DNA of 63,097 nucleotides, counting the filler, from Folioceros fuciformis (Eukaryota), in assembly GCA_049999805.1 (NCBI GenBank). It is 31 parts of 31 records of this genome, joined end to end, with 100 filler letters (N's around TTAATTAATTAA, not from the genome) between each part and the next. Parts side by side here need not be neighbours in the genome. Positions count along the whole stretch, not along the records: positions 1,415 to 6,026 come from JBNGIO010000053.1; 30 more parts are not named here. One strand, 5' to 3'. This document shows positions 1 through 63,097 of the stretch, in pieces. Made by a program: the position numbers and the translations under genes. Numbering within the stretch: position 1 is the stretch's first letter; every line of letters starts with the position of its first letter. The notes beneath the pieces are model-generated. The model saw nothing but the letters and a program-made list of their open reading frames with translations. It did no database searches and had not been told where the DNA came from.

Positions 1-130
1 GCGCCCTAGCTGGCAGCTGCATCCTAGTCGGTGCCCTAGCTTGCAGCTGCGCCCTAGATGGCGCACTAGATGGTGCCCTAGCCCGGCGGCTGCGCCCTCT
101 AAGGCGCCCTAGCCCGGCGACTAGCACCCT
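1..130. repeat. GC-rich degenerate repeat (GCGCCCTAG motif) in the leader of an LTR-A element
   Basis: About 7 variants of GCGCCCTAG/GTGCCCTAG lie internal to the PBS at 215-226. Confidence 0.6.
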
Positions 131-214
131 TACTCCTCCTAGATGTCATCTTCTTGCCTTGTGTCTCCGTTCATATCACCTACAATAGACACAACCATCT
201 TGCTCCACACCCAA

Positions 215-226
215 GCTCTGATACCA
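215..226 (-). promoter_or_regulatory. tRNA-iMet primer-binding site
   Basis: GCTCTGATACCA is the reverse complement of TGGTATCAGAGC and sits 2 nt from the LTR end. Confidence 0.92.
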
Positions 227-228
227 GT

Positions 229-518
229 TGTAGGACCGCTGGAAGAGCTTGGTGAAAGAGAGGAGAGGAGGAGGCAAGGAGGAGGAGAAAGAGAGGTCAC
301 ACTCTCACAATATAGTCTCACATTACAAGGGAGCTCAAGGGGGTATTTATACCCTCTAGAAGAGCTCCCTAGGAAGCTTCACAAGAAGCCCATAGGAAGC
401 TGCACAAGAAGCTTCCTACAGATTAGCTTAAGTTAATCTAAACTAATGATACTTAGCTAGACACTAATCTTAGACTAAACACATTAGTCTAAGCACATTG
501 GGCTTTAATAACCCTACA
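229..518 (-). mobile_element. 5' LTR, family A (Copia, ~290 bp)
   Basis: TGTAGG...CCTACA inverted termini, TATAAATA box on the minus strand and an adjacent PBS. The LTR recurs 8 more times in the window. Confidence 0.92.
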
Positions 519-1075
519 ACAAGCTCCGCTTCAAAGCTGGTGAATTCGCGTATGCTGATTCTGACCATAGGCCTGCTGTGCCGATGAGATTTCCAGTTCC
601 GACACACTCTGATAAAGAAACCAAGATTGTGAGCCTTGGTTCTTTTGCTATTCCTTGTACCCCTTTTCGGTATAAGTGCTCTTACACCCACCTGAAGATG
701 GTACGAGTAAGGATGGAGCACTGCCGTGAGTATCAGCGTCATATTGTTAGGTTTTACAGTAAGTGTGCTTTGTCTACTTTTAGTCAGTATCCCCGTTGCC
801 TTCTTCTTACAATTCTCCAACAAGCTCCTACTTGCCCTACAGGATCTGAATTGTGGCTGGAGGAAGAGCACAGCCTAGAGGCTGAGAAGAGAATCTCCTA
901 CATGGAGTGTAGGAAGAGAAACTCTCCAAGATCGGATGAGAGCTTCACCACTCCCTCCGAACATGATTCTGATTCCTCTGAGCTTGATTCTTTTGGCAAT
1001 CGTGCAAGTGTGCCTGTTCATAATGTGGATGAAAGCAGCGGCAGTTTGGGACTTAAAACTGCAAGACTAAGGAAG

Positions 1076-1314
1076 TCACTTGGCTTGTTGGAGGGAGCCA
1101 GCTGGGGAAGCAGGCTTGTCGAAACCTTGGGAAGTGTTCCTGTTTTTAGGTTTAGTAGAATTCTTACGCTGTTGTTGACGTCCTTTGGTGACGAACATAA
1201 CCCGGTCTCCTTCATGTTTTGAAGTCCCGACGTTGAACCTGGCAGCCTCCTCTTGAAGGAGGGCTCTAGCGATCTCGGACACGGTGATGTTGGGTACCAT
1301 ACCCAACTGCACAG
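1076..1314 (-). pseudogene. Possible Copia gag remnant
   Basis: ITVSEIARALLQEEAAR...RVMFVTKGRQQQRK resembles the region after the UBN2 gag domain. No zinc knuckle was found. Confidence 0.35.
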
Positions 1315-1414
1315 NNNNNNNNNNNNNNNNNNNNNNNNNNNNNNNNNNNNNNNNNNNNTTAATTAATTAANNNNNNNNNNNNNNNNNNNNNNNNNNNNNN
1401 NNNNNNNNNNNNNN
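1315..1414. other. Artificial contig spacer N44-TTAATTAATTAA-N44 (first of 30)
   Basis: The identical 100-nt linker with stops in all six frames also starts at 6027, 9795, 15026, 16636, 17741, 20295, 22764, 25743, 27163, 28364, 29710, 31178, 32626, 34721, 36593, 38783, 40279, 42258, 43436, 45356, 47184, 48763, 49963, 51308, 53148, 55186, 56753, 58402 and 60273. Adjacent contigs are not genomic neighbours. Confidence 0.99.
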
Positions 1415-1514
1415 CCCTAACCCTAACCCTAACCCTAACCCTAACCCTAACCCTAACCCTAACCCTAACCCTAACCCTAACCCTAAACCCTAAACCCTAA
1501 CCCTAACCCCTAAA
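1415..1514 (+). repeat. Telomeric array (CCCTAA)n with degenerate proximal units
   Basis: 11 perfect CCCTAA units at the contig start, then CCCTAAA x2, CCCTAA x2 and CCCCTAAA. Confidence 0.95.
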
Positions 1515-4500
1515 ATAGTATATTAATATATACGAAAAAAGAGAGTATATTTAGTAGGTAAAGAGTTAATTTAGACTACTTCTAAAACTAAGTAATTCTA
1601 GTTAATACTACTTAATAGCTTTATTACTAGTAAACTATATAATTAAGCTAGTTAAAGGTATACTTAATCTATTATAATATATTAACCGTACTTTTAGAGC
1701 TATTTCTAATAACTAATTTATCTATTACTATATTATATACTTTAGTAATAGTAGAGAGTTTTTTAGTTAAGATATAAATATCTTCGAGTATTCTTAAGTA
1801 TAAAGTAGAAAACTAGTACTATACCTTATCTAGGTATTTTTAGATAAGCTATACTAGATTAAGTAACTTAAGAAGTAGAAAAAAGCTTTATATACTTATA
1901 GATATAAGCTACTATTATAGCTAGATAATTAAGGTTAACTATAAGAAAGTAAGACTATTTTAATAATCTACTCTACTAACTATATAAGAAGATTTACTTA
2001 TATAATAACTAGATAACTTAGCTTTATATATCTATTCTAATCTTTAATTAATTTACTTAAGTTAAATAATAGTCTTATATAATTAATATACTATAATACG
2101 ACTTTATAGTCTATTTTAGCTAGCTTAGTTTTTTTTTTAATTATATTTTACTCTATTTTAAGAAATAATATAGTTAGATTTAATATAGCTTTATCTATTT
2201 ATAATAGTTATAATATCTCTATTCGTTTCTAGCTATTAGTAATAATAGATACGTACTACTTAACTTAGATTATATTATAGCTATAGAAAATTAATCTAAT
2301 AAACTCTTATATATTATATCTTAAAGATAGTAGCTTTTAATACTAGTATTATAACTTTTCTTAATCTTAAAGTAAAACTTTATTATTACGTAAAGTATCT
2401 TAGTTTCTATAGATAACTTTAATCTACTCTAACTCTTATAGTAGATAGTTACTAATACCTTTATACTCTAAATAGTTATAAGCTATAGTATACTTTATTA
2501 TTATTTCTTAATAGTTATCTTACTAACTTTTTTAGTTATTTCTAATACCCGAAAAATTACGCTAGTATTAGTATTCTAGAGAAAATAATTAGGCTAAAGA
2601 AACTAAAGTATTCTAGTTACTAAGTTAGTTATAAATATAGAGTTCTTCTTTTTTAACTCTATACTAAAGGTATAAGCTTTAGGTATAATAGTTAGTATCT
2701 CTAATAATAATACTAGCGTTAATACTAATATAAGTATTAGATTATAAAGTAAATTACCTAAGTACTTTCTAAGATACTAGTAAGCTATCTAATAGTACTT
2801 AAGAATACTTTAGTTATTTATTTTAAATATTTTCTTTTACTTTAAAAACCTATCTTCTACTAGTTTTAGTATAGTAGTAAAAAGTATAATAAAACTAAAA
2901 TTAATAGCTTTATTTCTTAGTAATAGTTATTTTACTTTATATTCTACTTTAATAGTAGTATACTTAAGGCTTCTAGGTCTAGCTATAGTAGCTAATACTA
3001 ATAGAGCTAAATTAACTAATTAGATAACTTACTTATAGAAAAGCTTTAACTTATAAGAGCCTAGTATATACTTAATTTAGTATACGAGTATAGTAGTACT
3101 TAGTATACTAATCTAATTATCTCTACTTATAGTCTTTACTCTAGTATATCTTATAGTAGCCTAAAGTACTAAGAACTATATTATATTTTAAGAGTAGAAT
3201 AACCTACTAGTTATCTAGTTATATTAGAGATAGTTTTTATATAGGTCTTATATAAAGTTATATTATATTCTAGAGATAATAATAGAAGTAGTATTATCTT
3301 TAGATAGAAATAGTAGTAGAATTAGTTTATACTATCTATAAAGTATTAAAGTATAGAATAGAATATTATTTAAAATATATACTTCTATAAGAATAAATTC
3401 TTAGTTTAGAATTATTACTATACTTACTTTTACTATTCTTCTAATAGCTATAGAGTACTATAGCTACTACTATAACTACTTCTATTTAAAGCGCGGTTAA
3501 GATAATATATTATAAAAGAAATTATCTATAGCTTTTATAGTTTCTTAAGTATCTTAGTAAGAAATTTAGCTATACTACTTAGCTTTTATACTCTTAGCCT
3601 ACCGAGCTTATTAAACTATAGCTTACTATAGTAGCTAGCTATAACTTCTAGCCTATAATAGAAGCTAATAGATAATATATATATTAAGATAAGCTATCTA
3701 TTCTTATACTAGAGCTATTTTATAAGACTAAGGCTTCTAGTACTCTAGAGATTAAGTATAAAAGAATTAATAAATAGCTAACTACTCTATTTAATACTAT
3801 TAATTATTTCTAGTAGTATTAATATAGAGCCTATTAGTAATCTTAGAAAGCTAGTAAAATAATAACTACTAAAATAGTCTAGTATAGATATACCTTCTAC
3901 TAGTATAATATATAGTCTTTAGAAGCTAGTAGTATTAAATTATATATAAATACTATTAATAGCCTACGTAAATAATATAGTAAATAACTCTAGTATACTA
4001 GAAAATACTATTAGGCTAAAAGACTAAAATAAGTAGATATAGTACTATAGCTTTTTAAGAAAGAAATAAATTAACTAGAAGATAAAGCTAAGAATAGTTA
4101 AGAATTTTTAATAATCTTTTTTTAACTTAGAGATCTATATAGAGAAAACTTATTCTATTTAAAATATAAACTCTTTTTTTACTATAGTCTAATTAATATA
4201 TTACTACTTTTAAAAGAAAAACTTAGATAACTTAAAATTAGCTAAAAAGAGTTATTCTTTTAAGTATTATAATAAATACTTCTATCTTATAGTAATATAG
4301 GTAGATAGATTACTATTATAGTTTAGTAGTACTAGAGTAGCTATTATAACTTCTTTAGTAGTAAGTAGATTATCTAGTCTATAGTAAATACTCTATTTAA
4401 TATTAGTATAGCTCTAAAAGTATTTATAGTAAAGAATACTTACTCTATTATACTAGTAGTTTATATTTTCCTATATAATAGTAAAGAGATTATCTATTAA

Positions 4501-6026
4501 GAATACTAGTAGCTATAGAAAGAAAAAGTTACTATATACTAAATAAAAGGCTAGAGAATAAAAAGTAAAATCTTATATACTCTAAAACTTCTAGAGTACT
4601 ATATTATAGTTAGCTAAAAGATAGTATACTAACTTATTATTTAGATTAAATAAATAGCTATTAAAGTAGTTAATATTAATAGTAAGTATATATATTATAG
4701 TTTTAATATTACTAATACTATACTTTTACTCTAGTTTAATTTAAAGCTACTCTAAGCTATTAGTAAAAAGATACTAGTAGTTATAACTTAGATATAGAGT
4801 AGTACTAGTCTCTAGAAGTTTACTATTAATTGTTTTATTATATAGAAAACTACTAGCTTCTATATCTATTTTCTTCTTACTAGAATTAGAATCTTCGTTA
4901 GTTATATAGAGATAGGTCTCTTTTAGTATAAATTATAGGTACTTTATTACCTTAATTTTAATATTTACTTTATAGTTATATATATAGAATACTAGTTAGC
5001 TCTCTATTTAAAATAGATTCTATATATTTTATTATATATACTTAGGCTACTTTTATATAAATACTTTCTAGAAGATTATCTATTTATTAAATATAATTTT
5101 CTATATATATAGGCTATCTAATCTCTATAATAGCTCTATATCTTTACTTAAAAACTCTCTAATTAGAAATATCTTCTTAATATATAAAGTAAAGAAGCGT
5201 ATATAGTAAATTTATAAGATACTTAACTAAGATAATTTCTTATAGTATTTATAATACTTACTTTTAGATATAAACTCTTTAGAAGCCTTTATAATAGAAT
5301 ATATAATAATATACTATAATTCTCTAGTCGCGGCTATAGTTAACTAGAAAGTCTAGTACTTTAAGTTAAATAATAGTTTATAAATATACTTTATATTATA
5401 TAGTACTTACTAGTTTTTTAAACTAATAGTAATATTATTAAAGAACTAGCTTAATAGTTATATAATAGATTAAAGTAGCTATTTTATTATAATAATAAGG
5501 TTAAGATAGAAGATATAGATATACTTATTATTATTTAAAGTAGCTCTTAAATCTATTTTTCTACTTCTAAAGTTAAGTATATATTATCTTTAGAGTATAT
5601 TAATAGCTTATTTACTATTAAAAGATAGATTCTTTATTATAGTAATAAAATTCTATACTTTAAGATTATTAGCTAGTTAATATATATCTATAAATATACT
5701 TTAGTATACCTTTAAACTTATAATTCTCTTTAGTATAATTAATTTTCTATAAGTATTAGTTAGAAGCTATAATAACTTATTTATTATTACTAAAACTATC
5801 TTTATTAGTATTATAGTTCTAGTACTAGATAATAATAGTATTATCTAGTCTATTCTCGTTATTTAATATCTTACTAGTACTATTTTACTCGCGTTTAGAA
5901 TTTTCTACTTTAGAGATAGGTAACGATTCTAGAAATATATTATTAATAGTAATTAGACTAAAGTTAAGAAAATTATTATTAAAATTATTAGAATTTATAT
6001 TTATAAATTATTTATAGGTTATAAAG
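1515..6026. other. RIP-mutated AT-rich subtelomeric DNA (probable ascomycete)
   Basis: Very AT-rich and saturated with TpA. CpA/TpG are almost absent (I saw one TG near 4831) while CpG, CC and GG persist. No ORF of 60 aa or more. Confidence 0.85.
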
Positions 6027-6126
6027 NNNNNNNNNNNNNNNNNNNNNNNNNNNNNNNNNNNNNNNNNNNNTTAATTAATTAANNNNNNNNNNNNNNNNNN
6101 NNNNNNNNNNNNNNNNNNNNNNNNNN

Positions 6127-6350
6127 GACCTAAACTTTCCCAGGTCTGGGACCAGACTTGTACCCACTTCAATAACCAAACCAACTATTTCCTAGTCAAT
6201 TAACCTAATTAGCACAAAGAAAAATAGAAAAAATAACCAAAAAATAAAGAAAATTTAGGGAAAAGAAGTAGAAAAAGAAAACCAAACCATACCACTATTA
6301 ACCCTTTTTCAACCAAAACAAACTACTACCCCAAACTTTGGAGGTTGACA
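6127..6350. mobile_element. LTR terminus, family C
   Basis: Ends ...CCCCAAACTTTGGAGGTTGACA. Homologous copies at 36141, 36693, 47284, 51408 and 56633. Confidence 0.85.
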
Positions 6351-6850
6351 ACCGTCCTTGACCACTTTCTGGATGAAATGGAATGGCACTTCAATATGTT
6401 TGGTGCGCACATGGAACTTGGGGTTATAGTTGGGTGAGACGGCACCTTGATTGTCATAGTAGAGAGGTCTTGGCAAACGTTGTACTTCTCATAATTCTAA
6501 AAGTTGGAGTGGTTGCTATAGTCCCTCCTTGCTAGCATGCGTAAGTGAGCAGTACTATACTTCTGTAGAGCTTAAGGTTATACCTTTTTGTCGCTTGCTA
6601 GTCCAACTTGTGGAGTTAAACATAGTTGCTGATGCTTTTCCTGACACCATTATCCCCAACCCAATCAGCGTCACCAAATGCTTGAAGTTGGATAGGCTCA
6701 CCTCACTAAGTGGATGATTGATATAGAAGTCCAAAGTCGAATGTGAATCTAAGATATCTAAAGGTTTGCTTGATGGCCTTCTAGTACTATGGTTTTGGAG
6801 AGGATAGGAACTAGGAAAGAGCTCCCATTGGAAAGGCAAGGTCAAGCCTG
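6351..6850 (-). pseudogene. Decayed Copia RT C-terminus / RNase H
   Basis: WTSKRQKGITLSSTEV and NPKFHVRTKHIEVPFHFIQKVVKDG motifs, with frameshifts and stops. Confidence 0.85.
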
Positions 6851-6999
6851 GTGTAATCTTAGCTCAATCATTGTCATGAGGTCCCCACAGCCATATAGTG
6901 TGCAATCTTCAACAATTCTTGATGTAGCTTCCTTATGTGCTCATGTAGGTGGCTTGTTCTCCCTATGTTGTGAACGCTAGCTCACCTTTTGCCTCACCC

Positions 7000-8510
7000 T
7001 TTGGCTAACTGCATGCTCCTTTTGCAATAGCGTCTTCTTCAACTACAATTTTATAGTAACAAGCTCCTCTTGTAGGACTCTAAGTTGGGTTAAGAGACGC
7101 AATTGTAGGGCATAATTAGTTTGGAACCTTCTCTTCCTTATCACCAGCATCCTACTTGAATCCTACCCTCAATGGAGTTGAGCAGCATGTCTTAGCTCTT
7201 GTAATTTTTGCTCATGTCTAGCCTGTTCCCTCGACTATTGATCGCGAGTCCTTTCCTATAGTAGTTGAGCCTGCTCCTCAAACACTTGCTGATTCTCCTC
7301 GTCCTTATTCCAACTGTAGGCTCGCTACTCCTTGAATTTGGCCTCCGCCCCCACAATTGCATTACTTGCTCCCGTAGAGTGGTCTCCACCTATTTCTTCT
7401 CTTCTTGGACTCCCGCAAGCTCTTGCTGGACAACAACTTGGCCTTGACATTGTTGCGAGCCAACTCAACTTCTGTGACCTTTGCAAACGTTGAGAAACTC
7501 TAGGTCATTGTTGTAATGCCTCCCAATTTGTTTGCAGGTCTTTGTTCTCTCGTTGTAAATCCCTTACAATATCCTAGAAAAAAGCGAGATCCTTTTGATT
7601 GATTTGCTTATGTCTCATGTACTTCCTGAGTACATCCTCAACCTCTTGTAGGTTAAATCAAGTGACCTATTGACAACAAGACAGGAGGGTTATAAGAGCT
7701 TGATCTCCTAAACTGAGCTTTGTGATATCCTCCTTGTTCTTGAGGGGCTCTTGTGCCTCTACTACGGGATTGGAATGGGGGCAATCAGGAGTGCCATTGG
7801 TGCCAGTAACTCTTCCTCAACCTCCTAAGTGCAATCAATCTTTGAGATATTTCTCATGCTCCTCTTGTGGATCACCAATAGGGTAGGCACCTCCTCTTCC
7901 TCTTCTTCCTCCGTGTTGGCCTCAGCAGTTAGCACTGGTTCTTCTTCCTCTTCACCTTTGCTAGTAGAAGAAGGCAAAACAACCCGACACTCCATCATGG
8001 TGTACAATAGTGAAGGGCCTCTTTGCTTCATCAAACTCTACAACTGTTAGACTTACTTGATGTGGTCAGTACTCTAGCCATCCTTGTTCTTCAATTTGAT
8101 TCCTCCACTAAGCAAATCCACTGCTCAAGGAAGGAATTGAAGAGCGCCTCCCATTTGTCGTCTTGTCCATGAGGCTGATTCCGCTGCCCTCCTCCTTTGG
8201 CCGTCCATACACCTTCATGATGCTCTGCATTGTCCAATAGCGGGGTTAGTGTTGGCATTTTTTTATGGCAACGCCGCCAAGTTTGCCTCTGCCTTCAATA
8301 GGCTGCAATAACCTTCTGTCACCAATCCGGAGTGGGCAAAAGGCCAATGCATGCCATACACACATTCCAACTAAATGTTTTCCTCTATGGTCCATGGTCA
8401 AAACTCATGGAGGTCTTTGGCGTTGAGCTATCTAGGATAAAATGTGAAAAAGAGGATTTCTTCTTCGCTCGTCTAGTTGGCAAGCATTTGACTCCTAATG
8501 GCCTTGCTTC
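7000..8510 (-). pseudogene. Decayed ORF with acidic/coiled-coil stretch, probably retroelement-derived
   Basis: A broken frame starts MAKVVKGSKAIRSQMLAN and continues into E-rich segments (7825-8034, 7192-7389). No recognisable domain; boundaries approximate. Confidence 0.3.
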
Positions 8511-9614
8511 CTTTCACTACCTTGGCCATCTTTTATAGACTTTGCAAAATTCTATCGATTGCCAAAGGACAAGGACTCATGTTGAATTCCAAGCACCACG
8601 TGGAGACCCCAAGACCTAAGGAACTCTCCTACCTCCCTTGAGTGTAAAGAGTAGTGGGGGCGGAGACAATCACACACCACGCTCTCTAAGTTGCTCTTGT
8701 CGCAAAAATCCAGTGGGTGTAGGAGAAGTGAGTGAAGATTGGTACTACGTCTTCCACTCCGGCAGATCCTCTGTACCCTACAAGATACAATGTAGATTAC
8801 ATCCCTCCTAAACCCTGGGAGTTTTATCCTCCTTAAGTTAGTCCTAACCTGACTTTGTAACCTCCTTCTAACTAGATGTCGCCCACTGAAGTGGACCTAC
8901 TAACCCATCAACCCTGATAACCTATTAACCTAGTCGCTCACAAATTTGAAAGTCAATGGTCAGTCAATGAATAGGCACTATTGCTTCAGCTTCTCTCTAT
9001 CCTCTGACCCATAGGTACTATGTCCCATCAGCCCGTCAAACCTACAAGCCTACAAGTCCATAGACCTACCGACCTTTGATTATTAGTTTCTCAAAACCCA
9101 AGGACTTTAAAAAATCTAGAAACCACTGAAAAACAAATCCACTCGTAGGGCAAATCCTATCTCTTTAGGGTAGGTGCCCAATGCATACCCCAAAAATTCT
9201 TGTATCCACACATGACATTGCACACCGCATCCCATTTGGGCACCTATTGCACCACCCCACAGCTTTGGGCAGGACCCCGGAACGCACCACTGCACCACTC
9301 TCTTCAAGGTCACACCACTCCCTATACCCATATGTACAGCATAATGGAAAAAAAAGGACATATCACAACGTTACATGTCATGCAAAAAATGTACACAAAG
9401 CCCCCATTGCATATTGCAAGCCACTGTATGAAGACCCATTGCACACTACATGCATGCAATGGAAAACACTCATAAACATGTAAAGAATTTTCAATATTAT
9501 GTGTACAAAATACTAAACTACAAACTAATTCATCTTAAAATTCATCTACTAATAACAATATGACTGTTATTAAGCTTACTAAACTCCATGCATTTTCATT
9601 CAAAAAAATAATAG

Positions 9615-9755
9615 GAAGAGCAATTAAGATTGGAAAAGCTAGCAGAAGAGCAAAGGATTGCTGAAATTGAAAGAAGGGAAAAGGAAGAAATGAGAGAGCG
9701 ACAACGGCTTGAAGTGATCAAAGAGGCACAAGTTGAGCGTGATCGTAAATGTCAG
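9615..9755 (+). CDS. Isolated internal exon encoding a charged coiled coil
   Basis: tag|GAA...CAG|gtggg bounds 141 nt, phase 0-0 and stop-free: EEQLRLEKLAEEQRIAEIERREKEEMRERQRLEVIKEAQVERDRKCQ. Confidence 0.55.
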
Positions 9756-9895
9756 GTGGGCTTAAAGTTGCCATAATACTATGTCACATGTACANNNNNN
9801 NNNNNNNNNNNNNNNNNNNNNNNNNNNNNNNNNNNNNNTTAATTAATTAANNNNNNNNNNNNNNNNNNNNNNNNNNNNNNNNNNNNNNNNNNNNT

Positions 9896-12841
9896 CCTAC
9901 CCCTGTGCAACCCGACTCCTCGCAGATGAAGCCACCGTATCTTCATCAGCCCTCTGATCCTTCCCAGCCACCGTACCCTCATCAGCCCTCTGATCCTTCC
10001 CATTCCGCTCCAGGAGCACAGGCCTATCCTCCCCAAGCTCCACCCTATGCCCCACCTCCACAAGCGGGCCTAGCCAGAGGCAATTCGGCAGGCCCTCAAG
10101 CACCGTATGCTCCTTACCACCAGCCCCTTTACCCCCCGAATCCACCTTCCAATCCTTCTCCCTATGGGGTTGCACCTAGCCCTCAGAATGTGAACCCCCC
10201 ACCGTATGGTCATCCCATGCCTCCCTACATTCATGCTCCTGTTCAGACCCAGCAAGCCTATCCACCTGGTCCTCCTGCTTTTCCACCTGTTCACGAACCT
10301 CATCCCCTATCACGCTCACCCTCAGGTTCCTATGCTTCTCCCTACCCTCCAAATCAGGTGTTCTCTCCAGTAGCACAGGGTTCGAATTATACCCCTGTTC
10401 CATCTTCAACCCCTTATCCACCTCACCGCTTTCAAGCGTATGCCCCAGCTGCTCCAGTGTATAATCCGTCCCCAGCCCCGCCCTCTGCATTGAATGAGCG
10501 GCCTTTCGCCCTGGACTACAATGCAAGTGCGGGACACCCGTTAGAGAGAACGTTCAGTGGACATGGCAATGCAAGTCCTCACCCAAGTTCAGGAGCCAGT
10601 GGGTTAGGGTACGGTAATGTGAAGGTTCCTGGGTACGATCAACCTGCAGGTGGCCGAGGGTACGATACAAAGGGGTATGACGATAGGCCAGCAGCAGAAG
10701 GCCGGCTTTATGAAAAGGGGCGAGATAGGTATGGTGGGAGAAGTGGATATGACATCTCAGGGTATTCAACTTCTGACATCTTTCAGTATGATGGCGGGCG
10801 GCATGAACCTTATGGATCAAGAGGATCAGGATCTTGGGGGTCATCTTCCACAGCCACTAAGGCTGCTCTGTCCAGTGCCTATGGAGATTGGGGAGGGTCA
10901 AAACTCTTTAAAGCCTCTCCTAAGGCTGATACAGATGACATTGGCGGAGGAATTCAAAAGTATCGAGTGAAGCTTTTGTCAGATTCAAGCCCTAAGGACG
11001 TCATCTGTCAGGTGGCTGCTACTCTTGGGCCACATTCGGGCGTAGCTCCTTTGCAGGCCGGGAGACTTGTTGGTATTTACATCAGTGTTTTTATTTGCTT
11101 TTTTGTTTGCAGATAGGATTAGACGGAGTGAAAATGCTTGACCCATCTACCAATAAGATGTTGCGCATATACCCTCTTGACACGATTATCAATTGGGAGG
11201 TGAGCTTTATCTGAACCATCTTTTAGCTAGTTTGTGCAGAATGATTATGCAGATTCCAGACGACAACTGAGCTGGCTTGAGGGTGGACTTGCAGATCAGG
11301 GAACCGTCAGTGTTCCTTTTCTGGGCAAAAAGTGCCGTGGATGTAGAGCAACGCCTTATTCAGCTTCAAGCAAGCTCGTATACGACAACTGCTATCCTTG
11401 ACACTCTTGCCGCTGCCTGTGCTCAGGTTTGTCTTGTTGGTGTGTGAGTTGTTTTATTCGATTTCGGTATCAGCTGTATGTACTTACACTCCTTTTACCA
11501 TCGTGAATTCCAGCTTGCAGAAATGCAAAAACCTGAATCAAAGGTTCCAACCCCCACACAGACTGAGACTGTTCAAGCAAAGAAGACGTCTTTTTCTGAT
11601 TGGGTGCAGATTAGGACCAGGTCAACAGGTCAAGAAGAGAAAGAACATTGGGTAAAGCTCGGACAGTCCTATCATGTGCAAAGTTTTAGAAGCCACGAGG
11701 CATTTGAATTGGAATCTGTGGTAACACGTTAACAACTGGCGACGCGTTTTTGGGAAACAGGTTCCAGATGAGGCTGTGAACAAGTGCAAGGCCTGTGATG
11801 CGGAGTTTGGTGCTTTTAACCGGAAGGTTGGCTACTTGATGTTGCTCTGTTGTTGTTGTGCATGGACACAATCTTCTGATTTTTGCCTGGCTACGACTTT
11901 AGCTCTTGTTTCCTTTTAATCCTTGAAGAGATTGTGTTCTGAACTCTATCCTGACTGTTCGTTGCTCATATTCAAATCTCACGTCTGTTTTTTGTCCTTC
12001 TCAGCATCACTGCAGGAACTGCGGGGATGTGTTTTGTGATAAATGCACTCGTGGGAGAACAGCATTGAATACAGATGAAGATGCACAGTCTGTGCGCGTA
12101 TGTGACCAATGTCTGGTATGGGTAGTGTCCATCAATCTGTGGTTGTGGCAGCTGCAAGTAACCTTGTGTCGAGAACACTGATTTATTTCCATCATGCGGA
12201 TGGTTGTATAGGCAGAGGTGACACACAGATTAGCAAATATCGAAGTTCAGAGCAAGGCCCCACCACCACGCACTCATGAGGACCTTGCTAGGAAGCTTCA
12301 GGTTGGTGTCAATGTTAACTGGGCATCGTTACGCAATGAGTGACTGCGACTTACGTCCTCGTCTCTTTGGCTATCCAGGAAGAGCTTGAACGCAACAGCA
12401 AGAGATCTGGGATGAGCAGCAGCAATGGCAATCGTGAGCAACTTTCTGGTTCCTGCCTGTGTCTTGGATTTCTGGAAATAGCTCCTTGTGTGTATCGTGA
12501 ACGGACATACTGTCCATCTTGTGATGCAGAATCGACTAACGGTCGGAGTTTCTTACGTGAGAACAAATTTTCGCTGTACCCTGAGACTCCTCAAGCAAAA
12601 CGCACTGGATCTTCAGCAGGAAACTCTGGAGGGCGGATGAAGGAGGTGCCTTGTCCAACTTGCACGGTCCACTTACAGGTACGGGAAACGAAACGATCGG
12701 TTTTACACTGGGTGTTGGTTCTTGTGCTTGCAACTGATATGTAACTTGGATTTCCACTTTCAGGTGCGAGTGCCGAGCTATGGGTCAGAAACGCAAGAGT
12801 GCTCCGTCTGTCAGCACCCTTTTGTTGTAACTGCCGACTAG
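9896..12841 (+). CDS. FREE1: FYVE-domain ESCRT component FREE1/FYVE1 (5'-truncated by the contig edge)
   Basis: Exons <9896-11011, 11113-11199, 11295-11426, 11514-11651, 11761-11826, 12005-12115, 12212-12301, 12379-12433, 12530-12678 and 12764-12841, all introns GT-AG. Pro/Tyr-rich N-terminus, PH-like domain (VICQIGLDGVKMLDPSTNKMLRIYPL), FYVE domain (HWVPDEAV..CKAC..RKHHCRNCG..FCDKC..RVCDQC), coiled coil HEDLARKLQEELER and C-terminal CPTC..CSVCQHPF motif. Confidence 0.95.
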
Positions 12842-13472
12842 GTGCCGCCGTGGACAAGTGATTTAGTGCTATATATGTATAGGTTTTTCACTATTCTGAG
12901 GATTAAGTTTACTTTGGATTGCCGGTATTGTAAAGAATAATCCGGTGGTCAGTACGAAAGCAACTCATTGTTGTGTGGTGCGCGACGGCCACCAAGGTTG
13001 ATGAAAGAGTACTGAAACGACAACTTTTCGTGCCTTCGCGCTGTGTACGTGTGCAAATCCGATGGCCGGCAGTGAGACCTGAAAGAAGGCTTAGTGGAGT
13101 GAAACTCACGCCTTGGCCTTCCTTTGTCCAGCAAAGAAGCATTGTCGTCTAGTGTACGAATGACCTATCGAGGCCTGAGGTCTGCATCCTGTAAACCACT
13201 GTGACCCAAACTTGTTGGGAAAAGAAGTAGCATGTCAAGGTCTGGGAGCGAGGGTCCCAATCGTTTCTTAAAATCTCTGGAGTCGATCGTGTGCTGTGGA
13301 GCGTGACGTTAACAATCAGACGGAATATATCATCTATACCCAATTGGATTGATGGTCAACCGCCCAAGGTATCGGTATCGCTACTTCAATTACCTGCTGG
13401 AGGTTTTAGGTTTGGAGGACAAAGCACGTGATAATACCGGTTGTTGGTTGGGACGGGGAGAAGCCGATTCAC

Positions 13473-14470
13473 CCGAATCCTTGCTCCTCATGGCGCTCCT
13501 GTTCATAGCTTGTCGATGATTGTAGCCTCCTCATGATCCCGTGCATGGAATCTGATTCCTCAAAATCCCAGCAGAGGCTATTCAAAGGGGAAGGAACCTG
13601 ATGAATGGACGAGGCAATCACCCTAACAGAGAGATCAGAAAGACGCGTGTGGCTAGGCTAAGTCGTCACGGTCGCAAATGCTATGTCTAGGGGTGTGCTG
13701 CTTGTCGCTGTTGCAAATCAGACGTATCAGTCATAAGACGTTGGGTCGAAGTCTATTTCAAGAACGACGAAGCATGTGCACGCACAACCAGCAGAAACAG
13801 CACTGACCAGCGGAATTCGATCAGCATTGTCGTGCGCAGTGACAGCAAGCTTGAGAAAATGGCCGGCGATGTCGTGGTCGATCGCGTATTGCGTCCCGTG
13901 GCCGGTTGACGCATGTGTTGCTTCTAGTTTGACAGCATCGGTGTCTTCCGCGGCGAATTTGTGCTGTACTCCAGGAAGCCTATCCTTGCAAGGCAGAGGC
14001 TGCCCCTGCCCTGCTGCATGAACGCCATCTCCACGTCTAACGCTGGACAATAATGCTACGTTCCCCGGCTCAGCTTCTTGATGCGACAGAGAGAGGTGAC
14101 CAATTTCCAGCCGACAGCCAGCGCTTTCATGATCATGAGCTGCCTGCTCTTGCTCTTGCTCTTGCTCTTGCTCTTGCTCTTCCGAGGCAGCTGTGAAGAA
14201 GCTGGCCATGTGCTGACACAGAGCATCGACGGATATCACCCCTTCCCGCTCTGCATGACATGGAATGAAAGAAGCAGGCGATTGTTGGTGCGGGCCTGCA
14301 GAAGGATCAAGAAGATGAAGGACGACAGGGTGAGGAGGAGAGGGTCCAGCCGCGGTCGTTGCCTCCAAGTGCACTCGAATGGGACTTGTTGCGGTTTCCT
14401 GTAATCGGCCACAGCTATCCGTGAAATATTTACCAGGACTGTCATGCTTGTCCCTCTTGAGAGACTTCAT
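13473..14470 (-). CDS. Hypothetical gene convergent with FREE1
   Basis: Long ORF from ATG 14470 to stop 13727 with an (EQ)n tract, plus a putative AG/GT-bounded 150-nt exon at 13473-13622 (VIASSIHQVPSPLNSLCWDFEESDSMHGIMRRLQ...). No domain recognised and splicing unresolved. Confidence 0.35.
14146..14181. repeat. (GCTCTT)n hexanucleotide microsatellite
   Basis: About 6 units; encodes EQEQEQ on the minus strand. Confidence 0.85.
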
Positions 14471-14811
14471 GGTGTGCACACGCCCGCCGACGGCCAGATG
14501 CGACGATGGGAATTTGTGTGCGCTGCCATACAATATAAACAACCACGCCACTTGATTCCGGATTTCAAGAAAGGCGCATTGCCAAGCGGAGTGGGCATGG
14601 AGTAATCCATTCCCTCGTTAGCCCGGGAAGAAGCACGTTACCACGTCCCTCGACTCGACGCCTACCCGTTGGACGGTGTTGGACCCCAAAAAAACCGCCG
14701 TACTTGTTTGCACCAGGATGCATCTTGTTACTTTCACACTGTGGGCCAGAGGCAGCCGAGTGGCACACATCTGGTCTAGAGAGATAATCAACTTCCATCT
14801 CCCATCTTCTT

Positions 14812-15025
14812 TTGGCTTGGCTCGGCTTGGCTTGGCTTGGCTTGGCTTGGCTTGGCTTGGCTTGGCTTGGCTTGGCTTGGCTTTCTCTTCTCTTCTCTTC
14901 TCTTCTCTTCTCTTCTCTTCTCTTCTCTTCTCTTCTCTTCTCTTCTCTTCTCTTCTCTTCTCTTCTCTTCTCTTCTCTTCTCTTCTCTTCTCTTCTCTTC
15001 TCTTCTCTTCTCTTCTCTTCTCTTC
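14812..15025. repeat. Compound microsatellite (TTGGC)n then (CTCTT)n
   Basis: About 14 TTGGC units to ~14882, then CTCTT units to the contig end. Confidence 0.97.
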
Positions 15026-15125
15026 NNNNNNNNNNNNNNNNNNNNNNNNNNNNNNNNNNNNNNNNNNNNTTAATTAATTAANNNNNNNNNNNNNNNNNNN
15101 NNNNNNNNNNNNNNNNNNNNNNNNN

Positions 15126-15256
15126 CCCTAACCCTAACCCTAACCCTAACCCTAACCCTAACCCTAACCCTAACCCTAACCCTAACCCTAACCCTAACCC
15201 TAACCCTAACCCTAACCCTAACCCTAACCCTAACCCTAACCCTAACCCTAACCCTA
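15126..15256 (+). repeat. Telomeric array (CCCTAA)n
   Basis: About 22 perfect units at the contig start. Confidence 0.96.
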
Positions 15257-16635
15257 CTATAAGCCTTTGGGTGGCTTTTATGCTGGGTCTTGCTTCAACG
15301 CTTGCAGCTGCTATGACATCTGCAGGGATTGAATATGCAAATGCCCAAGGCTCGCAACTAGTAACTATATATTGGTATTAAAATAGAACTACTGTCTCTA
15401 CCGATAGCAAGCTACCCTCCGCTAGTGCTTAAGATAGACTTATTATTACTATAGGTAGAACCTTAATTATCCTATAATAGTATATTATAGCATGCTTAGT
15501 ACTTCTTGCAACTAGCATATTAATTATGTATAAAGATACTTGTAACTCTTCTCCCTAACCCTAACTAATATCTACGCCGAAGCCGGCTAGGCCTGCGCCT
15601 GTAGCTCTAGTAAAACTAGCCGGCGCTTAGCTACCGCTAGCTGCTCCTCGTCTAGTATAAGTAGTAGTATATACTATAGTAGCTTTATACTAAGCTTAGG
15701 AAGTAAATAGATCGTAATATAGCTTTATAGTCTATTATAATATACTATCTCTCCCTCTATAACCTTCTATAGTATCTACTATTTTTATTATACTACCTCT
15801 CTTATAGTTATAACGAGTATAGGCTTTTTATTCGCTCCTATCCAGTTATTATAGACTCTTATTTATATTTCTAGTACTAGGGCTCTTCTAGAAGGTTATC
15901 GAATAACTATTAGAGTTATATAATAGCCTACTATAACTCTATCTTAGTTAGAGTAGCTTTAAGGCAGTAACTAGTATATTTCTAGACTAGGAGTTATTTA
16001 TCCTTCTCTAAGGATTCTATTATACTTCTATACTACTACTCTATTCCTAATAGTAATATAGAATAGAGTAACTCTAAGTAGCTCTACCTAGGCGTTCTTA
16101 TTAATATCTGTTAGGGTTAAGTAGAATATTACTACTAAAACCTTACTATTAAATATCTATATAATTCTATCTTCTCCTAACCTATAAGTCTCTATAATTT
16201 TTTGAATAGATTATCTACACGTTAGGTTTTAAATGCGTCGATTTTTAAGCGTAGGAATAGCGAAGAACACGACTTTGAAGAAACGAAGAATAGGACTTAA
16301 GTATCCGTACATACGCTACTATTTTACTAGCTATAGCGAAGAACAGGACTCCCGTTTATCGTGAATTCATGTAAGTCTCTATATAGAGACTAGGCCTACG
16401 TTATATAGTCTTAGAGATAAGCCTAGTCTAGAAGAAGAATAGTATTATAACTCTATAACTCTAGTATAAGGCTAATAGCCTTTATACTTATATACTATAA
16501 AGGTATAGTATAGATAGTTATATAATATACTTAGTAGAGTACGTAAGTAATAAGAAACTAAGTAAGATATATAAGAAATATATATATAAATCTTATAATT
16601 TAATATTACTAGAATATTATAATTAACTTTATTAT
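15257..16635. other. Subtelomere with partial-to-strong RIP signature
   Basis: The first ~110 nt keep TG/CA; the rest is TpA-rich and CpA/TpG-poor. Internal CCCTAACCCTAA at 15553-15564. Confidence 0.8.
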
Positions 16636-16735
16636 NNNNNNNNNNNNNNNNNNNNNNNNNNNNNNNNNNNNNNNNNNNNTTAATTAATTAANNNNNNNNN
16701 NNNNNNNNNNNNNNNNNNNNNNNNNNNNNNNNNNN

Positions 16736-16858
16736 GCAGCAAGGAACCCCATCGCTCCTTCGTGGGAACGAAACCCAATGTCTCAACGACAGTGGGATAA
16801 GTGTGGCCACTAAAGGTGGAACCCGTCGGCAATCAGTGCCCGGGGTTTTGCCTCCACA
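16736..16858 (+). mobile_element. LTR terminus, family B (probable U5 end)
   Basis: Ends ...GGGGTTTTGCCTCCACA. 11 near-identical copies with different flanks occur in the window. Confidence 0.9.
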
Positions 16859-17840
16859 TGTAGAAATCCCCAATCTCACATTTCTTCTTGGACAGTATGG
16901 AAATTGTTGCTCCAGATAAGAGGAACATCATGGTTGAAATCCTCACAATGGTACCTTCTCTTGAATTCAAGTAAGCTGATTGCTGATGCAGCCCTTTAGG
17001 TTGCCCCTCCATAAAATTCAAAGCCGTTGGCAATGTCATGGCAAAAGCAAGAAATGAACAAATAGCAAGCAGCTTCTCCATATCTGGAGGACCACCCTCA
17101 CAATTGGGTTCCGTGCCATAGCAAGCTCACAATTTGGGTAGCAGCAAATTCACTTCTTCACGATTTGGATACCAACACGCACACAGCAAGCTTTGTGGGT
17201 TTCATCAAGAAAAGTGAAGTAGCTACCACAACCCTTATTGCTATCCATCAGATTCTGAGCTTACATGTTCCCATGCAACGTGTTTTCTTCTAGAAAGGCA
17301 AAGGAGCTGAATTAGTGAACACCAACAAGAGCACAGTCTTGAAACATAGGAAAATGAACAAACATATTGTTGTCATAAATATTATATGACAACTCTTCAA
17401 AGGTTGTTCTTTTTCTTGGAAATTATCTTATTTAAATGACATCGCTACCTAAACTGAGGTATTCTCATTCAACATTGTTATAAACTGTGCTAAAATGTAG
17501 TAGTGTCCAGAGGAGCCAAGTTGATTGAAGGCACTCAAAAACATCATTCAAAGATATAGCACTAGGTCTTTAGAATGTTTCGTTTTTAGAGTTTAGGGCT
17601 TAATTGCATTATCTTTGCCATCAATGTTAAAGGCCATCGACTTTTTGCAAGTTGCTTATGAAAGACTAAGCTCTTTTGAGTCTTGTGGCTAATGGTAGAG
17701 GACAAGTGCGCCGGTCTACTGGCACACTTGTTTTTAATGCNNNNNNNNNNNNNNNNNNNNNNNNNNNNNNNNNNNNNNNNNNNNTTAATTAATTAANNNN
17801 NNNNNNNNNNNNNNNNNNNNNNNNNNNNNNNNNNNNNNNN

Positions 17841-19684
17841 CCCCCTCCATCAGATCTTAGGCATTTGATGTGCCTACCTGTCTGCTTCTCAACCATCGCC
17901 TTGAAAGTATGAAAATGAGTGATCACTTCACTTTTTTCTTTCATGAAATAGACCCACACCTTCCTTGTGTGGTCGTCAATGAAGGTCACATAGTACTTGC
18001 AGCCTCCGATTGATGCAGTCTGTGTAGGACCCCATACATCTGAATGCACAACATCCAACACATATCTGCTGACATGTTTGTCATGGGGGAACGCATTCCT
18101 AGGCTGTTTCCCAAGTTGACATGCTTCACATATACCTTGCAGTCCATTTTCTGTAAGCTTGGGTATGCCTGTGACAACCTTCTGATGCTGCATGGACTTC
18201 AACTTCTCCACATTTACATGTCCAATGCGTTTGTGCCACATCTCTAGGTCTGTCACTACCCTTGTACCCTTCGCAAACATGGCTGACTTCAGCTTAGGAA
18301 CCTCCACGTTCAAGGTGAACATCCGTCCAACCTTCTGTCCTTGAGCAATCAGGCGACCGCCTTTCTTGCACTCTTCAACAAAGAGTCCTGCAGGTGTAAA
18401 TCTAACCTGCAGTCCTTGCTCAACCATCTGCCCAACTGACACCAAGTTCTTTGTGATGTTGGGTACGTGAAGAACATCTACCAGGCACTTCACTTTGCCA
18501 TCCTGCATCTTCAGAGGTACAGTTCCTGTATGCACAATTGCATGTGTTGTGTCATCTCCAGTTTCTACATATCCAGGTTTGTCAAGCACTTGCATTTCTT
18601 TGAACCACTCCCCATGGCATGTCATGTGGTTCGAAGCTCCTGAGTCCACATACCACACAATCTCACCATTGTTGGATCCATTAGCAGACACAGAGTTAAG
18701 CATATGCTGCATGACAAACAAGTTTTCTGAGTCATTCTGACTGCTGCTAGAGGCATAATTGTTCTGCTGCCTCCTGTTGCCTTGATTTCTCCTTGGACAG
18801 TCTCTTTCGAAGTGGTCTAACCTACCACAAGTCCAGCAACCACTATTGTCTGCATTTGCATCATTTTGTTGTTGATTTCCACGTCCTCTTTGACTCCCCC
18901 AGCCTCGAGAATTTTCTCCTCTTCCACGTGTACTCTTGTACTGGGACTCCTGATTCTGTTGTTGATTTTGGTAGGGATTCCGACCTCTACCACCTCTTTG
19001 CCCTCTGCCACCTTGGGCTCTACCTCTGCCTCTGCCAGAGTAGAAGGCTTGCTCAGAGTTTTCCTTAGGCTTAGAGGATGATTCCTCGCCTTGGTTTTTC
19101 TCCTCTATGATCAACATAGAAATCAGGTCTGAGAAATTGGGAATGTTTTCCCGAGTCTATATGGAAGTCTTGAACTGCTTGTAGGCATGTGTTAACCCGC
19201 GCAAGCAAACTTCGACCTTGTCATCATCTTCCACACTGACACCAATGGACGCAAGGGATTCCACTATCCCTTTGATCTTTAACGCGTACTCATTGATTGA
19301 TAAGTTCTTCTTCATAACTGTGTTGAAGTCATTCTTCAACTGCAGTTTTCTCGCCTTCGTGTTAGTCTCATAGAGTTTTACCAACTCATCCCATGCTTCT
19401 TTGGGCGACTCTGCATCCTGTATGTGCCCAATCATGGTGTCATGAATGCTGATTGACAGCCAATACATGACCTTCCGAGATCCTTGACTCCAATCCTTCA
19501 GCGCCTTAATCTGCTTCGCTGTTGCATTCCGTTCAAGTACTACAGGGGGTTTTTCATGCTCCCCCTCAATGTAGTCCCAATAACCCTTTCCCATAAGAAA
19601 GTTTGTAAAACGAAACTTCCAGGCATGGAAGTTGTTTTTGTCCAGCTTCTCCTGTACGATCTGGTTAATACTGTCACTGGCCAT
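17841..19684 (-). mobile_element. Copia gag-pol (gag, zinc knuckle, protease, integrase N-half) with one in-frame stop
   Basis: LDKNNFHAWKFRFTNFLMGKGYW, UBN2-type gag, CWTCGRLDHFERDC, WYVDSGASNHM, WHKRIGH..CEAC and HSDVWGP..FIDD..LRSDGG. A TAG at 19157-19159 is in frame with both ORFs. Confidence 0.96.
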
Positions 19685-20235
19685 TCTTGCCACCACTCAA
19701 GGTTGACACTCAATCCTTTCTTGAGTACTCACACCTGATAAATGTCTGAAAGAACCAGACTGCTTCTGACTGGAGTTTTACTCACAAGACCTTAAGTCTC
19801 TTCTTCCTAAGAGCAATCTGGTGCGGAATCATGCTGCCTTGCGTGAACCAGATTGTCTCATGCTCCGTGTCCTTACAGACTCTTGACTGTCTGCCCACAA
19901 AGCTCCCGTGAGATTTCCTGTCAATTCCTTCCCTGCTGCCAAGCTAGGGTTAGCACACTTTCTTGCAGCTGCTGAGGCTATTGCAGCTGTTGCCTCCACT
20001 TGTCAGCCCTTCCACAGAGCTCTGGGGATCAACAGCTAGTCCAGTAAGCTGACAGGGCCTTGTCGCCCTTCTCCTCACTTCCTGCACACACCGATATGAG
20101 AGTTAGCTGCCGGGACGCTTGCTGCCGATCTCCCTCCAAGCTGCTCCAACTTCTCGTAGCTGCTCTAGCTTCTGGTGTGCACTCTTGCTGCCTCTTGCAG
20201 CACCTCCTACGCCGATCTTGCACCGCCTGCACCGG

Positions 20236-20294
20236 GCTCTGATACCATGTCAATAGGATCGACTCCAGTCTACGTGCAAGTGTAGGAGAGGAGA
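20236..20294 (-). mobile_element. PBS (20236-20247) and 3' end of the 5' LTR of the above Copia
   Basis: The minus strand reads ...TTGACA TGGTATCAGAGC. Confidence 0.9.
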
Positions 20295-20394
20295 NNNNNN
20301 NNNNNNNNNNNNNNNNNNNNNNNNNNNNNNNNNNNNNNTTAATTAATTAANNNNNNNNNNNNNNNNNNNNNNNNNNNNNNNNNNNNNNNNNNNN

Positions 20395-20520
20395 CCCTAA
20401 CCCTAACCCTAACCCTAACCCTAACCCTAACCCTAACCCTAACCCTAACCCTAACCCTAACCCTAACCCTAACCCTAACCCTAACCCTAACCCTAACCCT
20501 AACCCTAACCCTAACCCTAA
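20395..20520 (+). repeat. Telomeric array (CCCTAA)n
   Basis: 21 perfect units at the contig start. Confidence 0.96.
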
Positions 20521-22763
20521 AGCTCTTCTAGTAGCTTAGAGATATATAATTTGTAAGGCCTTAATATAAGATTAGATAATAAGTAGATATATACTATAAT
20601 AGGCCTTTGTATAGCTACTAGAACTTAAGAGTACTATTCTTTAAGGTAAGTTATAATCTATACTAGTAGAATAGCAATACTATATACTTTATAGATAATT
20701 ACTCGAATTTTTATAACGTACTAAAATAGATATATAAAAGCCTCTATAGTATTACTACTATAATCTCTATAAACTATTCTATTCTATATAACCTCTTTTT
20801 TAAGAGGTTAGCCTTATTAGATACTTCTTAGAAAGTTATAAACTATAATATAATACGAAATAAAAATATATTATCTTATTAAATAACTTTCTTTTTTAAC
20901 TACTTTATTAGTATAATATCTATTAATTTTATATACTAGTTTCTTTAGAGTTACTTAGTTATATATATATTAGAGTTATATACTTACGCTATTATATACT
21001 AAGCTAGACCCTATAGAGTCTAGGTTCTAATCTACTCTACTTCTTTTTCTACTTAAACTTACTACGCCTATTATATATTATATTAACTCTTTTTAATACT
21101 TCTATATAACTAGATAGTAGAGTACGTAGTTTTTCTACTATATAAGATACTACTATCTAGTACGACTTTAGCTACTATACCTCTAATATAGACTATAAAA
21201 GGCTATTCTACTTCTAAGTAGCCTAGTTAAACTAGACTATACTAAAAAGAAGCTTAGAGTAGTTAATCTTTAATAAGTAGAGCTAATACTACTCTATATT
21301 TATTACTAACTCTCTTCTATCTATAATTAGCTTAGTATAGAATATACTCTCTAGATATATACTTAAAGAGGATAGTTAGTAGTAACTTATCTATATAGCT
21401 TAAGCCCTTACTATAGATATAGAGGCCGTACCTCTCTTAGCCTAAAATACTAGTATTATCTCTAGTTTAGATAAGGAACCCTCTAGTTTTCTACTTATAT
21501 ATAAGTATAAGCTACCTTCTACGCTTATATCTCTAGAAAGTAGCTAGAGAAGACTATCTATACCTCTAGTAGGATTAAAGTAAGAGAAATTTTCTAAGCT
21601 ATTCTTTCTCTTACTATAGTCTTCTAAGTCTCTTCTAGCCTACGTTACTATAGTTACTAACTATAACTATTAGGTAGAATAGAAGTATACTAGTAGGTAA
21701 GAGAAGGCTACTACTAGAAAATAAATTAGTATTAGCCTCTATAAGCTAATAGATACTATAAGTATAGAAGAAAAGATATTCTATAGTATAATTATACTAG
21801 CTAATAAAGTAGAGATTACCTAGGTAATTAAATAACCTATAGGCTAGAATAGTAACTTCTATACTATAACTAGCTTACCTTATAAGATAGCTTATAGTCT
21901 TCTAGCTTTAGCTTAGGCTATAGGTAGCTAGTATACCTAGTATAACGCTACTATATTTCTATAGTCTTAAAGAGAGTATAGTACCTCTATACTTATATAT
22001 ACTTCTATAATAGATAGTACTATATCTACCTAGGTTACCTATCTACTCTCTAGTACTAATAGTCTCTCTATTACTAATAGCTGCGATACCGACTTTAAGT
22101 AAGCCTAGTATATAAGCTATTACTATAAGTAGCGTCTTACTACTACTATAATTAAATATTACTAGGCTATAGCCTTACTAGGCCGCGTATATACTACTAA
22201 AATTAAGTAGCTATAGAATAAGAATATAGGTATACTTTTTCCTTTTCTTAAGACTAAGATAATTAATAGCTTACTATACTTAGTTTACCTATATACTTTA
22301 CTCTAGGAAAGAAAGGTTTTAGTTAGATAATTAACCTACGTAACTTATTAGTATAGTATAACTAAGACTCTTAGTTAGAGTAGTTTCTATCTTATACCTC
22401 CTAATAATTACTTTAACTACTAGGTAGAGAAGAAGGTCTTAGCCTATAAGTAGCTAATCTAGCTATAGCTAGTAAAGTAAGTAAGCCTAGAGGCCTATAC
22501 TATAAGCTAGATATTAGATAGGTAGCTTAGAGTATAAGCTATATAGAGTAGCTCTATCTAAAGTAATAGTAGACTTTTTATTAAAGAAAAGGGGCTATCT
22601 ATAGTATATAAGGTTAAAGAGATTATAGATAGTATAGATAAGAAGAGTAATAGTAGCGTAGAAAATACTATATAGATACTAATAGGCTCTATATATCGGT
22701 TTTAATAACTATTACTATTAGAATTATTTAAACTATAGTAGGTATCTATCTATAGTAAATATA
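20521..22763. other. RIP-mutated subtelomeric DNA
   Basis: TpA-saturated, with only a few TG (e.g. near 20552, 20608, 22082) and CpG retained. Confidence 0.85.
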
Positions 22764-22863
22764 NNNNNNNNNNNNNNNNNNNNNNNNNNNNNNNNNNNNN
22801 NNNNNNNTTAATTAATTAANNNNNNNNNNNNNNNNNNNNNNNNNNNNNNNNNNNNNNNNNNNN

Positions 22864-23071
22864 TCGTCTGATGGGAGAAGTAAGGGGGCTTGGTAAGGTC
22901 CGAGTACTGTGTGTGTGGGTCAGTCGAGCTTTAGGTGTTAATTGACTTTAGGAGCTAACCTGTGTAGTTTAACACAAATCATTCCCTTTGGATTGAATCC
23001 CAGAGCTACAACAACATAGAGGGCTTGTGTGGACCTCGCGGTACCCCCGGGTACCATATTTTAACCCCACA
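22864..23071 (+). mobile_element. LTR terminus, family E
   Basis: Homologous to the reverse complement of 61556-61670; ends ...TTAACCCCACA. Confidence 0.75.
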
Positions 23072-24989
23072 GCACATTATCCTCAACTCCCTAGGTTGGG
23101 TGGAAGAGGTAAGCGCATCAACCAAGATTCACAAGTACATCCCTCTACAAGTTGGACACACCTTTTCCTCCCTTGCCATTGAGACCTACGAAGCCAAATG
23201 CAAGGCATTTTCCAAGTTTTTGAAGACTTGCACCTAGGTGGTGCTAGGTTTACAACAAGAAAAATGGGCTTCATCTTCCTCTTTCGTGCATTGCAATGTT
23301 TTTTCAGTAGTGGGGTTTCCATTGTACTACAATGGGCGTTGGCTAATACTATGTACAAGATGATAACAATGGTAGAAGAGGCGGCATCAGCAATGCCAGT
23401 GGTAGGTAGACTCTTCCTCCTTTAGGACCATAATGTCTTAGGCTCTATTGGTAGTTCTTAGGTTCAACGGCTTCAAGGGCAAGCCCCTAGCGGCCCGGTT
23501 GACTTTGGTGGTTGTTCTCACTTCTTGAAGGGTAGATAGGTTTCCCAATTTGTTTTTCTAAAAAATAAGTAGTCCTTTCTTTTGTTTTCTAAAAAACATT
23601 GAAGAATCAAAATTTGAATACAATGCCTTTGTGGTAAGTAGGCCTTTTGTCATTCCATATCATGACATTTTGGGAGCAATAGGCAATGTTTGAAAATGAT
23701 GTTTGAAAAAGCTAGCACCCCTTTTAGCTTTGGCCCTAGTTGAGTTGTTCCTCATATCTTTGGAGAAAATGGACTTTCCATCTCTTTTTCAATAATAGAA
23801 AAATAACACTTTTGCTCATACAAACCTTTATATTGACAAAGGTTTGAGCCCAAAACCTACTTTCTTAAAAAATGAGTTTGCACAATTGAGATTTGAACAT
23901 AAAATCTCTACCTTACATTAGCTTTCATGGTTATGAGATTTCAACACAAAATCAAACTCTCACATAAATGTCTATGCCACAACTTGTTGGATCTATTTGC
24001 ACATTGTTGAGCATGTTAAGAAAATGATGTGGGATAGACTTTTCCAACTGAATTTGAGGCTTTTCCATGTCCTTGAGGAGGTCCAACTCATAAAATAAGT
24101 TTGCAAAAGTGTGGACTTTGATAAATGTGCTATCTAAAAATGGATATTACCTGTATTTTTTACCTGTCCCCTTTAAAAACATGATTATGATGTATGCATC
24201 AGGATCCATACACCTTTGTATCCATACGGAGCTAGGATTTCAAGCTCAAATAGAATTTGCGAGAAAGCGTAGAATCTACGCGTTAGGTGCAAGTCATGCA
24301 AAGTTTCCCTCCTCCAAGCGCATCACTATGTGCTTTGGGCATCATTGCATGCTACTGCACTGGTGTCCCCCTACAACCTAGTGTTCTCCTGCGACCTAGT
24401 GTCCTCCTATGACATGGTGCCCTCCTACCCTATTATCTTCCTTTGTTGCTCTTAGACATATCCTATTGTCTTCCTCTATCACTCTTGGACATCACTTTGT
24501 GTTGCTAGACAAAGGTTGATTGTGCTAATAGGCAAAGGTCCGTTCTGCTGCGTAGTGTTGCTAGTGCTGGAGCATGGTCCCCTCTTGCTGTAGCCCAGTG
24601 TCCTCTTGTTGTAGCTTAGTGTCCCCTTGTTCTAGCCTAGAGCCTTCCTGTTGCACACAGTGTGTCCATAAGGAGGGCAGAAAAATCAAAGAGCACCAAC
24701 TACAGGGCAGCAAGCAAGTAGAAGCACAACGTAGGGCAACATTCACAACTTGTTGGATCTGTGTCATTTTTTTGGTTGCAAGATTCTCTTGCGAATATGC
24801 TTTGAAGAAGTGTCTTTATGGGCATTGAATAAGTGTCTGTATGGGCACTCCTTGGTAGCTAATCAACCAAGTCATTGGATAACAAGGGTCATGGCTTATG
24901 GCATAAAAGAGCTAGGGTTCATATCTTTGAGTGAGGTATCTTCTAGGTTAGCTCCACGACCAAACTTGGGAAATAGTGGAAGCTCAAAG

Positions 24990-25742
24990 TTTTTTTTTTC
25001 GCGAAAAGAATCTGATTAGTTAGCAGAGGCCCCCCACTAAGGGGGGACCTTCAAACATATGTACAAGCGCAAGCGCCAGAGAAGAGGGGGAGAAAAAAGG
25101 TCTTGAGTCCAAAACTCAGGACAAGCCGCTTAGGGAGCACTCCCCTACACTATGGTGCCCTCAAATTGCCTAAGCCATTTATACTCACCCTTCGGGGTCT
25201 CCCCCGGCCTTTGAGGCTCATCGTGCTCAGGGGCACGAGTGATTCTAGCCCGTACCTTCCCCCGGTGCTAGGAAATCCGCCATCCTCCAATCTTTCTGCT
25301 TCAACTGCTTTCGACGAGATTGCTCCAAAGCTTCTACTACAGTCAACAAATGCTCCCATATGCGCCACAACAAAGCTTTTGCTGAGGCTGAGTCCTTTCC
25401 TCCATATACCACTGCGGACCAATTGACCCATAGATGGAAAATGCAAGACGACCACAATAATCCCCACCACTATGTTTTAAGGAGAGGTTTGCATGAGGTT
25501 GCGTCCAGCCCAAATAAGACTGATTGTGCCGTTATCTTAAGGTTAGCGCCAAGAAAAATCAAACAGAGCCACCTGCCAACCTCCCTCCAAATCTCTTCGG
25601 CAAAGTTGCAATGATAGAACATGTGTTGGATCTTGTTCGAGGCCCCAGCGGTGCACAGTCGACACACATCCTCCCCCGTTGCAACTAAAAGGCCATCCCA
25701 CCGATCCGCATTAGGCAAACACGCTTGAAAAAAACACCAAAC
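24990..25742 (-). mobile_element. L1-type LINE 3' end (zf-RVT-like zinc finger) with short poly(A)
   Basis: CRLCTAGASNKIQHMFYHCNFAEEIW followed by W-rich IFHLWVNW. The T10 run at 24990-24999 is the poly(A) tail on the minus strand. Confidence 0.8.
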
Positions 25743-25842
25743 NNNNNNNNNNNNNNNNNNNNNNNNNNNNNNNNNNNNNNNNNNNNTTAATTAATTAANN
25801 NNNNNNNNNNNNNNNNNNNNNNNNNNNNNNNNNNNNNNNNNN

Positions 25843-25990
25843 CCTATAGACCGGCTGATAGGTAGAAGTGTGATAGGTAGTGTTCCTTGGCACTAGTTCA
25901 CTCGCTTGGGAGCGAACCATAGGACTGCAACGACAATAGGGGAATGTGTGGCCCCTTGGGTGGTTCTTGGGTGCAAGAAATCACTCCACA
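25843..25990 (+). mobile_element. LTR terminus, family D
   Basis: Nearly identical to 57729-57876; ends ...AAATCACTCCACA. Confidence 0.85.
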
Positions 25991-26160
25991 CCAAGCATGA
26001 GCATTTCTCTTCTGCTTTAGGCCTTGTGGACTTATCAAGTGTTTCTTCTTGAATGAGAACCTTTCTTCTTCATATGCATTAACTTGCTATACATTTATGT
26101 TCCTACCATGAGTGAACCGGACATGTTAGTTAGTTAGTCTCATTTCATGTTGTTGCAAAC

Positions 26161-26185
26161 GTGAGTGGGAGTGTCGAGGATATGG
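26161..26185 (+). mobile_element. Possible PPT and start of a 3' LTR
   Basis: GTGAGTGGGAG followed by TGTCGAGG. The other end was not identified. Confidence 0.35.
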
Positions 26186-27262
26186 CTGTTAGAGCCCTAT
26201 ATAGGGCACGTTTCAACAAATATTCTAATATGTATTTAATTAGGTTACTGAGATATCATTAGGCATAGTAGTTTCACTTATAACTGCTTGTGTGTTCACC
26301 CTTTGATATGTTGACTCTCTTAATTATAACATAGAGTGTTCATCTTGCATGCTGATTTCTTATCAATGGAGAGGAAGAACCAAGGGGAGGTATCTATGTA
26401 TTGTGAGTTGTGATCACCCACTCACATTGAGGGAGGGGAAGCATAGAAGCTGTTCCTTTCATCGATCTCATGTGAAGTGAGCCACCAAAGAGTGGAAATG
26501 TGACCAGTAGCCTTGGTGTGCACGATGGGGAGGAAGCACCCAAGGGGAGGCATCTGTGTGCACTATTGCAAGAATATACGTGTATATCAATATAGGGGCT
26601 AGCCTCCCCATATATACATGAATTCATGCTAAGGATGTATAAAATATATGCTAAGTTTAAACAATTTAAGGGTTGAATACATTCAGATGTTGAAAGGCAA
26701 TATCTCTTAGAGCATGACACTCGCAAGCAAGCTCACTCGCTTGTAGGCAAGCTCACTTCCTCATAGGCAGGCTCGTAAGTAGGCTCCCTTGCTCGCACCT
26801 ATGCACATTGGTAGGCTCCCTCGCTCGCACTTGTGCATATTGGCTCACTCACTCTACAACAACACACATTGGCTCAAAGGGACATAGACAGTAATCACCC
26901 AGAAACATTCTCACAAATATCAATCGTTCACAAATGACATAAATAATATAAGGTCTTTTTCATACTTTTACAATGGCATTTGCGATAATATTTGTGACAC
27001 ATTAGTATATACAAGATAAAATAAAATAAATACTATAATAAAAATAAAACTATATATATAACATCATTTACAATGAACTTGGTACATCAATAAATATTGT
27101 TCTTTTAAATAACATTATTCCAAAACTATAGTCTTATAAAATTCAAAATTACATCCACAACCNNNNNNNNNNNNNNNNNNNNNNNNNNNNNNNNNNNNNN
27201 NNNNNNTTAATTAATTAANNNNNNNNNNNNNNNNNNNNNNNNNNNNNNNNNNNNNNNNNNNN

Positions 27263-27431
27263 CCTCGAATCCATCATTGAGTCGATCAAGTCCGACCCTC
27301 CATCCACAGCAGCAAGGAACCCCATCGCTCCTTCATGGGAACGAAACCCAATGTCTCAACGACAGTGGGATAAGTGTGGCCACTAAAGGTGGAACCCATT
27401 GGCAATCAGTGCCCGGGGTCTCGCCTCCACA
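27263..27431 (+). mobile_element. LTR-B terminus inserted in the leader of an LTR-A element
   Basis: Family B sequence ending CCTCCACA, followed by GC-rich leader, PBS and LTR-A. Confidence 0.88.
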
Positions 27432-27649
27432 CGCGGCGGCGTACTCCCGGTTGGCCCGCGTTGCCATTGTCGCGGCCTGCGCCTTAGCAGGGCGGGGCTG
27501 GAGCCTCCTGCACCTCGGGCAGCAGGGTGGCCGCACAAGAGCCCTCGGGATGCTGCTTTCACTCAAGTGCCTTCCTCACGGCCTTGTTGCGCCTTAGTGC
27601 ATCTTGTCCGTAGCACTTACAGTCATCACCCTCTTGCTCCACAACCTTT

Positions 27650-27917
27650 GCTTTGATACCAGTTGAAGGATCGCTTGAGGATCAACATGATGAAGGAGGA
27701 GAGGAGAAAGCAAGGTCTCAGTTGCAAGGGAGCTCAAGAGGGTATTTATACCCTCTAGAAGAGCTCCCAAGGAAGCTTCACAAGAAGCTCATAGGAAGCT
27801 GCACAAGAAGCTTCCTAGAGATTAGCTTAAGCTAATCTAAACAAATGATAATTAACAAGATACTAATCTAAGACTAAACACATTAGTCTAAGCACATTGG
27901 GCTTTAATAACCCTACA
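27650..27917 (-). mobile_element. PBS (27650-27661) and 5' LTR family A (27664-27917)
   Basis: GCTTTGATACCA GT TGAAGG...CCCTACA. Confidence 0.9.
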
Positions 27918-29585
27918 AAAACTGCAAAAAGGGGCTGCCCTTGCCGGGTTACCCTGAGATGGTATGTCCCCCGCAGAATGCCACCACCACCCTCAAGCTC
28001 AGGATCTTGCAAAGGAAAAACTACTCTTACTTTCCACTGAAGACAATCGGGCAAGAAGGGTTTTAGGTCACACGACATTTCCTCTAAGTGGCGACTTCAA
28101 CAACTAGCTTCCTCCATCGCTATGCTAGGTTTTCTACTCTGTTGGCTCACACAGGTGGTGTGACTATCTAAAATGCATTTTTAGCATAATTTCACAACAG
28201 CTGTTGTGCTCTCGGCATCAGCTGTCACATATGCTTTGGTTCAGTCCATCAGCTGTAGAGCTAATGGCCAGCTACCTTAAGTGAAAAGGCAAATTGGCAA
28301 AATTTAGTCCATGCCACCCCCCCCCCTCCCCCTAGCTAATGGACGAGCTTGAAGCATGAGCACNNNNNNNNNNNNNNNNNNNNNNNNNNNNNNNNNNNNN
28401 NNNNNNNTTAATTAATTAANNNNNNNNNNNNNNNNNNNNNNNNNNNNNNNNNNNNNNNNNNNNCTAACCTGGATTCACCCTCTAATACTTACTTACCAAT
28501 TCTTTGCCTTCCAAAACCACCAGCATCTTACCCCTCGTCGCGCTCACCTGCGAGCTCACAGACCTCTATCCTCACTCGCCAGTTCTCCCGTGCCTTGACC
28601 GAAATGCACCAGCGTCCGTTGTGCCCACATCGGCACTCAGAAAGTCGCGAATGGACCTCGGGCAGTACAGACCCCAGTCTATCCACGCAACCCCAGCCCG
28701 ATCCCAGACCGTTTTACGCTCAATCGCCTTTCAGTTACACACGCACTAGGGTTCTGTCGGCGTTTAATCACTCTGACTCAACGACTCCACTTCCATGAAT
28801 TCTCTTTTCCCCTCACTCTAGGCACTGGTCCACGGTTTGCAGCACCCCATCCGCGGCGCCTCCAAAGTTCCCTTTTCGATTATGGTCTCCAGTCCACTCC
28901 TCTCTCACATGGGCCTCGGCGGCTTCCACCATGCAGCCATCTCATATTTCTGCCACCACTCTTCCCTTCTCACATACACACCCCCAGTCGCGCGGTCTTG
29001 TCCTAACGACCGTTCAACGTCACGCACTCACACTCGCTGCCTCTCTTGATCTCGCTTCTTCATTTGTTCACATTTTCTCGACGTCACACTCAGTCCAGCC
29101 CCTCCGGGCCTTCTCCTATGGAATTAAGGAATGCTGAAACACCGGGGCTAAGGGAAGGGATACCCACTTCCACTCTGAACTCGCAGATTCGCCCTGACGT
29201 CTTCACCACTCCACATGATTGCCCCGAGGATAGCTAGGGAGCTCGTCTCCCACTTGGCAAGGTTCCACCTCCTAATTCGTCCCCTGGCTCGATCACGGAG
29301 CGTCCACCACCTGCACCCACACCCCCAGATTGCTACGTGCGCACACTTGCCTGGACCTCCTATCCAGCAACGACCATCGCTAGACTCCTGCAAGGTTGGG
29401 TGGTTGGGCTGATTTTTGCTAATTTCCCAGGGCCTCAAACTGGCCTCTTATACACGGTGGTGGTAGTCTTTCCGCTATAAAGTCTGTCAGGGGTCAGTCG
29501 GCGCTCTTAAATTCCAAGCGGCTCAAGTCCAAGTAAAAGCATTCCAAAAAGAACACTATCCTAGCCTGCAATTACTATCGCCTCT

Positions 29586-29709
29586 TGTGGAGGCAAAACC
29601 CCGGGCATTGATTGCCAACGGGTTCCACCTTTAGTGGCCACACTTATCCCACTGTCGTTGAGACATTGGGTTTCGTTCCCACGAAGGAGCAATGGGGTTC
29701 CTTGCTGCT
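29586..29709 (-). mobile_element. LTR-B terminus
   Basis: TGTGGAGGCAAAACCCCGGGC... match to family B. Confidence 0.9.
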
Positions 29710-29958
29710 NNNNNNNNNNNNNNNNNNNNNNNNNNNNNNNNNNNNNNNNNNNNTTAATTAATTAANNNNNNNNNNNNNNNNNNNNNNNNNNNNNNNNNNN
29801 NNNNNNNNNCACCTGGGCGCCCGCGGACACCTCGCTGCCTCTCCCACTGTCTGGCTCCCGCTTCGCATTGCGGCGGCCTCTACCTAGATGCCCATCTTTA
29901 CGGCCTTGCGCCTCTGTGTGCATCATTTGCAGCCAACACTATCTTGCTATATACCCAA

Positions 29959-30239
29959 GCTCTGATACCAATTGAAGGATCGCTAGAGGAGCCACATGGG
30001 GAAGGAGGAAAGGAGAAAGAGAGGTCACACTCTCAGTGTTTCTATTGCAAGGGAGCTCAAGGGGGTATTTATACCCTCTAGAAGAGCTTCCAAGGAAGCT
30101 TCATAAGAAGCGCATAGAAAGCTGCGTAAGAAGCTTCCTACAGATTAGCTTAAGCTAATCTACCAAATGATACTTAACTAGACACTAATCTTAGACTAAA
30201 CACATTAGTCTAAGCACATTGGGCTTTAATAATCCTACA
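29959..30239 (-). mobile_element. PBS (29959-29970) and 5' LTR family A (29973-30239)
   Basis: GCTCTGATACCA AT TGAAGG...TCCTACA. Confidence 0.9.
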
Positions 30240-30623
30240 TTGGCAATGATCTAGGATATAATGTGTGTATAAAGCAGTAGACTTTGATATTATAATTTGG
30301 AGTATAACTCAGCTTTTTCAGCAAGATCTTAGGGAATTTGACATTGAAATGTAAAGGTGATCTTTCAAGACCATTTAGTGGCAATTTAAAGAATATTTAA
30401 CTCAGAATTTCCACTTGTCCTAGTTCCAAGTGGAGATGTTGTTCCATTCATGTTTATGGCATCAACAGATTTGACAACAGATTTGATTTGATTTGCTCTA
30501 TTCATGGTTTAGGGTGTATGTCTGGATGCATCCACTTTCCAACCCACTCTTTAGACTTTCGGAGACTTCTAGAGAACATCAGAAGTCTAGAGAGTGGGTT
30601 GGAAAGTGGATGCCCAGGCGATC

Positions 30624-30984
30624 AATTCTACCACACAGAGCTACTTCAGCTCACATTTTGGATGGTGAGAATCAGTGCGTTGGATAATTCTGCCACACAA
30701 AGCTACTTCAACTCACGTTTTGGATGGTGAGAATCAAAGCATTGGGTAATTCTGCCACACAGAGCTACTTCAACTCACGTTTTGGATAGTGAGAATCAAT
30801 GCCTTGGGTAATTCTACCACACAGAGCTACTTCAGCTCACATTTTGGATGGTGAGAATCAGTGCATTGGGTAATTCTACCACACAAAGCTACTTCAACTC
30901 ACGTTTTGGATGGTGAGAATCAATGCCTTGGGTAATTATGCCACACAAAGCTACTTCAGCTCACGTTTTGGATGGTGAGAATCA
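30624..30984. repeat. 62-bp tandem repeat, ~5.8 copies
   Basis: Units AATTCT(A/G)CCACACA(G/A)AGCTACTTCA...GAGAATCA... start at 30624, 30686, 30748, 30810, 30872 and 30934. Confidence 0.93.
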
Positions 30985-31049
30985 TATTCTTCAAACATTG
31001 TGCCTTGGGTAATATGAGTACAGTCGTTTTTGTATTAACTTTCACTCCT

Positions 31050-31177
31050 GAAGTTGGCCACGATGAAGGTTCTTTGTGTAATTAGTTAGCAAGTTGAGGT
31101 CTCGTTCATGAAGGGAATTAACTGGGCAAATCACTCCACCAACTAAGAACATCCATGCACCACCACCCATAGAAAGA
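31050..31177 (-). pseudogene. Degenerate 18S rRNA fragment
   Basis: The minus strand reads CTATGGGTGGTGGTGCATGGATGTTCTTAGTTGGTGGAGTGATTTGCCCAGTTAATTCCC...GAACGAGACCTCAACTTGCTAACTA...TCGTGGCCAACTTC. This is the conserved 18S segment around GGTGGTGCATGGCCGTTCTTAGTTGGTGG with several substitutions. Confidence 0.88.
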
Positions 31178-31712
31178 NNNNNNNNNNNNNNNNNNNNNNN
31201 NNNNNNNNNNNNNNNNNNNNNTTAATTAATTAANNNNNNNNNNNNNNNNNNNNNNNNNNNNNNNNNNNNNNNNNNNNCTGGCCGCCGGTGCGCCCGCTAC
31301 GCTGGGCGGGCTGTCGCCCCGTCTCGACCGGTGGCCTGGAGCCTCCGCTTGCGAGGGGCGTGGCCTAACGCGCGCCCTATGCGGGCTGATGCCACGGGGG
31401 AAGGCTCGGCCACCCCGCTGGCCGGGCTTTGGTCGCACCCGGCGACCCCTCCCCCCCCGGCGGGCTTGGGCTGCCCCGGGGCTTGGCACCCTCGCGGGCT
31501 ATGCGCTCATGGCCTGGCCGCAATTCGGCGGTCGGACTGGGCCTAGTGCCTGCACCCTCGTGGGGGAGGGCGTTTCCGATGTGCTCTGTGCACCGGCGCT
31601 CTCGGCAACCTCCGCGTGCCAGCGCTCTGGGCGTCCCGTGCTCTTCCTAAATGTCGCACAAGGCCCAGTTCACTCCGATGTCTTGCGCACCATCACCCTT
31701 GCTCCACACCAA

Positions 31713-32009
31713 GCTCTGATACCACTTGAAGGATCGGTAGAGGAGCATGGTGAAAGAGAGGAGGGGAGGAGGCAAGGAGGAGAGGAGAAAGAGAGGTCAC
31801 AAAAGATCTCAATATGCAAGGGAGCTCAAGGGGGTATTTATACCCTCTAGAAGAGCTCCCTAGAAAGCTTCACAAGAAGCACACAGGAAGCTGCGCAAGA
31901 AGCTTCCTACATATTAGCTTAAGCTAATATAAACTAATGATACTTAACTAGACAATAATCTTAGACTAAACACGTTAGTCTAAGCACATTGGGCTTTAAT
32001 AACCCTACA
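31713..32009 (-). mobile_element. PBS (31713-31724) and 5' LTR family A (31727-32009)
   Basis: GCTCTGATACCA CT TGAAGG...CCCTACA. Confidence 0.9.
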
Positions 32010-32242
32010 CTAGTTACCGTAGATCGTAATTAATAGTAGTTAATAATTACGAACGGGTGTGCCTCTTCGGAAGCGACACCTAGTGACATTATTTAAGACA
32101 CTTTGTATACAATTTTTAGAGACTAACACGAAATATTTCTCTGAGCATTGCATCTTGATCATATTAGACTAGATGCAAGCAATCCTAATCATGCTAGATT
32201 AGATGCAATCCTACTGCTTGGATTTTAACATGGTATCAGAGC
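32010..32242 (+). mobile_element. 3' part of another 5' LTR plus PBS (32231-32242)
   Basis: ...TTTTAACA TGGTATCAGAGC. The LTR-A element has inserted into this LTR. Confidence 0.75.
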
Positions 32243-32725
32243 TAGTCTTCTTTTATAATCGTCTTCGCATTATGGTTGGGCATCTATTGTCGAGTAGTGT
32301 ACAACCTCTCAGCAACCCCCTCCATAAATCAGCATGGACCCAATCCATCAGTTGAGAGCAAATCCAAATTGATGAAAAAAAGAAGAAGAAAAAAGCATGC
32401 ATCCTAGTATGTCTACGAAAGGCAAGGCACTTAGGCCTCCGCAACAATATAAAGAAAAGGTAGGGTGCTCTAGGGCGCTTGACCTCGGAGTTCTAATAGA
32501 ACTCAATCTATGTCATCCCTACCTCACAGCTTAATATGCCTTTGCATTTCTGCAGATATGAAGAGTTACAAGTCGGCATCCAAATAAAAGCCAAAAAGTG
32601 GGAGGCACAAGGCCCCTCCCTCTCGNNNNNNNNNNNNNNNNNNNNNNNNNNNNNNNNNNNNNNNNNNNNTTAATTAATTAANNNNNNNNNNNNNNNNNNN
32701 NNNNNNNNNNNNNNNNNNNNNNNNN

Positions 32726-32816
32726 GGCTATGTATGTATGTGTGGACTATCAATCTAATTGTACTCAACTAAGGATTGATCTTGGGACTCACTCTTTTCT
32801 AACATGGTATCAGAAC
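32726..32816 (+). mobile_element. LTR end plus PBS (32805-32816)
   Basis: ...TTCTAACA TGGTATCAGAAC. Confidence 0.75.
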
Positions 32817-32854
32817 CCGAGTTCTAAGCTCCAAGTTCTAGGACGGCTATCCTT

Positions 32855-33100
32855 TGTTGGTTGAGATACATACTGAGAACAAAGCGATTAGGGAGCATAG
32901 CGATTCTTAGAATAGTTCTATGTGTCTTACATTTGAATAATAAAAGAGATCAAAGTTTTTCGTTGATGTTCCTGCTTAAATAGTAGTTTATTTGCCTAAC
33001 CATTCTACCCTCAATAGACGTACCGTTTCGCCTGTGTTTATCTAGCACTTATACCTAAATATAGTTATAAGTACTAAGTATCTCTAACACCCCCTCTTAA
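32855..33100 (-). mobile_element. Copia 3' LTR (32855-33089) and PPT
   Basis: The minus strand reads AAGAGGGGG TGTTAG...CCAACA downstream of RNase H. Confidence 0.7.
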
Positions 33101-33726
33101 ACCAGACGCTAACAGTGTTAGGTTTAGGGCAGGCACCGCCGTACTCGGAATGACCTGGGCATAGGGCGGGGCGCTGCCTCATTCTTCGAGTGCGAGGCTG
33201 AGGGTTCACGGCGGCGGGCGGTGGAGCCTGTGTGCCGTCTTGAGGAGGTCCGAGCTGCGAGTGGCTGGCGGTCGTATGGGGCTCGTAGTGCGCGGCTGGT
33301 GCTGCTGGATGGTGCCGGGGCTGTGTTATTGCTTTGCAGCCGGGGTCGCCTTGTGGAGGCCTGTCTTCCAGAGCTCGGGGGTCGGTGTGAGGCGAGCAGT
33401 GTTGCCGTGCCTGTGGAGGAGTGTTCTTGCTGCAACGTGGCCTTCTCCTTTGCAGACCTATAGGCAGTGGCTCGAGGGGCCTAGTTGATGCATGTTCAGG
33501 ACGATTGTCTTGTTGTTGTAGCTTCATCTGTCCAGTGAGTGGGTGATTGCGCTGGTGTTCTTGCGTGTCCCCTGGCCTCTTTTTGTAGTCTGATGTTCTC
33601 CTTGTGCAGCTTACAGGTGCCAGGGTCACATTGTCTTGGCCGACGAGAGGATGGTGGACGTGTTCAGTGTGGGAGTTGATCGGCAGGTGGCGTCCCGAGT
33701 TCCCCCCTCTCGTGGGCCGTATCCTC

Positions 33727-34305
33727 TCAAGGTTCGAGATAGGCGGTGAAGTCACCCTGGCCCAGCCCTCTCATGTGTAGGTAGTGGGCATGCTTGGGCA
33801 GGCCTTTGGTGAATATGTCCGTTGTGTTTGCGTCTGTGTTGGTGTAGCTAACCTTGATGATACCCCTGGACACCACATCGCGGATATAGTGGTGCTGTAT
33901 TTCTATGTGTTTGGTTCTAGCGTGGAAGGTCGGCCTTGCCACTAGCTCCAGGGCTGAAGTGTTGTCACATAGGATGGGAGTTGGGTCGGTCTGTGGGTGA
34001 CCAAGGTCTGAAACAAAAACCTCTGTCCCATTCTGCCTCTTTGGCTGCTTCCGTTAGTGATTTGTATTCAGCTTCAGTGGAGCTAAGGGCAATTGTGGCT
34101 TGTTTCTTGCTGCTCCAGGTGACAGCTGTAGATGCAAGCAAGGAGCAATAGGAGGAAATGCTGCGTCTGGAGTCAGAGTCGGATGCCCAGTCTGCGTCCG
34201 AGTAGCCAGATAAGTTGAGTTGCTGATCTCCGCTCCTCTGATACATAAGACCATAACGTGTTGTGCCCTTGACGTAGCGGAAGATCCGTTTTACTGCTGT
34301 CTAGT
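33727..34305 (-). pseudogene. Copia RT C-terminus / RNase H
   Basis: GYSDADWASDSDSRRS, WSSKKQATIALSSTEAEY, FHARTKHIEIQHHYIR and DIFTKGLP, with a frameshift. Confidence 0.93.
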
Positions 34306-34720
34306 TATGGAGGCAAAACCCTGGGCATTGATTGCCGACGGGTTCCACCTTTAGTGGCCACACTTATCCCACTGTCGTTGAGACATTGGGTTCCGTTCCC
34401 ACGAAGGAGCGATGGGGTTCCTTGCTGTTGTGGAAGGAGTGTCGGACTCAATCGACTCGATGACGGATTCGAGGGCTCCCCTCCAGCTCCGATCGGGCGT
34501 AGGACAGGCCTCACTGTCCAACGGTCAACTACACCTCTCTCGGTGCCCACAAACTCACTCCAGTCACTACAACGACCCTGACCTCTTAGATCTGGAACTT
34601 CCCTCACTCACTCACTCCCTCTCTCGGTCCAACACCAATACTAGCAACCAATAACGACACCACTACCTTTACAATCCTTTACAATCAAGAGCTAGGGGCA
34701 AGCCCCTTCACCCTGGTCAT
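34306..34720 (-). mobile_element. LTR-B inserted into Copia RT
   Basis: TATGGAGGCAAAACC... family B. Its distal part overlaps sequence at 42094 and 43239. Confidence 0.9.
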
Positions 34721-34820
34721 NNNNNNNNNNNNNNNNNNNNNNNNNNNNNNNNNNNNNNNNNNNNTTAATTAATTAANNNNNNNNNNNNNNNNNNNNNNNN
34801 NNNNNNNNNNNNNNNNNNNN

Positions 34821-36140
34821 AATGGCCATACCAAGTGTCTGGGGGTGGTTGGACGTCCTTGGCCTTTTGACGAGAGGGGGGTACCATGAGGTCTATATAT
34901 ACACCCTCCCCCCAAAAAAATAAGAAATAAGAAAGGGGCCTGGGAGTAGGTAGTTGTGGACTTAGGCTAGAAAACAGGGATGTTGTGACTCAGCGACGGT
35001 AGTGGAAGTTGAACTACCGTCGTGGAAGACCAACCGGCGGTAGTGCTACAAGCGGTAGTTGAAGCTCAATGACGATTGCCAAAGGGAGGAAGTCGAAGCT
35101 CAACAATAGTTGCCAAAGGGAGGTAGTTGAAGCTCAACGACGGTTGCCAAAGGGAGGTAGTCAAAGCTCAACGACGGTTGCCAAAGGGAGGTAGTCGAAG
35201 CTCAACGACGGTTGCCGAAGGGAGGTAGTCCAAGCTCAACGACGGTCGTGGAAGGACAATGCTGGTAGAGGGAAGCTCTACCCTCGTTGGGGAACAGCGA
35301 CGGTTGCGGAATCAACAACCCAAGGTTGCTGAAAACCCTACCTGCACCAGGAGGCATGGAATAGAAATAACTACAGCCAGAGTGGACTCCAACATCCTTG
35401 GAGGGCAGAGAGTGGACAGCCAGGATAGGTCAACCAGCAACGAGAGTGAGGTGGATATTTTATGGAAGGATTTGCCCAATCAGCAGCAAGGAGGGAGAGC
35501 TTGAAGGTTTTGTGGCAGGGGAAGGTGGGCCAAAAGAATAAATAGGAGAAGAGAGAGTGGCGCTAAGGTAAGCCAAGAGTGGTTGCATCTTAAAATAGTA
35601 TTTAGATAAGATTTGGCAAGATGCTATCTTGACCTGGTGCCGCCTGCCATTAAGAGCACCTTTTTAAAGTTGACTATTTTAGAACTAGACTTTATGACGG
35701 GCTGTGGCTCTTGCTCTTGGAAACTCTGTACAAAGGGGGCCTATTGGAGCCTCTATGATTAGCAAATGTTTGAGACTCCTCCCGGTTGAGATCCCCTACG
35801 CTGTCCATGGCTGGAATGGAGATGTTTGGGTGAGGCAGTGAGTGCAAGACGCTCCTAGGGGTGGTTGAGAATTTTTGCTCCACAGCTGAAAGTGAGGGGG
35901 ACGAATTTGCAAGTTGCGCAGAGTGGAAGGAGCACCTCCTTTCCTATTCCCTAAACAACTAGCTATGTTTTGCAGTGAGAGTGAGGGGGACGAATTCACC
36001 ACTGCTAGAGTGGAGGGAGAGCTTCTCCTTCCCTTATTCCCTAAATGATCGACTACATTTTAATCTAGAGTTGATAGAAGAGAGTGAGTTGAGGAGGAGG
36101 AGAAGGCTGAAGAGAGTGTGAGTTGAGGAAGAGGAAGTCT
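34821..36140. mobile_element. Long LTR-like repeat related to family E region
   Basis: 34821-34880 matches the reverse complement of 50063-50120, and 35890-36045 resembles the reverse complement of 62310-62700. Confidence 0.55.
35055..35247. repeat. 34-bp tandem repeat, ~5.7 copies
   Basis: GTAGT(T/C)GAAGCTCAACGACGGTTGCCAAAGGGAG. Confidence 0.92.
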
Positions 36141-36592
36141 TATGAACCTCCAAAGTTTCGGGTAGTAGTTTGTTTTGGTTGAAAAAGGGTTAATAGTGGT
36201 ATGGTTTGGTTTTCTTTTTCCACTTATATTCTCTAATTTTCCTTTATTTTCTGGTCATTTTTTCTATTTTTCTTTGTGCTAATTAGGTTAATTGACCAGG
36301 AAATAGTTGGTTTGGTCATAAGAGTGGGTATAGGTTTGGTCCCAGACCTGGGAAGGTTTAGGTTCGGTACCAGGGCATAGGGTTGGGAAAGTTTGAGTCT
36401 AGGTCTGGCGATTAGTTTAATATTAATTAAAGATATATATGATTAAATAATATTAAATAATATTAAATAATAAAATAAGGGTTTGAACATAGGAACGGGT
36501 ATCTGGGTATGTCAATGTCAGGGGTTAGGGTCTGACATAGGCTGTCTGATTGCTTGGCTGGCATGAACGGCCATGGAGGCCATGCCCTAGCT
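36141..36592. mobile_element. LTR family C (opposite orientation)
   Basis: TATGAACCTCCAAAGTTTCGGG... is the reverse complement of 51408-51823. Confidence 0.88.
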
Positions 36593-36692
36593 NNNNNNNN
36601 NNNNNNNNNNNNNNNNNNNNNNNNNNNNNNNNNNNNTTAATTAATTAANNNNNNNNNNNNNNNNNNNNNNNNNNNNNNNNNNNNNNNNNNNN

Positions 36693-36780
36693 AATAAGTA
36701 GAAAAAGAAAACCAAACCATACCACTATTAACCCTTTTTCAACCAAAACAAACTACTACCCCAAACTTTGGAGGTTCACA
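36693..36780. mobile_element. LTR-C terminus inserted in Copia pol
   Basis: Ends GGAGGTTCACA. Confidence 0.88.
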
Positions 36781-38385
36781 ATACTACAGAACCACAGTCT
36801 TGTGTTGAGGCTTTACACAAACCTGATCATAAGGAGTGGGAGAAAGCCATACAGTCAAAATACAATTCATTGATGGAGAATGGCACATGGGAGTTAGCTA
36901 AGTTACCTCCTGGCAGAAAGATGGTTTCATGCAAATAGGTGTTTAAACTCAAAGTTAAAGCAAATGGCTCATTCAACAGATACAAGGCTAGAGTTGTAGC
37001 AAGAGGTTTTTCACAAGTTCTAGGTGTGGATTACATGGAGACTTATGCTCCTGTGGTGAAGCTACCAAACTTGTGAGCTAGTTGTGCAATATCAACGTAT
37101 AAGGATTACGAGTTGCAGATGTTTAACGTCAAGACAGAATTTCTTAATAGCAAGCTTGATATAGAAATTTATATGCAATAGCCTCCTGGCTACAAAGTAA
37201 AGGGCAAGGAGGATTACGTTTGTAAGTTGAACAAAACCTTATATGGCTTGAAGCAATTAGCAATGGCTTGGAACGCAATGTTTGTTTGCTGAACTTTTAG
37301 CCTTTGGGTTTACAAAGAGCCAAGTTGATGAAAGGCTTTTACATCTACAACAAAAACGACGTAGTTTGTTACCTGGCAGAGTACGTGGATGATTTAATAT
37401 TGTCCAGCAACAATCAAGCTTTCATCACAAAGGTTACGGACCTGCTAGCCACAAAATTCCAAATGTCGAATCTTGGTCCTCTCCAAAGTTGCCTTGGCAT
37501 ACATGTGCAGTGCAACAGAAAGAAGAGGGTTGTGACCTTAACACCACCAAGATACCTACTAGCTAGTGCAGAGCAGTTAGGTCTGAAAGATGCAAAACTG
37601 GCTGCAACACCTTTACTTGCCGATCTAAAGTTGAGCAAGGAAATGTCACCTCAAACATATGTCGAAAAGGGCAAAATGTCTCTAGTTCCTTACAGACATG
37701 CTGTTGGTAAACTTATATGTGTTGCCAACACTACCCGCCTCGAAGTAGCCTTTGCAACAAGCTCACTTTTGCAGTTCCTAGAAAATCGAGGCCAAGAGCA
37801 TTGGACATGTGCTAAGAGAGTGTTTAGGTACTTGAAAGGAACTCCTAATAAAGGCATAAAGTACTGTTACACACCTAGTCAACAGCTTGAGCTTGATGTT
37901 TTGTACGGATTTCGACTATGCTTCCACAATGACAACAGAAAGTCAGTTTCTGGATATGTCGTCAGCATCGCTGATGGACCAATCTGCTGGATGAGCAAGA
38001 AACAGCCTACAGTGGCACTTTCGAGTACAAAAGCTGAGTACAAAGTGCTCACTGTAGCAGCAAAGGAAGTAATCTGGTGAACTCTGATGTTTCATGAGAT
38101 GGGCATAGTTTTACCAAACTGTACGGTGGTTCGCACGGACAATCAAGGTTTTATGCTGTTGGCATAGAATCCCGTTTTTCATGCCAGAACGAAACATATG
38201 GAGGTGGAGTACCACTTCATCCGTCATCTCATCAAAGCAGGAAAGATTAGTCTTGAGTATATATCAACATAGGAAAATCTAGCGGATATCCTAGCTAAAT
38301 CTCTAGGAAACGCTACACAAGAGACATTTAAAAGTCTTGGCCTAGGACACTCCTTTGAGTTCCTAGGTACAGAAACGAAAGACTA
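36781..38385 (+). pseudogene. Decayed Copia reverse transcriptase and RNase H
   Basis: NGTWELAKLPPGRK, RYKARVVARGFSQ, LYGLKQ, EYVDDLIL, WMSKKQPTVALSSTKAEY and NPVFHARTKHMEVEYHFIR, with multiple stops. Confidence 0.94.
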
Positions 38386-38420
38386 AAAACAAACAGCAGC
38401 AGGTTCTAACTGCAACTACT

Positions 38421-38652
38421 GAAAGAGGAATTGTCATATGAAGTATAGTCATTGAAAACTGAAGTAAGAAGTTTCTTGTGGTTGATGATTAGGGGTAAAT
38501 CCTAATAAAGTTGCTAAGATAAGTGAGGAGATATATATACCCCATATTGTGTAGGGAACATGAGTTCCCATATAGGCCCTGTAGAGGAAAAAAATATTTG
38601 CGAACTCCTTTTTGAGTAACAGATTGAGTGGACTTTGATTTTTTTTGTAACA
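38421..38652 (+). mobile_element. Probable PPT and 3' LTR of the above Copia
   Basis: GAAAGAGGAA T TGTCA... The right end (GTAACA, 38652) is tentative. Confidence 0.45.
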
Positions 38653-38882
38653 TGGTGAAGAAAGTGGCTTAGGTTGAGAATAAGACAAGGATATTTATAC
38701 CCAAGATCTCCTTGGACTAGGAGTCCGAGGTAGCTGGGTAGTCCTTGGCCTTTGGTAGTGGAGGGGTCACTAGGGACTATATNNNNNNNNNNNNNNNNNN
38801 NNNNNNNNNNNNNNNNNNNNNNNNNNTTAATTAATTAANNNNNNNNNNNNNNNNNNNNNNNNNNNNNNNNNNNNNNNNNNNN

Positions 38883-39016
38883 CTCCGTCCACAGCAGCAA
38901 GGAACCCCATCGCTCCTTCGTGGGAACGAAACCCAATGTCTCAACGACAGTGGGATAAGTGTGGCCACTAAAGGTGGAACCCATTGGCAATCAGTGCCCG
39001 GGGTTTTGCCTCCACA
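38883..39016 (+). mobile_element. LTR-B terminus
   Basis: Family B match ending CCTCCACA. Confidence 0.9.
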
Positions 39017-40278
39017 AGTCATTAGACTAACCCAAAAGAAGAGCATGCCGCCACCCACGATCCTACCAGACACCATGCAAGCATGGTCGGCACTCACTCC
39101 AGCCCTACGAGGAAATGAGAATGACAAATCATAGGGACACGACACGGAGAGCACGAACAAAAATTAGAGGGACCCCGCCCTTAACCTTGGCCACCACTTC
39201 TCAAAGCTTTACCATACGCTGCACACAGGCACAGCCGGCACACACTGTTGTATCCAACCAGGGACAGCTTGAGAGAGATCACAAAGAGACAACCTGCCTC
39301 CTACAGGCTCAATCGATCTTATAAGAACCTCTCTCTCTCTCTCTTACCTCACCTCTCTCTAGCTTGACAATTATTATTTTAATAAGACCACTAGCCTAGC
39401 CGGCTATCACCAGCCACTTATTTAGACTTTCCTAGCACATCCTGCTGCCAATATTGATGAGTTAGCCCGACAACCAACTGACCCTACCACCACAAGTATC
39501 CACCACCTCTTCAATTATCCTGAGACCTTGAAGGATGCTTGATCTTCAAAGATCTTGTGAACGCCTCTTCATTGTTGGATGGCTGGCCTCAAAGCCTTCC
39601 CTTCCAACTGTTCCCCTTGGTGAGTAAGCCTATCTCCATGGGAGGAGTATGAGCAATGGAAGAAGAAACGGAAGAGGTGAGAAGAATGATTAGCAACAGA
39701 AACTGGGCCTGAAATCAGTAGCTTATTTAGCAAAATCGGCTTCCAGCCGAAATGGTTCGTCGGCCATGGAAAATTGACTTCGGGGTGCTAGGACAGGTCC
39801 CGGACTGTCAGGGGAAAAAATAGGTGAGAAAGAGTTGAGTTGGAATTTTTGGAATTAAATCCAGAAAAATAAGAAGGAAAATAGAAATGAAAATTTAGAA
39901 AAAAAAAGAAAAAAAAAACAGGAATACAAATACCATATATGTATCAATTTTAAATACAAGAGGGAGGGTGTGCGCGCATGTGTGTACGTATATGGACCTT
40001 AAAGCATTGGATACAGGTAAGGGAGGGAGGGAAGCGGGATGACGAAGGGGCGGGGAGGGCATACAGGAGAGGGGGCCATCTGTAAATTCTCGAGTGGCAG
40101 CGGAAAACTTGCTTGAGCTCTTGTGACTTGATTAATTAATAATGACATGCAAAAATGTTTAAATAAAATATCTTTGTGTCCTTTCGTGTACAACCCTAGC
40201 TCATATGACCACTATACGTGTGGCGTTATGTTTAGGTTTAATTAGGAGATATATTTATCGTAACACCCCCCCCCCCTT
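39017..40278 (-). mobile_element. B-related long LTR with PPT (40266-40278)
   Basis: 39290-39890 is homologous to the reverse complement of 42400-42965. The minus strand starts AA-G11-TGTTACG. Confidence 0.65.
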
Positions 40279-40378
40279 NNNNNNNNNNNNNNNNNNNNNN
40301 NNNNNNNNNNNNNNNNNNNNNNTTAATTAATTAANNNNNNNNNNNNNNNNNNNNNNNNNNNNNNNNNNNNNNNNNNNN

Positions 40379-40521
40379 AGTCCCACCCTCCATCCACAGC
40401 AGCAAGGAACCCCATCGCTCCTTCGTGGGAACGAAACCCAATGTCTCAACGACAGTGGGATAAGTGTGGCCACTAAAGGTGGAACCCGTCGGCAATCAGT
40501 GCCCAGGGTTTTGCCTCCACA
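40379..40521 (+). mobile_element. LTR-B terminus
   Basis: Family B match ending CCTCCACA. Confidence 0.9.
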
Positions 40522-40694
40522 ACCCGCCCATGACCGGCCTGCACCCGCCCATGACCAGCCTGCACCCGCCCATGACCGGCCTGCACCCGCCCATGATCGG
40601 CTTGCACCCGCCCATGACCGGCCTGCACCCGCCCATGACCTGCCTGCACCCGCCCATGACGTGCCTGCACCCGCCCATGACCTGCCTGCACCCG
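40522..40694. repeat. 21-bp minisatellite, ~8 copies
   Basis: ACCCGCCCATGACCGGCCTGC. Confidence 0.93.
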
Positions 40695-41459
40695 AACAGT
40701 AACCCTACCTAAGAGGAACCCTAAGAAGAGAAGAGAATGAGAAGAGCCACTGACCAATCGACCATGTGACGAATATTAAGTAGTAACTTTATGTTTCAGT
40801 TTAGACATAATAAACAGTTGATTGCTTGTCAGTTGCCATAAGAAAAACAAGAATTTCATTTAAGGCTTGTCAACGTTAAGTGCATGCCAAGCAACATACC
40901 CCAAGAAATTTTAAGCGAGCCGTGATATCACGGTCTCTCTTTCTGATCAGGCAGTCGGGTCAGTTGGTATCTTGAAGGCCGAAACGGCAACGCGGTCCTC
41001 GATGTGACTAGACGAGGAATTGCCGTCAAGTAAAAGTCTAAATATGTGCCTCGCAATGCCTGAATTGTGATTGGGATTGCTAGTTTTACCTGCTTCCTGT
41101 GAACTGCCAAGCTCTTGTGCCTTGATACTCCTCGGCATACTGGCTACCAATGTGCTTTCACCCGCACTGTACAGCATCATATACATACGGCAGTATTGGT
41201 AAGGAGAAGGAGTTGAGGAGACCCTGCAAAGCACGTGTACAACGTCCTCACCATGAAGAGTGTGCAGGGGTGTAGCGAAAACATGCTAGGCTTGCTACAA
41301 AGTTGTGAAGTACCTAGTCCCACAGAGCGAAATGCCCTCAAGAGCACGATCATCCAATTCTTCTTCTTCGTCTTCTTGTTAGGGGAACAATGGTACTTGC
41401 CACCAAGAAGAATCCGCACACCACTAGGAATCCGCCTGGCACTGGCTACACTCGCTTCT

Positions 41460-41715
41460 TCATTTTTCTCCTGGTCGATCCTTACAACTGCAACAACCAT
41501 TTGCGAATCGATGCACACGGTACCCATCCCTCACAACAATGTCTCTCTGCTCAAGCCTCAACATGATCGCCGTGGAGCTGTGGCAATCACTGCACATGCG
41601 TAGATTCTTGGCTACCATCAGAGGTGTCCCATTCGGAGTGTTCAACAGACCAAACGCCAAAGCTAGCTTCTCAGCATGCCCACAAAGCACGTCTTCCTTT
41701 TCCTTCTCACTTAGT
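41460..41715 (-). pseudogene. C-terminal half of a PPR-DYW deaminase domain, DYW:KP-like; 5' part replaced by LTR sequence
   Basis: SEKEKEDVLCGHAEKLALAFGLLNTPNGTPLMVAKNLRMCSDCH...DIVVRDGYRVHRFANGCCSCKDRP(GEK*). It has HAE instead of HSE and a DRP-type end instead of DYW. Confidence 0.88.
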
Positions 41716-42076
41716 TTAATTAGGCTAATGTAATTAGTCTAAGATTAGTGTCTAATTAAGTATCATTAGTTTAGATTAGCTTAAGCTAATTTTTAGGAAG
41801 CTTCCTGCATAGCTTCCTGTGAGCTTCTTGTGAAGCTTCCTGTGAGCTTCTTGTGAAGCTTCGTGTGATCTTCTTGTGAAGCTTCCTTAGGAGCTTTTCT
41901 AGAGGGTATAAATACCCTCTTGAGCTCCCTTTTCAAGGGAGATGAGAGAGATGGGAGAGATGGGAGAGAGCTGTGAGAGACATTGTGACCTCTCTTTCTC
42001 CTCTTCTCCTCTCTTCCTCTCCTCTCCTCTCCTCTCCTCTTCTCCTTCATCATGCGGCTCCCTTTCTGATCCTTCA
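41716..42076 (+). mobile_element. 5'-truncated LTR family A
   Basis: TTAGTCTAAGATTAGTGTC...GATCCTTCA. It lacks the first ~25 nt of the LTR and carries internal duplications. Confidence 0.85.
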
Positions 42077-42257
42077 AGGATCACAAGGTGTAATGACCAG
42101 GGTGAAGGGGTTTGCCCCTAGCTCTTGATTGTGAAGGATGTGTCTTTCTCTCGACCTGTCCACTCTTGTTCCCTGTTTGGACAAGTGCTGTAGGCCGGTC
42201 ATGTTTCATGGCGTCTGGTAAGGTTGTGGGGAGGAGATATCCGAGGGGGTGTGGGGG
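42077..42257 (+). mobile_element. B-related LTR interior
   Basis: Near-identical to 43222-43400. Confidence 0.8.
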
Positions 42258-42357
42258 NNNNNNNNNNNNNNNNNNNNNNNNNNNNNNNNNNNNNNNNNNN
42301 NTTAATTAATTAANNNNNNNNNNNNNNNNNNNNNNNNNNNNNNNNNNNNNNNNNNNN

Positions 42358-43435
42358 CCCGTATTCCTTCTTTTTATTTTCCTAATTTCTCCTTTTCTAT
42401 TTTTACCCCTATTTTTTGGATTTAATTCCAGAAATTCCAATTCAACTCTGTTTCACCTAATTTCTTTTCCTCCTAGTTTGGGGCCTATTCCAGCACCTCG
42501 GGGTCAGTCTTTCATGGCCAAGGAACCATTTTGGCTGGAAGCTGATCCCGCTGAATAAGCTACCGTTTTCAGGCCAGGTTCCGGTTGCTGATTCGATTGC
42601 CTCCCACCTCCTCTCTATCTTTCTCGCTTCTCATACTCCTCCCCTGGAGGCTAGCTGAGCCACCAAGGGTGAACAGTTGCAGGGGAAGACTTAGCAGGCG
42701 GCCATCCAGCAAGGAAGAGACGGCGTCCGCATATCTTTGAAGATCAGACATCCTCCGAAGTCTCAGGATAGTCTAAGAGGTGGTAGATCCTTGTGGTGGT
42801 AGGGCCAGGAGCTCATTGGTGGTAGGATGTGCTAGAAGTCTAAATAAGTGGTTGGTGATAGCCGACTAGGCTAGTGGTCCCATTAAAATAATATTTCTCA
42901 AGTTAGAGAGAGGTGAAGTCAGAGAGAGAGAGAGGCTCCTATAAGATCAGGTGAGCCTATAGGAGGAGGGAGTCATTCACTTTGGGAGTCAGTCTATCTC
43001 TTCGTGAGCTCTTGGAGGTCCTCTCTTCATGAGCTCTTGTGGTCTATCCCTGCTTGGTTTAGGACTTGCAGTGTGTTGCGGGCTGTGCAACGTCTGGTAG
43101 GATCGCAAGCCGCGTGTTGCCGGCTGTACAGTGTCTGGTAGGATCGCAGGTAGCGTGTTGCCGGCTGTACAGTGTCCGGTAGGATCGCGGGCAGCGTGTT
43201 GCCGGTTGTATAGTGTCTGATAGGATCACAAGGTGTAATGACCAGGGTGAAGGGGCTTGCCCCTAGCTCTTGATTGTAAAGGATGTGTCTTTCTTTCGAC
43301 CTGTCCACTCTTGTTTCTTGCTTGGGCAAGTGGTGTAGGTCGGACATGTCTCATGGCATCCGGTAAGGTTGTGGGGAGGAGATATCCAAGAGGGGAGTGT
43401 GTTCCCTTCTTTCTTTTCTTTGGGGTTAGTCTAGT
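42358..43435 (+). mobile_element. B-related LTR interior with 41-bp tandem repeat (43071-43230)
   Basis: Homologous to 39017-39890, 42077-42257 and 34675-34720. Repeat unit GGCTGTACAGTGTCTGGTAGGATCGCAGGTAGCGTGTTGCC. Confidence 0.8.
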
Positions 43436-43535
43436 NNNNNNNNNNNNNNNNNNNNNNNNNNNNNNNNNNNNNNNNNNNNTTAATTAATTAANNNNNNNNN
43501 NNNNNNNNNNNNNNNNNNNNNNNNNNNNNNNNNNN

Positions 43536-43790
43536 GTGCCACAACTCGCCCTCACACGCCCGACTTAGGGTTCCACACACGCCGGCACCTCTCCACGGGC
43601 ACATCCCACCCGTACTTCGCATTTCCCACGGTCACGGGTTAGCTAGAACGCTGTCTCCTATCATCCTATCTTATCTAGCCCCCTTTCTAACATAGTTTCC
43701 TAATTATCTCTCCAAAGAATTCTATCAAAACTCCAAAAAAAACAAATACTACCCATTTTTAAGACACCTATCTACCATGTGGTCTCCACA
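43536..43790. mobile_element. LTR terminus, family H, inserted in Copia RT
   Basis: Ends CATGTGGTCTCCACA and abruptly interrupts ...KILRYLKGTRH. A similar end occurs at 48991. Confidence 0.7.
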
Positions 43791-44578
43791 ATGTCTGGTG
43801 CCTTTCAAATATCGTAGGATTTTTTTAACAGCGACCCAATGGCATTTTCCAGGGTTGGATAGGAAACATGAAACAATGCTTATTGCTTGTGAAATATCAG
43901 GCCTTGTCCAGCAAGCAAGATAAAGTAAACTGCCCATAACCTCTCGATAAGGTACAAATGCCATTTTTGCCTTATCTAAATCTATTACGGGGTAGTCCTC
44001 AAGTGATAGCTTCTCATCGGCTGCAACTGGGGTGGCTACTTGATTAATATCTTGCAGGCTGAATTTAGATAAAAGCTAACGAATTAAATGCTCTTGATGT
44101 AATGTGATAGATCCTATTGTAAGGTCGAAGAAAAACTGAATGCCTAATGCGAACGGAAAAGGGCCTGCATCTATCATATCCCACTCTTCGAAGAGCTGCT
44201 GCTTGACTTATGTAAGAATTTCATTGTCACTTGCAAAGATGAAATTATCATCAACGAAGAGGGCAATAATGCATAGCTAGCTGTTCTTGCACAAGATATA
44301 AACACTGCTATCAGCAGTAAGGGGCTCAAAACCTAAAACACAAAGCTTTGCGTCTGCTCTTCCATTCCAGATGCGTGCAGATTGTTTCAGCCCGTACAGC
44401 GACTTCAGAAGCTCACATACCAAGTCAAGATCTAATACATAACTCTCGGGCTGCTGCACGTAGATTTTTTCATCTAAAAGCCCATTTAGAAATGTTGTTT
44501 TTACGTCCATGTGATGGACGATAAGTATATGCTGAACAACGAAACATAATAGAATTCTCATTGATGTAGGCTTGACTA
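43791..44578 (-). pseudogene. Decayed Copia reverse transcriptase
   Basis: HMDVKTTFLNGLLDEKIYVQQP, SLYGLKQSARIWN, LFVDD, PYREVMGSLLYLACWTRPDIS and HWVAVKKILRYLKGT. Confidence 0.94.
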
Positions 44579-44919
44579 TGTAGGGTTATTAAAGCCCAAT
44601 GTGCTTAAGCTAATGTGTTTAGTCTAAGATTAGTGTCTAGTTAATGTGCTTAGACTAATGTGTTTAGTCTAAGATTAGTGTCTAGTTAAGTATCATTATT
44701 TTAGATTAGCTTAAGCTAATCTGTAGGAAGCCTCTTGCGCAGCTTCCTGTGAGCTTCTTGTGAAGCTTCCTAGGGAGCTCTTCTAGAGGGTATAAATACC
44801 CCCTTGAGCTCCCTTGCCAACTACTCTCAATGTGACCTCTTTTTCTCCTCTCCTCTCTGCCTCCTCTTCTCCTCTCCTCTACCATGCTCCTCTAGTGATC
44901 CTACAAGTGGTATCAGAGC
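44579..44919 (+). mobile_element. 5' LTR family A (44579-44905) and PBS (44908-44919)
   Basis: TGTAGG...CCTACA AG TGGTATCAGAGC, with an internal ~45-bp tandem duplication. Confidence 0.93.
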
Positions 44920-44959
44920 AGGTTGTGGAGCAAGACCATGAAGATGGCCATCTAGGAGG

Positions 44960-45170
44960 GGGAGGGGCGCCACGCAAGCGCCACCTCGACGCCATGCAGG
45001 CGCCACCTAGGCGCCATGTAAGAGCCACTTGGGCGCCACATCAGTGCCATACGGGCGCCACCTAGGCGCCATGTGAGCACCGGCGGGTGCCACATCAGCG
45101 TCGCTTGGGCACCACCTTGTTGCCACGCAGGCGCCACTTGGGCGCCACGCGGGCACCACGTGGGTGCCCG
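44960..45170. repeat. GGCGCCA-rich repeat in the LTR-A leader
   Basis: About 10 GGCGCCA(C/T)/GGCACCA variants. Confidence 0.7.
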
Positions 45171-46703
45171 TTACTCGCGAAACGAGCGTGCTAGTGAAGC
45201 GAGGACCCGATTGACGAGCGCCGGAAAGTGAACAAATCGCAGACGTCGGGAGCGAGTGTGTGGGCGCCGTATTGACCCCGGCTGAGGAAGTCAGGATCTC
45301 GATCAGATGTAGGAGGACATTCCTATTATGAGCGACAGAGGCCCAAGTTGTGGACNNNNNNNNNNNNNNNNNNNNNNNNNNNNNNNNNNNNNNNNNNNNT
45401 TAATTAATTAANNNNNNNNNNNNNNNNNNNNNNNNNNNNNNNNNNNNNNNNNNNNTCCTTGCAAATGTTGCACTGCCATCTCATACAGGCCTTGCCGGCT
45501 TAGCCCAGTCCGCTCCAAGGTCGTCCTCGTCATCTGCCGTCACTCGCCTCCCTCTTCTTGCTCGTGGGCCACTTCATCCTCCTCAGGACTGACAACCCCC
45601 ACTGCCTCTGCCCTCGCCATGATGTCCCCTCTACCCCCTACCCGTCCACCATTTGCAAGCCCATCCACCATGTGCAGCGGGAAGCGTGCAACATGGTTCT
45701 CGGCAATTGGTTCCCCCATTGTGTCGACTTGGGCATGCATGGCCCCTAGCCAGCCTTCCTCCTCATCGGGTGGTAACCCATGCGCCCCCAAGGCCTCGTC
45801 CATCGCAATCCACAGAATGCCCTGTCCTCCCTATAGAAGCTGACCACCGCCATTGTGCGCACCTATGACCAACGTGCAGACCACACTAGGGGCACCCGTC
45901 CCTTCCTCTTTGCACACATGGCCTTGAATCATTGCTCTGCACTGTTGCAGCCAAGGTTAACACCCTCTACCTTATTCCGTCCGTGCACGAACGGGCTCCC
46001 ACCCTATCACCCCAACTCGCTCCGGGAACATTTGCACTCATAGTTTCAACAACATGTTCCATAGGCACATGTCGCAGACAAGTGCATCTACGCTCCCAGT
46101 CTTGTCTTCCACATAATACGTGGTGATTGCGTCAATTGCCCTACCTACACTGACGAATAGTGCGGATTGCATCCAAGTGACACCCTGAAGGCATGCTGCA
46201 CTTCTAACGATTTGCTACTGGTGTTTGGGAATTGGATTCGTGCAATGTGCATGTCACACGCTTCTTATGCAATTGCGACACATTTTTGTGGGCTGCATCA
46301 TACGTTCGGGCTGCTATGCAGTCCACCATTGCAATGCATAATACCTTTCTGGCCACCTTCCAACCTTGGATGTCACTCTAGATGCATGCAACTACGCAAA
46401 CCACACTCTTAGGTCATGGATTGATTGTCGCTGCACCCTCCCTACGTAGATACACCTTAGTCACCCTGCACCCAAGTGCCAAATAGTTAATGCATGAAGA
46501 CATGAGATTCCACCAGTCAATATGCTCTGTCGCAGTAGTTTGTCCACCTCCACTCCACACTGTATATCCCCCTACTATGCAGCTCGTAGAGTATGGACAC
46601 TTTTTGCAGAGAGCCATCCATTTGCAAGCACTAGCACTCATGGTCTTCCAGGAAGGTAAGGAACTCACCCTAAACCCAATAGTTGGTTAGAACCATTGGC
46701 CAC

Positions 46704-46975
46704 TAAAGGATCGCTAGAGGAGCCACATGGTGAAGGAGGAGAGGAGAAAGAGAGGTCACACTCTCACACAGAGTCTTTATAGCAAGGGAGCTCAAGGGGG
46801 TATTTATACCCTCTAGAAGAGCTCCCTAAGAAGCTTCACAAGAAACGCACAGGAAGCTGCGCAAGAAGGTTCCTATAGATTAGCTTAAGCTAATGTAAAC
46901 TAATGATACTTAACTAGACACAAATCTTAGATTAAACATATTAGTCTAAGCACATTGGCCTTTAATAACCCTTCA
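46704..46975 (-). mobile_element. Diverged LTR family A (no PBS, PPT or TSD seen)
   Basis: TAAAGGATCGCTAGAGG...AACCCTTCA. Confidence 0.85.
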
Positions 46976-47098
46976 TATTTTACGTGTCCGTTTTGGTAAA
47001 CCGACCAAACTGGACTTCGCACCAAAGGGAACACAGAAAAAACACCACAACTCTTCGTTTTCATGTTCACACTTTGTAAATTTGCCATAAAGGTTTCC

Positions 47099-47183
47099 TA
47101 TTCCCTAGGGTTGGATCTTCACAAAATATTCCTTTTAGGGTTGGATCTTCACAAAATATTCCTTTTAGGGTTGGATCTTCACA
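47099..47183. repeat. 30-bp tandem repeat running into the gap
   Basis: TAGGGTTGGATCTTCACAAAATATTCCTTT at 47106, 47136 and 47166. Confidence 0.88.
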
Positions 47184-47283
47184 NNNNNNNNNNNNNNNNN
47201 NNNNNNNNNNNNNNNNNNNNNNNNNNNTTAATTAATTAANNNNNNNNNNNNNNNNNNNNNNNNNNNNNNNNNNNNNNNNNNNN

Positions 47284-47461
47284 TAACCAAACCCACTATT
47301 TCCTGGTCAATTAACCCAATTAGCACAAAGGAAAATAGGAAAAATGACCAGAAAATCAAGGAAAATTAGGGAAAATAAGTTGAAAAAGAAAACCAAACCA
47401 TACCACTATTAACCCTTTTTCAACCAAAACAAACTACTACCCCAAACTTTGGAGGTTCACA
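47284..47461. mobile_element. LTR-C terminus inserted in Gypsy pol
   Basis: Ends GGAGGTTCACA. Confidence 0.88.
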
Positions 47462-48609
47462 AATACCCACAGCCTTAATGCAGACTTACCAGCTTAAGGA
47501 TGCCTGTGTCTACAGAAAAGGCTGGCTGGTGATCCCACAACACTTGAAGGACATCCAGCACAGTATCTTGCACGACCTGCATGACTCCCCCATCTCTGGA
47601 CACTTGGGGCATCGTCAGGACTTGTGAATGGGTGAAGACCCATTTCCATTGGGAAGGCCTGCGCAAGGACTGCATCCAGTGGGTCAGGAGTTGCATCTCA
47701 TGTCAACAGGCAAAACCTGAACACCTGAAAACACCAGGACTGCTGTTACCTCTGCAGGTACCTGAAGGCAACTTCCTGTCCATCTCCATGGACTTTGTGA
47801 CAACCCTCCCACATACACGCACCGGAAAGGACAACATCTGGGTAGTTATGGACAGGTTGTCTAAATGTTGCCACTTCATTCTGGTGAACTCCAACAATAC
47901 AGTTCCAAAGTTGGCCAACATATTCACCAAAGAAATTTTCAGACTTCACGGCTGCCCTCTAAACATCATTTCAGACCGCGACCCTAAGTTCACAGCAGGG
48001 TTTTGGCGAACCTTTACTGAAACCTTGGGCATCCGACAGAGCTTGTTCTCCACATGCCACCCCGAGTCCGATGGCTAGACCGAGCGTCAGATTTAGGTAC
48101 TGGAGGACATGTTAAGACATTATACGCATGACAAGCAAGGCAAGTGGGAGGAACTCTTACCTCTCCTGGAGTATGCCTACAACAGCTCCAAACATGCAGC
48201 CACTAAGGTGTCCCCCTTCAAGTTGCTTTACGGAGAAACCCCCCCACCACCAGGATTGTGGCCAGCTAGTGATACCAAATGGAGGAGTGCAGCGGAAGTC
48301 GCTGAGGATATCTGGCAAGAAATCCAACAAGCCTAACAACGACTCCTTTTAGCTCAGGACCGGGCAAGGAAATCAAGCAACAAACACCGACGAGACATCT
48401 CTTGCGCTGTTGGGCACTTGGTGTGGTTGCACATCCGTCCTCACAGGTACCCGTCACTAATCTTGCAAAAGAACAAGCTGACCTATCGGTTTGCAGGTCC
48501 CTTCAAAGTCTTGCGTAGGGTCAACGACGTCGCCTACACCCTGGAGCTTCTAGCTAGTTGGCGCATGTGCCACACCTTCTATGTGAGCATGCTCAAATCG
48601 GTAGTCTAG
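47462..48609 (+). pseudogene. Ty3/Gypsy (Tf2/chromovirus-like) integrase
   Basis: HDSPISGHLG..CISCQQAK, SISMDFVTTLP, DRLSK, IISDRDPKFT, HPESDG*TER, EYAYNSS and the GPF module YRFAGPFKVLRRVNDVAYTLEL. Stops and a frameshift are present. Confidence 0.94.
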
Positions 48610-48862
48610 AGGCCTGCCCATCTTGCTCCAACCACTGCGGACGCCTCTGTAGCTCCAGTCATCATTGTCGAGTCCACCACTCTAGTCGACACTCGCAGCT
48701 CCGCCAACCCCACCGAGCCGGACAACTCGGCACCCATGCCACCCAAGAAGTCAGCAAACAGANNNNNNNNNNNNNNNNNNNNNNNNNNNNNNNNNNNNNN
48801 NNNNNNTTAATTAATTAANNNNNNNNNNNNNNNNNNNNNNNNNNNNNNNNNNNNNNNNNNNN

Positions 48863-48991
48863 ACTCACCATCAATCTAGCTACTATTCTAACCTAATCTC
48901 CCCACCTTTCCTCTACAACACTCCCTCACAAATCCAAAAAAAAAGAAAACCTATCCTTTCCCAGGGGTCTGTTCAGCATGTGGAGTCCACA
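48863..48991. mobile_element. LTR terminus (H-like) inserted into LTR-A
   Basis: Ends CATGTGGAGTCCACA and abuts mid-LTR-A sequence. Confidence 0.65.
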
Positions 48992-49054
48992 ACTAGACAC
49001 TAATCTTAGACTAAACACATTAGTCTAAGCACATTGGGCTTTAATAACCCTACA
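48992..49054 (-). mobile_element. LTR-A terminal fragment
   Basis: ACTAGACACTAATCTTAGAC...CCCTACA. Confidence 0.9.
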
Positions 49055-49087
49055 GGGAGGCTTTGACCATTTGAGTTTTGGAGGTCT

Positions 49088-49175
49088 TGTGGAATGCAAA
49101 ACCTCGAGACCCCAAGATTCCTCGTGTGGTGACCACACCCACTATCGTTGTAGGTTTCCCTCGTCCATCCCCATG
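49088..49175 (-). mobile_element. LTR terminus, family G
   Basis: The minus strand reads CCTACAACGATAGTGGGTGTGG...GAGGTTTTGCATTCCACA, similar to the family B end. Confidence 0.6.
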
Positions 49176-49179
49176 AACA

Positions 49180-49600
49180 AATTACTATCCTTGGTGTTTG
49201 AAACTGAATAGCACCATTGGTAAGAAAATTAAAGTGAAAGGCTAGAGTGACAGTCCTCTTAGAATAAAAGACTTCGTTCTTCAAAAATCAGCACACACTA
49301 GTGTCATGACATAGAAGGTCTTTTAGAATGCTGCATCTGTGTGAACTTGTTGTGCAGACCAAGCCTTAAAATTTGACAAGTCTTGACAAACAAGTGCGTA
49401 GTGAACATAAAGTCCTTGTGTTTTGACAAAAGAGGCAAATGGTAAATGAAAAGTTATCGCAAAAGGACAGTTTATAGGCACAGTCATTTTGGTAGTTAAC
49501 TTTGTGGACAGTTTATGCTGGTGAAGAATGCTCATCCGAGTAGTTGGCAATAGAATTTTGCAAATATACAAAGGTATGAAAAGAGTGACTGAGCATTTGT
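49180..49600 (-). pseudogene. Possible decayed DNA-transposon (MULE-like) coding relic
   Basis: QQVHTDAAF*KTFYVMTLV loosely resembles the first catalytic-Asp region of MULE transposases. Confidence 0.2.
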
Positions 49601-50725
49601 TTGATAGTTCACTAAGAAAGTTTAAAGTCAGTGGGCGTTCAGCGCCTCTTGACTATAGTATTTGACCATGAAGTGTGTAGTGGACTAAACAATTGATCAA
49701 AGCTTTTGTGCTACAAATTTGCATCTTCATGTTCCAATGTTTGTAGGTAGATTGTGATAATGTGACACAAGAGGTGGTCGGATTAACATCACAAAACTTG
49801 TCACTATCAAAAGAATTGCCTGTCTTTGGCTTGTGTTTACTTCAAAGCCATACTCGTGGGGAGTTAAGAGAGGAAAATATATAAATATATATCTACCTTG
49901 GGGCTGAAGGATCTTGTGTTGAAAATAACCCGTTGTTATGGGTAACCTAGGAGTATGCATGANNNNNNNNNNNNNNNNNNNNNNNNNNNNNNNNNNNNNN
50001 NNNNNNTTAATTAATTAANNNNNNNNNNNNNNNNNNNNNNNNNNNNNNNNNNNNNNNNNNNNCTCTCTCCGCCAAAGGCCAAGGACGTCTAGCCACCCCC
50101 CAACACTTGGTTTGGCCACCGATTTGCCCAAAGTACCATGGTCCAAGGAGACTTTGGGTACAAATACCCAAGTCTTATTCACAAGCTAATCCGTTTCACT
50201 GACACTTCCACAAAAAAAATCACAACCTGCGTATTCGGTCTCTCAAAATGGGAGTTCCGAAAGTTTTTTTCGTCTACACATACAAGGATCCATTATGGAC
50301 CAATGCTCCATGGAAAATAATTTGTTGCATAATGGACACTAATCTTCATGTTCGTTGATTGGATTTGATTCTTAGTTAAGTGCTATTTGCCAACTTGTTT
50401 TATTTTGTTCTTCTATCAACTTTATTTCTTTCTTTCTACATGCATCAACAAGTTTGTTTAGCTCATGGTCTACATTTGCATTAGTACCTTCCATTTTATT
50501 ATTTACGTTCTCACCTTATTGTGGGCATCCAGGAACGCTCCAATTAGATCGGCAAATGCAACATCGCCTTTCAAAATCTGGTCCAGGCTCAAGTGCATCT
50601 TCATTCACTTCCACATCCACGACCGCTCTTGTCTTCAATGGACGATGAGTGCCTCCGTTGTGATATTGGACGAAAGCACTAGTAGAGCAAAGAGGAAAAA
50701 AGCAACCCTTGTACGATGTTCCCAA

Positions 50726-50757
50726 TGCACCGACTTGGGAATTGAACCTAGGTCTAT
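50726..50757 (-). pseudogene. Degenerate tRNA-Gly-like 3' half (tRNA relic or SINE head)
   Basis: The minus strand reads AGACCTAGGTTCAATTCCCAAGTCGGTGCA versus plant tRNA-Gly ...AGACCCGGGTTCGATTCCCGGCTGGTGCA, including a B-box-like GGTTCAATTCC. Confidence 0.45.
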
Positions 50758-50759
50758 GT

Positions 50760-51062
50760 TGAAGGATCGCTCCTGGAGCTACATGGTGAAGGAGGAGAGG
50801 AGGAGGCAAGGAGCAGAGGAGAAAGAGAGGTCACACTCTCACATAGAGTCTCACATTGCAAGGGAGCTCAAGGGGGTATTTATACCGTCTAGAAAAGCTC
50901 CCTAAGAAGCTTCACAAGAAGTGCACATGAAGCTGCGCAATAAGCTTCCTACAGATTAGCTTAAGCTAATCTAAACTAATGGTACTTAATTAGACACTAA
51001 TCTTATACTAAACACATTAGTCTAAGCACATTGGGCTTTATTAACCCTACAACCTCCCACTT
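50760..51062 (-). mobile_element. 3' LTR family A (50760-51051) with PPT
   Basis: The minus strand reads AAGTGGGAGGT TGTAGGG...CCTTCA, just downstream of the RNase H stop. Confidence 0.9.
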
Positions 51063-51093
51063 AAAGGCCAATTTACCTTCATAGGAGAGTGGT

Positions 51094-51307
51094 CTACCTC
51101 ATGCCCATGAGTGTCCGAGCTTGTGCAAATTGCTCCGTAGAGAGCCCCTTGGTAAGAACATATGCAGGGTTCTGACTTGTGTGAACTTTGACAAGCTGTA
51201 CCCTCTTGTCTTCAAACATCTCTTGAATGAAGTGATACTTCACTTCCACATGTTTGGTCTTCGCATGAAACACTGGATTCTTTGCCAATTGGATAGCACT
51301 CTGGCTA
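51094..51307 (-). mobile_element. Copia RNase H C-terminus belonging to the LTR-A element
   Basis: QSAIQLAKNPVFHAKTKHVEVKYHFIQE...NPAYVLTKGL. Confidence 0.92.
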
Positions 51308-51407
51308 NNNNNNNNNNNNNNNNNNNNNNNNNNNNNNNNNNNNNNNNNNNNTTAATTAATTAANNNNNNNNNNNNNNNNNNNNNNNNNNNNNNNNNNNNN
51401 NNNNNNN

Positions 51408-51823
51408 AGCCTATTGTCAGACCCTGACCCCTGACACTGACATACCTAGATACCCATTCCTATGTTCAAACCATTATTTTATTATTTAATATTATTATTA
51501 TATCTTTATTTAATTATTTAATATTATATATCTTTGATTAATATTAAACTAATCACCAGATCTAGACTCAAACTTTCCCAACCCTATGGCATGGTACCGA
51601 ACCTAAACCTTCCCAGGTCTGGGACCAAACCTATACCCACTCTTATAACCAAACCAACTATTTCCTGGTCAATTAACCTAATTAGCACAAAGAAAAATAG
51701 GAAAAATGACCAGAAAATAAAGGAAAATTAGGGAAAATAAGTTAAAAAAGAAAACCAAACCATACCACTATTAACACTTTTTCAACCAAAACAAACTACT
51801 ACCCCAAACTTTGGAGGTTCACA
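51408..51823. mobile_element. LTR family C
   Basis: Longest + oriented copy; ends GGAGGTTCACA. Confidence 0.9.
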
Positions 51824-51982
51824 CCGGGGCTAGGTGGAGAACTTACTACGACTCGCAAACCCAGCTGCTGTGATTGCAAGACCGAGATTTGGCTCACAAA
51901 CCCCAGAGCTCAGGCAGGTAAGTTCACAAGTGCCGTGGTGCTCCGTTGCGGGCATCAGCACGACATCGGTGGACGACAGCGC

Positions 51983-52156
51983 TGGACGGTGAGCTAAGAC
52001 ACTTAGCTCAAGCGCCAAGAGAATTCCAGCAAGCTGTGGTGTCCCGTCGCGGGCATCAGGGCAGTGCCAGTGCTGGACAGTGAGCTGAGGTACTCAGCTC
52101 AAGCACCAGGGAAATTCCAGCAAGCTGTGTGTCCCGTCGCAGGCACCAAGGCAGTG
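51983..52156. repeat. ~90-bp direct duplication in GC-rich unassigned DNA
   Basis: TGGAC(G/A)GTGAGCT...AGCTCAAGC...AATTCCAGCAAGCTGTG...TCCCGTCGC..GGCAGTG occurs twice. Confidence 0.65.
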
Positions 52157-53078
52157 TTGGTGCATGGAGGTGCTGAGCAGCGGACTGGTGGACAACGACG
52201 GATGGACGTGTGCGTGAGCGCCATAAGTCAGGAGGGAGAGACTCAGTGAGCGCAAGCTGAGGCTGTCCATGAACTTGAACCGAGCTGATTGTGTGGAAGG
52301 CCCGCTCACGGAGCTAAGGGGGTGACTGTACAGTCTGTGATCTGCAAGGGGAGGGCACCCATGCGAATTCGAACCTATCCAGCCGTGAGCTGGAGCCGGT
52401 AGGGGCAAATCGCGTGTGGGAGACGACATCTGTGTGCACGCAAGGCCACTGTTACCGCTTTCAGGATTGAGGAGCCAGGGATTGCGACAAAGTGCCAGGA
52501 TCACGACACTGTGCCTAGATTTCGATGGGATGCTTGGATTGTGACACTGTGTCTGGCTCGTGGCGTGGTGCCTGGATCGCGAAGTTGTGCCTGGATCGTA
52601 CCGCTGGTCTGGCGTGGGCAGGCTGTGAGCAGAGGGAGACTTGAGCCACGAACAAAGCTATGAGGACGGTGACGAGTACTGCCAATGCTGTTTGTGGAGG
52701 ACACCACCGGGATCAAAATCAACACTTGCAGGACTTTCGTGGGGACACCGACATATGCAGTAATGTGTGTTGGGCGATTGAGGGTCAGTCAGTTGATACA
52801 ACCAACTTCTCTGGCTGGACGACACTGGAACATGTTGTGAGGCTATGTGATGGCACTTTTGTATGAGAAGCCACTTCTAACAACAGCCCTGAACTTTGTG
52901 GCCATTGCTTTGGTGTGCTGCGAGTTTTTGTCCATAATCGTATGTGGTTCTGGCTATGTGCACAGAGAGATACCCGCCCTTCTTTGTTAGGATAAGGGTG
53001 TGGACTCACCGCGCTAAAGTTTTGGTGAGCTAAGAGAAGGACAGGATACTCACCTTGTTGGGTGTCTGGTTGAGGGTG

Positions 53079-53147
53079 TGTGGAGGCAAAACCCCGGGCA
53101 GTGATTGCCAATGGGTTCCACCTTTAGTGGCCACACTTATCCCACTG
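53079..53147 (-). mobile_element. LTR-B terminus
   Basis: TGTGGAGGCAAAACCCCGGGC... Confidence 0.9.
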
Positions 53148-53247
53148 NNNNNNNNNNNNNNNNNNNNNNNNNNNNNNNNNNNNNNNNNNNNTTAATTAAT
53201 TAANNNNNNNNNNNNNNNNNNNNNNNNNNNNNNNNNNNNNNNNNNNN

Positions 53248-54325
53248 GTCAGTCACTAACATGGCCTCTTGGTAACAAGAGGGCTCCCCACAATTCGTCA
53301 GCATGACATAATCAAGAGATGCAATATACTTGTCAGGAGGACGTGAGATCCTTCCTGACCTATGAAGCACTGGTGCCTCGACCGGAGCTAGTTGCACTCT
53401 CTCCTCTTGTACAAGTGGAGGAACTTGTTCCTGCACATCACGACGTTCAACCTGCGCAGGAGGGTCAAGTCCATCTTCTTGGAAGACCACCCGTCGCACC
53501 TCCATAGTTGGAGTAGGCTTCTTGTGCATCTTAGTCTCATTGAAGAACACGTTATTGCTGCGAACCATCCTCTTGGCCTCTGGATCCCATAGACGATATC
53601 CCATCTCACCAGATTCACCATAGCCAAGAAAAATACATTTCTTGGACTTGGGTGCCAACTTGTCCCAAAACTCTTTCGGAACATGGTAGTATGCCTCACA
53701 GCCAAACACTCGTAGATGCTTGTATGACGGCCTCTTGCCAGACCACGTCTCCTCTGGAACCTGTTCATCCACAGCCCTATTAAGAGATCTGTTAATAAGA
53801 TGCACCGCAGTAACCACTACTTCTGCCCAAAATCCGTTAGGCAATCCAGAGTTTGACAATAAACTACGCATCCTCTACTGGATGGTCATGTTAATCCGTT
53901 CAGCCACACCATTCTGGGGAGGAGTATACGGCGCAGTCAATTCTCTCTTGATTCCCTTGGAATCATAGAATGACTGGAAAGCCTTCGAGACATACTCTCT
54001 CCCATTGTCTGTCCTGAGACACTTCAATCGGAGGCCAAACTGATTCTCCGCAACAAACTAATTTTTGAAACATTGTCAGAACATCATCCTTTTTCCTTAA
54101 AGGATAAACCCACACCTTGCGTGAGAAGTCATCAATGAAAGTGACAAAATAAGATGCACTGCCTAACGATACAGTGGGCATAGGTCCACAAACGTCATTG
54201 TGAACCAACTCAAGAGGTTTACTTTTGTGTTTACCTCTTGCTCCATGTGGTGACTTCGTCTGTTTCCCACACAAACAGTGCTCACACACGGAGAAATCGG
54301 AGAAGTCAAAAGCAGGGACGTAACC
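53248..54325 (-). pseudogene. Copia (Tnt1/Tork-like) integrase
   Basis: CEHCLCGKQ, LELVHNDVCGPM, FIDDFSRKVWVY, TPPQNGVAERIN, FWAEVVVTAVHLINRS, HLRVFGCEAY and KCIFLGYG, with a frameshift and a stop. Confidence 0.94.
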
Positions 54326-54597
54326 TACGAAAATGCATGAATAGTTAGGTCATCATTTAAATAGCCAGACTTAATTAATTAATTAATTATTAGGGCATGA
54401 GCTGGGGTATGAAACGCTGGGAGCGTTTCATAGAGTCGTGTCTTTGTGGAGGGTCGCAACCCTAACTGACAGCCACCACCGAACCGGTGCACACCCTCCT
54501 CCCTGGCTTAAGGCCACTTTGGCCACGCCTAATCAATAACCTTGTCTTTTCTGCTAATCATGTGAAATAAAATCGATCCTAGACTAGAAATTCTAAA

Positions 54598-54609
54598 TGG
54601 TATCAGAGC
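54598..54609 (+). promoter_or_regulatory. tRNA-iMet PBS after an LTR-like segment (~54330-54597)
   Basis: TGGTATCAGAGC. Confidence 0.75.
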
Positions 54610-55285
54610 GTGGTAAGGCATCGAAATAATCCATCAGCCCTAAATCGAGGTGCAGTCTTTTGTCACCTGGACAGGAGGCACATGGATCACTGCAATATCC
54701 TTCACAAGCAAATTTGATTAGAATAAAATGGATCCAGCGTCTCCTCCTAGCAGTTGCGCTGTCTGCAAAAGCACGATCTGTATCAAAAGCCTGCCACATG
54801 CTCAATTCTGCAGTCTAATCACTGCATTAAAGCAAGCACTTAGTAGATTTGGAGAAATGTCGGATGCATTTCTTGCAGAAGCTGTTGCGCATTATTACAG
54901 TTAGTGTCTAACATTATGCCAAGAGCACGAGGGAAGGGTAAATTACCCGAAGACCCGGTTGCATGCAGTTAGGGGTTGAGTGTAGAAGCACAATATAAGA
55001 ACCTTCAACACTTCTTTAATCTGTGTTCCAGACCTGCATCACATAAATATTCTAATCTGTTACAGAAACAGGCACAGCCTGATCCCTTAGCGAGTCTCAG
55101 GCAGCAAATTCGCAAGGAAATAAACCAGTCACTAGCGATCAGTGCACAAAGGGCAAGGGAGACTCCCATCTGCAAAATTTGTGCGNNNNNNNNNNNNNNN
55201 NNNNNNNNNNNNNNNNNNNNNNNNNNNNNTTAATTAATTAANNNNNNNNNNNNNNNNNNNNNNNNNNNNNNNNNNNNNNNNNNNN

Positions 55286-55516
55286 ATCGACAGGGGGAGG
55301 TACTGGGGCCCTTCCAAGTGAAGGAATGGTGTCTACCTACTGACTGGCCGTGTTGCAGGATTGGTAGGTACGTGATTGGGAGGGTTGACTATTGTAGGGG
55401 AACGATAGACGTAGCTGACCAGGCTCAGAGGGGAGTGATTCCGGGGAAGCCTACAACGACCGTGGGATTGATGTGGCCACGATACATGTGAGCGGGTGCC
55501 TGGTAGGGATACCACA
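55286..55516 (+). mobile_element. LTR terminus, family F
   Basis: CCTACAACGACCGTGGGATTGATGTGG...GATACCACA shares the terminal module of families B, D, E and G. Confidence 0.6.
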
Positions 55517-55519
55517 CCT

Positions 55520-55700
55520 GCATGCCCACAGCCGGTAGATTGGTGCACTCCAGCCCATGCCGACATGATTACGCCGGTCTACCGGCGCACTCCGGCCCAT
55601 GTCGACATGCTTGGTCTACCGGCCCATGCCAGCATGATTGTGCCGGTAGACCAACGCACTCCGGCGCATGTCGGCTGCAGTACGCCACTCTATCGGCGAC
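55520..55700. repeat. Degenerate ~42-bp GC-rich tandem repeat
   Basis: Recurrent GCCGGT..AC..GCGCACTCCGGCCCATG(T/C)CGACATG. Confidence 0.6.
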
Positions 55701-56632
55701 ACTCTACCTGGCTTTGGTTGCAAGGACACATAACCTCATACAAACTAGAAGTTGCAGATCTATTGGTGTTGTGGTAAACAACAAAAAACAGAATGTTTCT
55801 TACCACTTTTGCAAAGGCTATTTGGAACTTTAGAAGGTGGTCATCCTCAATATGTTTTGAATACATAGCTTCCGCTCCTTCGAATGTGGAACACTTCATC
55901 GCAATTCAGAAAGCATGTTAAATCATGCAGATCTTCTTCTTCTTCCCGACTTCAGTGTCTATGTCTTTCAACTGGAGCTTTCCCTGAATAACTTTTTGTG
56001 ACATAGCAATTAGCATCTTCTCCCCCTTCACACCTGATGGGATGCCTTGAGAGGCTTTCCACGATTTGCCCTGCATCTTCGATCTCTTTCTGATTCTATC
56101 TTTAGAAACCTGCGAAGATGAACTTGGAATGGTTGAGTCACCTATCCTTCGTTTTGCTTTTGCCCTCTTCTTGGTCCCTATTGTGGCTGAGCTCATCTGC
56201 TGTGGCAGCTCACACTTTTCCCACATTTTAAATATCCTATCCACATTATTCATTGAGGACACATTCATTCTAGCGTATGGACTTGATTTGACACAACAAA
56301 AATAGCTTCATTCCCGCACAAGGAACCTAATTCGCAAAAACGTTGTACGTCGTGAGATGCGACCAGGCAACACTTCCACCTGAAAATGATAAAATCTTGT
56401 CTTGCCATATTAATGGGTTTTGTCATGTATTTGAATGGAAGGACACCTGTAAATTTGCATATATTGACATAATAAATGATGTTTGTATTGGTATGCAACA
56501 CCCTTTTCCTCTACGTTTATGCATCACATAACAAAAATGCATCAAAATGTGGATATCTAACTCGAAATTTGAATGTCAAAATCTGGTGAAGCCTGAAATG
56601 GCTGAATCTGCCCATTTTGATCAGACCTTGTT

Positions 56633-56752
56633 ATTAACCTAATTAGCACAAGGAAAAATAAGAAAAATGACCAGAAAATAAGGGAAAATTAGGAAAAATA
56701 AGTAGAAAAAGAAAACCAAACCATACCACTATTAACCATTTTTCAACCAAAA
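56633..56752. mobile_element. LTR-C internal fragment
   Basis: ATTAACCTAATTAGCACAAGG...AACCAAACCATACCACTATTAACC. Confidence 0.85.
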
Positions 56753-56852
56753 NNNNNNNNNNNNNNNNNNNNNNNNNNNNNNNNNNNNNNNNNNNNTTAA
56801 TTAATTAANNNNNNNNNNNNNNNNNNNNNNNNNNNNNNNNNNNNNNNNNNNN

Positions 56853-57876
56853 AGAGTTAGGCTTTGGTTAGGCTGCGATCAGAATTAGGTCTAGGTCAGA
56901 CCTGGATCAAGTCTAGGTCAGGCTTAGATTAGGTTTAGGTCATACCTAGGTTAGGTCTAGGTCAGGCTTAGATTAGGGTTAGGTCAGACTGAGGTTAGGT
57001 TTAGGTCAGAACCGGATGTAGGATGGTTTAAGTCAGAGAGAGAGATGAGGGATAGGGTACAAGAGGAGAGGCCTGCCATTGAGAGGGGGCGGTCTATGGT
57101 GTGAGGTCCCCGGATTTTGAGGGTAGAACTCCTGGCTTAGGGCGCTGAGCCGGTTGAGGTCGACCCAAAGTCCTGATTCCCCTTGCCACTAGGGGAACGT
57201 GGGGATCCCGGGGCTGTCAAGATCCGTGTGGCCGGATCCGCAAGGGCTACATGATTCGCAGGTTGGCTGAAGTGAAGGAACAGGACCGTGAGCTAAAGGG
57301 CTATCCAGTCCTAGATCCACACTATGCTTGAAGGCTGCAAGAAGTGAAGCCATTGTGCCCTAATTTCCAAGGGGGAGGGCTGAAGAAAAGAGAGGAAGAG
57401 TTGGAGTGGGATGCATAGAAGTGAAGAGTGAGCTGCTGAAGAGTAGGAGTGTGTGTTGAAGTGGAGGGTGAAGGACTGAAGTGAAAAGGAAGGGACAGAA
57501 GTGGGAATCTTGAAGGGCTGAGATGCAGAGGAAGGGACTGAAGTGGGAATCTTGGAGGACTGAAGTGAAGAGGAAGGGACTGAAGTGGGAATCTTGAAGA
57601 GCTGAGGTCAAGGAGAAAGTGGCTGAAGTGGGAATCAAGAAGAGCTGGAGGACAGGGGTGTGAGTTGGGTGAGCTGACTTAGGGGGTAGGCTAGGCTTCT
57701 AGTCCTTTTGTTGTGAGGGTATGGACAGACCTATAGACCGGCTGATAGGTAGGAGTGTGATAGGTAGTGTTCCTTGGCACTAGTTCACTCCCTTAGGAGC
57801 GAACCATAGGACTGCAGCGACAATAGGGGAATGTGTGGCCCTTGGGTGGTTCTTGGGTGCAAGAAATCACTCCACA
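56853..57876 (+). mobile_element. LTR family D (>1 kb) with internal tandem arrays
   Basis: The end matches 25843-25990. It contains ~21-bp TTAGGTCTAGGTCAG repeats (56870-57010) and 42-bp repeats (57475-57640). Confidence 0.8.
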
Positions 57877-58089
57877 GCGTGTAAGAAGATGCCCACTTTA
57901 TGCCTCTCTTCAACAGAGGCAGAATACGCAGCAACCTCACTAGCATCGAAGGAAATTTTGTGGATTCAACAATTCCTGAAAGATATCGGAGAGGAGCAGC
58001 ATCAGCCTACAGTTCTCCAGTGTGACAATCAATCAGCAATAGTTATGACTCTGAACCCCGTCCTGCATGCACAAACTAAACACGTGGAG
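57877..58089 (+). pseudogene. Copia RNase H fragment between two LTR insertions
   Basis: CKKMPTLCLSSTEAEYAA..CDNQSAI..NPVLHAQTKHVE. Confidence 0.9.
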
Positions 58090-58401
58090 TGTGGAGGCAA
58101 AACCCCGGGCACTGATTGCCGACGGATTCCACCTTTAGTGGCCACACTTATCCCACTGTCGTTGAGACATTGGGTTTCGTTCCCACGAAGGAGCGATGGG
58201 GTTCCTTGCTGCTGTGGATGGAGGGTCGGACTTTATCAACTCGATGATGGATTCGAGGGCTCCCCTCCAGCTCCGATCAGGCGTAGGACAGGCCTCGCTG
58301 TCCGGCGGTCAGCTGCACCTCTCTCGGTGCCCACAAACTCACTCTTGTCACTACAACGACCCTAACCTCTCAGATCTGCGACTTCCCTCACTCACTTCAC
58401 T
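58090..58401 (-). mobile_element. LTR-B terminus
   Basis: Family B match. Confidence 0.9.
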
Positions 58402-59601
58402 NNNNNNNNNNNNNNNNNNNNNNNNNNNNNNNNNNNNNNNNNNNNTTAATTAATTAANNNNNNNNNNNNNNNNNNNNNNNNNNNNNNNNNNNNNNNNNNN
58501 NTCGCACCCTATGCCCCTATCTCCCCTTTTTTAGGGTTAAATAGTTAACCACAATTAGTTGACCTCACATGGGTTTAGTAACAATCCCTTTAGGGTTACT
58601 TTACCAGACTGTACATAATACACATAATTTTTGTTAATCAATTTGGTTGTTATGGTTGATAGCTATTGCATATGTTCTCCATGAGTAGCACTTTGTGTCA
58701 TGGTATTCAAGCCATGCTATGAGCCTTTTGCTGGACTATTTACGTAATAGCTATGCTAAGTAGCTAAGGCCATGTTGTCCATGATAAGCAAAACAAAGAT
58801 AAAAGCAAATCAAACATTTATCTTTCATAAATGTCAAGTTTTGCCCACACCTTTGTCTTGCTTGCCTGCACACAATATTTCAAAATTCTGTTAGCTTAAA
58901 ATGCTACAAGAATACTAGTGACCTACAATGAAAAATGCCTCAAAGGAATGGGAGGCGTGTTGTCCAGCCTCTCTCTTACGTTCCTCCAATGGTTCTTTCT
59001 CGGCATGAGTACATTTAGAGGCGTCATAGTGACCTCATCATTTAATTCTGGATTGCACATAGAGATAGGTTTGGTGCCAATAAGCAGCCTTCCCCGAATT
59101 GTTTCCAGAGTCAAGTGGAAGTCTGCCAAGAGTGATTCTCCCCACCATCATAGTTGAATAAGATAATCAAAAATCCAGTGTAAGTAAGTGAAGACGAAGA
59201 AAAAGAGGAAAGTACTTTCCTAGCAAGAGGAGGACAAAGGATTGTAGAAGAAAATCCATTCCCTGCATAAGATCCCTTTGTTGCAAACCGTCTTCTTCTT
59301 CACTTAGAGATTGTGGAATCATTGTTGGTTTGATTCATCACAAACATTCAACCATTTCTAGTAAAATCTCCTTTGACATTGAAACATTATTGAACCCGGT
59401 TAGGGTCCCCTGATAACCATGTCACTTGGACTTTAATTAAACATATAAGTTAGGTCAAGTAACCAACCCCAAGAATGAAAAGTCACTTAGTTCTTTACAA
59501 TTTTGTACTTAAAGACTTTTTCCTTTAATAAAATATATTGTTGTTGTTTCATGAGACCAAGTCTCTTCTCTCCAATGCTCTCTGCTCTAGGAAAGTTTAC
59601 A

Positions 59602-59612
59602 TGGTATCAGAG
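59602..59612 (+). promoter_or_regulatory. tRNA-iMet PBS following an LTR end
   Basis: ...GTTTACA TGGTATCAGAG. Confidence 0.8.
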
Positions 59613-60113
59613 TAATGTTTAGATCCTTGGATATATGCTAACATGCTTATGCTATCACCTAGATGGTAAAATCGGAATTGTGGATAATTCCCTTTTACCA
59701 CCTAAGCAACGCAAAATTGATATAGGGAATTTACAATACTAGGGGATCATAATCTTACAATTATGTCCTTTGTAGTTTTTCCTACGAGTAGCATGCTTTA
59801 TAAAACTCAGCTGCATAATTTCTATATGAGCAAAGAGTGTTTTAAAGGCAAAAATGCCTCATCGTAATTCTCAGAGGTGTGCTGTTGTTCAAAGAAAATT
59901 CTAGACATAGAAATTCAGAACAGAGGGTGTGCAATCCCTGCACAAACCCGAATCCAAGACTCCAAAATCCCTGTCAAAGTACAACACATTTATAGCCTAG
60001 GTTTGTTGGACGAACGGAGCGATTTCCATTTCGTCATGCAGGCACTTATCTTGGATGGGGTTGCGATGATAACCATACTCGACGCGCAGAATTTGGCCTG
60101 CCTGAAGGACGAC

Positions 60114-60272
60114 TGTGGAGGCAAAACCCCGGGCACTGATTGCCGACGGGTTCCACCTTTAGTGGCCACACTTATCCCACTGTCGTTGAGACATTGGGTT
60201 TCGTTCCCACGAAGGAGCGATGGGGTTCCTTGCTGCTGTGGATGGAGGGTCGGACTTGATCGACTCGATGAT
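60114..60272 (-). mobile_element. LTR-B terminus
   Basis: Family B match. Confidence 0.9.
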
Positions 60273-60372
60273 NNNNNNNNNNNNNNNNNNNNNNNNNNNN
60301 NNNNNNNNNNNNNNNNTTAATTAATTAANNNNNNNNNNNNNNNNNNNNNNNNNNNNNNNNNNNNNNNNNNNN

Positions 60373-60419
60373 AAAGGTGGGACCCTTCGGCAATCAGTGC
60401 CCGGGGTTTTGCCTCCACA
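60373..60419 (+). mobile_element. LTR-B terminus
   Basis: ...GGGGTTTTGCCTCCACA. Confidence 0.88.
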
Positions 60420-61555
60420 GTAGTTGCAACTAATATAACAACTAACTACTTAGAGCAACTAAATAGGTAACTACCTAATGCCCTAGGCATAAATTAATGT
60501 TTAACTAATACTACCCTAATGAATAGTGCCCTAAACTAGATATATTTCATCAGAAGGAAGAGTCTACTAAACTTAGGAGCCATCTCCTCTTGTGGACGAT
60601 CCATATGGTCCGGGTAGTGTACCAACAATCGGCCTCGAAGCCGAGAGGACTCTACCTCAACTCCCAATGGAGCAAGGCACTAGTGAAAGAAGTTGCGGGG
60701 AACTTACTGAAGCCTGGAGCCTGCAAGACTACCAATGGCTAGCTCATCCATGACTTTAAGGACCTTCGCATCAAAGGGGTGGCCCAACTCATTGTTAATT
60801 GGCTCCTGGTCACGAAGACAGACCATGTTGCAAACATAGTCCTCATGCTAATCCACAGCCTTGTACAAGGGTTCCTAGTAGATTGGGGCAAGGTGGTAGC
60901 CCATCGGATATACTCCGATGTTAGAAGGATACGCTAGGAGAAACCCCCCACCTCTAGGCTGACTCCTTTCTTATTTCATATTTGGGGGCACCATAAAGTC
61001 TTGACGGACTTGGAGACGGCGACCGTGGCCCATCTTGCTCCCCTTCCCCCAACCTCACCTCTGACTGCAGCTCCAACTCCAGCACCCAAGAAGAAGCTCT
61101 CGGCATCGACAACTCAAACAATTGCGCTGCCCTCAACTCTTGTCCCATTGCCTATTTTGGACAACACCGATGACAAAGGAGCCAATAGTGTTATCACCGA
61201 TGGCCCAAGCCTCGATACCCAACTTGGCCGACAGCCCCCTTGCGGCTAAGAAACGAAAGACTATAACAATTCAGGCCAAGGAAGAAACGTCTCCAAAGCG
61301 ACGAAATGCTTAGGTAAGCAAACGGGTCCAACTTCTTAGCACCACCACCAGCTAGCCCAGAGCCTAAAGACTGGTGGGTATCCAAACCTCAAGCGGTCCC
61401 TAACTCTAGGGAGGAGGCGGACCACATGGAGTTGGTCCAATTGGTAGCTCAACTAGACTACAACGAGAGGTAGGGAATCGGGCCTTCTGGAGTAAAACAG
61501 CCTCCATCTCCTTGGGGACGAAAGAAGGGAAGAGGCCCCAATCTCCTAGTCCGCC

Positions 61556-62699
61556 TGGAGAGGAAAATATTGTGTCCAAGGACACCGCGAGGTCCACACA
61601 AACCCTCTATGTCGTTGTAGCCATGGGATTCACTCCCAAGGGAATGATTTGTGCCAACTAACACAGGTTTCTTCTAGTACTAACTCTTACCTAGGTCAGG
61701 CCCTATCTATCACCAGTTCTACTACCTACTACTCCCTACCGCTACCCCCCATTTAGCCTAGCTACCACGGACCCTACTCTACAACTCTGGTCCCTACTCT
61801 ACGACCGGGGTTGGGGTCTCCACGACCGTTAGTACTTCCACGACCGGTGGTGCTTTCCACAACCGGCAGTGGGTTCCACGACTGTGGTGGGACCCACCCA
61901 AAGCCCTAACTAACACGTACCGGCGAAGGTGCCGCCACGGGTTTCTACCCAAACCCCCCTTAGTCGCGGGTCGGGGTTATTAAACACTTCTCACACTCAG
62001 AGATACACACTTAGACAACCGGTTCCGTGGGGCGGCCACACCTCACTCTTCACACCCACACAGCGCTTCCAGCACACACCAAATCTCCAACATACAGTAA
62101 CTCCTCACAAACTCGATCTCGAATGTCTTCAACCCTCAGCAGCGTCCACAATTCCCCATCGGTTTCCTAGCGATCCTTCACACCCTAGCCTTTTAACAAC
62201 GTTCCACAGTGTCCGAGGTTTATCCATGCATTCTCCAGCAATCTCATCTCACCCTTAGTACTTTTCTCAAACACTCAGTCTCACAGCACACCCATCCGCA
62301 GGCAACAGTTCGGGAAATAAGGGAAGGGAAACTTCCCCTCCACTCTGTGGGTTGGTGGATTTGTCTCTCTCACCCCGGCCACGGGCGTGACTCACTCCTC
62401 TTCGTCTCGACTCACTCGCTTCTTCACTTCTCTCCTTCTTACACAATCATGTCACAAACACTCACTCGCACCAATACAAAGACCGGGTTGCAGCCGACAG
62501 TCGGAAAATAAGGGAAGGAGGAAATCTCCCTCCACTCCGCGCAATGGGCGGATTCGTTTCCCTCCCTCAGCTACAGCGCATAGTCAGTCTCCACATCCAC
62601 TCACTTCTCAACACTGTAGTTTGGGGGGCAGTTGAAGAGTCAGGGAATAAGGGAAGCAGACACCCCTTCTTTCATTGTGCTCATGGGCGGATTCGTCCC
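61556..62699 (-). mobile_element. LTR family E, interrupted by LTR-B
   Basis: 61556-61670 is homologous to 22960-23071. Repeated GGAAATAAGGGAAGG..CCCTCCACTC..GGCGGATTCG units occur at 62310-62700. Extent is tentative. Confidence 0.65.
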
Positions 62700-63097
62700 T
62701 GTGGAGGCAAAACCCCGGGCACTGATTGCCAGCGTGTTCCACCTTTAGTGGCCACACTTATCCCACTGTCGTTGAGACATTGGGTTTCGTTCCCACGAAG
62801 GAGCGATGGGGTTCCTTGCTGCTGTGGATGGAGGGTCGGACTTGATCGACTCGATGATGGATTCGAGGGCTCCCCTCCAGCTCTGATCAGGCGTAGGACA
62901 GGCCTCGCTGTCCGGCGGTCAGCTGCACCTCTCTCGGTGCCCACAAACTCACCCCAGTCACTACAACGACCCTAACCTCTTAGATCTGCGACTTCCCTCA
63001 CTCACTTGACTCACTCTTTCACTCCAGCACCAGCACCAGCAACTAACAATGACACCACTACCTTCTACACTTCCCTACTGACTCCTCCTACCCGGCA
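62700..63097 (-). mobile_element. LTR-B terminus
   Basis: Family B match running to the window end. Confidence 0.9.

What the first reader, a model, noticed from the sequence alone, without database searches (positions are those of the whole stretch)
1415..6026. Telomere-capped, RIP-saturated chromosome end inside a plant assembly: probable hidden ascomycete
Seen: a (CCCTAA)n array at the contig edge followed by 4.5 kb with extreme TpA excess, almost no CpA/TpG, and retained CpG. Established: RIP in Pezizomycotina converts CpA to TpA in duplicated DNA and most filamentous ascomycetes use TTAGGG telomeres, whereas typical land plants use TTTAGGG and lose CpG/CHG through methylation. Inference: this is a chromosome end of a RIP-competent endophyte or contaminant. 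The less likely but far more striking alternative is a RIP-like mutator in the plant itself.
Basis: partly seen in the sequence, partly recalled or inferred. Interest (0 to 1): 0.75.

Follow-up and report, generated by a model that had tools for sequence, protein, structure and literature searches.

The report
Fungal chromosome end in hornwort assembly
This 4.6-kb contig is a telomere-capped stretch of DNA almost stripped of CA and TG letter pairs, and it is most likely the mutation-scrambled chromosome tip of a mould sequenced along with a hornwort-like plant, so an assembly contaminant rather than new plant biology.

Summary
Observation confirmed. Contig G000:C53 starts with about 15 CCCTAA units. 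Its remaining 4.5 kb holds 1 CA/TG against 363 expected. CpG is halved, so not fully 'retained'. All 5 CCCTAA-capped contigs in the assembly are RIP-like. All 7 contig-terminal plant-type CCCTAAA arrays sit on ordinary DNA (p=0.0013). A paralog pair shows the RIP spectrum directly: CpA 39/42 and CpT 14/203 mutated. The sister telomeric contig in this window (C56) carries a broken ascomycete Fig1-like gene. It is 76.5% identical to an intact metagenome protein, and 29 of 31 differences need only C>T/G>A. The one named relative is from Lindgomyces (Pleosporales). The host is hornwort-like. Against a simple contaminant: read depth equals or exceeds that of the plant LEAFY gene, no intact fungal gene or rDNA was found, and C53 itself has no identified homolog. 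Best reading: an abundant co-sequenced Pleosporales-like fungus whose gene-bearing contigs were filtered out, while roughly 290 RIP-erased contigs likely escaped. This is ordinary fungal biology and a useful assembly-cleaning lesson.

The parts
1415..1509 (+). (CCCTAA)n telomere array, about 15.5 units, at the contig's first base (fungal TTAGGG type)
   Evidence: contig boundary; one of five such contigs in G000
1510..6026 (.). RIP-saturated subtelomeric DNA (GC 0.20, 1 CA/TG in 4.5 kb). Ancestral sequence not identified; a relative lies across its whole length in a run of another study
2415..3300 (+). possible erased coding remnant (purine phase and stop pattern like the known RIP-broken gene on C7101); inferred, limits approximate, no homolog found
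   Evidence: no Pfam hit
15126..15256 (+). (CCCTAA)n telomere array of sister contig G000:C56, 21.8 units
15256..15651 (+). RIP-broken 3' part of an ascomycete Fig1-like membrane-protein gene, starting right at the telomere; 7 stops, all at Gln or Trp codons of the intact homolog
15652..16635 (.). rest of C56: partly RIP-mutated repeat shared with 18 other contigs, all RIP-saturated
20395..20520 (+). (CCCTAA)n telomere array of sister contig G000:C59, 21 units
20521..22763 (.). RIP-saturated subtelomere of C59; its last 47 bases overlap exactly with contig C2698, which holds a more heavily mutated copy of the C56 segment

Best explanation
The contig is a TTAGGG-capped, CpA-depleted sequence that is most likely a chromosome end of a RIP-active filamentous ascomycete, probably in or near the Pleosporales, co-sequenced with a hornwort-like plant. 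Mechanism (established for ascomycetes, inferred here for C53): during the fungus's sexual cycle RIP recognises duplicated DNA and turns C into T, mostly at CpA, then CpG and CpC. Repeated rounds on a duplicated subtelomeric segment removed nearly every CA/TG, cut GC to 20% and filled the old reading frames with TAA/TAG. Telomerase-made repeats hold no CA/TG and cap the end. Shown: the composition, the directional spectrum on a paralog pair, and a RIP-broken ascomycete gene on a sister telomeric contig. Inferred: that C53 belongs to the same fungus, and that the fungus's gene-bearing contigs were removed by similarity-based cleaning while RIP-erased contigs, which no longer match databases, stayed in.
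For: 1 CA/TG against 363 expected. 5 of 5 CCCTAA-capped contigs are RIP-like; 0 of 7 contig-terminal CCCTAAA arrays are (Fisher p=0.0013). C56 vs C2698: 119 of 123 differences are transitions, 109 one way and 10 the other; CpA 39/42, CpG 34/50, CpC 22/61, CpT 14/203. C56 frame vs intact protein P0006: 76.5% over 132 aa, 29 of 31 differences reachable by C>T/G>A alone and 1 of 31 by the reverse; C2698 76 of 79. The one named member of that family is Lindgomyces ingoldianus P0012, 73.6% to P0006 over 91 aa. 18 of 18 contigs related to C56 are RIP-saturated, none host-like. No purine/pyrimidine-level homology between 25 RIP contigs and 149 host loci beyond one chance match. Run X3 of another study holds 85-95% relatives over 30 of 30 bins, 416 transitions to 37 transversions, but nothing laid on the host LEAFY locus. 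0.3% neutral change would already give about 5 new CA/TG (P(<=1)=0.028), so the DNA has hardly drifted since RIP last acted.
Against: Depth does not mark it as minor: 8.3-12.3 in X1 and 5.6-10.6 in X2, against 3.9-10 and 4.2-7.2 on the plant LEAFY locus (the tool warns these are not copy numbers). No fungal marker was found in G000: chitin synthase 0 matches, Zn2Cys6 0 of 6 candidates with a silent control, 4 5.8S loci with none read as fungal but only 39 of 1722 candidates scored, one conventional actin locus, no intact copy of the Fig1-like gene. The filtering step is therefore assumed, not seen. C53 has no identified homolog: 0 Pfam families in 6 frames and no paralog in G000. The Fig1 label is weak (best E 0.0048; Atlas 0.89). 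The genus-level hint rests on one 123-aa protein that does not overlap the part held by C56.
Confidence: 0.92

Rival explanations
1. The RIP-scarred, TTAGGG-capped pieces are fungus-derived accessory chromosomes or inserts now carried in the hornwort's own nucleus, with no whole fungus in the sample.
For: Depth at or slightly above the plant single-copy gene in all three runs of the sample. No intact fungal gene or rDNA found in G000.
Against: Almost no drift since RIP saturation. Ends keep the six-base repeat while host ends use the seven-base repeat. None of the 27 RIP contigs examined joins host-like DNA. Close relatives occur in a run that lacks the host LEAFY locus (that blank can be false). 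The public contigs of X1 and X2 total 323 and 290 Mb against an 87-Mb assembly, leaving room for removed microbial genomes.
Confidence: 0.04
2. The plant itself has a RIP-like mutator that converts CpA to TpA in some of its own duplicated, telomere-proximal DNA.
For: Plant-level depth. The host has an unusual expansion of cytosine-methyltransferase domains, many in Gypsy elements.
Against: Host repeats show the opposite pattern, CpA above expectation and CpG depleted. The substrate index is bimodal with nothing between 0.29 and 0.96 among all loci over 900 bases. The RIP contigs have no host progenitor, and the one identifiable gene is ascomycete. Host telomere flanks are unmutated. None of the 20 of 52 methyltransferase hits that I translated looked like RID by eye (recalled motifs, no formal test).
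Confidence: 0.02
3. The contig is an artefact of bisulfite- or enzyme-converted reads entering the assembly.
For: Run X6 of the same sample shows almost only C>T/G>A differences (377 of 378 on C53, 113 of 114 on LEAFY), as a converted library would.
Against: Conversion removes C in all contexts on one strand. C53 keeps 820 CT/AG and loses only CA/TG, on both strands. Runs X1 and X2 hold it with 0 differences on their long pieces.
Confidence: 0.005

Closest known systems
RIP-degraded repeats and large RIP-affected regions of Dothideomycetes (e.g. subtelomeric repeat X26 of Stagonospora/Parastagonospora nodorum; PMC3017866, PMC7882544, passages read)
   Same: CpA>TpA dominance, GC near 20-22%, product index about 1.6-1.8, loss of BLAST-recognisable homology, duplicated host genes among the targets, subtelomeric position.
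   Different: More complete saturation here (substrate index 0.002 against 0.2-0.3 in the example table of PMC7882544). The element in C53 is unidentified; no RecQ helicase or transposon match was obtained. It lies in a plant assembly.
Filamentous-ascomycete (CCCTAA/TTAGGG)n telomeres and truncation healed by new telomere addition (Pyricularia oryzae; PMC8381367, passages read)
   Same: Six-base array at the contig end. On C56 the array abuts the middle of a gene (residue 94 of the homolog), as expected for a healed break (inferred).
   Different: No MoTeR-like element was looked for or seen; arrays here are short-read stubs of 15-22 units.
Fig1/SUR7-like ascomycete membrane proteins (PF12351); Lindgomyces ingoldianus BDR25DRAFT_363675
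   Same: Intact homologs of the C56 gene give weak Fig1 matches, one more distant homolog carries PF12351, and the Atlas neighbours are all eukaryotic, mostly Ascomycota.
   Different: Below the Pfam cut-off for the one member whose score was shown; all three copies in G000 are broken by 7, 15 and 20 stops. This concerns C56, C2698 and C7101, not C53.

Membership tests
RIP-affected DNA (Pezizomycotina) | RIP product index >1.15, substrate index <=0.75, composite >0 | tested here: met
   1.76, 0.002, 1.76; thresholds from PMC7882544
RIP-affected DNA (Pezizomycotina) | directional C>T/G>A transitions between duplicated copies, CpA preferred | tested here: met
   Met on the sister pair C56/C2698. 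For C53, only cross-run relatives: 416 transitions to 37 transversions
RIP-affected DNA (Pezizomycotina) | the target is duplicated in its genome (>=400 bp, >=80% identity in Neurospora) | tested here: inconclusive
   C53 has no second copy in G000; up to 6 contigs per site in run X3; C56 family is multi-copy
RIP-affected DNA (Pezizomycotina) | a RID/Masc1-family methyltransferase and a sexual cycle in the same organism | not testable with these tools
   The fungus's genes are not in G000. 52 PF00145 hits, 20 translated, none read as RID by eye
Ascomycete chromosome end | terminal (CCCTAA)n array in outward orientation, distinct from the host's repeat | tested here: met
   host ends are (CCCTAAA)n on non-RIP DNA
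Ascomycete chromosome end | sequence homology or physical link to fungal genes | tested here: inconclusive
   Met for C56 and C59+C2698; not obtained for C53
Co-sequenced contaminant or endophyte | depth different from host single-copy DNA | tested here: not met
   8.3-12.3 vs 3.9-10 (X1), 5.6-10.6 vs 4.2-7.2 (X2), one host locus only
Co-sequenced contaminant or endophyte | fungal ITS and core genes present in the data | tested here: inconclusive
   Not found in the assembly; the sequencing runs were not searched for them
Co-sequenced contaminant or endophyte | no long-read or Hi-C link to host DNA | not testable with these tools
   Only contigs of short-read runs could be laid; no joints listed
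Fig1 family (PF12351), for the C56 gene | Pfam match above the curated cut-off | tested here: not met
   P0002 13.5 bits against 25.3; 5 of 6 members at E<=0.1, best 0.0048. It is Fig1-like only

The most novel reading that the evidence does not exclude
The RIP-scarred contigs are the only fungus-type DNA in the sample: fungus-derived, TTAGGG-capped accessory chromosomes carried at one copy per hornwort genome, which would mean whole-chromosome transfer from an ascomycete into a land plant. A milder and far likelier novelty (about 0.3) is that an undescribed Lindgomycetaceae-like fungus is a regular, abundant endophyte of this hornwort.
Probability: 0.04. Interest if true: 0.85.

Novelty: new member of a known kind. 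Interest (0 to 1): 0.17.

Why it matters
Biologically it is a textbook RIP-scarred fungal chromosome end. The practical point: RIP makes fungal DNA unrecognisable to similarity search (PMC3017866), so it can survive decontamination of plant assemblies. Here 2 of 50 contigs sampled by number were of this class, which extrapolates to about 290 of 7240 (95% interval 35-990). A simple CA/TG index separates them cleanly. Left in, they would distort repeat, telomere and methylation statistics. They also point to an abundant, unnamed Pleosporales-like associate of a hornwort. One full-text search for RIP with 'plant genome assembly' and 'contamination' returned 0 papers; that single search does not show the point is unpublished.

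Tried and rejected
Pfam scans of six frames read with X at stops: 0 families in 18 frames of C53, C56 and C59 and in 12 frames of C3370 and C6937; composition filters make these weak negatives. DNA search of G000 with C53 found only itself. Purine/pyrimidine 32-mer comparison: one match of C53 to two related host elements, rejected as chance because the flanks agree at only 0.54-0.56. P0003 (Mycena repeat protein, E 1.6e-6) was dropped as a likely spurious repetitive hit; it gave no tblastn match to the RIP contigs. Two scans of JGI metagenome contigs for an intact locus of the Fig1-like gene found none (468 and 307 pattern hits, 0 confirmed). P0012 does not align to the C56 frame because it covers the part that C56 lacks; it aligns to C7101 at 37.8%, E 1.6e-6. 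A genome-wide count of RIP contigs was not obtained; the figure is an extrapolation from 50 contigs. The possible coding frame of C53 was searched only against Pfam, so its identity stays open. Two look-ups of earlier findings returned nothing. Bisulfite artefact and plant methylation decay were considered and rejected (see rivals). No paper supplements were consulted.

Full report
Observation. The window is a string of 31 short contigs separated by 100-base spacers. The finding is one whole contig, 1415-6026, which is G000:C53 in an assembly of 87.2 Mb and 7240 contigs. It begins with 15.5 CCCTAA units. The rest has GC 0.20, TpA/ApT 1.74 and substrate index 0.002, and a single CA/TG where 1000 shuffles give 363.5 +/- 13.7. 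These values pass the stringent RIP cut-offs of PMC7882544 (passages) by a wide margin. CpG is at half its expected count (23 against 46 +/- 6), so 'retained CpG' holds only relative to CpA. Two more contigs of the window, at 15126 (C56) and 20395 (C59), have the same cap and signature; the other 28 have substrate index 1.00-1.51.

Two telomere classes. A search of G000 for eight CCCTAA units hit five contigs, C47, C53, C56, C59 and C4743, always at an end. All five are RIP-like. Four CCCTAAA units hit 18 contigs. I examined 13 of the 18, including all 7 with a terminal array; all 13 have ordinary composition, substrate index 0.97-1.46. Five of five against zero of seven gives p=0.0013. The host therefore uses the plant repeat, and the six-base ends belong with the RIP class.

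The host. The single LEAFY locus scores best against PDB 9FWY and 9G19 (217 and 214 bits, against 180 and 158 for the next entries). A preprint identifies these as the hornwort Nothoceros aenigmaticus LFY (10.64898/2026.04.13.717636, passages). Some Osmunda ferns also have this LFY type (PMC6588583, passages); an 87-Mb assembly fits a hornwort better (my own knowledge of fern genome sizes). I call the host hornwort-like.

RIP shown on a pair. C59 ends with a 47-base exact overlap to contig C2698, which holds a second copy of the C56 segment. Over 1060 aligned columns there are 123 differences, 119 of them transitions, 109 from C/G in C56 to T/A in C2698 and 10 the other way. Mutated fractions by context are CpA 39/42, CpG 34/50, CpC 22/61 and CpT 14/203. 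This is the CpA-dominated spectrum described for RIP (PMC3017866, passages). A DNA search with C56 hit 18 other contigs; 18 of 18 are RIP-saturated, so no unmutated host progenitor turned up. A purine/pyrimidine comparison, which is blind to RIP, of 25 RIP contigs (46 kb) with 149 host loci (369 kb) gave one chance match, while three host control contigs gave 16-149 hits to their best partner.

An ascomycete gene on the sister contig. The least mutated frame of C56, read with X at stops, found 3 proteins among 1.84 billion; one was dropped as a spurious repeat protein. The family grew to 8 proteins. The closest, P0006 from a JGI metagenome, is 76.5% identical over 132 residues. 29 of 31 differences need only C>T or G>A changes, and all 7 stops fall on Gln or Trp. 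The C2698 copy gives 76 of 79 and the more distant C7101 copy 81 of 112. The only named member is a Lindgomyces ingoldianus protein (Dothideomycetes, Pleosporales), 95.6% identical to P0005 over 90 residues and 73.6% to P0006 over 91. The family is Fig1-like on weak evidence: best Pfam E 0.0048, one distant member with PF12351, Atlas score 0.89 with Ascomycota neighbours (a lead only). G000 holds three copies, all broken. On C56 the telomere starts in mid-gene, which suggests a healed break like those described in Pyricularia (PMC8381367, passages; inference).

C53 itself. It has no Pfam match in six frames and no paralog in G000. A purine-phase and stop pattern near 2415-3300 resembles that of the known broken gene on C7101, so it may be erased coding DNA; this is unproven. 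Runs X1 and X2 of one sample hold it exactly. Run X3, of another species label and study, holds mostly 85-95% relatives over 30 of 30 bins, with 416 transitions and 37 transversions, 289 of the transitions towards the less mutated state. X3 laid nothing on the host LEAFY locus (the tool warns such a blank can be false). A simulation shows that 0.3% neutral substitution would add about 5 CA/TG, with P(<=1)=0.028, so the sequence has barely drifted since RIP last acted on it. That fits a living RIP-active fungus better than an old insert in a plant. Its assignment to the same fungus as C56 rests on the shared cap and signature.

Results against the simple reading. Depth is not low: pieces on C53 have depth 8.3-12.3 in X1 and 5.6-10.6 in X2, against 3.9-10 and 4.2-7.2 on the LEAFY locus. 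This is one host locus, and the tool warns that these figures are not copy numbers. No fungal marker was found in G000: chitin synthase none; Zn2Cys6 none of 6 candidates, with a control that could not ring; four 5.8S loci, three of one host type and one angiosperm-like by my recall, with 39 of 1722 candidates scored; one conventional actin locus, plant-like by my recall, among 17 actin-family matches of which I translated 6. The simplest account is a heavily colonised sample whose fungal gene contigs were removed by similarity screening, leaving only what RIP had made unrecognisable. Every RIP contig seen is 1.0-5.4 kb, the 20 profiled in 300-base bins are mutated end to end, and the public contig sets of X1 and X2 are 323 and 290 Mb. 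The screening step is inferred, not observed.

Scale. 2 of 50 contigs picked by number were RIP-like, which extrapolates to about 290 contigs, 95% interval 35-990. The substrate index of all loci over 900 bases is bimodal, with nothing between 0.29 and 0.96.

Rivals. A plant RIP-like mutator is unlikely: host repeats show the opposite dinucleotide pattern, host telomere flanks are unmutated, and the one identifiable target is a fungal gene. None of 20 of the 52 methyltransferase hits that I translated looked like RID, by eye only. A converted-library artefact is excluded: X6 behaves like a bisulfite-type library, but C53 keeps its CT/AG and is exact in X1 and X2. Fungus-derived chromosomes inside the plant nucleus remain formally open because of the depth and the missing fungal genes; I give this 0.04.

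Verdict. This is a RIP-saturated chromosome end of a likely Pleosporales-like fungus left in a hornwort-like assembly (confidence 0.92), a new member of a known kind, interest 0.17. Papers: passages read of PMC7882544, PMC3017866, PMC8381367, PMC5890265, PMC6588583 and 10.64898/2026.04.13.717636; search listings only; two searches returned 0 papers; no supplements read.

Noticed in passing
L146:2209-9366 + (G000:C5196); also L147:979-6486 - (C5615), L148:3774-8003 - (C6012): Host Ty3/Gypsy polyproteins with a C5 DNA-methyltransferase domain between protease and reverse transcriptase, and in two of three a C-terminal PHD finger; one frame is open for 2386 aa. The PF00145 search gave 52 matches, many of this kind. 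A Gypsy-borne Dnmt3 is described in the alga Klebsormidium (PMC5890265, passages). One search for Anthoceros + Dnmt3 + retrotransposon + Klebsormidium returned 0 papers. This may be more interesting than the finding itself; the DNMT class and activity were not tested.
   Followed up: partly
L014 (G000:C6555:2126-5281): An rDNA contig whose 5.8S and spacers differ from the three host-type copies and look angiosperm-like (recalled resemblance, not tested): probably a second, unrelated contaminant.
   Followed up: no
run X6 laid on window:1515-6026 and L057: Almost only C>T/G>A differences on both loci, as in a bisulfite- or enzyme-converted library of the same sample. It could give the methylation state of the RIP contigs.
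   Followed up: partly
L070 (G000:C6937), about 1800-1860 +: A frame in a RIP contig reads like a RIP-erased Gag zinc knuckle, suggesting fungal LTR-retrotransposon remnants; seen by eye, no Pfam support. A shared 150-200 base repeat links many RIP contigs.
   Followed up: no
window 14812-15025: Perfect (TTGGC)14 followed by (TTCTC)28 at the end of host-type contig C55; ordinary microsatellites at an assembly break.
   Followed up: no
window 17841-20294: 5' part of a host Copia-like element on the minus strand (gag, protease and start of integrase region, judged by eye); ordinary.
   Followed up: no
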